NCBI GenBank assembly: GCA_963796285.1 | Contig: CAWCKW010000012.1 | Span: forward strand, 640,001-704,000 | Reading direction: 5' to 3' | DNA length: 64,000 bases | Origin: Nitrospirota bacterium | GTDB lineage: Bacteria; Nitrospirota; UBA9217 | Shown: positions 1 through 64,000 of the stretch, piece after piece | How positions within the stretch are numbered: the stretch's first letter is position 1 | How the letters are laid out: every line of letters begins with the position of its first letter | The notes under the pieces: generated by a model | Database searches by the model: none | What the model saw: only the letters and a program-made list of their open reading frames with translations | Told to the model about the DNA's origin: nothing | Translations under genes and position numbers: made by a program

Positions 1-32
1 TCGTTCGCTGGTACTGTTATCATCCTACCCGA

Positions 33-716
33 TCAAGATGCATGGATGAACGAGTACGTTTTGTCTAAATAGATAAACAGGTAGCGCAGTGTTCTTATTA
101 TACCATTCGAAAGAAAACTCACGTAGTCCATGTTTTCAACGAGGTAAACCTTCATGAGAAACGCCGCAAAGGCGATATTGAACAGAAAGATCAGCGGATA
201 GGAGAAGATCGCGCCTTCCTCCCTGATATCATTCTGGTCGGTCTGAAGAAAAACGAAGGTCAGCACCAAGTGGAGCGCGAACGTCGCGCCGGACAGGAAA
301 ATGAGGACATCGATAGCCATACCGCGGGCATCGGCGGCACGCGCGGTCCAGTAGAGGAGAAGCGCAAGGGAGGTATACAGAGGGAAAAAATAAGGGGCAA
401 GCGTAATGATAAAATTGGATTTGGTTATCGTGACGCGACCGCCGCGATGGCTGGCATGGATGGATTTGATGGAACCTCCGAAGAGCACGGCGAAGAGCGC
501 GTGCGTGAGCTCATGGCCGATGACATAGGTTAAGACCGGTTTTTTGAACAAAACATGGATGGATAGATAAGTCAGCCCTCCAGCGAGAAAGTAATAGGGA
601 GTATCCGGCCTGTAGTGGACCGTGAAAACGGTCGCTGTAAGTTGCCAGGCAAAGCCTATGCAGAAGGGGACGAGCATCAGGCCGAACAGTATTTTCACAA
701 TTTTAATTGCCATCAT
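33..716 (-). CDS. Membrane metalloprotease, peptidase M50(B)-like
   Basis: Hydrophobic 227-aa ORF with HExxH (GHELTHA) and a downstream LAPYF motif. Confidence 0.65.
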   Translation of the reverse strand: MMAIKIVKILFGLMLVPFCIGFAWQLTATVFTVHYRPDTPYYFLAGGLTYLSIHVLFKKPVLTYVIGHELTHALFAVLFGGSIKSIHASHRGGRVTITKSNFIITLAPYFFPLYTSLALLLYWTARAADARGMAIDVLIFLSGATFALHLVLTFVFLQTDQNDIREEGAIFSYPLIFLFNIAFAAFLMKVYLVENMDYVSFLSNGIIRTLRYLFIYLDKTYSFIHAS

Positions 717-1270
717 ACAAACCAGAAAACCCAGGACAATAGTATCCGCACAGATAAGGAGACACGAAGCATGAGATATTCCCTGAAAAATTACAATGAT
801 TCGGCTTTCTCGCGAGCCAAAGTCCAGGAGGTGCGGTTTTTTTGTTACAGTTATTGGGTATTCTTTGCAATTTAATGCTAATAATAAGCTTTAACTAATA
901 TTGTACAAGTAATTGAATATAGTGTAATTAAAACGTATTACACAAACTTAAAGCAGATTCTCGAGTTGGGATCGCGCTGGATGATCCTGGTCTGAACCCC
1001 TGTCGGTGACTTTTTTTCTCCGATGGATCCGGTTTCCACCTCAGAGGTAACATCCATGTAAAGAATGGGGCACGGGCATCTCTATATATTCATGTCTATG
1101 AACTCTTGTTCAAAATTCGTTTACCCCGTGAGGTTGTAGGGCTCCGGGTAGCGGTCCGCGGTCCGGAGGATTCGAACAGCGATTGAAGTTCAAATAATGG
1201 CATGTCTCGCGTCAGGAGGGTGTTGATGTCTTTCTCCAGCTTTTACCCATCCAGATCATCTGAAACCGGA

Positions 1271-2356
1271 TCAGATCGACCGTTGCATACGGAAAAGCAC
1301 AATAATAGACGCTATTGCAAAAAATATGTTTGCAAACCATGCAGATATCGCGGGCGGGAGGGCGCCCGAGCGGCCGAAGGAAGCGCCGACGCTCATCAGC
1401 AGCCAGTAGAAAAAGGCAATCGCGATCGCGAGAGCGATTCCTTTGCCAGTTCCTCCGGAACGCACTTTAAGGACACCGAAGGGGATGGAGATCATGACCA
1501 TAAGCAGGCTGGCCAGCGGGTAAGCCAGCTTGGTGTGCAGGTCGACTTCATAGGTGGCGGCCTTATAACCGCTTGATTTGAGCCTTTTCACGTAGTTCCA
1601 CATCTCGGAGAAGTTCATTTCTTCCGAGTTTTTGACGATCATGCCGAGGTCGTCGGGGTTCTCAACGATATTAAAGACTTCGTTGTCGGACGGGCGGGAC
1701 AGCACTACATCGTCGACCTGAGTGAAGGTGCGGCTGTTTTTCAGCCGCCAAGCGCCGTTCTCCCATGCCAGGCGGCCGGCCTTGATGCGTTCCCGAACCG
1801 AGTAGTCGGGATTCAGCTTGTAGATGTTCAAACCCAGCATTTCGGTGCGGTTCGGTGAGACAAGCTCAATGTTGACAATACTGTTCTCCGGTCCGCGGAG
1901 CCACAGCTTGGATTGCTGGAACATCACGCGTTGCTGACTCTTTTCGATCTCCACTTTTCGGATGTAGCTGGCGCGAGAGGTATAGACCGGCATGACAAAT
2001 TCATTGTTGAGAAATCCAAGTCCTGATATCAGCAGACCTCCGGCCAAGAGCGGTGAAACGATCTTTACCAGGCTCACGCCGCTTGCACGCATGGCGATGA
2101 TCTCGTTGTAGCGCGAAAGGTTGCCGAGCGAAAGGAGCGCGGCGATGAGCGCGGCCATGGGCAGCGAAAGCGAAACCATGCCGGGTACGCTGTAAAGGAA
2201 ATATTTGCCGATCTGCGAAAGCGTTGCATGGTACTTGATGAGCTTATCGGCTCTCTGGAGAAACTCGACGCAAAGGTACACGACGAGGATGCCGATCAGG
2301 ACCCCGATCACCAGGGAAATAAACTCCTTGAAAATATGTCTGCTCAGAATCGTCAT
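1271..2356 (-). CDS. lptG: LPS export ABC transporter permease LptG
   Basis: Start MTILSRHIFKEF; EIIAMRASGVS motif; 6-TM YjgP/YjgQ architecture; follows lptF. Confidence 0.9.
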   Translation of the reverse strand: MTILSRHIFKEFISLVIGVLIGILVVYLCVEFLQRADKLIKYHATLSQIGKYFLYSVPGMVSLSLPMAALIAALLSLGNLSRYNEIIAMRASGVSLVKIVSPLLAGGLLISGLGFLNNEFVMPVYTSRASYIRKVEIEKSQQRVMFQQSKLWLRGPENSIVNIELVSPNRTEMLGLNIYKLNPDYSVRERIKAGRLAWENGAWRLKNSRTFTQVDDVVLSRPSDNEVFNIVENPDDLGMIVKNSEEMNFSEMWNYVKRLKSSGYKAATYEVDLHTKLAYPLASLLMVMISIPFGVLKVRSGGTGKGIALAIAIAFFYWLLMSVGASFGRSGALPPAISAWFANIFFAIASIIVLFRMQRSI

Positions 2357-2447
2357 GGATGTTCGTCGAGAGTCTTTCGAACTTAAAACCGTTGCGCGGC
2401 TCAGCTTTACTGTGACCAAGTTTGATGAATTCTGCAATAAATCAAAT

Positions 2448-2530
2448 TTAACCACTGAACGCAGAGGCGCAGAGAAAATCATTGATTCATCGGTTTAAAG
2501 CATTCTCCGTGCTCCGCGCTTCTGCGGTAA
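2448..2530. repeat. Imperfect palindromic intergenic element (AACCAC..CAGAG / CTCCGTG..CTGCGGT family)
   Basis: Left arm aaccactgaacgcagaggcgcagagaa is roughly complementary to right arm ttctccgtgctccgcgcttctgcggtaa; related copies near 16558, 37781, 40095, 41716, 55447. Confidence 0.6.
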
Positions 2531-2559
2531 TTAGATCTTTTTCAGCCGCAATGTGCTTG

Positions 2560-3738
2560 TTAAGCCTTTCCTTTCAAACGTGTCTTGATACCATAATAAA
2601 GACGGCTGATGCGGCTCGCAATCGTGAAGCTGCACTCTTGTCCTCTTTTAAAGATAAAAAAGAGTGCGGCCACGGTCATCAGGATGTTCGGCACCCAATA
2701 GGCCTGATAGGCCGGCAACGTCCCGGTCTCAGCAAGATTGGTCGCACCGCTCAAGATAATAAAGTAGACGAGGAAAACGAGGAGCGCGATTGCTATCCCG
2801 GCGGACTTGCCGGAACGGCTCCGCCTGATGCCGAGCGGTGCGCCGATCAGGCCGAGGAGGATGCAGGCAAAGGGGATTGACAGGCGCTTATGCAGTTCCG
2901 TCTCATAACGATATACGGGCTTTCCTTCCAGGCGCAATCGCTTTATCTCCTGGATGAGTTCAAGACTTTCGATGTCTTCAGGGCCTTTTCCGGGAGCATT
3001 GTTCTGGAGGAGTGCATTGCTGATGTCGAGATAGAGCCGCGCAGTATCAAATTTTATGAGGGAATAGGCTTGCTCGGTATGCGGCTGTGTGAGAATGGCA
3101 CCGTCCTGCATGGCGAGGGTCACATTCATAGCCTGCTGGTCGGCAATGAGATTTCCGCGTTTAGCAACGATGGCATAGGGTTCCCTTGCGGAACGCTCAT
3201 CGGAGATAAAAACGCCTTCCATGTTGTTGAGAGGGTCCATTTTGTCGACATAAATGACCATTCCCTCAAAGGTGTTGCTGAAAATACCGGGCTCGATGCC
3301 GATCAGGGCGCGGGATTTCATCATGGCTACCAGGTGGGCCTTGAGAGCCGAGTTTGCGCCGGGGACGAGGATGAGCGAGGTGTACGCAGTGACCGCAAAG
3401 GCGAGCAGCGCGAACAGGAAGACCGGCCTGATCATATGGTAAAGGCTGATGCGGGAGGCCTTCATGGCTGTAATTTCCGAGTCAGCGCTGAGTCGCGCAA
3501 ACGTAGTGAGCGATGCGACAATGAGCGACATGGGGATGGTGATGACGAGAAAGCCGGGTACGACATAGGCCAGAATATTGGCGGTGGACGCAAGGGTGGC
3601 GCCCTTTGAGATGATCAGGTCCGCGAGCTGGAACAGCTTCTGGAGAAAAAGGACGAACAAGAGGATCGCCATGCTGATGAAGAATGGCGGCATCATTTCC
3701 CGGAAGATGTAACGGTCCAATATATGGGTCCTGAACAT
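2560..3738 (-). CDS. lptF: LPS export ABC transporter permease LptF
   Basis: ILDRYIFRE start, RLSADSEITAMKAS motif, paired with lptG. Confidence 0.9.
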   Translation of the reverse strand: MFRTHILDRYIFREMMPPFFISMAILLFVLFLQKLFQLADLIISKGATLASTANILAYVVPGFLVITIPMSLIVASLTTFARLSADSEITAMKASRISLYHMIRPVFLFALLAFAVTAYTSLILVPGANSALKAHLVAMMKSRALIGIEPGIFSNTFEGMVIYVDKMDPLNNMEGVFISDERSAREPYAIVAKRGNLIADQQAMNVTLAMQDGAILTQPHTEQAYSLIKFDTARLYLDISNALLQNNAPGKGPEDIESLELIQEIKRLRLEGKPVYRYETELHKRLSIPFACILLGLIGAPLGIRRSRSGKSAGIAIALLVFLVYFIILSGATNLAETGTLPAYQAYWVPNILMTVAALFFIFKRGQECSFTIASRISRLYYGIKTRLKGKA

Positions 3739-3740
3739 GG

Positions 3741-5562
3741 CTATTTTCTGATCTCCTCGAGGATGTTCTTCTCGATCTTGTTCATGACGAAGTAGTCATT
3801 TTCAAGTTCTTCGATGTAGAAAAGATCAAGGCCGCTGTTCGCAAGAAAGTCCTCCCGTACCCGGTTGTCCCGTGACACGATTATGTGCGGCAGGAGATTG
3901 TTCAGGTAGAACGACTCTTTCCGGATATCGAGGATGATCTCCTCGAACACGCTGTGAGGCACGGGCCCCTGCACGATCCTCTTCGCCTGGATTTCCCGGT
4001 TAAGGTCCTGGATGAATATTTCCTGGTCTTCACTGGAGTTCAACTCAGCGTAGATGCTTTTGAACCGGTCCTTGATGTAGCGGTGGATAGCGGTGTAAAG
4101 TTTGTCGTCCTCGTTGATGCCGGTGATCGCTGCGGAAAGATCCCGATAGGTGGTGTCGCCGGCCTTGATCCGCTGGAGCCCGTAAAACAGCGTGTCGACC
4201 TTTTTCCTGCCGTAACGGGTCATGTAGTGGTTCTCCCGCAGGGGTTCGATGAACAGCTCAAGGAACAGATTCCGCGCCGATCTGGTCGAAGACCTCCTTG
4301 TTGCCGGAGAGGCTCCGGATGTTGTCTTCGCTCAGGGTCGAGTTCTCCATGAACGCGAGGTTGTTGATCATGCTTGCAGTGCTGTCATACCGGTCGAAAT
4401 AGGTCAGGATGGAACTCATGGATTCGAGTGCGGACATGTCATTGGAATCACGGGCATGTTCGTCGCAGGCCCTGACCGTATCGAGCAAGAGCCCTTCAAA
4501 GGCCTGGTCCCTGACTGCGGTGGATTTCTGCTTGCCTTTCAGGAGCTTTACGAGGTCCTCCTGCGAAAGATGCCCGCGGATATTGTCGGTCCTGAAGAAC
4601 AGCCCTTCAAAGATCGCCCGCGTGTCTTTCACGTATTCCGGTTCCTCCACCTCGACGATCTGCATGTCCTTGAGAAGAAGCTCGTCGAGCGTGTCGAAGA
4701 GCGTGTGAGGGATATTGAGACGCAAGCTCAATGTGCGGAGCCGTGAGAGTTTTGCCAGCTCCGAGGGGTTCACCTGGCCTTTTTCCGAAACAGTAATAAG
4801 GATGTCCTTGTATTCATCGACGATCTTCTTGTTCTCGGGAAGCTTGTACATCCCGTCTATTTTGATGCGCTCCTGCTGATAGGGAATGATCTTGTACTGT
4901 TTTGCCAGGTCATCGAGAACGGAGACGGCCTCAGGGGAAAGCATTTTTTGCTCGGCATAAAATTTGTTGAAGGTTTTGTAATATGCCTCGTTATTCCGGT
5001 TTTGCAGCCGAAAGAGAAAAACAAGGCCCCTGGCATCTCCAAAGGCGTCAAAGATCTCCCGGCAGAGACGGGTGTCATCGGAGGCCCCTATGGTCGTACT
5101 ACGTTTCAACTGTTTGCCGATGTACTTCAGGATATCGCGCTGAATGTCCCTGTTCTCTTTATTGAACGAGGAGTGAATGAAAAAAAAGTAGTTCGAGACC
5201 GCGTTGCCGGTGAGAAAAACATGGTCGAAAGAGGCTTTGCCGGCCGTGGCGTTGGTAAAAGTGATGTTATCGGAGTTATCGTAATAAGCTCCGAACATGA
5301 CCAGACGGTTCGAAACGTCTTTGCGCAGGAGGTCCGTGAGCGGCAGGTCCACGCCGAACATATATTCGCAAAGGCTGCCGCCGGACCCGCTATGGCTGAT
5401 GCCATTCGGGGAAATGATGAACTCATTCCTTCCCGAAAAGAACCGGTCCCCGTCAGGAAGCGATTCATAGCAGTATCTGCTGCTCAGGTCGGCGCCGGTG
5501 ATGGTGACAAAATAGTCCAGTTTTTCGTTGGCTTTGCCGTGCAGCTTGATTTCATGGATCAT
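3741..5562 (-). CDS. Conserved ~600-aa protein, probably TIGR04442 family; split by a frameshift near 4260
   Basis: ORFs 4258..5673 and 3741..4223 appear to be one gene; start MIHEIKLHG resembles the Geobacter-type TIGR04442 family (recall, not searched). Confidence 0.55.
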
Positions 5563-5765
5563 AGCGGGCATTATAACAAACAAACCCGGATTTTCAAATG
5601 GAAAAATGGAATTCACTGCAAGAATTGCCGGTGTATCCGATCCAGGTACGATGAAAATAGTGTGCGTCGCCATATTTCTCTTGATACGACTATGGAGAAA
5701 TCGTATAATGCACCGCGTTGCTGCAATATCGCCGTATAAAAGACCGGAAAGAGCGGACCACGCGT

Positions 5766-6317
5766 ATGCCCGTAACGAGCGGGAGTATAAAAAAGATCGT
5801 TTTCCTTGCTGTCCTTGTCGTCCTGATCGCCGTATTCATCGGGGGATATCTTATCATGGACAGGACAACGGGGAACAAGATCATCACCACCGGTGATCGG
5901 GCGCCTGAGTTCCGTTTGCAGAAAATGGACAACGGATATGTCAACCTTTCGGACCTTCGCGGCAAGGTGGTGATGGTCCATTTCTGGGCCACCTGGTGTC
6001 CTCCCTGCGTGGAGGAAATCCCAACGCTCGACCGGCTGCATCACTCGGTTATCGGCAAGGATTTCGAGATGCTTGCGGTGAGCGTCGACGAGGGCGGAGC
6101 CGGGGCGGTGGCGCCCTTTATCCAGAAAAACAGGTTGGACGTTCCTGTGCTCTTTGATCCCGGACATGAAGTAGCCGGGCAGTATGGAACGTATAAATTC
6201 CCCGAGACCTATATCATAGACCGCCAGGGTATTGTCCGATACAAGGCGATCGGCCCCAGAGATTGGACCGACCCGTCGAACATCCAGATCCTGCGGAACA
6301 TCATCGAGGCACGATAG
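5766..6317 (+). CDS. TlpA/ResA-like membrane-anchored thiol-disulfide oxidoreductase
   Basis: N-terminal TM; FWATWCPPC motif; cis-Pro FPETY. Confidence 0.9.
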   Translation: MPVTSGSIKKIVFLAVLVVLIAVFIGGYLIMDRTTGNKIITTGDRAPEFRLQKMDNGYVNLSDLRGKVVMVHFWATWCPPCVEEIPTLDRLHHSVIGKDFEMLAVSVDEGGAGAVAPFIQKNRLDVPVLFDPGHEVAGQYGTYKFPETYIIDRQGIVRYKAIGPRDWTDPSNIQILRNIIEAR

Positions 6318-6382
6318 ACCGCGCAGCAGGGTTCTTGCCAATGAAATAACAGCTGACAGCACAATCGAACAGGAGCCACTGA

Positions 6383-6541
6383 ATGTCGGATTTTACATCA
6401 ACTGCACTGATCCTCATTGTTGTCGTCCTTGCCGTCAGCAGGTTCAACAGGGGCGGGGGCTGAGGCCCGAAACCAGGTCCCCTCTGTAAGAGGGACGAGG
6501 ACCCTCGCCGGCAAAACGGCGGGGAGAAAAAACAGCGGTAA
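6383..6541 (+). CDS. Candidate small membrane selenoprotein (52 aa with UGA read-through at 6461-6463)
   Basis: RBS AGGAG 6371-6375; MSDFTSTALILIVVVLAVSRFNRGGG-U-GPKPGPLCKRDEDPRRQNGGEKKQR; hairpin after the UGA; TAA ends just before the next ATG at 6543. Confidence 0.55.
6464..6503 (+). promoter_or_regulatory. Putative bacterial SECIS hairpin
   Basis: gtcc-cctct-GTA-agagg-gac stem-loop; G-containing apical loop 22 nt after the UGA. Confidence 0.5.
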
Positions 6542-6542
6542 C

Positions 6543-7697
6543 ATGAAAAAGTATCTTTTTGCCGGACTCGGAGCATTCGCTCTGTGCGTCCTCCTCATTG
6601 TTCTGTGGACCATGCGGGTCCTTTCCAACCTGCCGGATGTTACGACGTTGAAACACTACCGCCCGGCCGCCGCTGCCGAGGTCCTTGATAAGGACGGCAC
6701 ACTCCTGACCCTCTTCTATGACCGCAAGTTCCGGATATGGATCCCCATAGCCGGCCTCCCCGAGCTTGTCATCAATGCAGTGACAACCGCCGAAGACGAC
6801 ACCTTTTTTGAACACCATGGGGTGAATTACAAGGCGACGCGGGATGCCATGCTCCATGACTGGAAGAAGCGCAGGTTCTCGCGTGGCGGCAGCACGATCA
6901 CGCAGCAGATGATCAAGAACGTATTCCTTTCCAAGGAAAAGACCCTGACCCGAAAACTGCGGGAATATGTCCTGGCCATCAAGGCCGAGGAGATCCTCAC
7001 AAAACACCGGATCCTCGAGATCTACCTGAACGAGGTCGAGTGGGGAGACAATATCTATGGCATAGAGGCCGCGAGCCGCTTCTACCTGGACAAGCATGCG
7101 TCCGAACTCACCCCGGCAGAAGCCGCTCTTCTGGCCGGCATGCTCCCGAACCCTCACTTCTACAATCCCTATAAGAGGCCCGCGAAGGCCAGAGACCGTC
7201 AGGAACGGGTGCTGTTCAACATGCAGCAGGCAAAACTCATCACCAAGGATGAATACGCCGCGGCGCTTCAAGAACCTTTGAAACTGCGGCAGGAAGGCTC
7301 GAGCAGGATGGACCTTTCCGCGCTTAAGGCGGGGAATGGCGGACCGTGTTATCACGATGCGCTGGAGCAGATGTTGGTATCGGTCATCGGGGAACAAAAA
7401 CTCTACCACAGAGGGGGAACCATCAGTACGACGCTTGAGAAGTCCCTGCAGAACGAATTCAGTAATCTGGGAGGGTCGCAGAAGGATGGGGAGGGCAGGC
7501 CTTCCGGCCGCATTCCCGTTGTCATGCAGGGGAACAAGATACGGGCGATCATCTGCGGCGAGGGCAGGGAAGCGGAAGCCAGATCAAAACTCGAATCGCT
7601 CGGCGTGTTCTACGAGAGTTATAATGTGGGCGCGATAGAGGCCGATGAGATTGAGAGGGAGCAGATCATCGGCTCTTCGGGCGATGATAATAAATGA
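6543..7697 (+). CDS. Peptidoglycan glycosyltransferase (GT51), PBP1A-like, lacking a transpeptidase domain
   Basis: EDDTFFEHHG, GGSTITQQMIKN, RKLRE and ILEIYLN motifs; only a short C-terminal region follows. Confidence 0.85.
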   Translation: MKKYLFAGLGAFALCVLLIVLWTMRVLSNLPDVTTLKHYRPAAAAEVLDKDGTLLTLFYDRKFRIWIPIAGLPELVINAVTTAEDDTFFEHHGVNYKATRDAMLHDWKKRRFSRGGSTITQQMIKNVFLSKEKTLTRKLREYVLAIKAEEILTKHRILEIYLNEVEWGDNIYGIEAASRFYLDKHASELTPAEAALLAGMLPNPHFYNPYKRPAKARDRQERVLFNMQQAKLITKDEYAAALQEPLKLRQEGSSRMDLSALKAGNGGPCYHDALEQMLVSVIGEQKLYHRGGTISTTLEKSLQNEFSNLGGSQKDGEGRPSGRIPVVMQGNKIRAIICGEGREAEARSKLESLGVFYESYNVGAIEADEIEREQIIGSSGDDNK

Positions 7698-8029
7698 AGT
7701 TGACTGCCACGGTAGATCTGGAAATCTCCTCCATTTTGCTAGGTCGAGTCCGGCTCGGGGAGCCACACATATCGAATACTGGGCACCTTTTCATTTCAAG
7801 GGTGTAATTGCATAGCTCGTGCTGAAATTGCATTCTCTCTGTCCTATAGATTCCACTCCTAAAGTAATATATTTTCAATAAACGCGAATTGTGATATGCT
7901 TCTAATGCATTTTCAGGCCCCGTGTTACCGCTCCGGGGGCAGAGGGTGCAGGATGTTAGGTATTCTTCTTGCTAAAATCGCTGACACCGGAAATACGTTA
8001 TTAGTCCTTTTTTAAATACCATTTTACAT

Positions 8030-8802
8030 CATAAGTGTCCCAACGTTACAGCAATAGATTCAATTGGTTATCACCATCAATGTTGTCATTTTCGTAAATC
8101 GGTGAAGAAAGAACCTGCAAAATGGGCGTTTTCTCGAACTGGGTCACACTCAAAATCTGTAGAATTGTGTAAAGGCTCCGATCCAGCTTCAATTGTTTCT
8201 TGACAATGGCCACGAGAACATATACAGAAATTGCGATCCATATTTGAGTCTTGACAGCGTTCTCACTGGTACCATAAAACGCTTTGATCCGCAGGTGCTG
8301 CTTGATCCATTTGAAGAACAGTTCCACCTGCCAGCGACATTTGTAAATATTCGCGATCACGATTGACGGTAGGACAAAATTGTTCGTCAAAAAGACAAAC
8401 CGCTTCTTGGTATCTACGTCGTAGTAACGGATGCGCCTGAGCTTCTCGGGATAGTCTATCAACGCATAGAAGCCCGTAACCATAATGATCTGGTCTGACC
8501 GTACACCGGTCGATTTGTCCACCGGTTGAGAGTAGAGACGTTTGAAAACAAAATTGCTCTTCGCGCGAGTTACGAAGAACGCAAGAGATTGATGAATCCG
8601 ATAGAGCCGGGAGAAATCGATGTAACCCCGGTCGAAAATATAGATCGCTCCGGCCTCGAAGATGAGATCGTCGAGCGCGCTGACATCGCCTATTTTTCCA
8701 CTGGTAATGCTGATCACAACGGGGATGTTGCCCCGGAGATCCAATAGCGTATGAAGATTCACCGCAGCTTTGGCTTTGCGGAACTTGGCCCAGGGAAAGC
8801 AG
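8030..8802 (-). mobile_element. 5'-truncated IS4-family element (DDE transposase remnant)
   Basis: FPWAKFRKAKAAV-LHTLLDLRGNIP, FDRGY and YKCRWQVELFFKWIKQHL; IS4-type end (gggacacttatg on the - strand) right after the stop; N-terminal part missing. Confidence 0.85.
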
Positions 8803-8927
8803 TCTCAGTGATTTCTTTTTGAATGCAGATTCCAGGAAGAACCAAACACTACATGTTTTAACCTGCATTCTTCAATTCGCTAAGATCCTGGGCACTCCGC
8901 AGAACTTCGATAAACTTTCACCATAAA

Positions 8928-10796
8928 TTATAAGGTCTTACTGGTCCACTTCGCGTACAGGGTAATATTTGTTGCACCCATCGTGAAGGTCTGCGATGGA
9001 GTATAGGTCGTTCCGGTTCCATTAGCCTTTGTGTTCCAGTTCGCGAAGGAGTAGCCTGTCTTTACAAGGTTGCCTGTATTGCCGAGCACCGTAACAGTTT
9101 GCCCATTCACATATTTGTTTGAGTCAACCGGGACGCTGCCGTCGGTATTGCCGTTGCCTTTATAGGTTACGGTATACGTGGTGTTTGCTGTCCACTTCGC
9201 GTACAGGGTGATATTTGCCGCACCCATCGTGAAGGTCTGCGATGGAGTATAGGTCGTTCCGGTTCCGTTAGCCAGCGTGTTCCAGTTCGCGAAGGAGTAA
9301 CCTGTCTTTACAAGGTTGCCTGTATTGCCGAGCACCGTAACAGTCTGCCCCTGCTGGTAGTTGTTTGAGTCAACCGGGACGCTGCCGCCGGTATTGCCGT
9401 TGCCGTTATAGGTTACGGTATACGTGGGGTTTGCGGTCCACATAGCGTAGAGGGTAACATTTGCTGCACCCATTATGAAGGTCTGTGCCTGCGGATAGGT
9501 TACGCCGGATCCGTCCGCCAGCGTGTTCCAGTTCGCGAAGGAGTAGCCTGTCTTTACAAGGTTGCCTGTATTGCCGAGCACCGTAACGGTCTGCCCCTGC
9601 TGGTAGTTGGTTGAGTCAACCGGAACGCCGCCGCCGGTATTGCCGTTGCCGTTATAGGTTACGGTATACGTGGGGTTGGCGGTCCACATCGCGTACAGGG
9701 TAATATTTGCGGCACCCATCGTGAAGGTCTGCGACTGTGTATAAACCGTTCCGGTTCCGTTAGCCAGCGTGTTCCAGCCTGCGAAGGAATAGTTGGTCTT
9801 TACAAGGTTGCCTGTATTGCCGAGCACCGTGACAGTTTGCCCATGCTCGTAATTGGTTGAGTCAACCGGAACGATACCGCCGGTATTGCCGTTGCCGTTA
9901 TAGGTTACGGTATACGTGGGGTTGGCGGTCCAGATCGCGTACAGAGTGACATTTGCTACGCCCATCATGAATGTCTGCGCCTGCGTATAGGTTGCGCCGG
10001 ACCCGTCCGTTTGCGTGTTCCAGCCTGTGAAGGAATAGCCTGTCTTTACAAGGTTGCCTGTATTGCCGAGCACCGTAACGGTTTGCCCCTGCTCGTAATT
10101 GGTTGAGTCAACCGGAACGATACCGCCGGTGTTGCCGTTGCCGTTATAGGTTACGGTATATGTGGGGTTTGCGGTCCAGATCGCGTACAGAGTGACATTT
10201 GCCGCACCCATTGCGAAGGTCTGCGACTGCGGATAGGATGCTCCGGATCCGTCCGCTTGCGTGTTCCAGCCTGCGAAGGAATAGTTGGTCTTTACAAGGT
10301 TGCCTGTATTGCCGAGCACCGTGACTGTTTGCCCTGGCACGTAATTGGTGTAGTCAACCGGAACGCTGCCGCCGGTATTGCCGTTGCCGTCATAGGTCAC
10401 AGTATACGTGGGGTTAGCGGTCCAGATCGCGTACAGGGTGACATTTGCCGCACCCATCGTGAAGGTCTGGACCTGCGTATAGGTTGCGCCGGACCCGTCC
10501 GCCTGCGTGTTCCAACCCACGAAGGAACAGTCGGCCTGTATGAGGTTGCCTGTATTGCCGAGCACCGTGACAGTTTGCCCATTCACATATTTGTTTGAGT
10601 CAATCGGGACGCTACCACCGGTATTGCCGTTGCCGTCATAGGTTACAGAATACGAATTTGGGCTTGAAGTTATACTGCCGCAGCTTGCCAGTATGAGCGA
10701 AAGGACCAGAATAAGCACCGTGACTGCTAAGATGCTGAAACGGCTGTGTCTTGAAGTACTCAAGTGAGTCTCCTTGAGATAGTTATTATCTATCAT
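8928..10796 (-). CDS. Lipoprotein with 7 InlB B-repeat (Listeria-Bacteroides repeat) domains
   Basis: Lipobox LASC; seven 82-aa units YTVTYxGNG...GYSFxxWNT...TLYAxW. Confidence 0.85.
   Translation of the reverse strand: MIDNNYLKETHLSTSRHSRFSILAVTVLILVLSLILASCGSITSSPNSYSVTYDGNGNTGGSVPIDSNKYVNGQTVTVLGNTGNLIQADCSFVGWNTQADGSGATYTQVQTFTMGAANVTLYAIWTANPTYTVTYDGNGNTGGSVPVDYTNYVPGQTVTVLGNTGNLVKTNYSFAGWNTQADGSGASYPQSQTFAMGAANVTLYAIWTANPTYTVTYNGNGNTGGIVPVDSTNYEQGQTVTVLGNTGNLVKTGYSFTGWNTQTDGSGATYTQAQTFMMGVANVTLYAIWTANPTYTVTYNGNGNTGGIVPVDSTNYEHGQTVTVLGNTGNLVKTNYSFAGWNTLANGTGTVYTQSQTFTMGAANITLYAMWTANPTYTVTYNGNGNTGGGVPVDSTNYQQGQTVTVLGNTGNLVKTGYSFANWNTLADGSGVTYPQAQTFIMGAANVTLYAMWTANPTYTVTYNGNGNTGGSVPVDSNNYQQGQTVTVLGNTGNLVKTGYSFANWNTLANGTGTTYTPSQTFTMGAANITLYAKWTANTTYTVTYKGNGNTDGSVPVDSNKYVNGQTVTVLGNTGNLVKTGYSFANWNTKANGTGTTYTPSQTFTMGATNITLYAKWTSKTL
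8945..10655 (-). repeat. Intragenic tandem repeat, 7 x 246 bp
   Basis: gtattgccgttgccgt recurs with a 246-bp period (e.g. 10375 and 10621). Confidence 0.9.
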
Positions 10797-11188
10797 GCGT
10801 CCGCACTCCGAAACGCGATGAAACACTATCTCCGGTCTCAATAAGAAATGAAAAATGTAGCTGCCTCGCGGTGCATAACCCGTCCCGATAATTTGGCATG
10901 ACAATATGCCTGCATCAGGCAGATGTCAACGATAACGATGGGGTATTTTAAAGGTATTCCAGCGAATCTAAAATGTAACATGATATGTTTCAAAGAAATG
11001 CAACTGCAACGACTTTAGGAAGTAGTCTATTATTATTTATGTACACTGTCAAGCGGAGAAGGGGATAACGCAGGTTTAAGAGCTATTCATTGAACACGAT
11101 TGCCTTCACTAAAAATTGCGCTAAAAATGTATTAAAAAAATACGCTCAGACAGAGATCGGCCAAATTCGCAAGCCAGCTGAGGGCGCT

Positions 11189-11224
11189 CTTCAGTATATC
11201 CATCTGAACCCTGTTCGGATCAAG
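11189..11224 (+). pseudogene. Fragment of REP-associated tyrosine transposase (RAYT), C-terminal motif
   Basis: LQYIHLNPVRIK matches the RAYT catalytic YIxxNP motif. Confidence 0.5.
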
Positions 11225-11500
11225 GCTCTGTTTATGAATACTATAGTCGTATGCTTATTTGAAAAGTCTCTTGATATTTATCATTGTTTCTTTATTGTTC
11301 TGTTTGTCGGAATAACATGCATAGATATTAAGAGCAAAACAATATGCTTTATTACTATGGTATAATAATATAGTGTTAGCATAGCTTTTTACTTACGAGA
11401 TGCGTATGCGCGAAAAAAACCATTAATTGAAAGATGTAACCTGTTTTTATTCGTTAATATGAGAGGGGATATTTTGGCTGCTGCATCGACCAAACTAGTT

Positions 11501-13291
11501 ATGAAGAAATATTCGCTCATAATGCTCGTTTTCCCACTGATAACTCTTGTCCTTTCTGCATGCGGTGGCAAGGGGCCGCTGCCGCCGTCTGATACGACTT
11601 CACCCTCGATTAGCGTGACAAGCCCCACCAATGGCGCGCAGAATGTATCGGTATATAGCTCCATTACGATAACGTTCAGCGAAGCGATGGATGCCTCGAC
11701 CATCAACGAGCAAACGATCACGCTTTCCACGGGAACCGGCAATGTTCCGGGATCGGTTACGTATTCGGACAAGGCCGCTGTCTTAAAGCCGGCGTCAAGC
11801 TTGAACCCGGAAACGATCTATACCGTCACGGTTGACGGCGGCGTCAAGGACTTGGCCGGCAATGCCATGGTAACTCCCGTCGGTTTTATCTTCATCTCGG
11901 GAACAGCGCTGATACCAACGACTATGACGCTCAGCGCGCCTGCTGTGACGTACGGCGCAGACGGCATCGTGACGGTGACGGTCAGTTCAGCAACAGGGAC
12001 ACCCACCGGAAACGTGTCATTGAGTGTTGATGGCGGAACCGCGGTCGTGCAGGATCTGATTGGCGGATCTGCGGCCTTCACGATTCCCAGCCCGAGCGAG
12101 GGCACTCATACCTTAAACGCAGCGTATGCTGCACAGGGGAACTTCGGGGCAAGCTCGGCTTCCGGCACCTTAGGCGTAGGTCCGGGAGCGACGACCATGA
12201 CGCTCAGCGCGCCTACGGTGACGTACGGCGCAAATGGCATCGTGACGGTGACGGTCAGTTCAGCAACAGGGACACCCACGGGAAACGTGTCATTGAGTGT
12301 TGATGGCGGAACCGCGGTCGTGCAGGATCTGATTGGCGGATCTGCAGCCTTCACGATTCCCAGCCCGAGTGCGGGCAGCTATACCTTAAACGCAGTGTAT
12401 GCTGCGCAGGGCATCTTCGGAGCAAGTTCGGCCTCCGGCACCCTGATCGTGAATCAGGCATCGACGACGACAACGATCACCGCACCTTCGGTGACATACG
12501 GCGCAGACGGCATCGTGACGGTGACGGTCAGTTCAGCAACAGGGACACCCACGGGAATCGTGTCATTGAGTATTGACGGCGGAGCGGCAAAGACGCAGGG
12601 ACTGATCAACGGGTCCACAACCTACACGATTCACAGTCCGAGCATAGGAAGCCATCCCTTGAATGCGACGTATGCTGCACAAGGTAACTTTGGGGCAAGC
12701 TTGGCTTCCGGCACCTTAGGCGTAGGTTCGGGAGCGACAACCATGACGCTCAGCGCGCCTACGGTGACGTACGGCGCAAATGGTATCGTGACGGTGACGG
12801 TTAGTTCTGCAGCAGGGACACCCACGGGAAACGTGTCATTGAGTATTGATGGCGGAACCGCGGTCGTGCAGGATCTGACCGGCGGATCTACAGCCTTCAC
12901 GATTCCCAGCCCGAGCGTGGGCTCTCATACCTTAAAAGCAGCGTATGCAGCACAGGGGAACTTTGGATCAAGTTCAGCTTCCGGCACATTGATCGTGAGC
13001 CGGGCATCAACATCAACAGGTGTAACATCGTCGCTCAACCCGTCGATCTCCGGCGATCTCGTAACCTTCACGGCTACGGTTACGCCGTCGACAGCGACCG
13101 GGACAGTGACCTTCAAGGACAACACAACGGTCCTGGGCACGGGCACATTGTCCGGCGGTGTAGCGAAATTAAGCACATCTGCCTTGTCCGTTGCTTCCCA
13201 TTCCATTACCGCCGTATACAGCAGTGATACGAATTATGCAGCTTCAACGTCGTCTATACTAACCCAAACTGTAAATAAAAGGCCACATTGA
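11501..13291 (+). CDS. Ig-like domain lipoprotein (SbsA/Big_5-like domain plus Big_3-like repeats)
   Basis: Lipobox LSAC; P..GA.NV..I.ITFSEAMD domain; four ~91-aa repeats (VTVTVSSATGTPTG.V) plus a terminal Ig domain. Confidence 0.85.
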   Translation: MKKYSLIMLVFPLITLVLSACGGKGPLPPSDTTSPSISVTSPTNGAQNVSVYSSITITFSEAMDASTINEQTITLSTGTGNVPGSVTYSDKAAVLKPASSLNPETIYTVTVDGGVKDLAGNAMVTPVGFIFISGTALIPTTMTLSAPAVTYGADGIVTVTVSSATGTPTGNVSLSVDGGTAVVQDLIGGSAAFTIPSPSEGTHTLNAAYAAQGNFGASSASGTLGVGPGATTMTLSAPTVTYGANGIVTVTVSSATGTPTGNVSLSVDGGTAVVQDLIGGSAAFTIPSPSAGSYTLNAVYAAQGIFGASSASGTLIVNQASTTTTITAPSVTYGADGIVTVTVSSATGTPTGIVSLSIDGGAAKTQGLINGSTTYTIHSPSIGSHPLNATYAAQGNFGASLASGTLGVGSGATTMTLSAPTVTYGANGIVTVTVSSAAGTPTGNVSLSIDGGTAVVQDLTGGSTAFTIPSPSVGSHTLKAAYAAQGNFGSSSASGTLIVSRASTSTGVTSSLNPSISGDLVTFTATVTPSTATGTVTFKDNTTVLGTGTLSGGVAKLSTSALSVASHSITAVYSSDTNYAASTSSILTQTVNKRPH

Positions 13292-13389
13292 CGTCACCTG
13301 TGCTTCTCCAGGTACCAGCACGTATGGGACGGCCTTAAGCAGCACGCAGCTTAATGCTTCGGCAGACGCGGCCGGCGGCTTCAGCTGAT

Positions 13390-13600
13390 TTTTTCAACTA
13401 CTGAACCAGTCGATCGACATCTGCACCATCAAGCTTCACAGCTATATCCTGATGGCCAACCATTATCATATGTTCGTAGAAACCTCTCTCGGCAATCGAT
13501 CAGAATTCATGCGTTACTTAAAAAATGCTTACATCGGATTCTACAATAGACAGAGCAGGCGAGTCGGCCATCTCTGCCAAGGAAGATACAAAACCATTCT
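13390..13600 (+). pseudogene. Fragment of RAYT/Y1 transposase, N-terminal HUH region
   Basis: LHSYILMANHYHMFVET...FYNR...VGHLCQGRYKTIL. Confidence 0.75.
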
Positions 13601-13657
13601 CTATATTTCGACATTTATTTTTCTATATCCGCGATTTGAACATATCGGTGATTTGTC

Positions 13658-14065
13658 ATGAGCTATTTAAAATGGAGCGATAAGTATTCGCTCAATGTTA
13701 CGGAGATCGACGAGCAGCACAAAAAACTTGTCAGCCTCGTGAACGACATGTACGACGCGATGCACGCAGGCAAAGGCAGGGATATGATAGGAACGGTCAT
13801 AGCCGAGTTCGTGGATTATACCGATTATCATTTTAAGGCGGAGGAACGGCTGCTGCGCCAAAGTGGGTATCCGGACTATGACGAGCACAAGAAGATGCAC
13901 GAAAACCTGTCCAGAAAAGCGCACAGCATCAAGGAGGCTTTCGACAGGGGGAATACACCGAGCGCGATCGAGGTGATGCTTCTCCTGACAAATTGGCTGA
14001 ATATCCACATCCTCGAGGAGGATAGAAAATATAAGCCCTATGCTGAAAGAAAGGCTACGAGTTAG
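13658..14065 (+). CDS. Single-domain bacteriohemerythrin
   Basis: IDEQHKKL, HFKAEE, EHKKMH and HILEED diiron motifs. Confidence 0.92.
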   Translation: MSYLKWSDKYSLNVTEIDEQHKKLVSLVNDMYDAMHAGKGRDMIGTVIAEFVDYTDYHFKAEERLLRQSGYPDYDEHKKMHENLSRKAHSIKEAFDRGNTPSAIEVMLLLTNWLNIHILEEDRKYKPYAERKATS

Positions 14066-14385
14066 AAAGAAATGCTTGATAAGATGGAAGGAACACCTTT
14101 AGACAGGGCATATCCACCACCACGTTCTTATATCTTGCAACGCCTTGATAAGTAAGAATTCAACTCATTGGTCAACAACAAGAATCATCCAATTGCTGGT
14201 CTGCACCGTGAAAATAAACGGGTAATCCGTCTGATGCACCAGTTCTCACTCGCAAGGTCATTGATCTGACCAGTGCTATTTTTAGTAAGGCGTGTAAAAG
14301 AACAGTTTGAGATGATATGCTGTGCAGAAATAGAATTTGACAGTGGTGGAGTCAGGTGTTATAGATTAAGCAAGAAGTTCATATC

Positions 14386-14472
14386 GATCCCGATAAAGCC
14401 AAACCCTTTGCAGAAGGGTGCGGAATGCAACGGGTCTTTTAAGTTGGAAGACAGCCGGGCTGCCGAAGGATT
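14386..14472 (+). ncRNA. GEMM-I (cyclic di-GMP-I class) riboswitch
   Basis: GCCAAACC-stem-GCGGAATGC..GGGTCT..AGACAGCCGGGCTGCCGAA closely follows the GEMM-I consensus; followed by a terminator-like hairpin. Confidence 0.75.
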
Positions 14473-14500
14473 CGTCTTTGGTATGCGCGGCTTTTTTATT
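14462..14500 (+). terminator. Putative riboswitch expression-platform terminator
   Basis: gccg...cggc followed by tttttt, overlapping the 3' end of the aptamer. Confidence 0.5.
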
Positions 14501-14574
14501 TATGGGCAGGTGAAGGCATGTACACTGCCGGGTATGATGTATGGCGAATTGGGCTGGAAAAGGAGGTAAAGCTT

Positions 14575-15027
14575 ATGAATACTTCTATCACAGTGGGACA
14601 GGTATTGAGGACAAAGGGGCATGGTTTCCACGCTATCGCCCCGGATGCGACGGCATACGATGCACTGGAACTCATGGCGGACAAGAACGTCGGCGCCCTG
14701 ATGGTAACAGAGAACGGGAATCTTGTGGGTGTGTTTTCAGAACGCGACTACGCCCGCAAGGTGATCCTGAAGGGAAAAGCTTCGAAGAGCACTACGGTGC
14801 GGGAGATCATGACCAGCTCGCCGATCAGCGTCAAGCCTGCAGTGACCTTACGGGAATGCATGGTGCTGATGACGCATAAAAGGATCCGCCATTTGCCGGT
14901 CCTGGACAATAACGTGATCCTCGGCGTCATAAGCATTGGTGATGTCGTCAATGCCATCATTTCGGAACAGGAATCGACGATCGAGGAACTTCAGGAATAT
15001 ATTGCCGGCACGGGATACCGTGCGTAG
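14575..15027 (+). CDS. CBS-pair domain protein
   Basis: RBS AGGAGG; GVFSERDYARKV, RIRHLPV, GVISIGDVV. Confidence 0.9.
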   Translation: MNTSITVGQVLRTKGHGFHAIAPDATAYDALELMADKNVGALMVTENGNLVGVFSERDYARKVILKGKASKSTTVREIMTSSPISVKPAVTLRECMVLMTHKRIRHLPVLDNNVILGVISIGDVVNAIISEQESTIEELQEYIAGTGYRA

Positions 15028-15118
15028 CGGTTCTCTTGTTCACTCGCACGGTACTCGGGACCTCCGGATCAGGGTGCCATTTTGACCAAGGAGGAGGGAG
15101 ATTGTGCGGCGTGTCATC

Positions 15119-16474
15119 TTACGGTCTGTTTCCGTAAGTACTCCGCGGCGGAGATACGGCATCGAGCAGTCGGAGGAACGCGTCCCGCGTCGTTTCGCTG
15201 TTGAGGATGCCTACATGCGTCTCGTTGAACCCGATCACCTTTGTGGCACTTGTCTGCACGGAGGGGACTAACTGGGATCGGAGAGTTACCGAGCCGTCGC
15301 TGCTTTCTCCCAGTTTGAACTTCGAGGTATCGTTGTAGGAAAAGAAAAGATAGAAAGGCAATTGTTTCGGGAAGGGCCTGCTGGTCAGGTCATTGAGAAA
15401 AGAACTCGGCGCCCCGATGTCTCGCCACGCCGGAACTACGACCGGTGCGTTGTCTATCCACTTCCGGGCAGATTCATCACCGCCATAGGGCGTGGAAAAT
15501 GAGCAGAACAGGGTGAGAGAAGACGGGAACCCCTCTGCCGAAAGCTTATTGATCGCGGAAAGCGCCACCAAGCCGCCCATGCTGTGGGCAGCCAGCACGA
15601 TCTTGGGTCCGCCGTTCTTCGATCGCTTGTCAATCGTTTCGATCAATTGCGCCAGCAGGGTCCCGAGCCTGTCAAGCGGCAGGCCGGAGGGATAATAAAA
15701 AAAGAAGGGCTGAAAGCGGCTGCGGTCCAGTCCGTCGGTCATGTACTTCCAGTCCCGCGGTGTGCCCGAGATGCCGTGAACGAACAGGACCATGGTCTTT
15801 TTTTCGTTGTAATCCTCGAGACCAAAGAAAAAACCCTGGGTATGTGCTATCAGTTCCGATGGATTATAGAGGCCCGTATTGCCGTATTTCGGATCGAAAA
15901 ACTCGTCATCGAGCGATTTGTAGACGTAGCTGGTCGGCCGTACTGTTTCGCTGAGATGAAAGTCGACCTTTCCCGGATGATCGAAGTCAACGGTGATAGG
16001 CGGTACATTCTCGAAGACTCCGCCCTTGGCATTTTCGCGACCGACGGTCACCTTCATTCCACCGATTAATTCATTCCATTCGTAATCTCCATTTCTGTCA
16101 AGATCAGCGAATACATAAAGCTCATAGTCTCCCTGAGGGAGAAAGGCCATATAGGCATCCACCGATGCCTTGGGGAGTTGCACAAGAGCGACTATTTCGT
16201 TCTCCCGATATTTATTGCTTACCGCGACGAGCAGCAAGGGTTCTTGCCGTTTCTGGTTCCTGATGATCTGCCCTGAGAGGATCAGAGAATCTTCTGGTGA
16301 AACTTGATTCAACGCCGACATGCTTGGTATGAACTCTAAGGTCTGGCGCCAGTGCACCTTACGCATATAATAGCTGCCGTAGCCGCAGCCGGAAACGGTC
16401 AAGGCACAGGTTGCGAGGAGGGAGAGTAGGATGATCGGGTGTTTGAGCAGGGACGTAAGATGATGATAAGGCAT
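15119..16474 (-). CDS. Lipoprotein alpha/beta hydrolase (lipase/esterase-like)
   Basis: Lipobox-like VSGC; FVHGISG oxyanion motif; AHSMGG nucleophile elbow; SDGSV and a C-terminal His. Confidence 0.8.
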   Translation of the reverse strand: MPYHHLTSLLKHPIILLSLLATCALTVSGCGYGSYYMRKVHWRQTLEFIPSMSALNQVSPEDSLILSGQIIRNQKRQEPLLLVAVSNKYRENEIVALVQLPKASVDAYMAFLPQGDYELYVFADLDRNGDYEWNELIGGMKVTVGRENAKGGVFENVPPITVDFDHPGKVDFHLSETVRPTSYVYKSLDDEFFDPKYGNTGLYNPSELIAHTQGFFFGLEDYNEKKTMVLFVHGISGTPRDWKYMTDGLDRSRFQPFFFYYPSGLPLDRLGTLLAQLIETIDKRSKNGGPKIVLAAHSMGGLVALSAINKLSAEGFPSSLTLFCSFSTPYGGDESARKWIDNAPVVVPAWRDIGAPSSFLNDLTSRPFPKQLPFYLFFSYNDTSKFKLGESSDGSVTLRSQLVPSVQTSATKVIGFNETHVGILNSETTRDAFLRLLDAVSPPRSTYGNRP

Positions 16475-16726
16475 GGAGAGCGAAATCTCCTTTGTGCAGG
16501 GAATTAAGGAGACTGTGGCAGAATGTTACCTATCCGTAATAATCCTGAAAAGAGCATTTAGCCACAGAGTATGCAGAGATCATCAAGAAAAAAACCTCGA
16601 CCCGAAAAAATATATCGCCACACAATTAGGTCCTTTGACAAGCAATTCTGGAAGTCTTTATTGCTTACTTTCCGCGGGCAACTGCTGATCTTGGAGATTG
16701 CGAGTTTTTAGCAGTTACGGGAGAGG

Positions 16727-18436
16727 TCAGGATCTCGGATCTTGAGCCTGTACCTTTTTCATTTCCTCATCACGGAGCACTCTCCTGAGCACCTTGCCCA
16801 CAAGGGTCTTCGGGAGCTGGTCGCGGAACTCGACCTCTTTCGGAACCTTGAACTTTGAGAGCTGCTCGCGGCAGTACTGGATGATTTCGTCCTTAGTGGC
16901 GGTCACGCCTTCCTTCAATACTATATAGGCCTTGATCTTCTCCCCCTTGAATCCATCAGGGAGACCGACGACGACAACATCCTTCACCTTGGGGTGGGTG
17001 AACAGGACCTCCTCAACCTCCCGGGGGTAGACGTTCTCGCCCACGGTCTTGATCATGTCTTTGATGCGGTCTACGATGAAAAAGTAGCCTTCCTCGTCCA
17101 TCTTGGCGATGTCACCGGTGTGGAGCCACCCGCCTCGAAGTGCATGGGCTGTTTCGTCGGGATTGTTCCAGTATCCCTTCATCACCTGCGGGCCTTTGAC
17201 CACGAGCTCTCCGGTCTCGCCAACAGGCATTTCCTTTTCTCCGGTCTCAATGTCCACTATTCTAGCATCCATGTCCGGGAACGGCAGACCGATGCTCCCC
17301 AACTTCCGCCTGCCGAAAACGGGATTGCAATGGGTGACAGGGGAGGCCTCAGACAGACCGTAGCCTTCCACGATCCGGGCCTTGGTCAACTGCTCGAACC
17401 GTTCCTGCACCTCGTGCATGAGCGGGCCCGCGCCGCTGATTGCGGCCTTGATCGATGTGAGGTCGTACTTTTGTATCTTCTTGTAGTTGCCGATCGCCAG
17501 GTACATGGCCTGGATGCCAGGGAAGATCGTGGGCCGATATTTGTTGATGACCTCGAGCACCTCTTTGGTGTGGAATTTGGGGAGGATGATCAGTTCAGCG
17601 CCCATGAGCACCCCGAGATTCATGGCGGTGGTCATGCCGTACACATGGAAAAAGGGAATGACGGCCAGGATCCTCTCTTCGCCCTCCTTCCCGCTTTTGA
17701 GCCAGACCTTGTTATGCACAGTATTTGCAATGAGGTTTCGGTGCGTGAGGATCGCGCCCTTGGGCGTACCGGTCGTTCCGCCGGTGTATTGTAAAATGGC
17801 TATGTCGTCGGGGGATACAGCGGTTATGACCGGAGTAGCCTGGGCTTCACTGAGCAGGGACAAAAAGTCATAGATCGGCGGCACCCGCTTAACGCTCACC
17901 CATTGCTTATCGATCTTCGCCTTGATGGGGTACAGCAGGTTCAGCGGGAAGGGAAGGTAGTCCTTGATGCCGCAGAGGATGAGCTTCTTGACGCATGTTT
18001 TGGGAAGGGCGCGGGAGATAGTAGGATAGAACATGTCCACGGCCACGAGTATTTCGGCGCCGCTGTCCTTGAGTTGGACCTCAAGTTCGTGTTCGAGGTA
18101 GAGGGGATTGGTGGCAACGGCGATGGCGCCTATCCTGAGCGTCCCATAATAGGCGATGACCATCTGCGGAATGTTCGGAAGCATGAGCGCCACCCGGTCT
18201 CCCTTTTTGACCCCGAGGCCGGAGAGGGCGTGGGAAAATCTGTTCACGAGACCGTCAAGCTGGGCGTACGTTATTCTCTTGCCGAAAAACAGAAGTGCGG
18301 TATGTCCGGGGAACTTCGCAACGGTCTGGGACAGGACGTTTCCGAGGGTCAACTCGGGGTAGGTAAGGCTGGAGGGGATTCCCGGCTCATAGAATTTAAC
18401 CCAGGGATGGTCGGCATAAGACGGAACGACGGTCAT
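16727..18436 (-). CDS. fadD: Long-chain-fatty-acid--CoA ligase
   Basis: YTGGTTGTPKG AMP-binding motif, EGYGLSE, HTGD, LPKTLVGK. Confidence 0.9.
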   Translation of the reverse strand: MTVVPSYADHPWVKFYEPGIPSSLTYPELTLGNVLSQTVAKFPGHTALLFFGKRITYAQLDGLVNRFSHALSGLGVKKGDRVALMLPNIPQMVIAYYGTLRIGAIAVATNPLYLEHELEVQLKDSGAEILVAVDMFYPTISRALPKTCVKKLILCGIKDYLPFPLNLLYPIKAKIDKQWVSVKRVPPIYDFLSLLSEAQATPVITAVSPDDIAILQYTGGTTGTPKGAILTHRNLIANTVHNKVWLKSGKEGEERILAVIPFFHVYGMTTAMNLGVLMGAELIILPKFHTKEVLEVINKYRPTIFPGIQAMYLAIGNYKKIQKYDLTSIKAAISGAGPLMHEVQERFEQLTKARIVEGYGLSEASPVTHCNPVFGRRKLGSIGLPFPDMDARIVDIETGEKEMPVGETGELVVKGPQVMKGYWNNPDETAHALRGGWLHTGDIAKMDEEGYFFIVDRIKDMIKTVGENVYPREVEEVLFTHPKVKDVVVVGLPDGFKGEKIKAYIVLKEGVTATKDEIIQYCREQLSKFKVPKEVEFRDQLPKTLVGKVLRRVLRDEEMKKVQAQDPRS

Positions 18437-18736
18437 AAGAGACCTCCTGTAGAGTGTTCGGGGCCGTCTTGCTCTGGTTCAACGGCCGAGGGGTATATCA
18501 GAGATATTTAGTCCTGATCCCGACATGCCGGAACCAAGAGCAGCTGGATCAAAGTTATTGACCCGGATAACAGCGGAATAAAGCCCATGAGAAATAATGA
18601 GCCTTCATAACTTCAATCAGTGTAAATCATTGTTAAAGTCGTTACTGTTTTCTGCGCACATTGGTTGAATATGATTCAAAAGTTATTAAAGCTCGTGTAC
18701 CTAACTATACCATATCCTGGAGCAAGGGGCGGTGGG

Positions 18737-19994
18737 CTATCGTTTCCCTCTCGACTGGAAGCGGCGTTGACCGGAGGGGTGAGGGGCCGCCTGACGGGCC
18801 TGCCGGGCCCTGTCTGCCGTAAGTTTTTCTTCCGCGGATCTTCTGATCTCCCGGACATACATGCTGTCTTCGGCCCAATCCACAGGGATCTTCTGGCCGA
18901 TGAATTTCTCGATATCTTCGAGCGAATATACATACTCCTCGTCGGCGAGGCTGATTGCCTTGCCGGTCAAGCCGGCGCGGCCCGTGCGGCCAATGCGATG
19001 CACATAGTCCTCGGCGTCCTGGGGGAGGTCGTAGTTGATCACGTGGGTCACGCTTTCGACGTGGATGCCCCGGCTCGCCACATCGGTGGCCACGAGGATG
19101 GGGAGCTTGCCTTCCTTGAATTCCGCCAGGATCCGGAGCCTTTTTTTCTGCTCGATTTCGCCGGTGATAGCCTGCGCCTTCCAGTTATTGCGGTTCAGAC
19201 GCTCGACAACCATTTCTGCTGCGCGCCGGGTGTTCACGAAGATGATCGCAGCGGTTCGGTTCTTCCTTTTTGAGGATGCCGAGCAGGAGGGGTATCTTCT
19301 CATGCTTTCCCACGTGGTACAGTACCTGCTCCACCTGCTCAACCGTGACCTTCTCGGGCGTGATCGAGATCTTTTCAGGAAGGTTCATGTGCTCGTAGGC
19401 GAGCTCCATGACGCGGTAGGAGAGCGTGGCTGAGAAGAGCATGGACTGGCGCTTGGTATAAGGCTGCATTTTCTTGAGGAGAAACCGCAGATCGTCGATG
19501 AACCCCATGTCGAACATGCGGTCCGCTTCGTCAATGATCAGGTAGCGGGTTTTCTTGAGACTGTACACATGCTGCTTGAGATAATCGATGAGCCTGCCCG
19601 GCGTTCCGATAAGTACGTCCACGCCTTTCTGGAGCGTATCCATCTGTTTCTGGTAATCGATGCCGCCATACACGGCGAGGAGGCGGAAGCCGGTAAATTT
19701 TCCAAGCCGGGCGGCTTCATGGTATATCTGGTCCGCAAGCTCGCGCGTAGGTGCGATGATCAGTGCCTGGGGTGAGTCCCCGAGATCCACGGCCGGATTT
19801 CTGATCATCCGGGAGAAGAGCGAGATGAGAAAGGCCGCTGTCTTGCCTGTGCCCGTCTGCGCCTGCGCAGCAACGTCTTCTCCGCGCAGAGCCCGTGGTA
19901 TCACCGCTTCCTGCACCGGCGTGCATATGGTAAAGCCCGCGTGCTCTATTCCTTGTTTAACTTCATAGGGCACATCCAATTCACTAAAATTCAT
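18737..19994 (-). CDS. DEAD-box RNA helicase (RhlB-like); frameshift near 19260
   Basis: AQTGTGKT, PTRELA, DEAD, SAT in 19185..19994; DVASRG and HRIGRTGR in 18737..19342. Confidence 0.88.
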
Positions 19995-20482
19995 ACAGCT
20001 CCAATCTCAGTTGCGGACATTTCGTCAACAAATTATTTTGCATAGTATACCATAAGTGACGATACGAGAGAAAGAGAATTATGAAAAATCTTCCTGGAAA
20101 GTTTATTCATACTAGTTCAGATGGACTTATTGACGGCAGCTTGTTACTGAAAAAAGAATGACTCGATGATTGAGGATTTCAATGCTCCTGTATCAGAACA
20201 GAATTCAGTATACCCTGTGCGCGAGACGATAGCCATGAAGAATAGAACGGCTGTTTACGCGGCAATTATCTTCTCTTTAATCTGATGGTAACGTTAAATA
20301 TGATTTTTCAGCCGATTCTAAAACATATTTTAATAATGAGAGAGCAGATGAAAGTAAGAACAAGTTAAAATTGGTTATATTTCATGAATAACCCATTAAA
20401 TTAAGTACCATTATTAATTGTGTGGATTCAACTGTTGATAAATTGTCTAACATGCGGAAACATAATTTCTTTTATTTTCTTG

Positions 20483-20517
20483 TTGACAAAACAGACACTC
20501 TTGTAGTATATTTTGTC
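20483..20517 (+). promoter_or_regulatory. Sigma70-type promoter with overlapping inverted repeat (putative operator)
   Basis: TTGACA (20483) N18 TATATT; GACAAAA...TTTTGTC inverted repeat spans it. Confidence 0.6.
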
Positions 20518-20533
20518 CACGAGGTGAAAAAAG

Positions 20534-21100
20534 GTGCTGACAAAACTCTTCTCCTCGACCAGAGCAGAGCTTTTAGGCCTGTTCTTTAATAATCCTGATG
20601 ATCGCTTCTATTTAAGAGAGATAGCGCGCCACATCGGAAAAGATGCGGCAGGGATCAAGCGGGAGCTCGACAAACTGGTCAAGATCGGGCTTCTTGCAGT
20701 AGAGAAACGGGGCGTTCAGAAGTACTACTTCGCAAACAGGCACTCTCCGATCTTCTCGGAGATGAAGGGGTTGATCTTTAAAACCACGGGAGTCCAGGGC
20801 GCGATGAAGACCTCGCTCTCCCGACTGAAAGGAGTCAAGACCGCATTTATTTACGGCTCCTATGCCAAAGGGGCAGAAAAAGAGGACAGCAACATTAACC
20901 TCATGGTCATCGGCCAGGCGAATATCACGGAACTGAATGACATGGTCATGGGCCTTGAGGAGAAGCTTAACCGTGATATTGATTACCTTGTGTTTGATGA
21001 GCAGGAATATAAGAAGCGCAAGGAGTCGAAGGATCCCTTCATCCGGGAGTTGTTAAAAGGTAAAAAGATATTCCTGGTAGGCAAGGAAGATGAATTATAA
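20534..21100 (+). CDS. wHTH + minimal nucleotidyltransferase (MNT) protein, catalytic DxD replaced by NxN
   Basis: YLREIAR wHTH; YGSYAKG...SNINL where the family has GS...SDID. Confidence 0.8.
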   Translation: MLTKLFSSTRAELLGLFFNNPDDRFYLREIARHIGKDAAGIKRELDKLVKIGLLAVEKRGVQKYYFANRHSPIFSEMKGLIFKTTGVQGAMKTSLSRLKGVKTAFIYGSYAKGAEKEDSNINLMVIGQANITELNDMVMGLEEKLNRDIDYLVFDEQEYKKRKESKDPFIRELLKGKKIFLVGKEDEL

Positions 21101-21575
21101 AGAGCTTAAAGAAATGGGGATCGTCGAAGAGCGGACCGCCGATATCGCAGAGGTTATCGCACTGGTGACACGGGCGGAACGCGATCTGGCAACGAGCAAG
21201 GGGTTATATGATAAGGATGAAGAGTGGGCCTTTGCAGCCGCTTACCAGTCGATGGCCCGTTCAGGCAAGGCGCTCATTCTATCCGAGGGATTACGGCCAA
21301 AAGGGGTCCGGGGCAGGGATGCACAAAAGACCTTGGTAACAGCAGCGGGTGTCATCCTTGGTGATCAATACAAGAGCCTTATCAATAAGTTCGACCGGAT
21401 GAGAAGGAAATACCAGAGCTTTGTAGAAGATGCGGGCAGGATCATATCGCGGTATGAGGCAGGGCAGGCGATCAAGGATGCAGAGGAGTTTATCGCTCTC
21501 GTGAACGGACGGATTCGTGAAAAGTATTCGCAGATGTCACTGCTGAATGATGTTCCTCAGCTTGTTTCAAGATAA
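21090..21575 (+). CDS. HEPN-domain protein with degenerate active-site motif
   Basis: Overlaps the MNT stop; AERDL, WAF..AY..M, FDRMRRK helical HEPN pattern; RRKYQ in place of the R..H motif. Confidence 0.7.
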   Translation: MNYKELKEMGIVEERTADIAEVIALVTRAERDLATSKGLYDKDEEWAFAAAYQSMARSGKALILSEGLRPKGVRGRDAQKTLVTAAGVILGDQYKSLINKFDRMRRKYQSFVEDAGRIISRYEAGQAIKDAEEFIALVNGRIREKYSQMSLLNDVPQLVSR

Positions 21576-21623
21576 GGCCGCTTGGACCACAAATGCGGTA
21601 TGCCGAAAGGGGGTGGACAACTA

Positions 21624-21689
21624 ATGGCAGCCAAGAAGAAAGCAGCGAAGAAGAAAGCAACCAAGAAGAAAGCAACCAAGAAGAAGTAG
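21624..21689 (+). CDS. Lys/Ala-rich microprotein MAAKKKAAKKKATKKKATKKK (histone H1 tail-like)
   Basis: Strong RBS GAAAGGGGGTG, ATG, 21 codons, TAG, downstream GC hairpin. Confidence 0.7.
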   Translation: MAAKKKAAKKKATKKKATKKK

Positions 21690-21718
21690 CTTTTTATTGA
21701 AGTCCCTGAAGTGGGACT

Positions 21719-21749
21719 GCCGGGGGCATGAATGCCCCCGGCGCATTTT
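21719..21749 (+). terminator. Intrinsic terminator-like hairpin
   Basis: gccgggggca-tgaa-tgcccccggc followed by a short T run. Confidence 0.65.
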
Positions 21750-21845
21750 ACCCAGATAATGTTTCATAATAATATCCGGACTCATGCATCTCTTCAACGC
21801 ATCATTACTATTCTATTTCTTTTATTGAAAGGGGGTGAAGAATCC

Positions 21846-21902
21846 ATGGCGACGAAGAAAGCCCCGGCAAAGAAGGCGAAGAAGACCACAAAAAAGAAAT
21901 AA
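21846..21902 (+). CDS. Lys/Ala-rich microprotein MATKKAPAKKAKKTTKKK (histone H1 tail-like)
   Basis: Same RBS GAAAGGGGGTG, ATG, 18 codons, TAA, downstream terminator. Confidence 0.7.
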   Translation: MATKKAPAKKAKKTTKKK

Positions 21903-21942
21903 GGTGACAGATAGTTATGCATTACCAATGATTGAATCTCTG

Positions 21943-21973
21943 CCACGAAGATGGTCTTCGTGGTTTTGTTTTT
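21943..21973 (+). terminator. Intrinsic terminator
   Basis: ccacgaaga-tgg-tcttcgtgg followed by ttttgttttt. Confidence 0.75.
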
Positions 21974-22042
21974 CCATCGGTAGAGCATGCCCTTTCGATC
22001 TTCGGTTCAGGACGGTCGCCGACGCGGGAGACGAGCGTATCC

Positions 22043-22376
22043 ATGCGTAAAAAGAACTATATAAAGACTGAACGGAGTGCCAAGATCGTCCTCTGGAAAA
22101 ATCTCCTCATCGCGGCAGGAATTCTTCTTTTACTCTACTTTCTGGTTACGCGCGTCATGGGAGAGATGGGAGTGGTAAAATATTACCGGATGAAGGCGCA
22201 ATATTATGCCCTCACGGAAGAGATCGCCAAACTCAAACAGGACAACGTTCAGACTCAGGAAGGATGTAGACTCTCTCAAAAACGATCCCGCGTACCTGGA
22301 GCGGATTGCACGCGATAAACTGGGACTTGCGCGTCCTGGAGAGATAGTGTACTATTATGGCAGCCGTGAGCGTTGA
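22043..22376 (+). CDS. ftsB: Septum formation initiator FtsB/DivIC family; frameshift near 22255
   Basis: TM plus coiled coil, then LKNDPAYLERIARDKLGLARPGEIVY in a second frame. Confidence 0.75.
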
Positions 22377-22494
22377 AATTATGAAGTATCAATGAACAAA
22401 ATCCAAATAAGCTTCAAATTCCAATCATCAACATGTTTGTACTGTGGTTATCGGAATGTATTTGATATTTGGCTGGATCTTGCATCTCCTGCCC

Positions 22495-24707
22495 ATGTCT
22501 GATCATCCTCTCACATAGCCTTCGTCTGGCACATGCACCAGCCTTACTATAAGGACGATATCACGGGCTCCTATATCCTGCCCTGGGTGCGAATGCACGG
22601 CATCAAGGACTACTACGACATGCCTGCTCTCCTTGACCGATTTTCCCGATATCCACCAGACGTTCAATCTTGTTCCTTCGCTCCTCAAGCAGATCCAGGA
22701 CTACGTGGAGAACAGTGCTACGGACAAGTTCCTTACCCTGACGCTCAAGCCGGCAGCGGAACTTGATCAGGACGACAAACTGGCCTGCTGAAGAACTCCT
22801 TCATGGCGAACTGGGACACCATGATCAAGCCTTATCCTGCCTACTGGCAGCTGCTCGACCGCCGGGGCTACAGTGTTTCTCCAAACGACCTTTTGAATGC
22901 CACTCGCTACTTTACCACGCAGGACTATCTCGACCTCCAGGTCTGGTTCAATCTCACCTGGTTCGATCCGCTTTTTAAGAACAATGACCCGTTCCTCAAG
23001 GGGTTGGTGCAGAAGGGATCGGGATTCACCGAGAACGAGAAGGTGCTCCTCATCCAGAAGCAGCGCGAGGTGATGGCGCTCATCATCCCGGAGTACAAAC
23101 GGCTTGCTGAGATCGGCAGGATCGAGCTCACGACCACTCGCCTTTTATCACCCGATCCTGCCGCTCCTGTACGACACTGATCTTGCAAAGGTGGCGATTC
23201 CCGATATCCATCTTCCCGGTGAACCGCTTTGCACACCCCGAGGACGCCAAAGTCCAGATCGAGAGGGCGATGGCTTACCACGAGAAGCTCTTCGGTTCAC
23301 GGCCCGCGGGCATGTGGCCTGCCGAGGGATCGGTGGCCGAGGAGATCTCCCGATGATAGCCGATGCCGGGATACAGTGGATCGGGACGGACGAGGGAGTG
23401 CTTGCCCGTTCTCTCGGAATCCACATCGATCGCGATTTCGCCGGGGTCATGAAGAACCCCGAGGTGCTTTACAAACCCTACCTTGCGGGCAAAGGAGATA
23501 AACGCATCTCAATCGTGTTCCGCGACCATACCCTTTCCGACCTTATCGGTTTTGTGTATTCCAAATGGGATTACAAGAACGCGGTGCATGATCTGATCGA
23601 ACGTCTTCATCGCGTGCGACGCGGACTGACGAACGGTCCGCACCTGGTCTCGATCATCCTTGACGGCGAGAATGCCTGGGAATATTACCAGAACGACGGC
23701 AGGGACTTCTTCCTCTATCTCTATGAGACGGCTTAGTGGTGAGCCGGGACTCAGGTGTGTGACCGTTGGAGAATATCTCAAGGAGAATCCGGCGCAGACG
23801 AGCATTGAACATCTCCACGCAGGCTCGTGGATCAATGCAAACTATCGCGTCTGGATCGGACACGAGGAGGACAATCGGGCTTGGGACCTCCTGTCGCAGA
23901 CGCGCCGGGCGCTGACGGAGTATGCGTCAGGGGACGGGGATGCGGATGCGGACAAGATAGTGAAGGCATGGGAGGAGATCTATATCGCTGAAGGGAGCGA
24001 CTGGTGCTGGTGGTACGGAGATGACCACTTTTCCGAGAACGACGAGGAGTTTGACCTTCTCTTTAGGACACATTTAATGAACGTCTATCGCATTATCGGC
24101 CTCGATGTCCCCGACGAACTCCAGATATCCATCCTGAGCGAAGACCGTCAGTCGCTGCCAACCGTGGAGCTTACGGCATTCATCAACCCGACTATCGACG
24201 GCCAGGTAACGAATTACTTTGAATGGCTGCCTGCCGGGTTCTACGACGTGGGCCAGGGCGGGGGGGCTATGCATCGGGGCTCCTCCATCATCATGCATAT
24301 CTATTACGGTTTCGACCTCACAAACATGTTCGTGCGCCTCGACCCGAGCGGAAGCCTCAGGGATGAAAAGGTTGCCGAACTCGCGTTCTTCATTAACTTC
24401 CTGAGTCCCAAAGGCCTTGATGTGGAAGTGCGGATAGTGCCGCAGGAGCGACGGGTAAACGCCGTACTCTCCCGCAGTGAGAACGGAACCCGGAACCAGA
24501 TTGCCGCGATCCACACCGTTGCCGCGAACGATATCATCGAGCTCGCCGTACCCTTCAACCTGCTCGGTGTCAAGCCGAACGATGAGGTACATCTCGTCGT
24601 CACTGTTGAGCATGCCGGCTCCGAGGTGGAAAAGTGGCCCTACCGCGGGTATATCCGAGTTCAAGGTCCCGACCGACGACTTTGAGGCCATGATGTGGCA
24701 GGTGTAG
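22495..24707 (+). CDS. Glycoside hydrolase family 57 (amylopullulanase-like); several frameshifts
   Basis: [38 protein letters not shown] and AEGSDWCWW spread over consecutive frames. Confidence 0.85.
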
Positions 24708-24910
24708 TTTATAGGCATCGCAATGGAATAACCTACGTGCAGGCCTTGGTACTTTTGTTGTCGCGTTACAAATGGTAGCTCAAATAAAAATGGACGCACT
24801 TTGTATGTTAACCTCCTATTTCGCAATGACACGTCAAAGATTAAATCCATCTTCATGGTAATCCGTATTAACGGTTGACTTCCCAAGCACACCTTGCTAA
24901 AATACCGAAA

Positions 24911-25836
24911 ATGCTACGATTATTTGGGAGAAAACCCCATCTGGGGATCGAGATAACTGGTAAATCAGTGAGGGTTGCGGTCGTATCGGGTTGCGGTGAT
25001 AACTTCTCCGCGCTTTTTACGAAAGCCACTGATTTGCCTGCCGGTATGGTGAGCGAGGCCTACGCATCGCCGAACATTAAAGACTTTTACCATTTGAACG
25101 CTGTATTGCGAGAGTGCCTGGCCGATGCTCCTTCAGGCATACGCCGGGCGGCCTTAAGTCTGCCCGATGGCGTTTTCCGCGTTCAGACGATGGAGTTCGA
25201 AGAACTTCCGGGCACGGCCGAGGACCGGGAACGGCTGATCCGCTGGCGGCTCGAGAAAGGGGCCGCCTTCGACATTGCCGAAACTGCTCTCCGGTATCAG
25301 ATACTCGGACGACAGGACAAAGGGTTTACCTTACTGTCCTGCGTTGCCAAACAGGCTGTGATCGCTCAGTATGAGTCGCTCCTCATCGGGCTGGGACTCG
25401 AGCCCTGGACGATAGGTCCCTCGTCTTTTCATGCGCTTGAACTTTTATTCCTCGTACCTCACGAAAAAATCCGCGGTTTCCGCGCTGGCCCACCTCTCCG
25501 AGGATACTTTTGCGACGATTATTTTGGAATGCGAACGGGGTACAGTTCTACCGTTACAAGGATGTGAAGCGGGGAAGTTCGGAGGACATCCGCAGCAGGC
25601 TCATGCGCGAGATAGACGATTCGCTTCATTTCTTTACTCATATGGACCATTTGCAGCAGCCCGAGATCCAGTACCTCTATCTCACCGGGGAGTCTATCGT
25701 ATCCGAGCTGGCCGAAGGACTGAGGACCATGACGTCACTCAATATTGAGGTGCTTTCGCCCGCGGTTGCGGCCCTGTCCGCCGAAGGCATCGGACCCGAG
25801 ATGGCCGCGACTTTGGGAGCTGGGAGTTCTCTATGA
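24911..25836 (+). CDS. PilM/GspL-like actin-fold assembly protein; frameshifted
   Basis: LGIEITGKSVR start; first gene of the PilMNO-secretin-pseudopilin cluster. Confidence 0.7.
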
Positions 25837-26379
25837 TCCAGATAAACTTTGCCAGCAGAAATTACCGGCTGATCGGAAGGATCCAATCTGCACTGATAGC
25901 GGGGATCATCATCCTCGTTGCTATTACGGCGGGAATGCTCTGGACCATCATGTCACTCCGTGCGAACATTTCCTTCATGGACAGGAAGATTCAGCAGCTT
26001 GAGGCGGCAGAGGCACTGGCCCGGCCAGAGATGTTGGAGCGTGAGCAGCTTGTGAAAGACCTGACCGCGATGTCGGGCCTGACTGGAATCGCGAAAAATG
26101 TCATGGACAAGGCTTCTGACGAGCATTGAGGCCGTCGTACCGGTTGGTGTGGCGCTTAGGCATATGGAATTCAATCCTAAAGACTCCACGCTGACACTGA
26201 ACGGAATGGCGCGTTCTCCGGAGTCGCTTCGAAATCTGGTGGTTGCGATGGAAAAGGCTGCGCAATTCAAATCTCCGTCTCTCAAACATCAGTCTCTGGA
26301 AAAGGGGAGTATTTCATTTAATGTGGTTGCCGTCTATCGGGAAGATAACCGTCCTGTTGTGGCTCAGGGAAAACAGTAA
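25833..26379 (+). CDS. PilN-domain protein; frameshift near 26085
   Basis: MIQINFAS, TM, coiled coil, SWTRLL..IE..VP..V.L..LTLNG.A. Confidence 0.75.
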
Positions 26380-26866
26380 ACAGTTGCGGACGGCTGCGAT
26401 CTCATTCGCGGTTCTCGTCTGTATAAACCTGGCGCTGTACTTTTTTCTCATTGCTCCTTTTGTCAACGGGATTAAGACCGGCGAAGCAAGGTCTGCCGCG
26501 CTCAGGCAACGGCATGCAGAGACACTGCGGTTCAAGGAACAGAAACCGCTCTTCGCAGGTCTCCTGTCAGGGATCCCGGCGCAGAAAGACATGCCGCTGC
26601 TTGTGAAAGAGTTGGTGCAAATGGCGCGGAGGCTGAACCTGGCAGTGGACGCGATCAACTACGACATCCCCCGGCGGGAGAGCGGGGAACTCGCCATGCT
26701 GTCATTTTCGTTTCCCGTCGAGGGCAGTTATTCTAATATCAAACGATTCATCTATGAGGTGGAGACTTCCGGCCGGCTCATCGGGATACAGGACCTGAAC
26801 CTGGAGTCGGATAAGGGCACAGTAAAGCTGCAGATGAAACTGATGATCTATGTGAGAGGGAACTAA
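26357..26866 (+). CDS. PilO/GspM-like protein (start approximate)
   Basis: TM plus FPVEGSYSNIKRFIYEVE motif. Confidence 0.75.
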   Translation: MWLRENSKQLRTAAISFAVLVCINLALYFFLIAPFVNGIKTGEARSAALRQRHAETLRFKEQKPLFAGLLSGIPAQKDMPLLVKELVQMARRLNLAVDAINYDIPRRESGELAMLSFSFPVEGSYSNIKRFIYEVETSGRLIGIQDLNLESDKGTVKLQMKLMIYVRGN

Positions 26867-26874
26867 GAGCGCCG

Positions 26875-27600
26875 ATGAAATTAACGCAGGCTCAGCAAAC
26901 GTCTGTCCTTATGGTGATGGTCGTGGTCCTTGTACTCCTCATCGGCTACCGAATTATGAACGAAGAAAAACCGAAGACCGCGCCGCTTACTTATCAGCGT
27001 GGTGCGGTCGCCAACTCGCCGGTACGGCAGGGTCTGTCGGCCCGGAGGGCAGGCGCGGACCCAGTGAACGCCTTCCTGGAGCGGCGTGGTGAAAAGTTCC
27101 CGGGCGTGCGCCGCGATATTTTCCGGATGGAGAACCCGGTTCCCAAACCAAAATTGGTGTCGCATGCAACGACGACCCCTCCGGTGCACGTAAAAACACC
27201 GGAGGAGATTGCTGCTGATGCGGCACAGGCTGCTGCTCAGGCAGTTCAGGCGGTTGCTGATGCGGCACGGGCGGATCTGAATAAGTTTAAATATCTGGGG
27301 TATCTGACAGAAAAGGACAACACGCTCTTCCTGTCCAAGGAGGGAGAGCTCTTCATCGTGAAGAAAGGAGGTACAATTCTTAAGAGCTACAAGGTCAAAG
27401 AAGTGAGCAAAAATTATGTGGTCCTGCTCGATGTCGTTACTGGCGTCGAGGTGCAGCTTGAGCTTTCTGGTTCAGAGTTGGCGACGCAGTCGCAACCGAT
27501 GACGCGACAACCACAGCAACAGGTTCCGCAGCAGCAACCGCTGACACAGACGTTGCCGCAGCAAATGAGGCCACTGCGGACACCAATACCGGGACGCTGA
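26875..27600 (+). CDS. Secretion/pilus accessory protein (PilP/GspC-like)
   Basis: TM, RDIF, FKYLGYL..LFL..ELFIVKKG; Gln/Pro-rich tail; gene context. Confidence 0.55.
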   Translation: MKLTQAQQTSVLMVMVVVLVLLIGYRIMNEEKPKTAPLTYQRGAVANSPVRQGLSARRAGADPVNAFLERRGEKFPGVRRDIFRMENPVPKPKLVSHATTTPPVHVKTPEEIAADAAQAAAQAVQAVADAARADLNKFKYLGYLTEKDNTLFLSKEGELFIVKKGGTILKSYKVKEVSKNYVVLLDVVTGVEVQLELSGSELATQSQPMTRQPQQQVPQQQPLTQTLPQQMRPLRTPIPGR

Positions 27601-27865
27601 CGATAACCAGAAGTAAGAACAGAACAATGACATCAAATGGTTCATAAAAGCACAGAGGGTACGGCAAACATCTTCATCGATGTTCAATACGTAAGAAATG
27701 AAGGATGGGCGAAGAGAGATATTGGTTCGTTCTTGATCATCGTCTATCCACCATTTTTGCCGCCTCTGTCTTTTTTATGTTCACTGTTTCTCTATAATAA
27801 TCGGTACTCTTTCGCTTCAGATTCGTCCTGTTCGGGTCAAAACAGCAGACGTTAGGAGGGGGATA

Positions 27866-30211
27866 ATGAAAAGGGTTGAACTGTGGCTCATGATCAGTTT
27901 TTTGATCGCGGTGCTCTCGGGCTGCGCGGGTTCTCAGGCGTACCAGCGCGGTGAGCGGTATGCTCAGCGCGGCGAGTGGGATCTGGCCGTGAAGGAGTAT
28001 CGTAATGCAAACCGTCGGGACCCGCACGACATTGAATACCGTGCCGCAGTGATTCGGGCAGAAGAGACAGCGGCGAACCTCCACTACAATAAGGCGCGCA
28101 ATTTTTTGAAAGAGCGCAAGCTTGACCAGGCGATCACCGAGCTTCAGCAGGCCATCTTCCTGAATCCGACCAATGCCGCCATTCAGAGCGCGCTGAAGTC
28201 AGTCCTTGATATGAAACAGGCGGAAGAGCACTACCGCACAGCGCTCACCTTTATGGAGCTGGGACGGTTTGGGGAGGCCCTCAGTGAACTGAACCAATCG
28301 GTGGAACTCGATCCGGACAACGTGAAATACCATGATTCCCTTGAAAAGCTCAAGAAAGAGAGGACCGAGGTCGAACCCGATGAGGCCCTTACTCTTGCAT
28401 CGGATAAACCTATCACGATCAATTTCAAAAATACCAATATCAAGGATGTGTTCGAGTTCCTCTCCAAACTATCGGGCATCAATATCCTGTTCGACGAAGA
28501 AGTGAGGGCCCAGCCGGTGACGATTTTCGTCAAGGATGTGTCGTTCCAGTATGCCATGAAACTGCTGCTCTCAACGAACAAACTCTTCATGAAGAAAATC
28601 AGCGCTGACACCATCATTATCATCCCCAAGAACAAGGCAAAGACAGATCAATATCAGGACCTGCTGGTCAAGACCTTCTACATCAACATCGCAAAGTCGA
28701 AGGATATCGTCAACCTTCTCAAGTCCATGCTTGACGTCAAAAAAGTGTATGTGAACGAGGTGCTGAACTCCATCACGGTGCGCGAAACCCCGGATAAGAT
28801 GAAGCTTGTGGAAAAAGTGATCGCGGCAAACGACCTCAAAGAAGGGGAGGTCATTCTTGATGTCGAGATCCTCGAGATCTCCCGGACCAACGCGCTGAAA
28901 TACGGGTGGAACTTCACGCCTGGCGGCCTGTCCGCCAGCGCGTCGATCGGGTCAACAACAGGTACAACAAGTACAACAAGCGGCATCGCGCTGAGCGAAC
29001 TCAGGGGCGCGTCGAATAAAAATATATTTGTGACACTTCCGGGTGTGGTGGTGGACCTGATCAAACAGGATTCCGATGCGCAGACCCTGGCAAACCCGAG
29101 GGTTCGTGTGCTGAATAACAAAGCGGCCACATTTCTTATCGGTGAAAAAATACCGGTCCAGACATCGACCATTCAATCCACAATTGTGGGTCAGGTCACT
29201 TCCAATTTCGAATATAAGGACGTAGGCATCAAACTAAAGATCGAGCCAACGATCCATCTCAATAACACCGTTACGATCAAGCTGGGGATGGAGATCAGTA
29301 CTCTTGAGGACGCTATCTCGTTCGGAAGCGGTCAGCAGGCGTACAAGTTCGGCACCAGGTCTACGGACACTTACATAAACCTCCGTGATGGAGAAACCGT
29401 GATCATCGGAGGGCTCATCAAGGATGAGGAACGGAAGAGCAAGATAAAGATACCGATCCTCGGAGACATTCCGGTTCTGGGCAGGCTCTTCTCCCATTCG
29501 GACAACGGTACGATCAAGACAGACATTCTCATGTCGATCACGCCGAACATCGTTCGCACCATGGAACTTCCGGACAAGGATTCACAGGTGTTCTGGTCGG
29601 GAACGGAAGAGGCCTACGATACGAATCCGCTTTTTACCACGAGCGGCAAGAGCTCAAAACCATCAGATAAGTCGGTCGGCAAGACCGCGATCCTTGAATC
29701 TCTGGCAAAGCGCGAAGCGGTTGCTCCCCCTGCATCAGGTGAGCCGGCCAAGCCGGTGTCTGCAGCGTCCACAACGGATCAACCTCTTGCAGCGCAAATC
29801 TCCGTTGTGGAGATCAAGCCCGCGGAGGCGTCCATCAGTGTGGGCCAGGAGGTACGGTTCGACTTGATCGCAGGAAGCATGAAAGACCTGTATGGGGCTA
29901 TAGTGACGCTCAATTACGACCCTAAGGTCATTGAGTTCAAGATAGCGAGCGAAGGAACACTCCTTAAGAAAGATAGCCAGCAGACCTCGTTCCTATTCTC
30001 AAATAATATCAAGGCGGGGACGGTGGACATCTACATGACCCGGATCGGTGATGTGGGTGGAGTGGTCGGGAGCGGAAGTTTGTGCACGGTCGTGTTCCAG
30101 GCCAAAGCAGGTGGTGCGAGCGACGTGTCCATGAAGAGCGTGAAACTAACGAATTTCAACCGTGAGCAGATCAGGACAGAGCTCAAAGGCGCAAAAATGA
30201 GCGTGAAGTAG
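27866..30211 (+). CDS. Secretin (GspD/PilQ family) lipoprotein with TPR N-terminus and cohesin-like C-terminus
   Basis: Lipobox LSGC; TPRs; LANPRVRV, DVGIKL.IEP, GETVIIGGLI, IPILGDIPVLGRLF. Confidence 0.9.
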   Translation: MKRVELWLMISFLIAVLSGCAGSQAYQRGERYAQRGEWDLAVKEYRNANRRDPHDIEYRAAVIRAEETAANLHYNKARNFLKERKLDQAITELQQAIFLNPTNAAIQSALKSVLDMKQAEEHYRTALTFMELGRFGEALSELNQSVELDPDNVKYHDSLEKLKKERTEVEPDEALTLASDKPITINFKNTNIKDVFEFLSKLSGINILFDEEVRAQPVTIFVKDVSFQYAMKLLLSTNKLFMKKISADTIIIIPKNKAKTDQYQDLLVKTFYINIAKSKDIVNLLKSMLDVKKVYVNEVLNSITVRETPDKMKLVEKVIAANDLKEGEVILDVEILEISRTNALKYGWNFTPGGLSASASIGSTTGTTSTTSGIALSELRGASNKNIFVTLPGVVVDLIKQDSDAQTLANPRVRVLNNKAATFLIGEKIPVQTSTIQSTIVGQVTSNFEYKDVGIKLKIEPTIHLNNTVTIKLGMEISTLEDAISFGSGQQAYKFGTRSTDTYINLRDGETVIIGGLIKDEERKSKIKIPILGDIPVLGRLFSHSDNGTIKTDILMSITPNIVRTMELPDKDSQVFWSGTEEAYDTNPLFTTSGKSSKPSDKSVGKTAILESLAKREAVAPPASGEPAKPVSAASTTDQPLAAQISVVEIKPAEASISVGQEVRFDLIAGSMKDLYGAIVTLNYDPKVIEFKIASEGTLLKKDSQQTSFLFSNNIKAGTVDIYMTRIGDVGGVVGSGSLCTVVFQAKAGGASDVSMKSVKLTNFNREQIRTELKGAKMSVK

Positions 30212-30306
30212 TCAAAACGATGCGGAATGAGGAAAGACAAATGCATCCGAACCCCTTACTCTTTCCTTCAGGGGGAGGGAAAAAGGAGTGGATGGGTCTT
30301 GGCGGA

Positions 30307-30801
30307 ATGCGGAATTGCCGACATGAGGGGATCACTCTTATTGAGCTTCTCGTAGTCATCGCGATCGTTGGGATACTGGCCACGGCGGCCATGCCGTTAT
30401 CGCGCATGACAGCCAGGCGGGTAAAGGAGATTGAGCTCCGGACAAATCTCAGAGTTCTCCGCACGGCGATCGACGAATTCAAAAAGGATTGTGATGAAAA
30501 GAAGCTTTCAACGGTTGAAGGCTACTGCAAGTCCGAACAATATAACTACCCGGAGACCCTTGAGCAGTTGACTGAGCCGCTGAAGTTGGCAGGCGCAGGG
30601 GACAAAACCAGGAAATATCTTCGCAGGATCCCCCGGGACCCCTTGACCACCCTCGACTCACCGGACAAGCCGAACAACTGGGGACTGCGATCATACAGCG
30701 ACTCATCGGAGTCCACCCAGTGGGGCGAGGGGAATGTGTATGATGTATATTCAAAAAGCGAAGCGATCGCTCTCGATGGCTCCAAATTCAATACCTGGTA
30801 A
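30307..30801 (+). CDS. Type II secretion pseudopilin (GspG-like)
   Basis: Prepilin motif G|ITLIELLVV; YLRRIPRDP. Confidence 0.85.
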   Translation: MRNCRHEGITLIELLVVIAIVGILATAAMPLSRMTARRVKEIELRTNLRVLRTAIDEFKKDCDEKKLSTVEGYCKSEQYNYPETLEQLTEPLKLAGAGDKTRKYLRRIPRDPLTTLDSPDKPNNWGLRSYSDSSESTQWGEGNVYDVYSKSEAIALDGSKFNTW

Positions 30802-30817
30802 TTGATTGAGAACACAG

Positions 30818-31267
30818 ATGACGAATGTCCGGGGACAGATAACTGCGGGGAACGGTCAAAACGTTTCGAGGGGTTTCACGCTCATCGAACTCATGATCGT
30901 GATGTCGATCATGGGGATCCTTATCACCATTGCAGCGCCGAATCTCAAACAGTCCATTGTGAGGGCGCGGGAGGCGGTGCTCAGGGAAGACCTGTTCCAA
31001 ATGCGAGAGGCCATTGACCAGTATTATGCTGACCATGGCAAGTATCCGGCAGCGCTCAGCGACCTTACCAACCTGCAGGAAAAGGCCAAAAGCTACCTGC
31101 GCATCATTCCCAAAGATCCCTTTACCAATGCCGAGGACTGGATCACCGTTGCGCTTGAGGGCAGCGGGGAAGCCGGCGGAGAGGGCAGCGGAGAATCCGG
31201 CATATTTGACGTGCACAGCGCCAGCCCGCTTGTCGCGTCGGACGGCACTGCCTATAATACCTGGTAA
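30818..31267 (+). CDS. Type II secretion pseudopilin (GspG-like)
   Basis: G|FTLIELMIV; AIDQYYAD.GKYP; YLRIIPKDP. Confidence 0.88.
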   Translation: MTNVRGQITAGNGQNVSRGFTLIELMIVMSIMGILITIAAPNLKQSIVRAREAVLREDLFQMREAIDQYYADHGKYPAALSDLTNLQEKAKSYLRIIPKDPFTNAEDWITVALEGSGEAGGEGSGESGIFDVHSASPLVASDGTAYNTW

Positions 31268-31403
31268 CGCAGTCATGCTTCCGAGACGCGGTGATTTCTT
31301 GGCCGCTCATGCATATATCTCATCCTCTTTATTTATTATTCCGTCTTGCAGCCCCTTCTAAAAAAAGCTTGCAACAGCTTAGTAAAATCAGTAATATAAC
31401 GAC

Positions 31404-32039
31404 GTGAAAAAACTCAGAGATTCCTTTAAAAAATATTTTATCACCGGCCTGCTGGTGATCATTCCGATCTGGGCGACATACTATGTGCTGTCAGGACTGC
31501 TCGGTGTGATCGACAACATGCTTGGTGATCTGCCGGGTTATCTTTTGGGCTTGAAGTTCCCCGGTCTCGGGATCATCACCCTGGTTCTCTTTGTGCTCCT
31601 CGTTGGACTGCTGTCTGCCAACTATATCGGAAAAAATGTAGTTCGGTACGGCGATACTCTCATGCATCGGGTCCCGCTTGTGCGCGGGGTCTATTCCACG
31701 ATGAAAAAGATCATGGATACCTTCTCTATGAAGCATAATTTTCACGGCGTTGCACTCGTCGAGTACCCGCGCAAGGGTTGCTACAGCGTAGGGTTCATGA
31801 CCGGTGAGGTAAGGGGGGAGTCCCTGGGGTTTGAAGGCAGGTTCATAACGGTCTTCGTGCCCACCACCCCGAACCCTACTGCTGGGTTTCTTCTCATCCT
31901 TCCCGAAGCGGAGGTTAATCGCCTCGATATGACCGTTGAGCAGGGCATGAAGTTCATCGTATCGATCGGCCTTGTTTCACTCAGCGAGATCCAGGCCAAT
32001 AAACTGAATCATGCAGGACTGAAGGAATCCAGATCATGA
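31404..32039 (+). CDS. DUF502 membrane protein
   Basis: FITGLLV, PLVRGVY, FVPTTPNPTAGF. Confidence 0.88.
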   Translation: MKKLRDSFKKYFITGLLVIIPIWATYYVLSGLLGVIDNMLGDLPGYLLGLKFPGLGIITLVLFVLLVGLLSANYIGKNVVRYGDTLMHRVPLVRGVYSTMKKIMDTFSMKHNFHGVALVEYPRKGCYSVGFMTGEVRGESLGFEGRFITVFVPTTPNPTAGFLLILPEAEVNRLDMTVEQGMKFIVSIGLVSLSEIQANKLNHAGLKESRS

Positions 32040-33433
32040 ATCCAACGGTGGTCATCCTTGCCGCAGGACTTGGTACGCGCATGAGGTCGGACCTTGCCAA
32101 GGCGCTCCATGCGCTGGCAGGTCGTCCGCTCATTCAGCATGTTCTGAGCGCCGCCGCCGGTGTCGAGCCGGAAAAGATCATCCTTGTGCTCGGTCACCAG
32201 GCAGACAAGGTGAGGAGCGCGGTGGGCGAGTACCGGCCGGAGATCGTGCTGCAGGCAGAGCAACTCGGCACCGGTCACGCAGTTCGACAGGCAACGGAAG
32301 CTATTTCCGCGGGGGCGGGTCCCGTTTTGGTCCTGTGCGCCGATACACCGCTGATCACGAGCAAAACTCTCCAGGACGTCGTCGATCTTCACCAAAAATC
32401 GCGTGCAACAATTACGCTCGTTACCGCGATGGTGGACAATCCCTTTGGCTACGGCAGGGTGGTGCGCGGGAAATCAGGGGTCATGCGCGTGGTGGAGGAG
32501 AAAGACGCCACCGCGGCGCAGAAGAAAATTCAGGAAGTGAACGCGGGGATCTACTGTTTTGACCGTAAGTTCCTGCTTTCATCTCTCATGGTTCTCGGCA
32601 AGAACAATGCACAGGGAGAGTACTATCTCCCTGACACCATAGAACTCGCAAAAAAGAAAAAACATCGTGTTTCGGCGTTTCTCTGCCGGGATTCGCATGA
32701 GGTGATGGGAGTTAATTCCCGATTCGATCTGAGCCAGGCCGAAGCGATTCTTCGTCGCCGGATAAATCGCCAATGGATGCTCCAAGGCGTCACCCTAGTC
32801 GACCCGGATACGGTCTTTGTCGGAAACGACGTTCGGCTGGGGCGTGATGTCGTGATTTACCCCAACGTAATGATCGAGGGCAGGACCACTGTCGGCAATG
32901 GCTGTGTTATCCGTCCCGGAACCAGGATCGTCAACAGTGTGATCGCGGATAACGTCCTTGTGAAGGATTGTTCGGTGATCGAGGATAGCGAAATCGCTTC
33001 CAATGCCGTCATTGGGCCTTTCGCACATTTGCGGCCCGGTTCTTTGATCGGACCCCGGGCCAGGATCGGGAATTTTGTCGAAGTGAAGAAATCCACGATC
33101 GGCGAAGGGAGCAAGGCGAGCCACCTCGCGTATATCGGTGATGCGTCCGTAGGACGGGACGTGAACATCGGGGCTGGTGTCATCATCTGCAATTACGATG
33201 GATATGACAAACATCCTACGATTATCGAGGACAACGTTTTCGTGGGCAGCGATTCTCAACTCGTGGCTCCGGTCAAAATAGGGCGCGGTGCGCTTGTTGC
33301 CGCCGGGTCGACGATTACCGATGACGTTCCGGCGGACGCACTTGCCATCAGCCGTATGCCACAGGAAATACGGGAAGGGTTTGCGAGCCGAAGAAGAAGG
33401 ATGAAACAGAAGAGCGATAAAAATACCAAATAA
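32036..33433 (+). CDS. glmU: Bifunctional UDP-GlcNAc pyrophosphorylase / GlcN-1-P acetyltransferase
   Basis: LAAGLGTRM, QLGTGHAV, GEYYL, hexapeptide repeats, CNYDG. Confidence 0.95.
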   Translation: MNPTVVILAAGLGTRMRSDLAKALHALAGRPLIQHVLSAAAGVEPEKIILVLGHQADKVRSAVGEYRPEIVLQAEQLGTGHAVRQATEAISAGAGPVLVLCADTPLITSKTLQDVVDLHQKSRATITLVTAMVDNPFGYGRVVRGKSGVMRVVEEKDATAAQKKIQEVNAGIYCFDRKFLLSSLMVLGKNNAQGEYYLPDTIELAKKKKHRVSAFLCRDSHEVMGVNSRFDLSQAEAILRRRINRQWMLQGVTLVDPDTVFVGNDVRLGRDVVIYPNVMIEGRTTVGNGCVIRPGTRIVNSVIADNVLVKDCSVIEDSEIASNAVIGPFAHLRPGSLIGPRARIGNFVEVKKSTIGEGSKASHLAYIGDASVGRDVNIGAGVIICNYDGYDKHPTIIEDNVFVGSDSQLVAPVKIGRGALVAAGSTITDDVPADALAISRMPQEIREGFASRRRRMKQKSDKNTK

Positions 33434-33567
33434 CAGGCATCAACATCGAATAAGATTCAAGAATCGACCACCAAAAAATATATGTCTTGTTATGTGGTGC
33501 CTGGAATTTGGGTAATATTTGTCTTGTGTAATTTTGAATTTTTATAAATAGGGAGGTATAGCGACTT

Positions 33568-35398
33568 ATGTGCGGAATCATAGGGTATATCGGAAAAGAA
33601 CCGGCAGTCCCTATTTTGATCGATGGTCTCAAGAAACTTGAGTACCGCGGGTATGACTCATCCGGTATCGCGGTATTTCAGGATGACAAAATCGTGGTAC
33701 GCAGGGCCGTGGGGAAACTTCAAAACTTGGAGACGCTGCTCCGGGGCGAAACGCTGAGTGGCAGGATCGGCATAGGCCATGTACGCTGGGCCACGCACGG
33801 GAGACCGTCTGAAGAGAACGCGCACCCGCATCTCGCCGGTCGCATAGTCGTGGTCCACAACGGCATCATCGAGAACTATATGGCGCTCAAAAAGGAGCTT
33901 GCGGCGAAGGGGCGTGTTTTTCACTCCGAAACGGATACGGAAGTGATCGCTCATTTGATAGACAGCTTCGTCCAAAATGGCACTTCCCTGGAAGGAGCGG
34001 TGCGCGAAGCGGCACTCCACTTGGAAGGCGCCTATGCGATCGCGGTTATCGACGAGAAAAATCCCGATATCGTCGTCGGTGCGCGAAAAGGAAGCCCCCT
34101 CGTGGTCGGACTCGGCCAGGGCGAGTTCTTCCTCGCCTCAGATATTCCCGCGATCCTGCACCGTACCCGTGACGTGCTGTTCCTGAACGACGATGAGATG
34201 GCAATTCTGTCCAAAGAGGGAGTGAAGATCACTGACCTCAAAGGCGCGGAGGTACATCGAGAGATTACGCGCGTGATGTGGAACCCGGTCATGGCTGAAA
34301 AGGGCGGATACCGGCACTTCATGCTGAAGGAGATTTACGAACAACCGCGTGCCATCCTGGATACCATTCGGGGCAGATTTTCACAGGAAACGGGCGCCAT
34401 TCATCTCGAAGAGATCGGCCCTGCGCTTGACAGGATCCGCAAAGTAAAAAAAATATTCATCGTCGCCTGCGGCACGTCATGGCACGCCGGGCTGGTGGGA
34501 AAATACATGTTCGAGGAGCTCGCAGCCATTTCAACGGAGGTAGACATCGCGTCCGAGTTCCGCTACCGCAGCCCGCTGGTAGGAGAGGGTGATCTGTTCG
34601 TCGCCATTACTCAGTCCGGAGAGACCGCTGATACGCTCGCGGCGATGCGCGAGGCTAAAAAAGAGGGAGCAACGGTCATTGTCATCTGTAATGTCGTGGG
34701 TTCTACCGCGAGCCGGGAGGCCGATGGAATAATCTATACTCATGCCGGACCTGAGATCGGTGTGGCCTCGACCAAGGCCTTTACCGCCCAGCTCGCGGCG
34801 CTTTACCTCTTCGGGCTCTATTTTCGCATCGCTGCGAGGCAACCTGTCGCTTGATGAGATAAAAAAACGGCTCGCCGATCTTGTGCACATTCCCGCGCTG
34901 GTGGAACAATGTCTAGAACAGGATGCCGGGATCGAGCGGATCGCAAAGCACTACTTCAAGGCCAGCGACTTTCTCTATCTCGGAAGGGGACCTAATTTCC
35001 CCGTTGCGCTCGAAGGAGCGCTTAAATTGAAGGAAATCTCATACATCCACGCGGAAGGATATCCCGCGGGAGAAATGAAACATGGACCGATCGCGCTTAT
35101 CGATGAAAACATGCCTGTTGTGGTGCTCGCAGGCAAGAATGGCGTATACGATAAGATCCTGTCGAACATAGAAGAGGTGAAGGCCAGGGGCGGGATCGTT
35201 ATCGGGATTATAACCGACGGAGACACAGAGATCATACCGAAGGTCACCCAGGCCATACCGGTGCCCGCGACCAACCAGCTGCTCATGCCGATCCTCATGT
35301 CGATACCGCTTCAGCTGCTGGCGTATCACATCGCGGTGTTGCGCGGGGCGGATGTGGACCAGCCAAGGAACCTGGCGAAGAGCGTGACGGTGGAGTAG
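33568..35398 (+). CDS. glmS: Glutamine--fructose-6-phosphate aminotransferase; frameshift near 34822
   Basis: [43 protein letters not shown]. Confidence 0.95.
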
Positions 35399-35422
35399 CC
35401 GCGGCTCGCTGCGGAATTGTAT

Positions 35423-35520
35423 ATTGCAAATTGGAAATTGGAAATTGTCAGAGTTGTGGAAGATTTGTAAATTTTTAATCTAAAATTTCCGAATCTTCAA
35501 TTTTCAATTCGACATTCGCA
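35423..35520. repeat. Heptamer-based inverted low-complexity element (AAATTGG / TTTTCAA)
   Basis: attgcaaattggaaattggaaattg ... ttcaattttcaattcgacatt between glmS and pcrA. Confidence 0.5.
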
Positions 35521-35522
35521 GA

Positions 35523-37776
35523 ATGGCGATTATGGATTATCTTGAAAATTTGAACCCTCCCCAGCTTGAGGCCGTGCTGTATGGCGAGGGTCCGCTTCTG
35601 ATCCTTGCCGGCGCAGGGAGTGGAAAGACGCGGGTGATCACATCCCGGATAGCGCACCTGATCCGGGAGCGGGGAGTTGACCCGGGAACTATCCTTGCGG
35701 TCACCTTCACGAACAAGGCAGCCAACGAGATGCGGGAACGGCTCGAGCGTATGATCGATATGCCGCTCGGGCGCGGCATCGGGTACGGCGGGCTCTGGAT
35801 CAGCACGTTCCACTCATCCTGCGTCAGGATCCTGCGGCAGCACATCGACAAGCTTGGTTACAAGCGGTCATTCGTCATCTACGATGAGACGGACCGCTCT
35901 TCGCTCATCAAGGCCTGCATGTCGGACCTGCGAATAGACACGGAGCAGTATCAGGCCACGGGCGATCGGTGCGCGGATCAGCGCTCTCAAAAACAATCTT
36001 ACGGATGCTGAGAAGTTCGAGAAGACGAGCGCTCATTTCGGTTTTGAGGAGGCCGTTTCCCGGACCTACTCACTGTATCAGGAGAAGCTCAGGGAATCGG
36101 AGGGGCTTGATTTCGACGACCTGCTCATGCTTACGGTAAAGCTCTTTGAACAGCATCAGGACGTGCTCGGTTACTATCAGGGACTGTTTCATCATATCCT
36201 GATCGATGAGTATCAGGATACGAACCACGCCCAGTACCGGTTCGTACGGCTTTTGACCATGCAACGCAAGAACCTCTGCGTGGTAGGAGACGACGACCAG
36301 AGCATCTACAAGTTCCGTGGCGCCGATATCGCGAATATCCTGAATTTCGAAAAGGACTATCCGGACGCAAAGGTCATTAAACTCGAACAGAACTACCGCT
36401 CGACCCAGAATATCCTTGGCGCCGCCGGCGCGGTGGTCGCGCGCAACCTCGGCAGAAAACCCAAAGAGCTCTGGACCAGGAAGCAGGGCGGAGATAAGAT
36501 CCTGTGCTACAAGGCCGTTGACGAGAAGGACGAGGCCCGTTTTATCTGCCGGACGATTCAGCAGGAGGTGGATGAAGGCAGGAGCCTGCGCGACATCGCC
36601 GTCCTCTATCGCACGAATGCCCAGTCCCGCGCGCTGGAAGACGCACTGCGCAATTGGGGGACACCGTACCGGATCTTCGGCGGTCTGCGATTCTATGATC
36701 GCAAAGAGATCAAGGACATCATCGCATATTTGCGGGTGTTGCAGAATTCCGCGGATGTTGTCAGTCTGCGCAGGATCATCAATGTCCCCGCGCGCGGTAT
36801 CGGCGATACCACGGTGGAAAAACTGGAACGAGCGGCCGCACTATCCGGGGTGTCGCTATATCAGGCCGCAGCGGACGCAGATTCAACCGATATCACACCG
36901 GCGGCGAAGAAAAAGCTCCGGGAGTTCATCGGCATGATGGACCGGATTCGCGATGCGCGTGGAACAATGACGATCACGGAACTGGTCCGGAGGATCATCC
37001 TCGAAGCAGGGTATGGCGCGGCGCTCGAGCAGGAGAAGACCATTGAGTCCCGTATCAGGCTTGAGAACCTGAACGAGCTCATGACCGCAACCGAGGACTT
37101 TCAGGAACAGAACCGCAATGCGTCGCTTCCGGAGTTTCTGGACCAGGTGGCGCTCATCACGGATGCGGAACAGCAAATCGCGGCTGATGGCAAGCGTGAA
37201 AATACGGATACCGTGACGCTCATGACCCTGCATAATGCCAAGGGGCTTGAGTTTGCATTGGTGTTTATGGCAGGCATGGAAGAGGGTTTGTTCCCCCATT
37301 CCCGATCCGCCGAGAGCGACGAAGAACTTGAAGAAGAACGCCGGCTTTGCTATGTGGGCATCACGCGGGCCAAGGAACGCTTGATCCTCACCCACGCTTT
37401 GGAGCGCAGACTCTACGGATACCCGCAGGCCAATCTCGTTTCACGATTTGTGCAGGAGATTCCGAGCGAGGCCGTGGACTTTGTGGGGATGGAACGGTCA
37501 TCACCGTCGTACGCATTACGGGACCGTGCTCCATGGAATCTCGCATTGCACAGCACTGCGCGGGCAGCAACAGAGCCTGCCCCCTCCTCACAATCCATGA
37601 GAACAGGTCCCACGGACTCGTACTACAAAGGGGCTGTAGTGAAGCATGCCAAGTTCGGACTCGGCACAGTACAACGCTCTGAGGGAACAGGGGATGACCT
37701 GAAGATCAGCGTGAGCTTTCCCGGATACGGGGTAAAGACACTTGCAGTGAAATTTGCGAATTTAGAAGTAGTTTAA
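35523..37776 (+). CDS. pcrA: ATP-dependent DNA helicase PcrA/UvrD; frameshift near 35955
   Basis: AGAGSGKT, TFTNKAA, DEYQD, VGDDDQSIY, QNYRS, AKGLEF, EERRLCYVGITRA, C-terminal Tudor-like domain. Confidence 0.93.
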
Positions 37777-37869
37777 AGCTTAACCAGAGAGTACACAGAG
37801 AAATTCAAGATATAAAATTCTTGATTAAGCTTATTCTCCGTGAGCTCTATGGTTACATGAGGATTTGCC

Positions 37870-38157
37870 ATGAAGATCACGAAACAGGAAGTTGAACACG
37901 TTGCCCGGCTTGCCCGGCTCGAGTTGTCGGAACAGGAAAAGGAAAAGCTCACGGACCAGCTCTCGAACATTCTCACCTATGTCGAGAAGCTGAACGAGCT
38001 GGACACCACGGGGGTGGAGCCAACAGCCCACGTGCTGGATATCAACAACGTCATGCGCGATGATGTCCCGGGAGAGAGTTTGACCCAGGAGAGGGCGCTG
38101 GCGAACGCGCCGGAAAAGGCTGCAGGACACTATAAGGTGCCGAAGATCATTGAATAG
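37870..38157 (+). CDS. gatC: Asp/Glu-tRNA amidotransferase subunit C
   Basis: EVEHVARLARL...ANAP...YKVPKII. Confidence 0.95.
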   Translation: MKITKQEVEHVARLARLELSEQEKEKLTDQLSNILTYVEKLNELDTTGVEPTAHVLDINNVMRDDVPGESLTQERALANAPEKAAGHYKVPKIIE

Positions 38158-38241
38158 CGCTAGAGACCTTGAGTGGTCAGGAGTTAGAGCAACATGTTTA
38201 CCTGACCCAAATCCTTGGACCCTCTGATTCAAAGGAGAACC

Positions 38242-38619
38242 ATGTTTAGACTGATGCTGCGTTCAAAGATACACCGCGCGACCGTGACGGACGCGAACTT
38301 GGAGTACGAAGGGAGTCTGACCGTGGACCCTGTACTGATGGAGGCAGCGGATATGCTGCCCTATGAGCAGGTGCGGGTCTCGAACCTCAATAACGGAGAA
38401 CGCTTTGAGACGTATCTTATCCCGGGTAAACGCGGCTCAGGCGATATGTGCCTGAACGGTCCGACCGCACGGAAAGGCTCGAAGAGTGACAAGATCATCG
38501 TTTTCTGCTACGAATATTATAACGAACAGGAATTGAAGACTTTTAAACCCAATATCGTGCAGGTAGATGAGAGAAACAAGATCGTTTCCGTGGGCCACGC
38601 TATCAAGGACAAGGAGTAG
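38242..38619 (+). CDS. panD: Aspartate 1-decarboxylase
   Basis: SKIHRATVT, YEGS cleavage site, NGERFETY. Confidence 0.92.
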   Translation: MFRLMLRSKIHRATVTDANLEYEGSLTVDPVLMEAADMLPYEQVRVSNLNNGERFETYLIPGKRGSGDMCLNGPTARKGSKSDKIIVFCYEYYNEQELKTFKPNIVQVDERNKIVSVGHAIKDKE

Positions 38620-38624
38620 TAGGC

Positions 38625-40088
38625 ATGGAGTTATACAATCTCACGATCCACGAACTGCACGAGATGCTGAACAGGGGCGAGACCACCGCCAGGGCCGTGA
38701 CCGAATCCGTGCTCGGCAGGATACAGTCTGTCGATGACAAGGTCAAGGCATACATCACGGTGACCGCGGACGTCGCACGCAAACAGGCAGCGGAAGCGGA
38801 CAAGCGGTTTGCGGCTAAAGACGCGGGCTCGACGCTCCTCGGCATTCCCGTTGCGATCAAGGACAATATGTGCACCGAGGGAATCAGAACGACGTGCGCG
38901 TCAAAGATTCTCGGTAACTTTATTCCGCCCTATGATGCTACAGTGGTCCGGAAGCTGAAACAGGCCGGTGCAGTGATCAGCGGCAAACCGAACCTCGATG
39001 AATTCGCCATGGGGTCGTCTACCGAGAACTCAGGTTTTTCAGATCACCAGAAACCCCTGGGACCTTGAACGTATCCCCGGCGGTTCGAGCGGCGGTTCAG
39101 CAGCCGCCGTGGCAGCAGGCGAGTGTATAGCAGCGCTTGGTTCTGACACAGGCGGCTCCATCCGACAGCCGGCTGCATGCTGCGGCGTCGTGGGGCTCAA
39201 ACCGACTTACGGCAGGGTGTCCCGTTATGGCCTCGTGGCATTCGCTTCATCGCTCGACCAGATCGGCCCTATCACCAAAGACGTGACGGATACGGCGATT
39301 CTCATGAACATGATCGCCGGCCATGATTCGCTGGATTCCACCTCGGCGAACATCTCGGTCCCCGATTTCACCGCTGTGCTCTGAAAAAAGACGTCAAGGG
39401 AATGAAGATCGGCATCCCGAAGGAGTATTTTATCGAGGGCATGGACCCTGAGGTGGACAAGGCGGTGCGGGATGCGGTAAAGACATTGGAAGGACTCGGC
39501 GCAACGGTCAAGGAGGTTTCGCTTCCGCATACCGCCTATGCCGTGGCTACCTACTACATTCTGGCTACCTCCGAGGCAAGCTCGAACCTTGCGCGCTACG
39601 ATGGCGTTAAGTACGGGGTCCGTGCCGCAGGAGCAAAGGACCTTCTCGATATGTACATGAAGTCGCGCAGCCAGGGGTTTGGACCGGAGGTCAAACGAAG
39701 GATCATGCTTGGTACATATGCGCTTTCCGCAGGCTATTATGAGGCCTATTATAAGAAAGGCCAGCAGGTACGGACGCTCATCAAACGCGATTTCGACGAG
39801 GCGTTCAAGGCCGTGGACATCATTGCCACGCCCACAGCGCCGACCGCGGCATTCAAGATCGGGGAGAAATCGGCCGATCCGCTCCAGATGTATCTGTCGG
39901 ACATCTTCACGATCAGCGTGAACCTTGCCGGCATCCCGGGGATCTCGATACCCTGCGGGTTCACGAAGAACAATCTCCCGATCGGATTGCAGCTGCTGGG
40001 CAGGCATTTCGACGAGGAGTCGATCATCCGCGCTTCCTTTGCCTACGAACAGGCAACGGATTGGCATAAGAGGAGAGCAAGGCTTTAA
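38625..40088 (+). CDS. gatA: Asp/Glu-tRNA amidotransferase subunit A; frameshifts near 39035 and 39385
   Basis: [45 protein letters not shown]. Confidence 0.93.
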
Positions 40089-40255
40089 AACTATCACCAC
40101 ACCCTGCACTCGCGGTTCCGCTCGTTAACGCTGGGCGCAGGCAGAGGGCGCAGAGGGCATAATTCCTGTACAGGAATCATTCGAGATTTAACATTCCAAG
40201 ATTTAAGGTGTTTTCTCCGTGCACTCTGTGGTTAACGTTTTCGAAGGGATTCATT

Positions 40256-41687
40256 ATGAAATATGAGGCGGTCATCGGCCTGGAAGTGCATGCGCAGCTA
40301 CAGACCAATACAAAGATATTTTGCGGTTGTGAAACGAAGTTCGGCGAGGACGCGAACACAAGGACCTGCCCGGTCTGCATCGGCATGCCCGGCGTTCTGC
40401 CGGTCCTGAACAGAAAGGTCGTGGAGTATGCGGTCAAGACCGGCCTGGCCACGAACTGCACGATCAGCCCGTACAGCCGGTTCGCGCGCAAGAATTATTT
40501 CTACCCCGACCTTCCCAAAGGCTATCAGATATCGCAGTACGAACTGCCGATCTGCGAACATGGATACGTCGAGATCGTGGTCGAGGGAAAAGTGAAGCGC
40601 ATCGGGATAACGCGTATCCATCTCGAAGAGGATGCCGGCAAGAACCTGCATACCTCGGAGGCAGGCGCGAGCCTTGTGGACCTGAACCGCGCGGGCACGC
40701 CGCTGATGGAGATCGTGTCCGAGCCGGACATTCGTACGGCAGAAGAGGCTTCAGAATATCTCCAGAAGCTCCGCGCCATCCTGCGTTACATAGAAGTGTC
40801 CGATGCTGACATGGAAAAGGGGAACTTCCGGTGCGATGCAAACGTCTCCATCCGTCCGGTTGGGGCACACGGAATTCGGCACCCGCGCTGAGATAAAAAA
40901 TGTGAACTCCTTCAAGTTCGTGCAGAAGGCGATCGAGTACGAGATCAAGCGCCAGGCCCAGGTCCTCGATGAAGGTGGCCGGGTGGTGCAGGAGACACGG
41001 CTTTTTGACTCGAACAAAGGTGTTACCTTCTCGATGCGCAGCAAAGAAGAGGCGCACGACTACCGGTATTTCCCGGAGCCTGACCTCGTTCCGGTGGTCG
41101 TATCAAAGGATATGATCGAAGATATCCGGAAAACCATCACCGAACTGCCGGATGCCAAACGCGAACGGTTCGCGCGCACCTATGGTCTTCCGGAATACGA
41201 CGCTGATATGCTGACGCAGAGCCGGGCCATGGCTTTGTATTACGAGGAAGCGGTCAAACTCTCAGGCCAGCCCAAGGCGGTCTCGAACTGGATGATGGGC
41301 GAGCTTATGCGGCTATTGAATACCGAGAATAAGGAGATCGAGGCAAGCCCCATCAAACCGGACCGTCTCGCGGGAATGATCAAAATGATCGAGGCTGGAG
41401 TGATCAGCATCAAGATCGCCAAGACCGTGTTCGAGGAGATGTATACGAGCGGCAAGAACGCGGAGACCATTGTAGTGGAGCAGGGTCTGGTGCAGGTCTC
41501 GGACACCGGCGCCATAGAAAAGGTCATCGACGAGGTAATCAAGGCCAACCCTGGCCAGCACGCAGACTACAAGTCAGGTAAGGAAAAGCTCTTCGGATAT
41601 TTCGTGGGGCAGGTGATGAAAGCAAGCAAGGGCAAGGCGAACCCGGATATGGTGAATCAGTTGCTGAAGAAGAAACTGAGCGAATAA
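40256..41687 (+). CDS. gatB: Asp/Glu-tRNA amidotransferase subunit B; frameshift near 40865
   Basis: [39 protein letters not shown]. Confidence 0.95.
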
Positions 41688-41872
41688 AGAACGATGATTT
41701 CGTAGTAAGCCGGATTTAACCATGGAGGTCCAGGAGAACACGGAGGAAATATAAATTATTAAAATAGTATTCTCCGTGTCATAGATTTATGGCGTAATGT
41801 AACTTAATACGAATGCAAGAAAATGTGACCAGATAAGGTCAATAGTAAAAAATACTGCAAGGGGGCTTTGAG

Positions 41873-42565
41873 ATGCTTGAATCGATACACAAACACATGA
41901 ACTGGATAATGTGGGCCATCGTGGTCCTGATCACCGTGACCTTTCTTTTCTTCGGGATCTATCCGTCCAATGTTGGCGGAAGTTCGGTGGCAAAGGTCGG
42001 CGGGGACGTTATTACTGCCGAAGAATTCAACAGGGTGTACAGGAATTTGTACGATAATTATAAACAGCAGCTCAAGGACCAGTTCAATGAGTCATTCGCC
42101 AAAAGCCTGAAGTCTCAGGCCATGCAGGAACTGGTTGTAGGAAAACTGCTCGTTCAGGAGGCCGAACGGGTAGGTCTGCGGATCAGCGATGAGGAACTTC
42201 AGGCCGAGATCATGAAGATGCCCTCATTTGCCAGGGACGGCAGGTTCGATAAGAAGCTCTATGACAGGATCCTCGACCAGATAAATATGAAGCCTGCGGC
42301 ATTTGAGGCAAGCCAGCGTGAGTTCATGCTCAGGCAGAAGTTGGAACAGATTGTGAAAGACGGTGTCGTGGTGACCGATGCCGAGCTGGCAGCTGCCTAC
42401 CAGCAGAGAAATCCCAAGGCAAAGCCAGGTGATTTCGATAAGAACAAGGAACTGTTCAAACAAACGCTCCTTGCCGAAAAACAAAGAAACGCGATAACTG
42501 CGTATGTACGCGAGATCCAGAGCAGGACGAAAGTAACGATCGACAATAAGGCGATCGCGTCATAA
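41873..42565 (+). CDS. SurA N-terminal domain protein (PpiD-like, no parvulin domain)
   Basis: N-terminal TM, VAKVGG..I, EAERVGL.ISDEEL, F..DG.FD...Y. Confidence 0.75.
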   Translation: MLESIHKHMNWIMWAIVVLITVTFLFFGIYPSNVGGSSVAKVGGDVITAEEFNRVYRNLYDNYKQQLKDQFNESFAKSLKSQAMQELVVGKLLVQEAERVGLRISDEELQAEIMKMPSFARDGRFDKKLYDRILDQINMKPAAFEASQREFMLRQKLEQIVKDGVVVTDAELAAAYQQRNPKAKPGDFDKNKELFKQTLLAEKQRNAITAYVREIQSRTKVTIDNKAIAS

Positions 42566-42592
42566 CGGGCTTCACTTGGAGAGACCATACAG

Positions 42593-42640
42593 TTGCATGG
42601 TTTGAGGGGTTGCAAACCTTCTGACCATGCAATCTTTTTT
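42593..42640. terminator. Terminator hairpin between convergent genes
   Basis: ttgcatggt...accatgcaa stem followed by tctttttt. Confidence 0.6.
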
Positions 42641-42657
42641 CGATCATCCAACCGTTT

Positions 42658-43386
42658 TCAGATGCCTGAATTCCAATCCAGGTCTCCGGTCATTTCCCAC
42701 TGGATGAAATTTCTGATCTTCAGCAGGGTTTCTCGCGGGATATCGACAAAACGGAGACCCATGCCCGGTTCTACCTCGAACTGGGTGCCGAGCTGAAAGG
42801 TGCGGACGACTTCCGCAGGAAGTTCTATTGATTCAGCGTCATGGGGGAGCGTGAACCGGATATGAAGGAGTTTGCCTTCCGGCAGAGGATTAAGGGTACG
42901 AAGATATAATCCGCCTTCCGACAGATTCACACTCGTCAGCACCATTTTCGTCATGCCTTCCGCAATTTCCACGCGCATCTTGACCGCGATACGCGGAGTG
43001 GTCCTCGGCTGTCCGCAGAGCCGCGAAAGTACCCCATACATGAGAGCCAAATCCAGCGGTTTTGTGAGCACAGCTGAGCATCCTTGTGAAAGCAGAGCCT
43101 GAATTTTTGCGGGATCATCATTGGTCATAAATACGACCAACGGCTGGTCTTTGAGCACTGGATCGGTTCTCAACAAGGTGATAGCGGTCTGTAGTTCAGG
43201 CTCCAACAGTTCTCCATCAAAGAGTGTAAGCGAGAAAGGAGATTTTTGGGCAAGACGTATGCCCTCGTCCGGGGTCTTGGCGAGTATGGAGGAAAACCAG
43301 ATGCGGCTGAGAAGCACACCCAAATACATCTGACCAGCAGAAGAACGACAGATTATGAGAACCCGCTTTTTTTCTGACATGTACAT
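42658..43386 (-). CDS. Atypical receiver domain + PilZ domain protein
   Basis: REC-like fold with LTKP; PilZ motifs RTTPR and NLSEGG; GMGLRF. Confidence 0.8.
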   Translation of the reverse strand: MYMSEKKRVLIICRSSAGQMYLGVLLSRIWFSSILAKTPDEGIRLAQKSPFSLTLFDGELLEPELQTAITLLRTDPVLKDQPLVVFMTNDDPAKIQALLSQGCSAVLTKPLDLALMYGVLSRLCGQPRTTPRIAVKMRVEIAEGMTKMVLTSVNLSEGGLYLRTLNPLPEGKLLHIRFTLPHDAESIELPAEVVRTFQLGTQFEVEPGMGLRFVDIPRETLLKIRNFIQWEMTGDLDWNSGI

Positions 43387-43441
43387 TCCCCTCCATTAAA
43401 CAATGAATTTATCCAGATTAGAGCATGGAAGCGTTCCGATG

Positions 43442-44836
43442 TCAACCATTCAGTTCCGATAGAGCCGAGAAAAGAAAAATGAGACTGCGACAGCCTTTTT
43501 CCCAATCAGAGATCAATACACTTTCGTTTTCCGAGTGGGCGGCCGAGTAGGGGTCTCCGACGCCAAAGAGCAGGGCAGGCGCTCCGCCGAGGGCATCGGT
43601 AATGGTCTGGACAAATGGGATGGATCCTCCGGCGCCGAGAACGATCGGCTTTATGCCGTATCCCATTTCGAGTGCCCTTCGTGCTGCTTCAAAAGCAGGG
43701 CCGCTCGTATCGGTGTGCCACCATCGTGAAGGCGTCTCCGGTTCAAAGGTAACCTGAATTCCCCAGGGAGCCTTTTCCCGGAGATAGGTGGTGAGAAGTT
43801 CCATCGTTTCCTCGGGCTCCATGTCGGGAACGATGCGGATGCCGACGCGCGCCCAGGCCTTGTCGTTGATGATGTTCGCGGCCTGTTTACGGCTGCTCGC
43901 TTCGATCGCATTAACGGAGATGGATGGCAGATGCCACATTTTTTCGTAGACCGAGCCTTCTTTGCCGATGATCCGCACACCCTCCAGGATCTTCGCCTGT
44001 TTCCGGAACATCAATTCCGAAAAGGGAAGGGCATTCAGGTCCGATACCTCCCGGGATGTTCGTGCACGGACTTTGTTCAAGAGCCCGGGAATCGCGGGAA
44101 CCCCCTGATCGTCCACAAGGCTTGCAAGCATCTTTGAAAGGGCCAGGACGGGATCGGGCAACGGACCGCCCCAGGTGCCCGAATGCAGGCTTGCCGCAAG
44201 CGAACGCACTTCGACATTCACGGTCACGATGCCCCGGAGCGACGCGGTGAGAGCCGGGATGCCGCTGTCAAAATTCTCGCTGTCGGCTATTAAAACCACA
44301 TCAGCGGACAAAAGCTTCCGATGCTTTTCGAGCAGCTTGTTCAGGTTCGTTGACCCGATCTCTTCTTCACCTTCGATAAGCACTTTGACATTGACCGGAA
44401 GACTGCCGATGGAATCAAGGTAAGATACGATCGCTGCAACGTGCATCAATACGCCTGCTTTATCGTCTGATACGCCTCGGCCGTAGAGCCTTCCCTCCCG
44501 CTCTGACGGTTCGAAAGGCGGAGTTGCCCAGAGATCTTCGCGGCCAATAGGCTGAACATCGTAATGAGCGTATAGCAGGATGGTGGGCTTGCCGGGAGCG
44601 CCGGTCCATTGGCCGAATACTGCTGGATAGCCTGCGCCCGTCTCAAGGATCCGCACATCGGATAGATGGCTTTTTCTCAGGAGTGCCGCGACCGCATCGG
44701 CGCACTGCTTAACCCGTACCGGGTCGAATCCAGGGAAACTGATGCTTGGAATGCGGGCGAGGTCTTTAAGGTCATTCAAGTGCTTGGCTTTGTGATTGTC
44801 AAAATGTTCCAGTACAGCGTCGATGTTGTAATTCAT
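43442..44836 (-). CDS. M20/M25/M40 family dipeptidase
   Basis: HYDVQP, GRGVSDDK, EGEEEIGS, GGSIP, HSENE. Confidence 0.9.
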   Translation of the reverse strand: MNYNIDAVLEHFDNHKAKHLNDLKDLARIPSISFPGFDPVRVKQCADAVAALLRKSHLSDVRILETGAGYPAVFGQWTGAPGKPTILLYAHYDVQPIGREDLWATPPFEPSEREGRLYGRGVSDDKAGVLMHVAAIVSYLDSIGSLPVNVKVLIEGEEEIGSTNLNKLLEKHRKLLSADVVLIADSENFDSGIPALTASLRGIVTVNVEVRSLAASLHSGTWGGPLPDPVLALSKMLASLVDDQGVPAIPGLLNKVRARTSREVSDLNALPFSELMFRKQAKILEGVRIIGKEGSVYEKMWHLPSISVNAIEASSRKQAANIINDKAWARVGIRIVPDMEPEETMELLTTYLREKAPWGIQVTFEPETPSRWWHTDTSGPAFEAARRALEMGYGIKPIVLGAGGSIPFVQTITDALGGAPALLFGVGDPYSAAHSENESVLISDWEKGCRSLIFLFSALSELNG

Positions 44837-45167
44837 AGGTATTCTCCATCGTGTCTTGGAAATAAAGAAGGGCTGATCCTGAGGCCAACCCTTTTATAAC
44901 ATAGTGGAGCGGAGGGAATAATTTCACGCGCTTCGCTTCACAATTGCTCAGCCCCGCGCGCACTCCCCAAAGCACGCGGGGCAATTCCCCTCATACCCCT
45001 TTGCACGGCATGACGGAATCCTGACCCCAAGACTGCCAGTAAGGCTGGGCTGAAAATCACAACCCTTATGTTTCTTTTGTAGTTGTTATTTGCTGCAAAT
45101 CATAAACTATCAACTCGAATTCGTCAACATCTAACCCTCCTCGATATTTTTGGGTCCTGAAAAACGG

Positions 45168-45196
45168 TTGACTTTCCCCGCATAACTTCTTATAGT
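45168..45196 (+). promoter_or_regulatory. Sigma70 promoter, probably giving a leaderless transcript
   Basis: TTGACT-N17-TATAGT ending 5 nt before the ATG at 45202. Confidence 0.65.
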
Positions 45197-45201
45197 GACT
45201 C

Positions 45202-45531
45202 ATGATGAAACCCAAACTGCGTTCCATCATATTCCTCCTTGCCTTTGCCCTCCTGATCCAGAATACGTGCCCCATGGGCGCAGCCGGCAAGTCCGCCGTG
45301 ACCGCGTTGTGTAAGAACTGTCCCTTGAATCATGGCTTCATCGTGCCGACGAACCGGCAAAAAACCCTCGTTACCGATTCTTCATCAATCCATTTCCCGA
45401 TGTACGTCTTTGCCGTTCCAAAGATGCTCCATACATTTCAGTTCGAGCCGATCACTTTCGCAGGGGCGGTCCCCGCAAAAAGCTACAGGGACGCACTGCC
45501 GGAAGAACTGCTGCGACCTCCCCGCGTCTGA
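45202..45531 (+). CDS. DUF2946/CruR-like leader protein
   Basis: Signal-like N-terminus, CKNC motif, C-terminal LLRPPRV. Confidence 0.55.
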   Translation: MMKPKLRSIIFLLAFALLIQNTCPMGAAGKSAVTALCKNCPLNHGFIVPTNRQKTLVTDSSSIHFPMYVFAVPKMLHTFQFEPITFAGAVPAKSYRDALPEELLRPPRV

Positions 45532-45692
45532 ATTTAACCCATCAAACATCATTGTTTATTTCTCGAAGCGGCGTTTTTTAGAGTTTGCCGGTTTGCAAAC
45601 CTACGGGCTTGAAAGCTGGTAACAAGTTCAGCTTTCCTTGGCGTGCTGTGCGTGAGATGCATAACTTTGCCGCGAATTTAGGGAGATTACTC

Positions 45693-46886
45693 ATGAACAC
45701 GACGAAAACGCTCCTTCGTAGCGCGCTCGTGCTTTATTTCGTTATTGCCTTTGAAGTTCTGATCATGATCAGTCCCTTTGCCGGGTTCTTTTACTCGGTG
45801 TTCAACCCCGTGCTGCTTAAGTTCGCCGCTCATTCGTCGACGCGGTGGCTGAGCGCGTTTTACCTGCCTCACATGGTCCTGCCCGAGGACCCACTTCTAC
45901 AGTTCGTGCGGGTCACGGGCTCGGTCCTGTTCGTTCTCGGTATGGCGGTTTTTTTTATCTGCGCCATCCAGGTCTACACGGCCAAGTTCATGAAAAAAGG
46001 CGCCGTGCTGGGCGGGTTGTACTCGTCCATCCGCCACCCACAGTATGCGGCGCTCGGACTTGCAGGGCTCGGCCTCTCGATCCTCTGGCCGAGGTTCCTG
46101 ACCGTTGTGCTCTGGCTTGTCATGGCGCTGGTATATTATCTCCTGGCCAGGGACGAGGAGCGGAGGATGCTGAACGCCCATGAAGAGATCTACCGGGCAT
46201 ACATGAAAAAGACCGGTATGTTTCTGCCGAAGAAGATCGAGAGGGCGATCATCCCGTCCTCAGGCCTCGGGAAAACAGCATTCGCCATCGGCCTTGCGGC
46301 GCTCGTGCTCGGCAGCGCGTTCCTGCTCAGGTCGTACACCATCAACCACCTCACGATCTGGACAAAGGCCCAGAATGTCACCGGCATCGCCATTCTGCCC
46401 GAGGACGGATTCAAGATGGACCACCGCATGGGCGACATCCTCGCCCTGAAGGAAGTGAGTGCCCGGATAGTTGCGAACAAACACTATCTCGTCTATTTCA
46501 TCCCGCAGGACTACATCATGCAGGGCATGATCGCTGACACGGGGGGAGACTGGAAGCTCTTTAATCAACACCACTCGATTTCCATGATCTCGGACTGGGT
46601 GTTCCATCCCTTTGCGCATCTTCGCGAGGGACACCATGCCATGCACGGCGGGATGAATATGCAGCATCAGGGCACTGTTGCGATGGGGGATGGCATAAAC
46701 AGGAGGCTTATCTTCCTGTCCATAGAGGATGTGCAGGTGAAGGAACCTTCCGACCTGTTTGCTATCAACGCCCTGCGCGTGCCGCAGTTCATGGTCGACG
46801 TTGAGGTGCACAACATGAAGCTGCTTGACGTGAAGGACCTGCCGCATGGGAGCGGATGGGGCACGGTGCCGACGCCGGTGTTTTAA
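45693..46886 (+). CDS. Membrane methyltransferase-like (ICMT/PEMT family) protein with His/Met-rich C-terminal domain
   Basis: GLYSSIRHPQY, EERRM...Y..Y...TGMFLP; HHAMHGGMNMQH segment. Confidence 0.7.
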   Translation: MNTTKTLLRSALVLYFVIAFEVLIMISPFAGFFYSVFNPVLLKFAAHSSTRWLSAFYLPHMVLPEDPLLQFVRVTGSVLFVLGMAVFFICAIQVYTAKFMKKGAVLGGLYSSIRHPQYAALGLAGLGLSILWPRFLTVVLWLVMALVYYLLARDEERRMLNAHEEIYRAYMKKTGMFLPKKIERAIIPSSGLGKTAFAIGLAALVLGSAFLLRSYTINHLTIWTKAQNVTGIAILPEDGFKMDHRMGDILALKEVSARIVANKHYLVYFIPQDYIMQGMIADTGGDWKLFNQHHSISMISDWVFHPFAHLREGHHAMHGGMNMQHQGTVAMGDGINRRLIFLSIEDVQVKEPSDLFAINALRVPQFMVDVEVHNMKLLDVKDLPHGSGWGTVPTPVF

Positions 46887-47012
46887 AGCAATGCGGAATG
46901 AAGAATGTTGAAAAAAATTATTTCTTGAATAGGCATAGCCTGCACTTGCGTAAGCGCGGCCATAAACAGAGGTCGCAAAGAGAAACAAAACGATAATATG
47001 AGGAGGGGAAAA

Positions 47013-47789
47013 ATGAAAAGACGATCAATTGTCGTTGGCACTGCATTATCGGTTATGCTGGTCGCGGCGCTCGTTACAGCATATGCGGCAATCGTCGGAT
47101 CAAAGAAAGAGGGAATGGTCGAGTATGTCGGCGCTCAGAAAGATGTTTTTGTGAGTGGCAAGGCCGCGAGCGTCGTGTCTCTGAAAGACCTGGCCGGACG
47201 CAAGGGGCTGTACGCCATGGGACCGATAGATGGACTTGACGGCGAGATCACGATCTTTGACTCAAAGCCTTTTATCACCAAGGTACGTGGTTCCGATTAC
47301 GTGGCGGAGAGCACCTGGAAGCACGGCGCGTTTTTTCTTGTCTGGACGGAGCAGACGAAGTGGATGGATGTTCCGGTTCCCCCTACAGTGAAGGGCTACG
47401 TGGACCTACAGCAGTTCGTCAAGGCACAGGCGCAGGCAGCGGGCATTGACGTCACCAACCCTTTTCCATTCCTACTCTCCGGCGCTCCCGTGGAGATCAA
47501 GTGGCACATCAACGTGGACAGGACGGAAGGGAAGCCCATTACAAAAGAATCATTCGCCAAGTCAAAGCAGCCCTTCGTAACGAAGAACGAACCCGTCGAC
47601 ATCATCGGTTTCTATTCCGAGCATCATGCCGGCGTGTTCCTCACTGCAACCACTCCGGTGATCAAGGAAGGCTCGGGAATGCAGAACGCGATCCACATCC
47701 ATCTGGTATCACGCGCCAGCAAGGCTTCCGGTCATATAGATGACATCACGCTGGGAGAGGGCATGGTATTGCGTCTGCCGAAACCGTGA
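47013..47789 (+). CDS. Exported acetolactate decarboxylase-like protein
   Basis: Signal peptide; GLDGEITI.D, IGFYS..HAG.F, HIH metal motif. Confidence 0.7.
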   Translation: MKRRSIVVGTALSVMLVAALVTAYAAIVGSKKEGMVEYVGAQKDVFVSGKAASVVSLKDLAGRKGLYAMGPIDGLDGEITIFDSKPFITKVRGSDYVAESTWKHGAFFLVWTEQTKWMDVPVPPTVKGYVDLQQFVKAQAQAAGIDVTNPFPFLLSGAPVEIKWHINVDRTEGKPITKESFAKSKQPFVTKNEPVDIIGFYSEHHAGVFLTATTPVIKEGSGMQNAIHIHLVSRASKASGHIDDITLGEGMVLRLPKP

Positions 47790-47938
47790 TTATGAAAATG
47801 AACGTAATGCATGTTATTGAGGTTAGCCGTATGATAGATCATAGTGATTGACGTCAACGTGCAAGATACTTTATACTTGAGCCCGACTCATTCAATTGGG
47901 TCGGGTTCTCACATTATGGTCTACGGGAGGCACAGTTC

Positions 47939-48910
47939 ATGGATTTCCTGCAAATGACCTTTCCCATATCGGGAGTGACCACTAATGTTCTCCTTCCGCC
48001 GTTAATTTCTCTGGTTATCTCGTTCTTTACCTCCATGGGCGGCATATCCGGCGCGTTTCTTCTGCTCCCATTTCAGATGAGCGTCCTCAACTATACTGCT
48101 CCATCCGTCAGCGGGACCAATCATGTGTTCAACATCCTGGCGATCCCGAGCGGCGTTTACCGGTACATAAAAGAAGGCCGCATGGCATGGCCCCTGACCT
48201 GGGTGGTCATCGCCGGCACGCTGCCGGGCGTGTTCATCGGATATTATCTTCGCGTCCTGTACCTCCCCGATCCGAAGATGTTCAAATTATTTGTCGGCTG
48301 CGTCCTGCTGTATATCGGCATCAGGATATTTAAAGAACTCCTGGTCGGTAGTAAAGCTCAATCAGCCGGTGCAAAGGCCCTTGAGGATAAATTCAAGGCC
48401 CGGGCAGGGCAAATAAAAAAGGAACAGAGTTCAAAAATGGCCGCGGGCATCCCGGCTGAAGCGGTTGTGAAGACCATAAGCATGTCGCTGAAAAAAATTG
48501 AGTACGAATTTTGGGGCGAGCGGTTCTCATTCAACACCGTCGGCATGTTCGCCCTTGCGTTTGTCGTCGGGATTATCGGTGGGGCCTACGGCATTGGCGG
48601 TGGCGCGATCATTGCCCCTTTCTGCGTGGCCTTTTTCAATTTGCCGATCTATTCCATTGCAGGCGCGACGCTCATGGGGACGTTCATCACTTCGGTGGCA
48701 GGTGCCGTATTTTTCAGCGTTCTGCCCGCGACGCAAGGGATTTCCCCCATGCCTGACTGGCCTCTGGGAATTCTCTTCGGTATCGGCGGATTCATAGGCA
48801 TGTATCTCGGCGCGAAGACACAGAAATACGTCCCGCAGAAGTTCATTAAGATCATCGTAGGCACGGCTATCATGTTTCTTGCGATAAAATATATCGTTCA
48901 GTATTTCTAA
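47939..48910 (+). CDS. Sulfite exporter TauE/SafE family
   Basis: GGISGAFLLLP and GGAYGIGGG repeats; multi-TM. Confidence 0.85.
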   Translation: MDFLQMTFPISGVTTNVLLPPLISLVISFFTSMGGISGAFLLLPFQMSVLNYTAPSVSGTNHVFNILAIPSGVYRYIKEGRMAWPLTWVVIAGTLPGVFIGYYLRVLYLPDPKMFKLFVGCVLLYIGIRIFKELLVGSKAQSAGAKALEDKFKARAGQIKKEQSSKMAAGIPAEAVVKTISMSLKKIEYEFWGERFSFNTVGMFALAFVVGIIGGAYGIGGGAIIAPFCVAFFNLPIYSIAGATLMGTFITSVAGAVFFSVLPATQGISPMPDWPLGILFGIGGFIGMYLGAKTQKYVPQKFIKIIVGTAIMFLAIKYIVQYF

Positions 48911-49053
48911 TTGAATGATCCAAACACGCCGCCCATCTCTACGCCGGGGGCTCGATTCCGTCCCACGTTCTCTCCTCTGTCGCAGATCGGCGGGTACTGT
49001 CGATTCGCTTTCCGTCATAGTATCGGCCCCGTTAAAGCCAACAGTAAATCCTC

Positions 49054-49102
49054 TTGACAAACCGGACTCACTTCGCTATCATATATAAATAAGTTGATAT
49101 GA
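49054..49102 (+). promoter_or_regulatory. Sigma70 promoter with ArsR-type operator
   Basis: TTGACA-N17-TATCAT; TCATAT-N12-ATATGA inverted repeat overlapping the -10/TSS region. Confidence 0.6.
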
Positions 49103-49111
49103 GGTGAGGTG

Positions 49112-50065
49112 ATGCTGAAGGCTTTTGCTTACTATTTGGTGTATAACGTGTTCGGCATGGCGCAGGGCGCGCGGTTGTCAGGTGCTCTGGAATTCTTCAT
49201 ATACGATACAATTAAGATATTTTTACTACTTTCCGTCATCATCTTTGCTGTATCCGTCATTCGGTCCTACTTTCCTCCGGAGCGGACGAAGAAGATCCTT
49301 TCTCATAAACGAGAGTTTATCGGTAATATTCTTGCAGCTCTCCTTGGAATCGTTACGCCGTTCTGCTCCTGCTCGGCAGTACCGCTTTTTATCGGTTTTG
49401 TGGAGGCAGGGGTCCCCCTTGGCGTCACGTTCTCCTTTCTCATTTCGTCTCCCATGGTAAACGAAGTGGCCGTTGTGCTCCTGTGGGGCTTGTTTGGTTG
49501 GAAAATCGCTCTCATCTATATGGGGACCGGTCTCCTTGTCGCAATCATCGCGGGAATGACCATTGGGAAACTGAAGCTTGAAAAGTGGGTCGAGGAGTAT
49601 GTCTATAAGATCAAGTCCCTGGGTGCTCCTGCCGATATAGCACGGCAGACATTCAAGGACCGGATCGTGTATGCTCGGGAAAATACTGCGGACATCTTAA
49701 AAAAGGTTTGGGCCTACGTAATCGTCGCCATTGGTATCGGTGGATTCATCCACGGATATGTGCCTGAAGACTTCCTTGTCCGGTATGCCGGTCCGCAGAA
49801 TCCTTTCGGAGTGCCTATTGCCGTTGCCCTGGGAGTGCCGCTGTATTCGAACGCGGCCGGTGTGATCCCGATCGTCTACGCGCTCATGGAAAAAGGCATG
49901 AGTATGGGCACCGTTCTGGCCTTTATGATGGCAGTCACGGCGCTATCGCTTCCCGAGATGATCATTCTCCGGAAAGTGCTGAAGGTCAATCTCCTGGCGG
50001 TGTTCGTCTCGATCATGACGGTCACGATCATTGGCGTGGGGTATCTGTTTAATGCGATTCTTTAA
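49112..50065 (+). CDS. ArsP-like (DUF318) permease
   Basis: TPFCSCSAVP, FLISSPMVNE, GVPLYSN, LSLPEM. Confidence 0.88.
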   Translation: MLKAFAYYLVYNVFGMAQGARLSGALEFFIYDTIKIFLLLSVIIFAVSVIRSYFPPERTKKILSHKREFIGNILAALLGIVTPFCSCSAVPLFIGFVEAGVPLGVTFSFLISSPMVNEVAVVLLWGLFGWKIALIYMGTGLLVAIIAGMTIGKLKLEKWVEEYVYKIKSLGAPADIARQTFKDRIVYARENTADILKKVWAYVIVAIGIGGFIHGYVPEDFLVRYAGPQNPFGVPIAVALGVPLYSNAAGVIPIVYALMEKGMSMGTVLAFMMAVTALSLPEMIILRKVLKVNLLAVFVSIMTVTIIGVGYLFNAIL

Positions 50066-50078
50066 TTAGGAGGAAGTG

Positions 50079-50321
50079 ATGGAAATCAAAGTACTCGGTC
50101 CAGGATGCGCAAACTGCTTTAAGATGGAGGAACTTGCGAAAACCGCTGTGAAGGAACTCGGTATCGAGGCCAAGGTCGAGAAGATCACGGACATAGGCCA
50201 GATCGCCATGCACGGCATTCTGTCAACGCCGGGTCTTATCGTGAACGGCAAGATCAAGCATTCAGGCAAACCGCTTCCGAGCCTGGATAAGATGAAAGAA
50301 TTGATCAAGGGCGAAGCTTAG
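50079..50321 (+). CDS. Small thioredoxin-like protein (MTH895/ArsE type)
   Basis: [20 protein letters not shown]. Confidence 0.9.
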
Positions 50322-50331
50322 TGGGAGGAAT

Positions 50332-50709
50332 ATGAACGATCTCGTGACGATATTCAAGGCGCTTTCCGACGAAACCAGACTCCGAATCATAAAACTCCTG
50401 GAGCAGGGAGAACTGTGCGTGTGCGACATAACGGCTGCGCTGGACATGGTGCAGCCAAAGGTATCTTTCCATCTTAGCACCCTGAAGGAAGCAGGGCTCA
50501 TCAAGGACCGCAAACAGGGGAAATGGATTCATTACAGTCTGAAAGATGCCGATCTGTTCAGGAGGATGCTCATGGTATCGGTATGCGAAAAAGCTGATGG
50601 TGGGCTGATTGGAGCTGATCGAAAGCGACTTGCCCATTTTCTCGAGTCGAAAATGACAGGTTCTGATTGTGCGACCACGAAAAGAAAAGCCTGCTCCTGC
50701 GGAGCATAA
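50332..50709 (+). CDS. arsR: ArsR/SmtB transcriptional repressor
   Basis: [20 protein letters not shown]. Confidence 0.9.
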
Positions 50710-50768
50710 AGCATGGAGAATGCTATTTTCGTTAACCGTACCTTGCCGCTTACGAGGTTGAACAATAA

Positions 50769-51452
50769 ATGATATCCCTTGATTTCACAAAAAAAAATAG
50801 CAAGCTCTATTCCTTCGCCTCCGCCTTAGCGATCATTACCATCGCCTACAACATCATTGAAGGAGTCGTTTCGGTGTTCTTCGGAGTTGAAGATGGAAGT
50901 ATGGTGCTCTTCGGGTTCGGTGTGGATTCCTTCGTTGAAGTGATCTCGGGCATCGGGATATGGCACATGGTGCGGAGGATCAGAAATAACGACAAAGAGA
51001 ATCCTGATCAGTTCGAGCAGACGGCGCTCAAGATCACGGGAACCGGATTCTACGTTCTGACAATCGGGTTGTCGATCATTGCTGCCGTTGACCTTTATCG
51101 GGGACATAAACCGGAGACTACCTTTTGGGGCATTGTTGTTTCAATCATCTCCATTGCCGCGATGTGGCTGCTGATCCACTACAAGGTAAAAGTTGGGAAA
51201 CAGCTAAATTCCGAAGCCATTTTATCCGATGCTGCTTGCACCCGTGCCTGTTTGCAGCTCTCAATCGTTCTGCTCATTGCAAGCGTTGGATACGAACTCA
51301 CCCATATAGGCGGGATTGACTCCATAGGCACATTCGTAATTGCGGGGCTTTGCTACCGGGAAGGAAAAGAGGCATTCGTGAAAGCAAAGATAAAAAGCTT
51401 TGCCTGCACCTGCGGCGGGTCTTGCCGGACGGGCGTGGATGTGAACGAATAA
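50769..51452 (+). CDS. Cation transporter (CDF-like transmembrane domain)
   Basis: [15 protein letters not shown]; Cys-rich tail. Confidence 0.75.
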
Positions 51453-51480
51453 ACCAAATAGTCAGGATCAGGGGGTAACT

Positions 51481-52560
51481 ATGAACGAATTACCTATTAA
51501 AAGACTTTCTTTCCTGGATAGGTATCTGACTCTCTGGATAATCAGCGCTATGGCCCTCGGGGTGGGACTGGGCTATTTCATTCAAGGAACGGAAGCCTTC
51601 ATCAATAGCTTTCAGGTCGGCACAACCAACATCCCTATCGCCATCGGGCTAATTCTCATGATGTATCCGCCTCTTGCGAAGGTCAAGTATGAGGAACTCG
51701 GCGAGGTCTTCCGGAACAAGAAGGTTCTAGGTCTCTCGCTGGTCCAAAACTGGGTCATCGGCCCGATCCTGATGTTCGCTCTTGCGATCATCTTTCTTCG
51801 TTCTTACCCCGAATACATGGTCGGTCTCATCATGATCGGCCTTGCCCGCTGCATTGCTATGGTGATCGTATGGAACGACCTTGCCTGCGGCGATCCCGAG
51901 TATGCCGCAGGTCTCGTGGCGTTCAACTCGATCTTTCAGGTCCTTTTCTTTTCCGTCTATGCCTACGTCTTCATAACCGTGCTTCCTGTCTGGTTTGGGC
52001 TCAAGGGAGTCGTGGTAAATGTTTCGATCGGACAGATAGCGCAAAGCGTATTCATCTATCTCGGCATTCCATTCATCGCGGGGATGCTGACCCGGTTCGT
52101 GCTGATCAAGATCAAGGACCGCCAATGGTACGAGACGGTCTTTATTCCAAAGATCAGCCCGATCACACTCATCTCGCTCTTGTTCACCATCATCGTCATG
52201 TTCTCGCTCAAGGGCAACTATATCGTCAAACTGCCGCTGGATGTAGTGCGCATAGCGATTCCCTTGTTGATCTACTTCGTGGTCATGTTCCTGGTGTCGT
52301 TCTATCTCGGGAAGAAGATCGGTGCGGATTATCCGAAGACCGCAACACTCTCATTCACCGCCGCGAGCAACAACTTCGAGCTTGCGATTGCGGTAGCAGT
52401 AGCCGTGTTCGGCATCAATTCAGGTGCAGCCTTTGCCGCAGTCATCGGGCCGCTGGTCGAGGTGCCGGTGTTGATCAGTTTGGTGAATGTGTCGAAGTAT
52501 TTTCAGCGCACCTATTTCAGTGTTGAGTACTGCAAGGTCAAAGGAACTGATGCGCTTTGA
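51481..52560 (+). CDS. acr3: Acr3 family arsenite efflux transporter
   Basis: [44 protein letters not shown]. Confidence 0.95.
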
Positions 52561-52596
52561 TGCGGATTGCCGGCTTGGCATTCTTGAGGTAATTAT

Positions 52597-53322
52597 ATGA
52601 AGTTTGCGATATTCGGAGACATACACGGAAACATCGAGGCCCTGAAGGCGGCATATGAGGCGGCAGTCAGGCAGCGGGAGCTGAAAAGATATATCACCTC
52701 GGCGACTTGGGCGGGTATTCTCCTTTTGTGAACGAGGTCGTGGACTTCCTTATCGAGCACAATATCGAAGGCGTGCAGGGAAACTATGATGAGACCGTTG
52801 CGCATGACCGGGAGCATTGCGGATGCAAAGCCGAGGACCCGGTGCAGGAGGAGATGGCGAACCAAGTCATTCGCCTGGACGAAGAAGCATGCATCGTGAG
52901 AGACGAAAGAGTACCTTGGAAAGCTTCCCGTCTGAGATCACGTTTATGCCGCAGGGAAGGAAGGTCGCGCTGTTCCATGCCACGCCATCGGAAGAACAAT
53001 CTCTACTGGTACGAGGACCGGCCGGAGAAGTTCTTTCAGGAGATGGCTGGAAAAGTTGACGCAGATATCCTGATCTACGGCCATACGCACAAGCCGTATC
53101 GGAAAGACTTTGAAGAACAAAATCTTAATCAATGCCGGCAGCGTGGGCAAGCCGAAAGGACGGCGATCCGAGTGCATGCGTGACCTTGGTTGAGATCAAG
53201 GCTGAGAGGTAGTGAACACAGAGTTTCTGCGGGTTTCCTATGATGTGGAGAAGGCGGCACAAGCGATCGTATCGAGCGGTTTGCCCGAATACTTCGCAGA
53301 AAGGTTGAAGGAGGGGAAATGA
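52597..53322 (+). CDS. Metallophosphoesterase (YfcE-like); several frameshifts
   Basis: GDIHGN, HLGDL, QGNYD, GHTHKP, NAGSVGKP across frames. Confidence 0.8.
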
Positions 53323-53705
53323 GAATCAAGTTTGTGGTTCTAGTTGTAATGTTTCTATTGTCTCTTTCGTCATGCAGCAATGCCGGAGATATCGACGCTG
53401 CACTAAACAAGGCCAAACAGGAGGGCAAGATCGTTATGCTTGAGCTTGGTTCTGTCGGCTGCATCCCCTGCGAGCAGATGAAGCCCGTAATGCAAAAACT
53501 GCGCGACACATACCAGGGGAAGCTTGAGGTCATCTTTATCGATGTGCGTCAGGACCATAAGACCGGCAGGCAGTTCGGCGTTCATGTGATCCCAACACAG
53601 GTTTTTCTCGACAAGACGGGCAAGGAGTTTCACCGTCATATCGGTTTTTATTCCTATGAGGAGATTGCACCTGCTTTTGAAGAAGAACGGTTTATAGATT
53701 GGTAA
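53319..53705 (+). CDS. Thioredoxin-family lipoprotein
   Basis: Signal peptide; GCIPC; IPTQVF. Confidence 0.85.
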   Translation: MRIKFVVLVVMFLLSLSSCSNAGDIDAALNKAKQEGKIVMLELGSVGCIPCEQMKPVMQKLRDTYQGKLEVIFIDVRQDHKTGRQFGVHVIPTQVFLDKTGKEFHRHIGFYSYEEIAPAFEEERFIDW

Positions 53706-53725
53706 AACTTGTGAGGGACTGCGCC

Positions 53726-53944
53726 ATGGAACATCGCATTTGCTACTGTTTTGGATATTCAGAAGAAGACATAACAAAAGATGTCTTGAAGAACAACGGC
53801 AGATCTTTGATCATGGAAAGAATACTCGCCGAGAAAAAAGGCGGAGGATGCTCTTGCGGAGAAAACCATCCGCTTGGCAGGTGATGCCTGGGTGATGTCC
53901 GCCGTGTTGTGGACAAGGCAAAGGAAAGACTCAAAAGCGCTTAA
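53726..53944 (+). CDS. BFD-like (2Fe-2S)-binding selenoprotein (Csac_0668-like), Sec at TGA 53882-53884
   Basis: ICYCF...C.C...HP.GR-U-CLGDVRR aligns with the family NPxGxCCLxDV motif; SECIS-like hairpin follows. Confidence 0.8.
53885..53920 (+). promoter_or_regulatory. Putative bacterial SECIS hairpin
   Basis: tgcct..gtccgc-cgtgtt-gtggac..aggca directly after the UGA. Confidence 0.65.
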
Positions 53945-53968
53945 TGCAGCTTATAGAAGGTGTTCACC

Positions 53969-54657
53969 ATGCATCACTTATTGGAAAACATTCAGGCGAT
54001 CATCCAGAACAATCACAGCCTGGCGTTTCTGGCCGTATTTGCGGTGGTCTGATATCGGCGGCCAGTCCCTGCGTGCTTGCCGCCATACCGCTGATTATCG
54101 GATACGTGGGTGGTTATTCCGGAGGCAATAAAAAAAAGGCGGCGATCTATTCACTCGTATTCATTCTCGGTCTCTCGATCACCTTCACGGTCCTTGGCGC
54201 TGCGGCATCGGCCATGGGACAATTCCTTTCTTTCGCGGGTCAGTGGCTGTATATCGGTCTTGCAGTGATCGCCGTAACCATGGGGCTCCAGCTCATGGGT
54301 CTCATCTCGATCCCGCTGCCGTTCCAGAAAACGCGGCAGGTGAAGTCCCGTGGCCTTTGGGGTGCGTTCCTCCTCGGTCTTTTGACCGGCACGGTCTCGT
54401 CTCCCTGCGCCACGCCGGTGCTGGCCGTGATCCTTGCTTACGTTTCCACGCAGGGTGACATCCTGTACGGTGGATCGCTTCTCTTTGCGTATGCCGTGGG
54501 ACATTGCGCGTTGATCTTCATTGCGGGTCTTTCCATCGGGCTGACGGAGAGCATGGTAAGCTCGAAAGGCATTAAGAATTTCTCTCTGTACTCGAAGCGG
54601 TTCAGCGGCGCGTTGCTGATTTTGGCCGGGCTGTATATCGGTATAGTAAACTTTTGA
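53969..54657 (+). CDS. ccdA: CcdA/DsbD-like cytochrome c biogenesis protein; frameshift near 54040
   Basis: SPCVL and SPCATPVL motifs; multi-TM. Confidence 0.85.
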
Positions 54658-54803
54658 GGACGGGAACATGCGACAAAGAAAAATAAGGACCAAGAAACGC
54701 TTTTCAGTGATTTGCCGCTGCTGGTGGAACGGCTGGTAACTCGGTTGAGGTAATGGAGTTCAATGGTCGACGTAAACCCAACTCATCACAACGGAGGTCT
54801 GCC

Positions 54804-55412
54804 ATGAAAGAATTTAATGAGTATTTTGACACTGCAATGAAGTTTCACGGTCACAAGTGCCCGGCTATGCCGATGGGTCTGCGAGCCGGTCTTGCGGCCA
54901 TGAAAACGCTCGGCGTTGAAAGATCTAAGGACAAGGAACTTTTCGTGGAAGCGGAGACGGGCAAAGGACACGCAGCCGGATGTTTCCTGGACGGGCTCAT
55001 GACCGCCACAGGATGCACCTATGGCAAGGCGAACATCCAGAAGCTCTATTACAACAAAATGGCCTTCACGCTCATCGACGCGAAGACCGGGAAAGCGGTC
55101 CGGGTCTCTCTGAAGCCTGACTTCTTCGAGAAGGCCATGAACTCTCCCTTTGTACAGGAGAGGAAGAAGGGCGTACCGCCTCAGGATATCTCCGCAGCAA
55201 TTACGGACCCACTCGTCGATCGGATATTGGGGCTTCCCGAAGCTGATTTCTTGAATATCAGTGACGTGTTCCACAAGGACTTGAAGAAAGGATCTTCGAA
55301 CTTCGAGGTTAAACGCTGCTCGAAATGCGGCGAGGCGGTTTTCACCGACAAACTGACAAAGGCTCCTGACGGTCGGCTTCTTTGCATTCCCTGCGCTGAG
55401 CACGAAAAATAG
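54804..55412 (+). CDS. FmdE family protein with C-terminal zinc finger
   Basis: FHGHKCP, CFLDG, GCTYGK, CSKCGE...CIPC. Confidence 0.88.
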
Positions 55413-55575
55413 GGAAGCCGGTCGTACTTGTCGCGCAAAAAACAAGTTTTACAGCAGAGGTCGCAGAGAACGGAGATGTTCTCTGTTCTCAGGAGAGGTC
55501 TTTTTTCTCTGCGCTCTTTGCCTTCTTTGAGGTGAGCAGTTCTGCGCGGGTACGGCATGGCAAAAAAGGAGACCT

Positions 55576-56331
55576 ATGATGCTTACCATCAATGCAGCAG
55601 CGGCCGTCCTCGTCTTTGTCTTCACCACCGTTCTCACCATTGCGGGCGTGGGATCGGCGTTCATCGTAATACCCACATTCTACTGGCTTGGCGTACCGCT
55701 GACCGAGGCCATGGCCATCGGCCTGCTATTAAACGCCATCAGCATGACCTTCGCCTCGGCCAACTATATCCGCTACAAACTCGTCCTTTTCCGCACGGCC
55801 ATTCCGATCATCGTTCTTGCCGTCGTTTTTTCTCCCCTGGGAGCGTATTCAACACGGTACTTCCCGAAGAACATTCTGATCCTGCTCTTCGTGATCTTTC
55901 TCGTCTTTGCTGCGTCCATGATGCTTTTCTACAAGCCGAAGAAGAAAACGGAAGGGCAAGGGGATGGTGGGAAAGAACTCAAGACCGGCATCGGCTTGGG
56001 CATCGGCGCGGGGTATCTCGGCGGGCTCTTGGGAGTGGGCGGCGGAAATTTCATTGTCCCGGCTCTCGTGTGGCTTGGTGTTGACCCCAAGAAGGCATCT
56101 GCTACCACGGCTTTCATCGTCGTCTTCTCCTCACTCTCGGGCTTCTTCGGTCATGCTGCTATGGGGTCCGTAAATTGGAACCTGCTGACATTCGCTGCCG
56201 TTGGATCAATCACGGGGGCAATCCTGGGATCATGGCTCATGCATAAGAAGCTCGATGCGAACCAGGTGAAGAAGATCATCGGCATCGTGCTCTACGTGAT
56301 TGCCGCGAAGATGGCGTGGGGCTTGATGTAA
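55576..56331 (+). CDS. Sulfite exporter TauE/SafE family
   Basis: GLLGVGGG; multi-TM. Confidence 0.85.
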   Translation: MMLTINAAAAVLVFVFTTVLTIAGVGSAFIVIPTFYWLGVPLTEAMAIGLLLNAISMTFASANYIRYKLVLFRTAIPIIVLAVVFSPLGAYSTRYFPKNILILLFVIFLVFAASMMLFYKPKKKTEGQGDGGKELKTGIGLGIGAGYLGGLLGVGGGNFIVPALVWLGVDPKKASATTAFIVVFSSLSGFFGHAAMGSVNWNLLTFAAVGSITGAILGSWLMHKKLDANQVKKIIGIVLYVIAAKMAWGLM

Positions 56332-56400
56332 AGCAGCGAAGAATGAGGCTCTGAGGAACATTGTGACAACCTGACTGGTATTAATATTTGAAAGGACAGC

Positions 56401-57305
56401 ATGGACGATAAATCGCAAAATAGACTTTTTCTAAGTCTTCTCGTAACCATCGGCATTCTCATCGCGGAAGTGATCGGCGGCATCATGAGCCACAGCCTTG
56501 CGCTCCTGAGCGACGCGGGGCATGTGCTGACCGACGCCTTCGCGCTCGGCCTGAGCCTCATAGCGCTCCTGATCATGAAACGGCCATCAGACAACCGGGC
56601 GACCTACGGTTATCAGCGTATCGGGCTGATCGCAGCCCTTATCAACGGCGTCAGCCTTGTGGTCATTGCCATATTTATCTTTATTGAGGCGTATAAACGC
56701 TTCAATTCGCCGCCGGAAATCAACACCTCCGTCATGCTTCTCATTGCCTTTGCGGGTCTTCTCGGCAATCTCATCATGGCATGGATTCTCGGACATAAGC
56801 ATGAAGACCTGAACATGAAGAGCGTATGGCTCCATGTGCTCGGTGATACTATATCGTCGGTCGGCGTCATCGTTGCCGGGGTGGTCATAAACTTACGGAA
56901 TGGGTGCTTGCCGACACCATCGCCAGCGCAAACGTCGGCGTTATGATCATCATCGGCGGGACCCGCGTCATCAAGGAAACGCTCTGGATACTTCTCGACC
57001 TCAGTCCGGTCGGTTTTCATGCAGAGGACCTGGCAAAAACAATAGCGGAAATTCCTGAAGTGAAGGCTGTTCATGATGTCCACGTCTGGTCCATCGGGCA
57101 CGGCATCCCCGCATTTTCGGGGCACGTTCAGGTCCCTGACCAGAAGATCAGCGAGACGGATACCATAAGAAAAAAAATAGAACGTCTGCTTGTAGATCAG
57201 GGAATAAAACATGCCGTGATACAAATGGAATGCGCGGACTGCTGCAACAATGATCTCTATTGCAATGTGAACGCAGAAAACGGCCTGGCAGATCATCTGC
57301 ATTAG
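56401..57305 (+). CDS. CDF family Co/Zn/Cd efflux transporter (CzcD-like); frameshift near 56895
   Basis: SLALLSDAGH, LHVLGD, VHDVHVW, HAVIQME. Confidence 0.88.
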
Positions 57306-57333
57306 TATAAATGAGCACAAAGCGGGGTCCGTC

Positions 57334-57534
57334 ATGCAAATAGAATTTGAGCCCATAGGTTTCGTGAAAACTGATGTCGGGAAGGTCCCGAGGCACTGGT
57401 CCGTTTCCGACGCGGAAGGAGCTCTAATTATCAACGAAGAGTATGCCGCAGGGCTTAAGGACGTCAGGGCCGGACAGCGCATTATCGTCTTTGACACTGA
57501 AAAAATAAACCAAACACGTCGGTATATGTCATAA
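57334..57534 (+). pseudogene. Truncated TrmO/TsaA-like SAM-binding protein
   Basis: PIGFV...G.L.I..EY..GL.D N-terminus; the rest is missing. Confidence 0.55.
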
Positions 57535-57712
57535 TCTTTGTATTAAGTTATGAAGAGAGTAACGCGATGATCGATGATATGGACGGCTCATGAAGTTCAT
57601 AGGCCAAAAGATCGCGGAGGAGATCGAGCTCACACCCTCGTGCGACTATTGCGGCTTGCAGGTGGCAGGGTGTCTGGTAATTGGAGTGTTCGAAACCCTC
57701 AGGAGGTGATCC

Positions 57713-58611
57713 ATGAAGCTCTTACTTGCCACAGACGGTTCGGAATATTCTGATGGCGCGGCGCGTTTTCTGGCGCTGTTCGATTTATCGAAAACCGACG
57801 AGCTTGTGGTGCTGCACGTTATTCCCGGCGTGCCATTTCCCCACAGCGGTGGGCCTTACAACGCGGATTTGATGCTGCTCGGCGAGGAACTTGCGCCCAG
57901 GATTATTGATGCTACCACCGGACTTATGAAAGGCCTCCGGGCCAACGTGTCCACCGTAGTGACCACCGGCCATCCCGCAGAGGCCATCATCGACGTGGCC
58001 GCGCAATCCGATTCCGATATGATTGTTATGGGCAATCGGGGAATGAAGGTGATCGGCTCCCTGCTCTTGCGAGCTAACGCGGGCCGTGGCGATCAACTAT
58101 CCGCGATCCGTTCTGGTCGTCAAGCCGCCCCAGGGGAACCGGACGGCCCGCTCAAGGTGCTCTTTGCCACCGACGGCTCGGACTGCGCCAGGGAAACGGA
58201 GCGTGTCCTTTCCCTGATACCCTTTCATCCCGACACGAGCGTCACGGCTGTGTACGTCTCACTCTTGACGTATATGGACATTCCCGACCGGTTCTGTGCG
58301 GGACTGGACGAACGGTTAAAGAAGATCATGGCAGGGATGAAGGAAGCGGAAACAAAACATGCAGAGAAAGTTCTTGAGCAGGCCCGAGCACGGCTGAATG
58401 ACAAATTCCGCAACGTGGCTGTGCTGATCAGAAATGGAGATCCATCTGAACAGATACTCCAGGCAGCGCGGGAAATCCGGGCGGACTTATTGCTCTCGGA
58501 AGCAGGGGGATGCGCGGCGTCAGCGGCATGCTCGGGAGCGTAGCCCGGAACGTCCTCTCACACGCGGACTGCTCGGTTCTGATCTGCAAGCTCAAGGGAC
58601 AGACAGCTTAA
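57713..58611 (+). CDS. Tandem-domain universal stress protein; frameshifted
   Basis: LLATDGS twice, GHPAEAI, MGNRG, GSVARNVL.HADCSVL. Confidence 0.8.
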
Positions 58612-58699
58612 ACCGGCGGGGGCTGGCTTCTTTCGGCGGCTTTACGGGGATCGATGGACCCGGCCATGGGGTTTAATGCTTTATGTCAGGAGGTGAACA

Positions 58700-58933
58700 A
58701 TGAAGATCGAGGTTTGCGGTTCAGGCTGCAGTAAATGCGCGGAGCTTGAGAAGAGGGCAAAGACAGCAGTCGCGATTGCCGGCATTGATGCCACGGTGGA
58801 GCATGTCTATGATATGGGCAAAATCATTGAGCGAGGCATTTTTATGACGCCGGCGCTCGTCATTGACGGCAAGACCATGGCAAGCGGAAAAATACCGAGC
58901 GTGGAGGAAATCGCTGCTTTGCTGAGGAGGTAG
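58700..58933 (+). CDS. Small thioredoxin-like protein (second copy)
   Basis: GSGCSKC, TPALVIDG. Confidence 0.88.
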   Translation: MKIEVCGSGCSKCAELEKRAKTAVAIAGIDATVEHVYDMGKIIERGIFMTPALVIDGKTMASGKIPSVEEIAALLRR

Positions 58934-58934
58934 C

Positions 58935-59984
58935 ATGGATATCTATGCGATAGTTCCTCGGGTTTCGCCGCTGTTTATGATTATGTGCTTGCGCATACGC
59001 TATTTTGTCTCGTCCCCGCCTTTTTCATTGCCGGGGCAATGGCGGCGCTGATTCCCAAGGATCTGCTGCTGCCCTACCTCGGGAAAGACTCCCCAAAACA
59101 TATTGCGTACCCTCTGTGCGTTGCTTCGGGCCTTTTGCTGGCCGTATGCTCCTGTACGGTCTTACCGCTCTTTGCCGGAATAAAAAAGGGCGGCGCTGGA
59201 ATCGGTCCAGCGATAACATTTCTTTATACCGCGCCGGCAACGAACATCGTGGCCATCCTGTATACCGGCAGCCTCATCGGCTGGGACGTGGCAGCGGCAC
59301 GGATCTTTTTGTCCGTTCTGTTCGCTGTTTCGATCGGCATGATCGTCAGTAAGATGTTTCACGAGGATGAGGCGGCGCAGGCCTCGGATACCTTTGTCAG
59401 AAGCTCAACGAGCCACGACATCAGGCGGTTGGTTTATCTTTTCAGCGCCCTTATCGGCATATTGCTGGTCGGGACGCGGGTGAGCGTACCTTGGATCAAG
59501 TATGTGATCGTGCTCCTTTTGATCGGCATGAGCGCCGCGATCGCAAAAAAATTCTTTAGCAAAGAAGAAATAGAAAGCTGGATGAGAGAAGCGTGGGGTT
59601 TTGCTAAAACAATCGCCCCGCTTCTTCTTGTTGGTGTATTCGTTTCAGGCATGGTCAAGGTCTTATTGCCCCAGGAGTTTGTTACGACCTACATGGGATC
59701 AAATTCCCTGACCGCCCTGATCATCCCCGTTCTTTTCGGTGTGCTCGTGTATTTCCCGACGCTGGTTGAGGTGCCGATGGCAAAGGTCTTTCTCGATCTC
59801 GGCATGGGAAAGGCCCGCTCATGGCCTATCTTCTCGCGGATCCCGTGCTTTCGCTTCCGAGCATCCTGGTTGTCAGCAAGATCATGGGGACCAAACGAAC
59901 GGTTGCGTATGTATGCCTGATCATCGTATTCACAGTCTTCGGTGGAGATCTCTTGGGGCTACTATCGTCTCAACATTGAAATAA
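58935..59984 (+). CDS. ArsP-like permease (second type); frameshifted at both ends
   Basis: CLVPAFFIAG, AVCSCTVLPLFAG, FLYTAPA.N, YFPTLVEVP. Confidence 0.8.
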
Positions 59985-60093
59985 CAAAGCAGGGGTCTTT
60001 CTGTATACCGGATATCACTTCGAACCCGGAAATGATTAACTGTGGCGGAGTTTCTGCCGCTTATTTCGGCGTGCATATCTAAGGGAGGCGACG

Positions 60094-60408
60094 ATGGAAC
60101 CAAACGTGAAATCATGGCACGGCATATCCCGTGAAACGATTGCATGGAACCCGACGGTGGATGAAAAGAAGTGCATCGGCTGCGGCATCTGCGTCACCGG
60201 CTGCGGCAGGAAGGTCTATGGATTCGACTATGAGCGGAAAAAGCCGGTGGTGCTGAGACCGTCCATGCATGGTGGCGTGCGTGACCTGCGCGAATACCTG
60301 CCTGCAGGATGCGATAAGCTTTCCGACGGTGGAGAGCCCAGGGAGCTTCTCGAGAAGGAGAAAGCGCTTGCCGGGCAATGGAGGATTGAAAGAGCAGAGC
60401 AGAAGTGA
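60094..60408 (+). CDS. 4Fe-4S ferredoxin; frameshifted
   Basis: WHGI.R..I.W.P, CIGCGICVTGC; second cluster C..C...CP in an adjacent frame. Confidence 0.75.
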   Translation: MEPNVKSWHGISRETIAWNPTVDEKKCIGCGICVTGCGRKVYGFDYERKKPVVLRPSMHGGVRDLREYLPAGCDKLSDGGEPRELLEKEKALAGQWRIERAEQK

Positions 60409-60693
60409 AGGCGGCGCCGAAACATGATGATACCGTTTTGCAGGCATCGAAATCGGATGCTCGGCTTGCTGCGCTTCTCGATGAGGCCCGCGAGTACGCA
60501 CAGATCTACTCCTAGAAAAACAGAGGCACAAGGGCTGTGAGGGTACTGCAGAACTCAGTACCTTGCGCGAGGAATTTCGGACGCGATCGGGAAATAGTGA
60601 AATACTGCAGGAGAAGTGCTATGCGTGCGATCTCAACGCCGAGGAGTTGATGCTGCGGCGCGTGAACTGACATCCGGAGCGAGCAGGAGGTGA
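60405..60693 (+). pseudogene. Degraded small hypothetical gene, paralog of 63658-63853
   Basis: SD.RL.AL.DEAREYAQ.Y...QRHKGC.G..EL shared with the 63.7 kb copy. Confidence 0.5.
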
Positions 60694-60696
60694 TCC

Positions 60697-61587
60697 ATGA
60701 AGTTATTGCTTGCAACTGACGGTTCTGAACGCTCGGAAGGGGCAACGCGTTTCTGAGCGCAGTTAGATTTATGGCACTGGATCACATAACGGGTGCAGGC
60801 AGTGCAACGCGTTCGCCCTTTGGGGCGCTCCCTTTAGGCCATATGAGCTCGGCGAGGAAATAGCGCCCGCCATCATTAGATGCGACAGCCGGAATTCTGA
60901 AAAACGCTGGGGCGAACATATCCACTGCGGTGACTGAGGCCATCACGCTGACGCCGCTTCTCGCTATGGCAGCGGAGGCAGACCATGATTTGATCGTCAT
61001 GGGGAACAGGGGAATGAAGGCGATAGGGGCACTGCTGCTCGGGAGCGTGACACGGGCCATGGCCGTCGGCTGCTGAAATCCGTTCTGGTCGTCAAACCGC
61101 CCAGGGGAAACCCGGCGGACCGCTCAAGGTACTATGTAGCCACTGACGGTTCGGACTGCGCAGGGAAACGGAGAAACTTCTGGTTTTGATTTCCTTTCCG
61201 GGGAATACGGCCTTGACGGCAATGTACGTCATCGCTGCGACGTATACTGCGATGCCGGACAGGTTCTATCCGGAAATGGACAATCGGATCGAGAAGATCA
61301 TCGCTGGCATGAAAGGGGTAGAATCGAAACATGCTGAGGAGGTCTTGGAGCAGGCCCGAACAGTTCTGAAGGATAAATTCCGTAACGTGGCGACTATGAT
61401 GAAGAGCGGAGACCCATCAGAGCAGATACTCAAGCGGCGAGGGAAACAGGGCGGACATCATCGCGATCGGAAGCAGGGGCATGCGCGGCGTGCGTGGCAT
61501 GCTCGGGAGTGTGGCCGGAACATCCTCGGCAATGCAGACTGTTCGGTGCTTATCTGTAAAGCGAAGCAGCCAGCAGGGAAATATTGA
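60697..61587 (+). pseudogene. Degraded second universal stress protein
   Basis: Same caggaggtgatccatgaag start as 57713; many frame breaks. Confidence 0.7.
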
Positions 61588-61624
61588 ATATCACATTACA
61601 AACCGGCTCAAAGGAGGCAACAAA

Positions 61625-62082
61625 ATGAGAAGAAAAAGCATCATAAGTTTGGTCATCTTAGTATCATTGGTTTTTACCGTATCAACCGCTCTCGCAGGTC
61701 CCTGGAAAGGCTAGCACGGAAGCGGCGGCTGGGGCATGAATGACTACTACCAGAGGAACTATAACCCCGCTACGGTAGAGACGATATCAGGCACGTGGAA
61801 AGCGTGGACAAGGTTACGCCCATGAAGGGTATGTACTCAGGCGTCCATGTCATGCTCAAAACGGACAAGGAGACGATCTCCGTTCAACTCGGTCCAGAAT
61901 GGTCTATCGAAAGACTCGATACGAAGATCGTGAAGGGCGATACAATCGAGGTCAAAGGATCGCGGGTGATGTTCGCGGACAAACCCGCGATCGTCGCCGC
62001 CGAGGTTCACAAGGGCGACAGCACACTCGTGCTGAGAGACGTCTCGGGAATCCCCGCATGGGCCGGGTGGGGGCGGTGGTAG
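61625..62082 (+). pseudogene. Exported OB-fold-like protein interrupted by TAG (61712) and a frameshift
   Basis: Signal peptide, GSGGWG, VQLGP.W, GD.IEV.GS, LRD.SG.PAW. Confidence 0.55.
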
Positions 62083-62267
62083 AGGGACAGGCAGCTCTGC
62101 TCTGAGCCGGGGCAGGGCCGCTTTTGCTACGGAGCGCTTGAGGAGATCACTCAACAAGGACAATGAAATCGTCTGAATATTTCTTATCATAAGAACAGGA
62201 CGCTGCTGTAGCTGCGGTCTTAATAGCTTTTGTCATCCAAACAAGCACGAGATGAAAACCTTGGTAC

Positions 62268-62700
62268 GTTCAACGATGAACTACTTCATACCGAGAAGAT
62301 TCTGGTACGGGCTTTACCTCTACAACATAGTCGGCCGCTTTTTGCGCTCCTGGCCGGCAAGCCCCTGCCGGGAAGAGGCTTCTGGTGGGAATTCTCGTCG
62401 GCCTGGGGTTTATGAGCATAACGACGATGGGGATGGAGTTTGCCTGACGGCCGCTTCAAGAAAGCCACGGCCCCTTCGGCATCGACATCGTCTACTACTT
62501 CCACAAGTATGTCGGCTTGTTATCTGCGGGATCATCGTTGTCCATCCTGCGATCATTTTTCTCACGCACCCGGCTACCATTGCGCTCCTGGAGACCGGTG
62601 ACGACACCGCTGAGCCTAAGGCCGGCATCATCTCGGCGCTGGCCGTCGTTTCCCTGAGCACTGTGACGGTTTTGAGGCGACGGTTCAAACATCAAGTGCG
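62268..62700 (+). pseudogene. Remnant of ferric-reductase-like transmembrane oxidoreductase
   Basis: TGRF..ATAP-FGIDIVYYFHKY and HP motifs across frames. Confidence 0.5.
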
Positions 62701-62976
62701 ATGGCTCGGAGGTAAGACAGGTGCCCCCAAATTTAATAGGTCCGCTCCGAGGACGTACGGGGTTTGGGTAAAAATTTGAATCAAAGATTCTCGCTTGGTC
62801 CCCATGCGGAAATTTAGCCAGGCGACCGAGTCCGAGGGTGAAGCATTTCGGACTGTCTGAGCCCGAAGGGCGAGTTTCCGAAATGTACCGAGGACGACCG
62901 AGCATGGCGTAAAGAATTTTCGCCGGGTATTGCGGACGATGCTCCTTTACACGACACCCTCCTGATACGAAAGGAT

Positions 62977-63241
62977 ATGAACGAGTGCATTCGCGGTCTT
63001 GTGAACGACCTGCCTGAAAATTATCGCGCTGTATTGGTGCTTGGCGATTTGGAGGGTTTCACCAATGCCGAGATCGGCGACGTTCTTGGAATGTCTCTCG
63101 ATACTGTCAAGATACGGCTGCACCGTGCCCGGTTGCAGCTTAAGCAAGGTAATGGACCAGGCGTGCCATCTCTACCATGATAAGCGCGATGAGCTGTCCT
63201 GCGACCGGAAAACGGCGACGCTTGTCTTCAAAAATAGGTAA
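62977..63241 (+). pseudogene. 5'-truncated ECF sigma factor (region 4)
   Basis: LPENYRAVLVL...EIGDVLG.S..TVKIRLHRAR; Cys-containing tail. Confidence 0.7.
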
Positions 63242-63304
63242 GAGGCGGTGTATCCTTTTCCGGCCAACCTCCGTCTAAGAGAGTAAAAGAGGAGGTATCA
63301 CATT

Positions 63305-63565
63305 ATGAAGCTCGACACCCGGATCAAGGAATTAATCGCCGTAGGAGCATCAGTAACAGCCAACTGTAAGCCCTGTCTTTAGGTCACCTTTCTTGGGCAT
63401 GCAAGTAAAGGGGACGAAGATGAGGAAATCGCCGTTGCCGTTGCGGTGGCGAAGGCAGTGAGAAAAGGAGCTGCGGCAAAGATGGACGACTTTGCAGCCG
63501 GACTCGGAGCAGCGGCGGAAACGGCTGAGTGCGGCGCGGGTCAGAGTTGCGGATGCTCTGCCTGA
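63305..63565 (+). pseudogene. Carboxymuconolactone decarboxylase/AhpD-like protein, interrupted
   Basis: KELIAVGASVTANCKPCL then TAG; EEIA.AV..A..VRKGA in a later frame. Confidence 0.7.
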
Positions 63566-63583
63566 GGAAGCTGCTTAGCTTGT

Positions 63584-63616
63584 GTCCGGGCCGGTAGTTG
63601 CCGTGCCGGCCCGGAC
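63584..63616 (+). terminator. GC-rich hairpin after the CMD gene
   Basis: gtccgggccgg...ccggcccggac. Confidence 0.5.
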
Positions 63617-63657
63617 TGGCCGTGATCGGATGTGTTCGAGAGGAAATCAGCGGTACT

Positions 63658-63853
63658 ATGCTTGAAACTATTTTAAATGCATAAATCGGATGGTCGTCTT
63701 ACGGCGCTGGTAGACGAAGCCCGGGAATACGCACAGGTCTATCTTCTCGCGAAGCAGCGGCACAAAGGCTGTAACGGAACAGGCGAACTCATGACCCTAA
63801 AGAGGAATTCAAAGAGTTGTCGACAAGATGATTCTATATTGCAAGAAGAATAA
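63658..63853 (+). pseudogene. Small hypothetical gene, paralog of 60405-60693
   Basis: HKSDGRLTALVDEAREYAQVYLLAKQRHKGCNGTGEL. Confidence 0.5.
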
Positions 63854-64000
63854 TCAACTATCCAGTGATTGCAACTATGATACAGATTCGTTTGCTGACG
63901 CGCTTGTGAAGATAATCGGAAAATGATCGAGCTCATCGAGAGGTGATAGTTACTCTGAGGGGTGAGCACAAGAATATGGTATAAATGAATATCACAGTCA

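Follow-up and report, generated by a model that had tools for sequence, protein, structure and literature searches.

Tandem lysine-rich micro-genes linked to a wHTH-MNT/HEPN gene pair in Nitrospirota encode putative histone H1-tail-like polycations

Introduction

Domains that resemble the tail of histone H1 occur in several bacterial proteins, among them chlamydial Hc2/HctB (PF07382), Pseudomonas AlgP and PhaF (C-terminal domains) and Streptomyces DdbA (N-terminal domain). These proteins exceed 100 residues, and their tails extend from a domain that folds or oligomerises. DdbA is described as a nucleoid-associated protein of Streptomyces (PMC3643593), and for AlgP it is reported that its KPAA-repeat peptides bind DNA in vitro and that the protein localises to polyphosphate (polyP) granules (PMC9239181). 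For Coxiella burnetii ScvA, developmental regulation has been reported and a role in chromatin condensation speculated upon, its function being given as 'not completely known' (PMC13568565, citing Heinzen et al. 1996).

A further point of reference is the type VII HepT/MntA system, in which a gene for a minimal nucleotidyltransferase (MNT) domain with a GSx9-13DxD motif precedes, in an overlapping frame, a gene for a HEPN domain with an Rx4-6H motif. Here we analyse a locus combining features of both groups in a 64,000-nt stretch of DNA from a Nitrospirota bacterium (contig CAWCKW010000012.1, positions 640,001 to 704,000), hereafter the window, to which all coordinates refer. The original prediction placed two tandem micro-genes for H1-tail-like peptides at this locus and suggested that they may form a nucleoid or cell-cycle module with the genes on either side.

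Results

Two tandem lysine-rich micro-genes

As read from the window sequence, ORF1 (21624..21689, + strand; ATG at 21624, TAG at 21687-21689) encodes a product of 21 amino acids, MAAKKKAAKKKATKKKATKKK, with 12 of 21 residues lysine and a pI of 11.0. ORF2 (21846..21902, + strand; ATG at 21846, TAA at 21900-21902) encodes 18 amino acids, MATKKAPAKKAKKTTKKK, including 9 lysines, with a pI of 10.9. The ORF1 peptide is an (A/T)KKK repeat whose orthologues range from 18 to 30 amino acids in length, and the KKAPAKKAKK core of ORF2 was unchanged in every in-family orthologue seen. Both products, of about 2 kDa and with a net charge of +9 to +12, are built of (A/T/P)KK(K) units, which at the level of sequence identifies them as unstructured polycations that match the DNA-binding tails of histone H1, Hc2 and AlgP in composition. 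Peptides of 18-21 residues would be expected to bind DNA weakly unless abundant.

Each ORF is preceded by the same Shine-Dalgarno (SD) sequence, GAAAGGGGGTG, located on the + strand at 21605..21615 for ORF1 and at 21827..21837 for ORF2, in both cases exactly 8 nt ahead of the ATG. Both ORFs, with their identical strong ribosome-binding sites and spacing, were therefore found as predicted. The motif AAGG[GA]GGTG occurs in only 70 copies in the 3.58-Mb genome and is followed by an ATG at 4-10 nt at only 25 sites, among them ORF1, ORF2 and a third K-rich micro-ORF. Because this combination is rare genome-wide and the units are kept in relatives, ORF1 and ORF2 exceed what chance would produce.

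Conservation of the reading frames in relatives

Coding potential was assessed at 22 in-family loci that were collected via flanking homology and not via the peptide. For ORF1 (22 loci), variable columns were distributed 5/3/18 over the three codon positions among 28 columns, and pairwise codon differences comprised 1347 synonymous and 170 non-synonymous changes; the corresponding values for ORF2 (21 loci scored) were 4/2/19 for 20 codons and 1250 synonymous versus 336 non-synonymous. In aligned lysine columns the third base was A or G only, never giving AAY, and the Ala, Thr and Pro codons made use of all four third bases, a pattern that indicates selection on the amino acid and not on an (ARN)n RNA motif. 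Insertions and deletions within the ORFs were of whole codons, and the spacer between ORF1 and ORF2 could not be aligned. The SD sequence, the 8-nt spacing, the ATG and the stop codon of both units were preserved in every adequately covered relative. The units had been proposed as stand-alone genes that should recur in relatives as a ribosome-binding site, an ATG, a K/A repeat and a stop codon; this is borne out by a conserved frame and SD sequence with synonymous variation. These comparative data strongly support ORF1 and ORF2 as genuine protein-coding micro-genes.

We regard it as highly improbable that the region is instead untranslated, acting as a purine-rich non-coding or protein-binding RNA element, or that it carries a Phe/Leu-rich type I toxin-like gene on the opposite strand. 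AAR repeats do resemble the (ARN)n sites of Hfq, the stem of hairpin 2 is kept in sequence and not only in pairing, and the antisense frame is open and, sharing the wobble position, yields AFFLVAFFF-type peptides. Against these points, lysine codons are never AAY, the SD sequence, ATG and stop are conserved on the + strand, the terminator has + polarity, and the antisense ORFs at the 22 loci have no conserved start, SD sequence, length or end. Antisense coding of a type I toxin was rejected on the grounds that almost every locus has its own first start codon, length and end. A search of 20000-23000 against Rfam at E up to 1 likewise returned no family beyond a single chance-level match on the minus strand, to PK-repZ, which was rejected (18.4 bits against a gathering score of 44).

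The upstream wHTH-MNT/HEPN pair

The first gene of the upstream pair (20534..21100, + strand) encodes a protein of 188 amino acids that combines a winged helix-turn-helix (wHTH) at its N-terminus with an MNT domain. It matched Pfam Polbeta (2.1e-08) and NTP_transf_2 (3.5e-05), with HTH families below cut-off, and scored 27.1 bits against the NCBIfam model MntA_antitoxin, which has a cut-off of 60. The second gene (21090..21575, + strand) overlaps the first by 11 nt and encodes a 161-aa protein with a Pfam HEPN domain (2.7e-09). The Pfam MNT and HEPN models thus score above their cut-offs, unlike the NCBIfam model. Both proteins are basic, with pI values of 9.4 and 9.1.

The pair had been described as catalytically dead, and the residues concerned are indeed missing. 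The catalytic DxD of the MNT domain is replaced by N-I-N in the motif GSx10-N-I-N (GSYAKGAEKEDSNINL), and the HEPN protein contains no histidine among its 161 residues and hence no Rx4-6H motif. In other families the MNT motif reads D-V-N, D-I-N, E-I-D, E-I-E or D-I-D. An orthologue from another family, L088, retains GSx10-D-I-D together with R-x5-H at the expected place, the aligned HEPN position reading RMRVKRH in L088 and RMRRKYQ in the window protein. The histidine of the HEPN motif was absent in all micro-ORF-linked lineages examined.

Distribution and downstream neighbours

In 38 of the 40 in-family genomes, the 800 nt that follow the wHTH-MNT/HEPN pair contain K-rich micro-ORFs, the two misses being due to contig ends. 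Outside the family, nine of ten orthologous loci, drawn from four further families of Nitrospirota, also carry them (f6, 3/3; f2, 5/5; f14, 1/1; f4, 0/1). The predicted linkage of micropeptide genes to an MNT-HEPN pair is thus conserved across five families of the phylum. Individual loci carry one to three of these genes in tandem, and every unit has an SD sequence and a hairpin to itself. The ORF2 peptide pattern was found in 26 of the 64 genomes of the order, a reversed-pattern control giving none, and in 24 stretches among 185,579 species genomes, 23 of which are titled Nitrospirota, Nitrospirae or Nitrospiraceae.

Downstream of ORF2 lies ftsB (DivIC family; 22043..22376, + strand), which a single additional base divides into two pieces in the window assembly, as comparison with a relative of 93% identity shows; Pfam DivIC was matched by both pieces. 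The proposal that ftsB belongs to the module did not hold in general. It is the gene after ORF2 in 17 of the 22 in-family genomes, a Zincin_1 gene taking that place in the remaining five; neither gene was found at the ten loci of other families, and a strong terminator stands between ORF2 and ftsB. Among the findings of this analysis there was no pointer to a cell-cycle role.

Hairpins, terminator and transcription

A small conserved stem-loop (21577..21599, + strand; GCCGC, a 9-13-nt loop and GCGGT) is situated between the HEPN stop and the SD sequence of ORF1. In an alignment of 12 loci its arms were invariant and its loop varied in sequence and length, and the terminator scan found no terminator-like T run. 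ORF1 starts 48 nt past the HEPN stop with no terminator in between, and would therefore probably be co-transcribed with HEPN.

Folding and alignment identified two adjacent conserved hairpins 3' of ORF1 (21701..21742, + strand; 21701-21718 and 21719-21742), beginning 11 nt past its stop codon. Jointly they fold with -34.4 kcal/mol (z -4.7; none of 200 shuffles folded as well), and 39-44 of the 45 distinct sequences preserve the predicted pairs, a few two-sided changes also being present. They were not called by the terminator scan and are followed by a U tract of only 4 U. These hairpins may act as a weak terminator, or they may serve to stabilise or process the RNA. ORF2 is followed by an intrinsic terminator (21942..21974, + strand) with a 10-bp stem (21942-21964), a 3-nt loop and then TTTGTTTTT, in which CCACGAAG...CTTCGTGGTTTTGTTTTT is kept throughout the family. 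A terminator-like hairpin had been proposed after each ORF; it proved canonical for ORF2, and for ORF1 takes the form of two stem-loops with a weak U tract.

The only strong + strand promoter candidate ahead of the module is sigma-70-like (20483..20512; TTGACA, 18 nt, TATATT; 11/12 consensus) and lies upstream of the wHTH-MNT gene; candidates come from a consensus scan only, which gave 9 sites versus 3.1 expected in shuffles. No conserved -35/-10 pair was detected in 46 distinct regions upstream of ORF2 anchored on the ATG, in which only an GGCTTCAT-like element recurred loosely, and the sequence upstream of the ORF2 SD is not conserved. ORF1 and ORF2 would form the 3' end of the wHTH-MNT/HEPN operon, the ORF2 transcript arising either when transcription continues past the weak ORF1 hairpin or from a promoter of its own.

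This arrangement bears on whether the ORFs are regulatory leaders, in which translation of lysine codons would sense lysyl-tRNA or ribosome speed and thereby control read-through of the hairpins. Runs of lysine codons would be a plausible sensor, a hairpin lies 3' of each ORF, and the weak U tract behind the ORF1 hairpins could permit regulated read-through. Attenuation was nevertheless rejected, and we consider it very unlikely: the ORF regions are without significant structure (z -0.14 and +0.57), the interval from the ORF2 stop to the terminator is unconserved and so provides no anti-terminator, and the gene to be regulated varies, being ftsB or Zincin_1 within the family and neither outside it. 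Moreover, Ala, Pro and Thr residues, which a lysine sensor would not need, are kept with synonymous change.

Database, literature and expression searches

The 21-aa ORF1 peptide had no Pfam or NCBIfam family at E up to 1 and no PHROGs match, and no PDB chain, ribosomal chains included, matched the peptides at E up to 10. When seven exact sequences were looked up in a collection of 15 billion proteins, one was present, unnamed, corresponding to a 25-aa reading of ORF2 from an upstream in-frame ATG; the description of the peptides as unannotated refers to this exact look-up of seven sequences and to the family libraries. A search of literature covering few subscription journals yielded no description of stand-alone Lys-rich micropeptide genes in Nitrospirota, or of such genes behind MNT/HEPN pairs.

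Contigs from RNA libraries spanned ORF1 in X18 (record 13, covering 21594-21779 with 3 differences), X20 (record 21) and X16 (records 7 and 8); strand, ends and level are not readable from such contigs, and DNA carry-over is possible. Most contigs matching 21629-21671 were discounted, as their loose ends are unlike the window and they belong to other K-rich genes; many contigs match only the low-complexity lysine repeat and come from other organisms. Parts of the window without RNA-contig cover are uninformative. From the SD sequence, together with the weak evidence of the RNA contigs, we infer high expression of the micro-genes.

The ORF2 core is closer to invariance than non-specific charge neutralisation should need. 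This near-invariance may reflect a defined partner, such as rRNA or the proteins of the MNT/HEPN pair. One form of such a partnership would be that the peptides are lineage-specific ribosome- or rRNA-associated micro-proteins filling rRNA grooves, comparable to bS22, bL37 and bTHX. In their size, their very high pI and the great strength of their SD sequence the micropeptides are typical of that class, and near-invariance of ORF2 across genera is what a fixed binding site would predict. Known ribosomal micro-proteins are Arg-rich and non-repetitive, however, whereas the composition of the micropeptides is a repetitive A/K/T one, and neither the Pfam and NCBIfam models nor the PDB chains gave a match. 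ORF1 repeats (18-30 aa) and copies (1-2) vary, as do peptide number and sequence between families, unlike a stoichiometric component, and the HEPN-linked module was present in only 5 of the 34 families sampled. A ribosomal function is on balance unlikely, even though ribosome structures have repeatedly revealed small basic ribosomal proteins that annotation had overlooked, as reported for bS22 and bL37.

Other K-rich genes in Nitrospirota

K/A-rich segments of the same composition also occur in fusions, with a DksA/TraR zinc finger in the source genome and with a SWIB domain in a different genome of the Nitrospirota. Among longer K-rich proteins of this phylum, matches to HC2 stayed below cut-off. 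The neighbourhoods of the four other K-rich micro-ORFs of the source genome showed no common partner. At a further locus, L041, a HARE-HTH gene (PF05066, 7.6e-14) is followed by MATKKAAKKPAKKTAKKK with a terminator.

Discussion

Their composition, and analogy, suggest that the micropeptides may bind the nucleoid or another polyanion. The reading we favour, for which we judge the case about evenly balanced, is that they are translated, stand-alone, histone H1-tail-like polycations with nucleic acid or some other polyanion as their target. Binding would be electrostatic, with chromosomal DNA as the likeliest target and RNA or polyP as alternatives. As diffusible counter-ions resembling unattached histone tails, the peptides would offset the charge of the polymer and condense or bridge it. 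The points counted towards a link to nucleic acid are the DksA and SWIB fusions, the former with the architecture of DdbA, the DNA binding reported for KPAA-repeat peptides of AlgP, the winged HTH in the upstream operon and the basic proteins of that operon.

The chemistry of the peptides would suit polyP as well as DNA, and polyP granules or another anionic polymer, with granules organised by complex coacervation, could be the target instead. The H1-like AlgP joins polyP granules and spaces them via its K-rich repeat domain (PMC9239181). No polyP gene adjoined the module at any locus examined, and the genomic partners, a wHTH protein here and the DksA and SWIB fusions elsewhere, point to DNA and transcription, so that we consider a polyP target quite unlikely.

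Under the favoured reading of H1-tail-like, DNA-binding peptides, the wHTH-MNT/HEPN pair would be a domesticated DNA-binding regulator or a partner of the peptides and not a toxin-antitoxin pair, because the HepT RNase motif has been lost and, within the family, the catalytic aspartates of MNT as well. More speculatively, and with rather little probability in our view, the pair, deprived of its RNase and transferase chemistry, could form the 'globular' part that binds DNA by sequence or structure, and the micropeptides the trans-acting tails, of a split linker histone operating as one chromatin-like system. Tail dosage could then be adjusted through the number of micro-gene copies (1-3) and the length of the repeats, and oligolysine micro-genes behind unrelated winged-helix genes (wHTH-MNT, and HARE-HTH in L041) would represent a phylum-wide nucleoid-protein design.

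The micro-genes have been wholly missed by gene callers and family databases. In several families of uncultured Nitrospirota that are widespread in sediment and soil, they rank with the most strongly conserved elements of the surrounding region. Should the peptides prove to be abundant polycations, they would constitute an unrecognised class of organisers of the nucleoid or of other polyanions, and the smallest known, the tail being the entire protein; they would then need to be counted in models of charge balance, chromosome compaction and polyP and RNA condensates in these bacteria. Their link to a catalytically eroded HepT/MntA-like pair provides a concrete and testable case of the reuse of a toxin-antitoxin module. 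Peptides of 18-21 amino acids are cheap to synthesise, and the central claim can be tested without culture.

Comparison with known systems

The micropeptides have their composition and short-period (A/P/T)KK(K) repeats in common with the H1-like proteins Hc2/HctB, AlgP, PhaF and DdbA. Variation in repeat number, between strains or species, is likewise a trait of the micropeptides and, as reported, of Hc2 (PMC2848022) and AlgP (PMC9239181). The likeness is compositional, as the ORF1 peptide, which was the one searched, had no HMM match to HC2 (PF07382) or Hc1 (PF07432). Whereas in the H1-like proteins the tail is one part of a larger protein, here it is the whole 18-21-aa product, and at all loci the start, SD sequence and stop delimit products of 18-30 amino acids with no attached second domain. 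The K/A tail with a DksA zinc finger in the source genome has the architecture of DdbA.

Coxiella burnetii ScvA, compared here by its description, is likewise stand-alone, very small and very basic, and belongs to an unrelated lineage. It has about 30 amino acids and is Arg/Gln-rich instead of an A/K repeat, and we know of no linkage of ScvA to an MNT/HEPN operon. Within Nitrospirota, L041 differs from the window locus in having a HARE-HTH partner instead of wHTH-MNT and HEPN, and in the lengths and sequences of its peptides. The window pair and the type VII HepT/MntA system have in common the order of MNT then HEPN, overlapping frames and the Pfam MNT and HEPN domains. The pair differs from that system in being without the HEPN Rx4-6H and MNT GSx9-13DxD motifs and in its score against the MntA model (27.1 versus 60), and, in addition, its MNT protein carries an N-terminal winged HTH and Lys-rich micro-genes stand behind it.

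Two tandem lysine-rich micro-genes

The window lies within contig C12 of a host genome of 3.58 Mb in 13 contigs and carries two lysine-rich micro-ORFs on its forward strand. ORF1 (21624-21689, +, ATG to TAG) has the product MAAKKKAAKKKATKKKATKKK and ORF2 (21846-21902, +, ATG to TAA) the product MATKKAPAKKAKKTTKKK; the peptides contain no Cys, no His and no hydrophobic core, and their net charge is +9 to +12 over 18-21 residues. Both ORFs are preceded by GAAAGGGGGTG, with a spacing to each ATG of exactly 8 nt. The Shine-Dalgarno (SD) core AAGG[GA]GGTG has only 70 copies in the whole genome (both strands), of which only 25 have an ATG 4-10 nt further on. ORF1 and ORF2 account for two of these sites, one more lies ahead of a different K-rich micro-ORF, and a fourth K-rich ORF is probably one among the ORFs of 31-60 aa. 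Two adjoining hairpins follow ORF1 (21701-21718 and 21719-21742; joint fold -34.4 kcal/mol, z -4.7); they were not called by the terminator scan and only a 4-U tract follows them, the pair being a weak terminator at best. About 40 nt 3' of ORF2 the scan placed an intrinsic terminator of textbook form (21942-21964 plus TTTGTTTTT, +). The original prediction of two ORFs with SDs and 3' hairpins was accurate, except that the ORF1 hairpin had been described as terminator-like.

Evidence for translation

With 21090-22400 as query, a DNA search hit 29 of 41 related genomes; within the window's family it hit 23 of 24, the window's own genome not counted. Alignment of 12 loci (71-93% identity) showed conservation of the SDs, both ORFs, the hairpin stems and the terminator, while the inter-unit spacer of ~100 nt and the stretch from the ORF2 stop to the terminator were unalignable. 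Codon variation was analysed in 22 loci picked by their flanks, the peptide having no role in selection (21 loci for ORF2, L010 being dropped by the SD filter); loci found by the ORF2 peptide pattern among species genomes were left out because the pattern presupposes the peptide. Variable columns at codon positions 1/2/3 numbered 4/2/19 over 20 codons in ORF2 and 5/3/18 over 28 columns in ORF1, and pairwise codon differences were synonymous versus non-synonymous in 1250 versus 336 cases (ORF2) and 1347 versus 170 (ORF1), all genomes compared being MAGs of related uncultured bacteria and the counts not independent samples. In these flank-found loci all four third bases are used in Ala, Thr and Pro codons, Lys columns vary only between A and G at the third base, and ORF length differences are whole codons. 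The micro-ORFs are the same in frame across assemblies from other groups and methods. Such variation is what selection for the amino-acid sequence would give, and the conserved frame and SD with synonymous variation that the original prediction had looked for in relatives are seen.

An RNA motif of the (ARN)n type does not fit the pattern, since it would tolerate AAY, and an Rfam search gave no credible match; a non-coding reading of the micro-ORFs is unlikely, as is one in which they serve attenuation. Being complementary to Lys, Ala and Thr codons, the opposite strand is necessarily open across the ORFs as well, and it shares the wobble position. Antisense coding was rejected and is unlikely, as its start, length and end differ in nearly all 22 loci and the terminator has + polarity. 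On the codon evidence, ORF1 and ORF2 are very probably translated.

Expression

The HEPN stop and the ORF1 start are separated by 48 nt holding a small conserved stem-loop (21577-21599) with no T run, and the single strong promoter-like site on the + strand (20483-20512) lies ahead of the MNT gene; ORF1 is therefore likely to be co-transcribed with the wHTH-MNT/HEPN pair. A conserved promoter for ORF2 was not found. Small shares of a 2-kb stretch were recovered in five metatranscriptome runs, and contigs of four aligned to it, including RNA-library contigs at 21594-21779 (X18; 187 nt, 3 differences and 1 gap), 21557-21662 (X20) and 21644-21750 (X16). These contigs, from which strand, ends and level are not readable and in which DNA carry-over is possible, agree with ORF1 being transcribed and with some read-through past its hairpin.

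Many further contigs matching the Lys repeat alone were discounted, as they run on into unrelated sequence and represent K-rich genes of other organisms. In sediment and soil metatranscriptomes, such contigs (loose ends at 21629-21671) lead into other SD-ATG-K-rich-stop units, one of them preceded by GAAAGGAGGTGATACATC at a contig depth of 49; other organisms in these habitats may therefore transcribe micro-genes of a similar kind.

The upstream MNT/HEPN pair

Directly 5' of ORF1 lies a gene for a HEPN-domain protein (21090..21575, +), itself preceded by one for a protein with a winged HTH and a minimal nucleotidyltransferase (MNT) domain (20534..21100, +). Canonical HepT/MntA systems combine a HEPN toxin bearing an Rx4-6H RNase motif with an MNT bearing GSx9-13DxD. 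Histidine is wholly absent from the window's HEPN protein, and the MNT motif of the pair reads GSYAKGAEKEDSNINL; the NCBIfam MntA model scored 27.1 bits on this MNT against a cut-off of 60. In the micro-ORF-linked lineages the aligned HEPN motif reads RMRRKYQ, RMRRRTE, LMRRRRA or LMRRRRW, its His being absent from all orthologues examined, and the MNT dyad is N-I-N, D-V-N, D-I-N, E-I-D or E-I-E, with D-I-D once. The sole orthologue without micro-ORFs (L088, genome G189, family f4) keeps GSYAKGEEKAESDIDL, a canonical GSx10DID, and R-x5-H at the aligned HEPN site (RMRVKRH); an inverse correlation between micro-ORFs and intact catalytic motifs is a lead from this one lineage. The motifs, and only these, support the earlier claim that the pair is catalytically dead, and we read it as a putative, catalytically eroded type VII toxin-antitoxin derivative that has gained a DNA-binding domain. 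With pI values of 9.4 and 9.1, the two proteins are basic and so do not resemble acidic chaperones that would serve the peptides.

Distribution and gene neighbourhood

The ORF2 peptide pattern (at most 2 mismatches) matched 26 of 64 genomes of the order, here a single family, and the reversed-pattern control none; the genomes missed mostly hold one-codon variants such as MAAKKKAPAKK. A shorter exact pattern matched 24 stretches among 185,579 species genomes, 23 titled Nitrospirota, Nitrospirae or Nitrospiraceae and one a MAG titled Betaproteobacteria. When the HEPN product served as query in a protein search, 69 of the 301 Nitrospirota genomes yielded homologues; by family, they occurred in 58/63 genomes of f1 (the window's), 5/6 of f2, 3/3 of f6, 1/1 of f14 and 1/5 of f4, and in none of 29 other families. 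The 800 nt 3' of each HEPN orthologue were scanned for SD-preceded micro-ORFs of 12-45 codons in which Lys makes up 40% or more. At least two were present in 38 of 40 f1 genomes (three in 2 of these), the two misses having just 70 and 157 nt of contig remaining; all three f6 loci had three in tandem, all five f2 loci one each, the f14 locus two and the f4 locus none. None followed two weaker paralogous HEPN matches. At loci with 38-47% HEPN identity the peptides diverge in sequence, as in MATKKKAAKKATKKGKC and MAIKKAKKTAKKKTTKKKKC, and keep the format of SD, M-A-T/A-K-K, 15-22 residues, stop and hairpin. The genes for wHTH-MNT, HEPN and micropeptides thus make up a conserved module, and the proposed link to the upstream pair holds in f1, f2, f6 and f14.

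Several micropeptides of f6 (L039, L040, L087) and f2 (L081-L084) end in a single Cys (...KKGKC, ...KKKKRC, ...KKKKC), which might serve disulfide dimers or a modification.

Membership of ftsB in the module, also proposed originally, did not hold up: it is the gene after ORF2 in 17 of the 22 genomes compared within the family and was not found in 10 loci of other families. The other five, from five genera (L042, L043, L048, L050, L051), have a Zincin_1 metallopeptidase gene (PF06262), and two of these genera (L042, L043) have a duplicated ORF1-type micro-gene. The window's ftsB (22043-22376) is in two overlapping frames, with one extra base near 22255 relative to the intact gene of a 93%-identical relative, which is an error of assembly or else a genuine frameshift. 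A helicase-like gene (18737-19994, -) and a long gene (22533-24685, +) each consist of several overlapping ORF pieces, which suggests further frame errors in the assembly.

Proposed action and comparison with known systems

To our knowledge, the nearest stand-alone analogue is Coxiella ScvA. A role of this small peptide in chromatin condensation is speculated upon (PMC13568565). The ORF1 and ORF2 peptides have the composition of histone H1-like protein tails. In the window's genome, a protein of ~201 aa (G000:C12:34901, -) joins a K/A-rich, H1-like N-terminal half to a DksA/TraR C4 zinc finger (PF01258, 3.1e-13), the architecture described for Streptomyces DdbA, a nucleoid-associated protein (PMC3643593); another Nitrospirota genome has a K/A-rich segment ahead of a SWIB domain (1.4e-28). 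For AlgP, KPAA-repeat peptides are described as binding DNA in vitro and the repeat domain as required to space polyphosphate granules (PMC9239181). Because of the H1-tail composition, these fusions and the AlgP peptide binding, and considering the neighbourhood, we lean slightly towards electrostatic binding of a polyanion, with DNA the first choice and RNA or polyphosphate as alternatives; the peptides would act as free histone-tail-like counter-ions. That ORF2 hardly varies speaks for a partner of greater specificity and keeps alive a ribosome association of the peptides, which we consider improbable. The overall reading, translated free polycations that bind polyanions, stands at about an even chance.

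Four other SD-preceded K-rich micro-ORFs of the window's genome, at G000:C12:265414-265569 (+; 51 aa, MAVKKKATKKKATKKK...), G000:C13:100549 (-), G000:C1:38231 (+) and G000:C13:396098 (+), the last three including MACGTKCGTKKAVTKKATKKK and two paralogues of type MAKSQQGSKKEVKKPKSKKK, have no common partner nearby. At L041:447-1105, from a different Nitrospirota family, a K-rich micro-ORF that starts with TTG (MATKKAAKKPAKKTAKKK) and has a terminator of its own comes after a HARE-HTH gene (PF05066).

Pfam, NCBIfam and PHROGs models and PDB chains did not match the micropeptides. Exact look-up of seven sequences among ~15 billion proteins found one, a nameless 25-aa version of ORF2 that begins at an in-frame ATG further upstream, and such micropeptide genes were not described in the literature searched, which covered few subscription journals. 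The chemistry, that of H1-like polycationic tails, is of a known kind; the novelty lies in the format, with the tail making up an entire micro-gene that occurs in tandem copies, and in the conserved link to a degenerate HepT/MntA-like pair.
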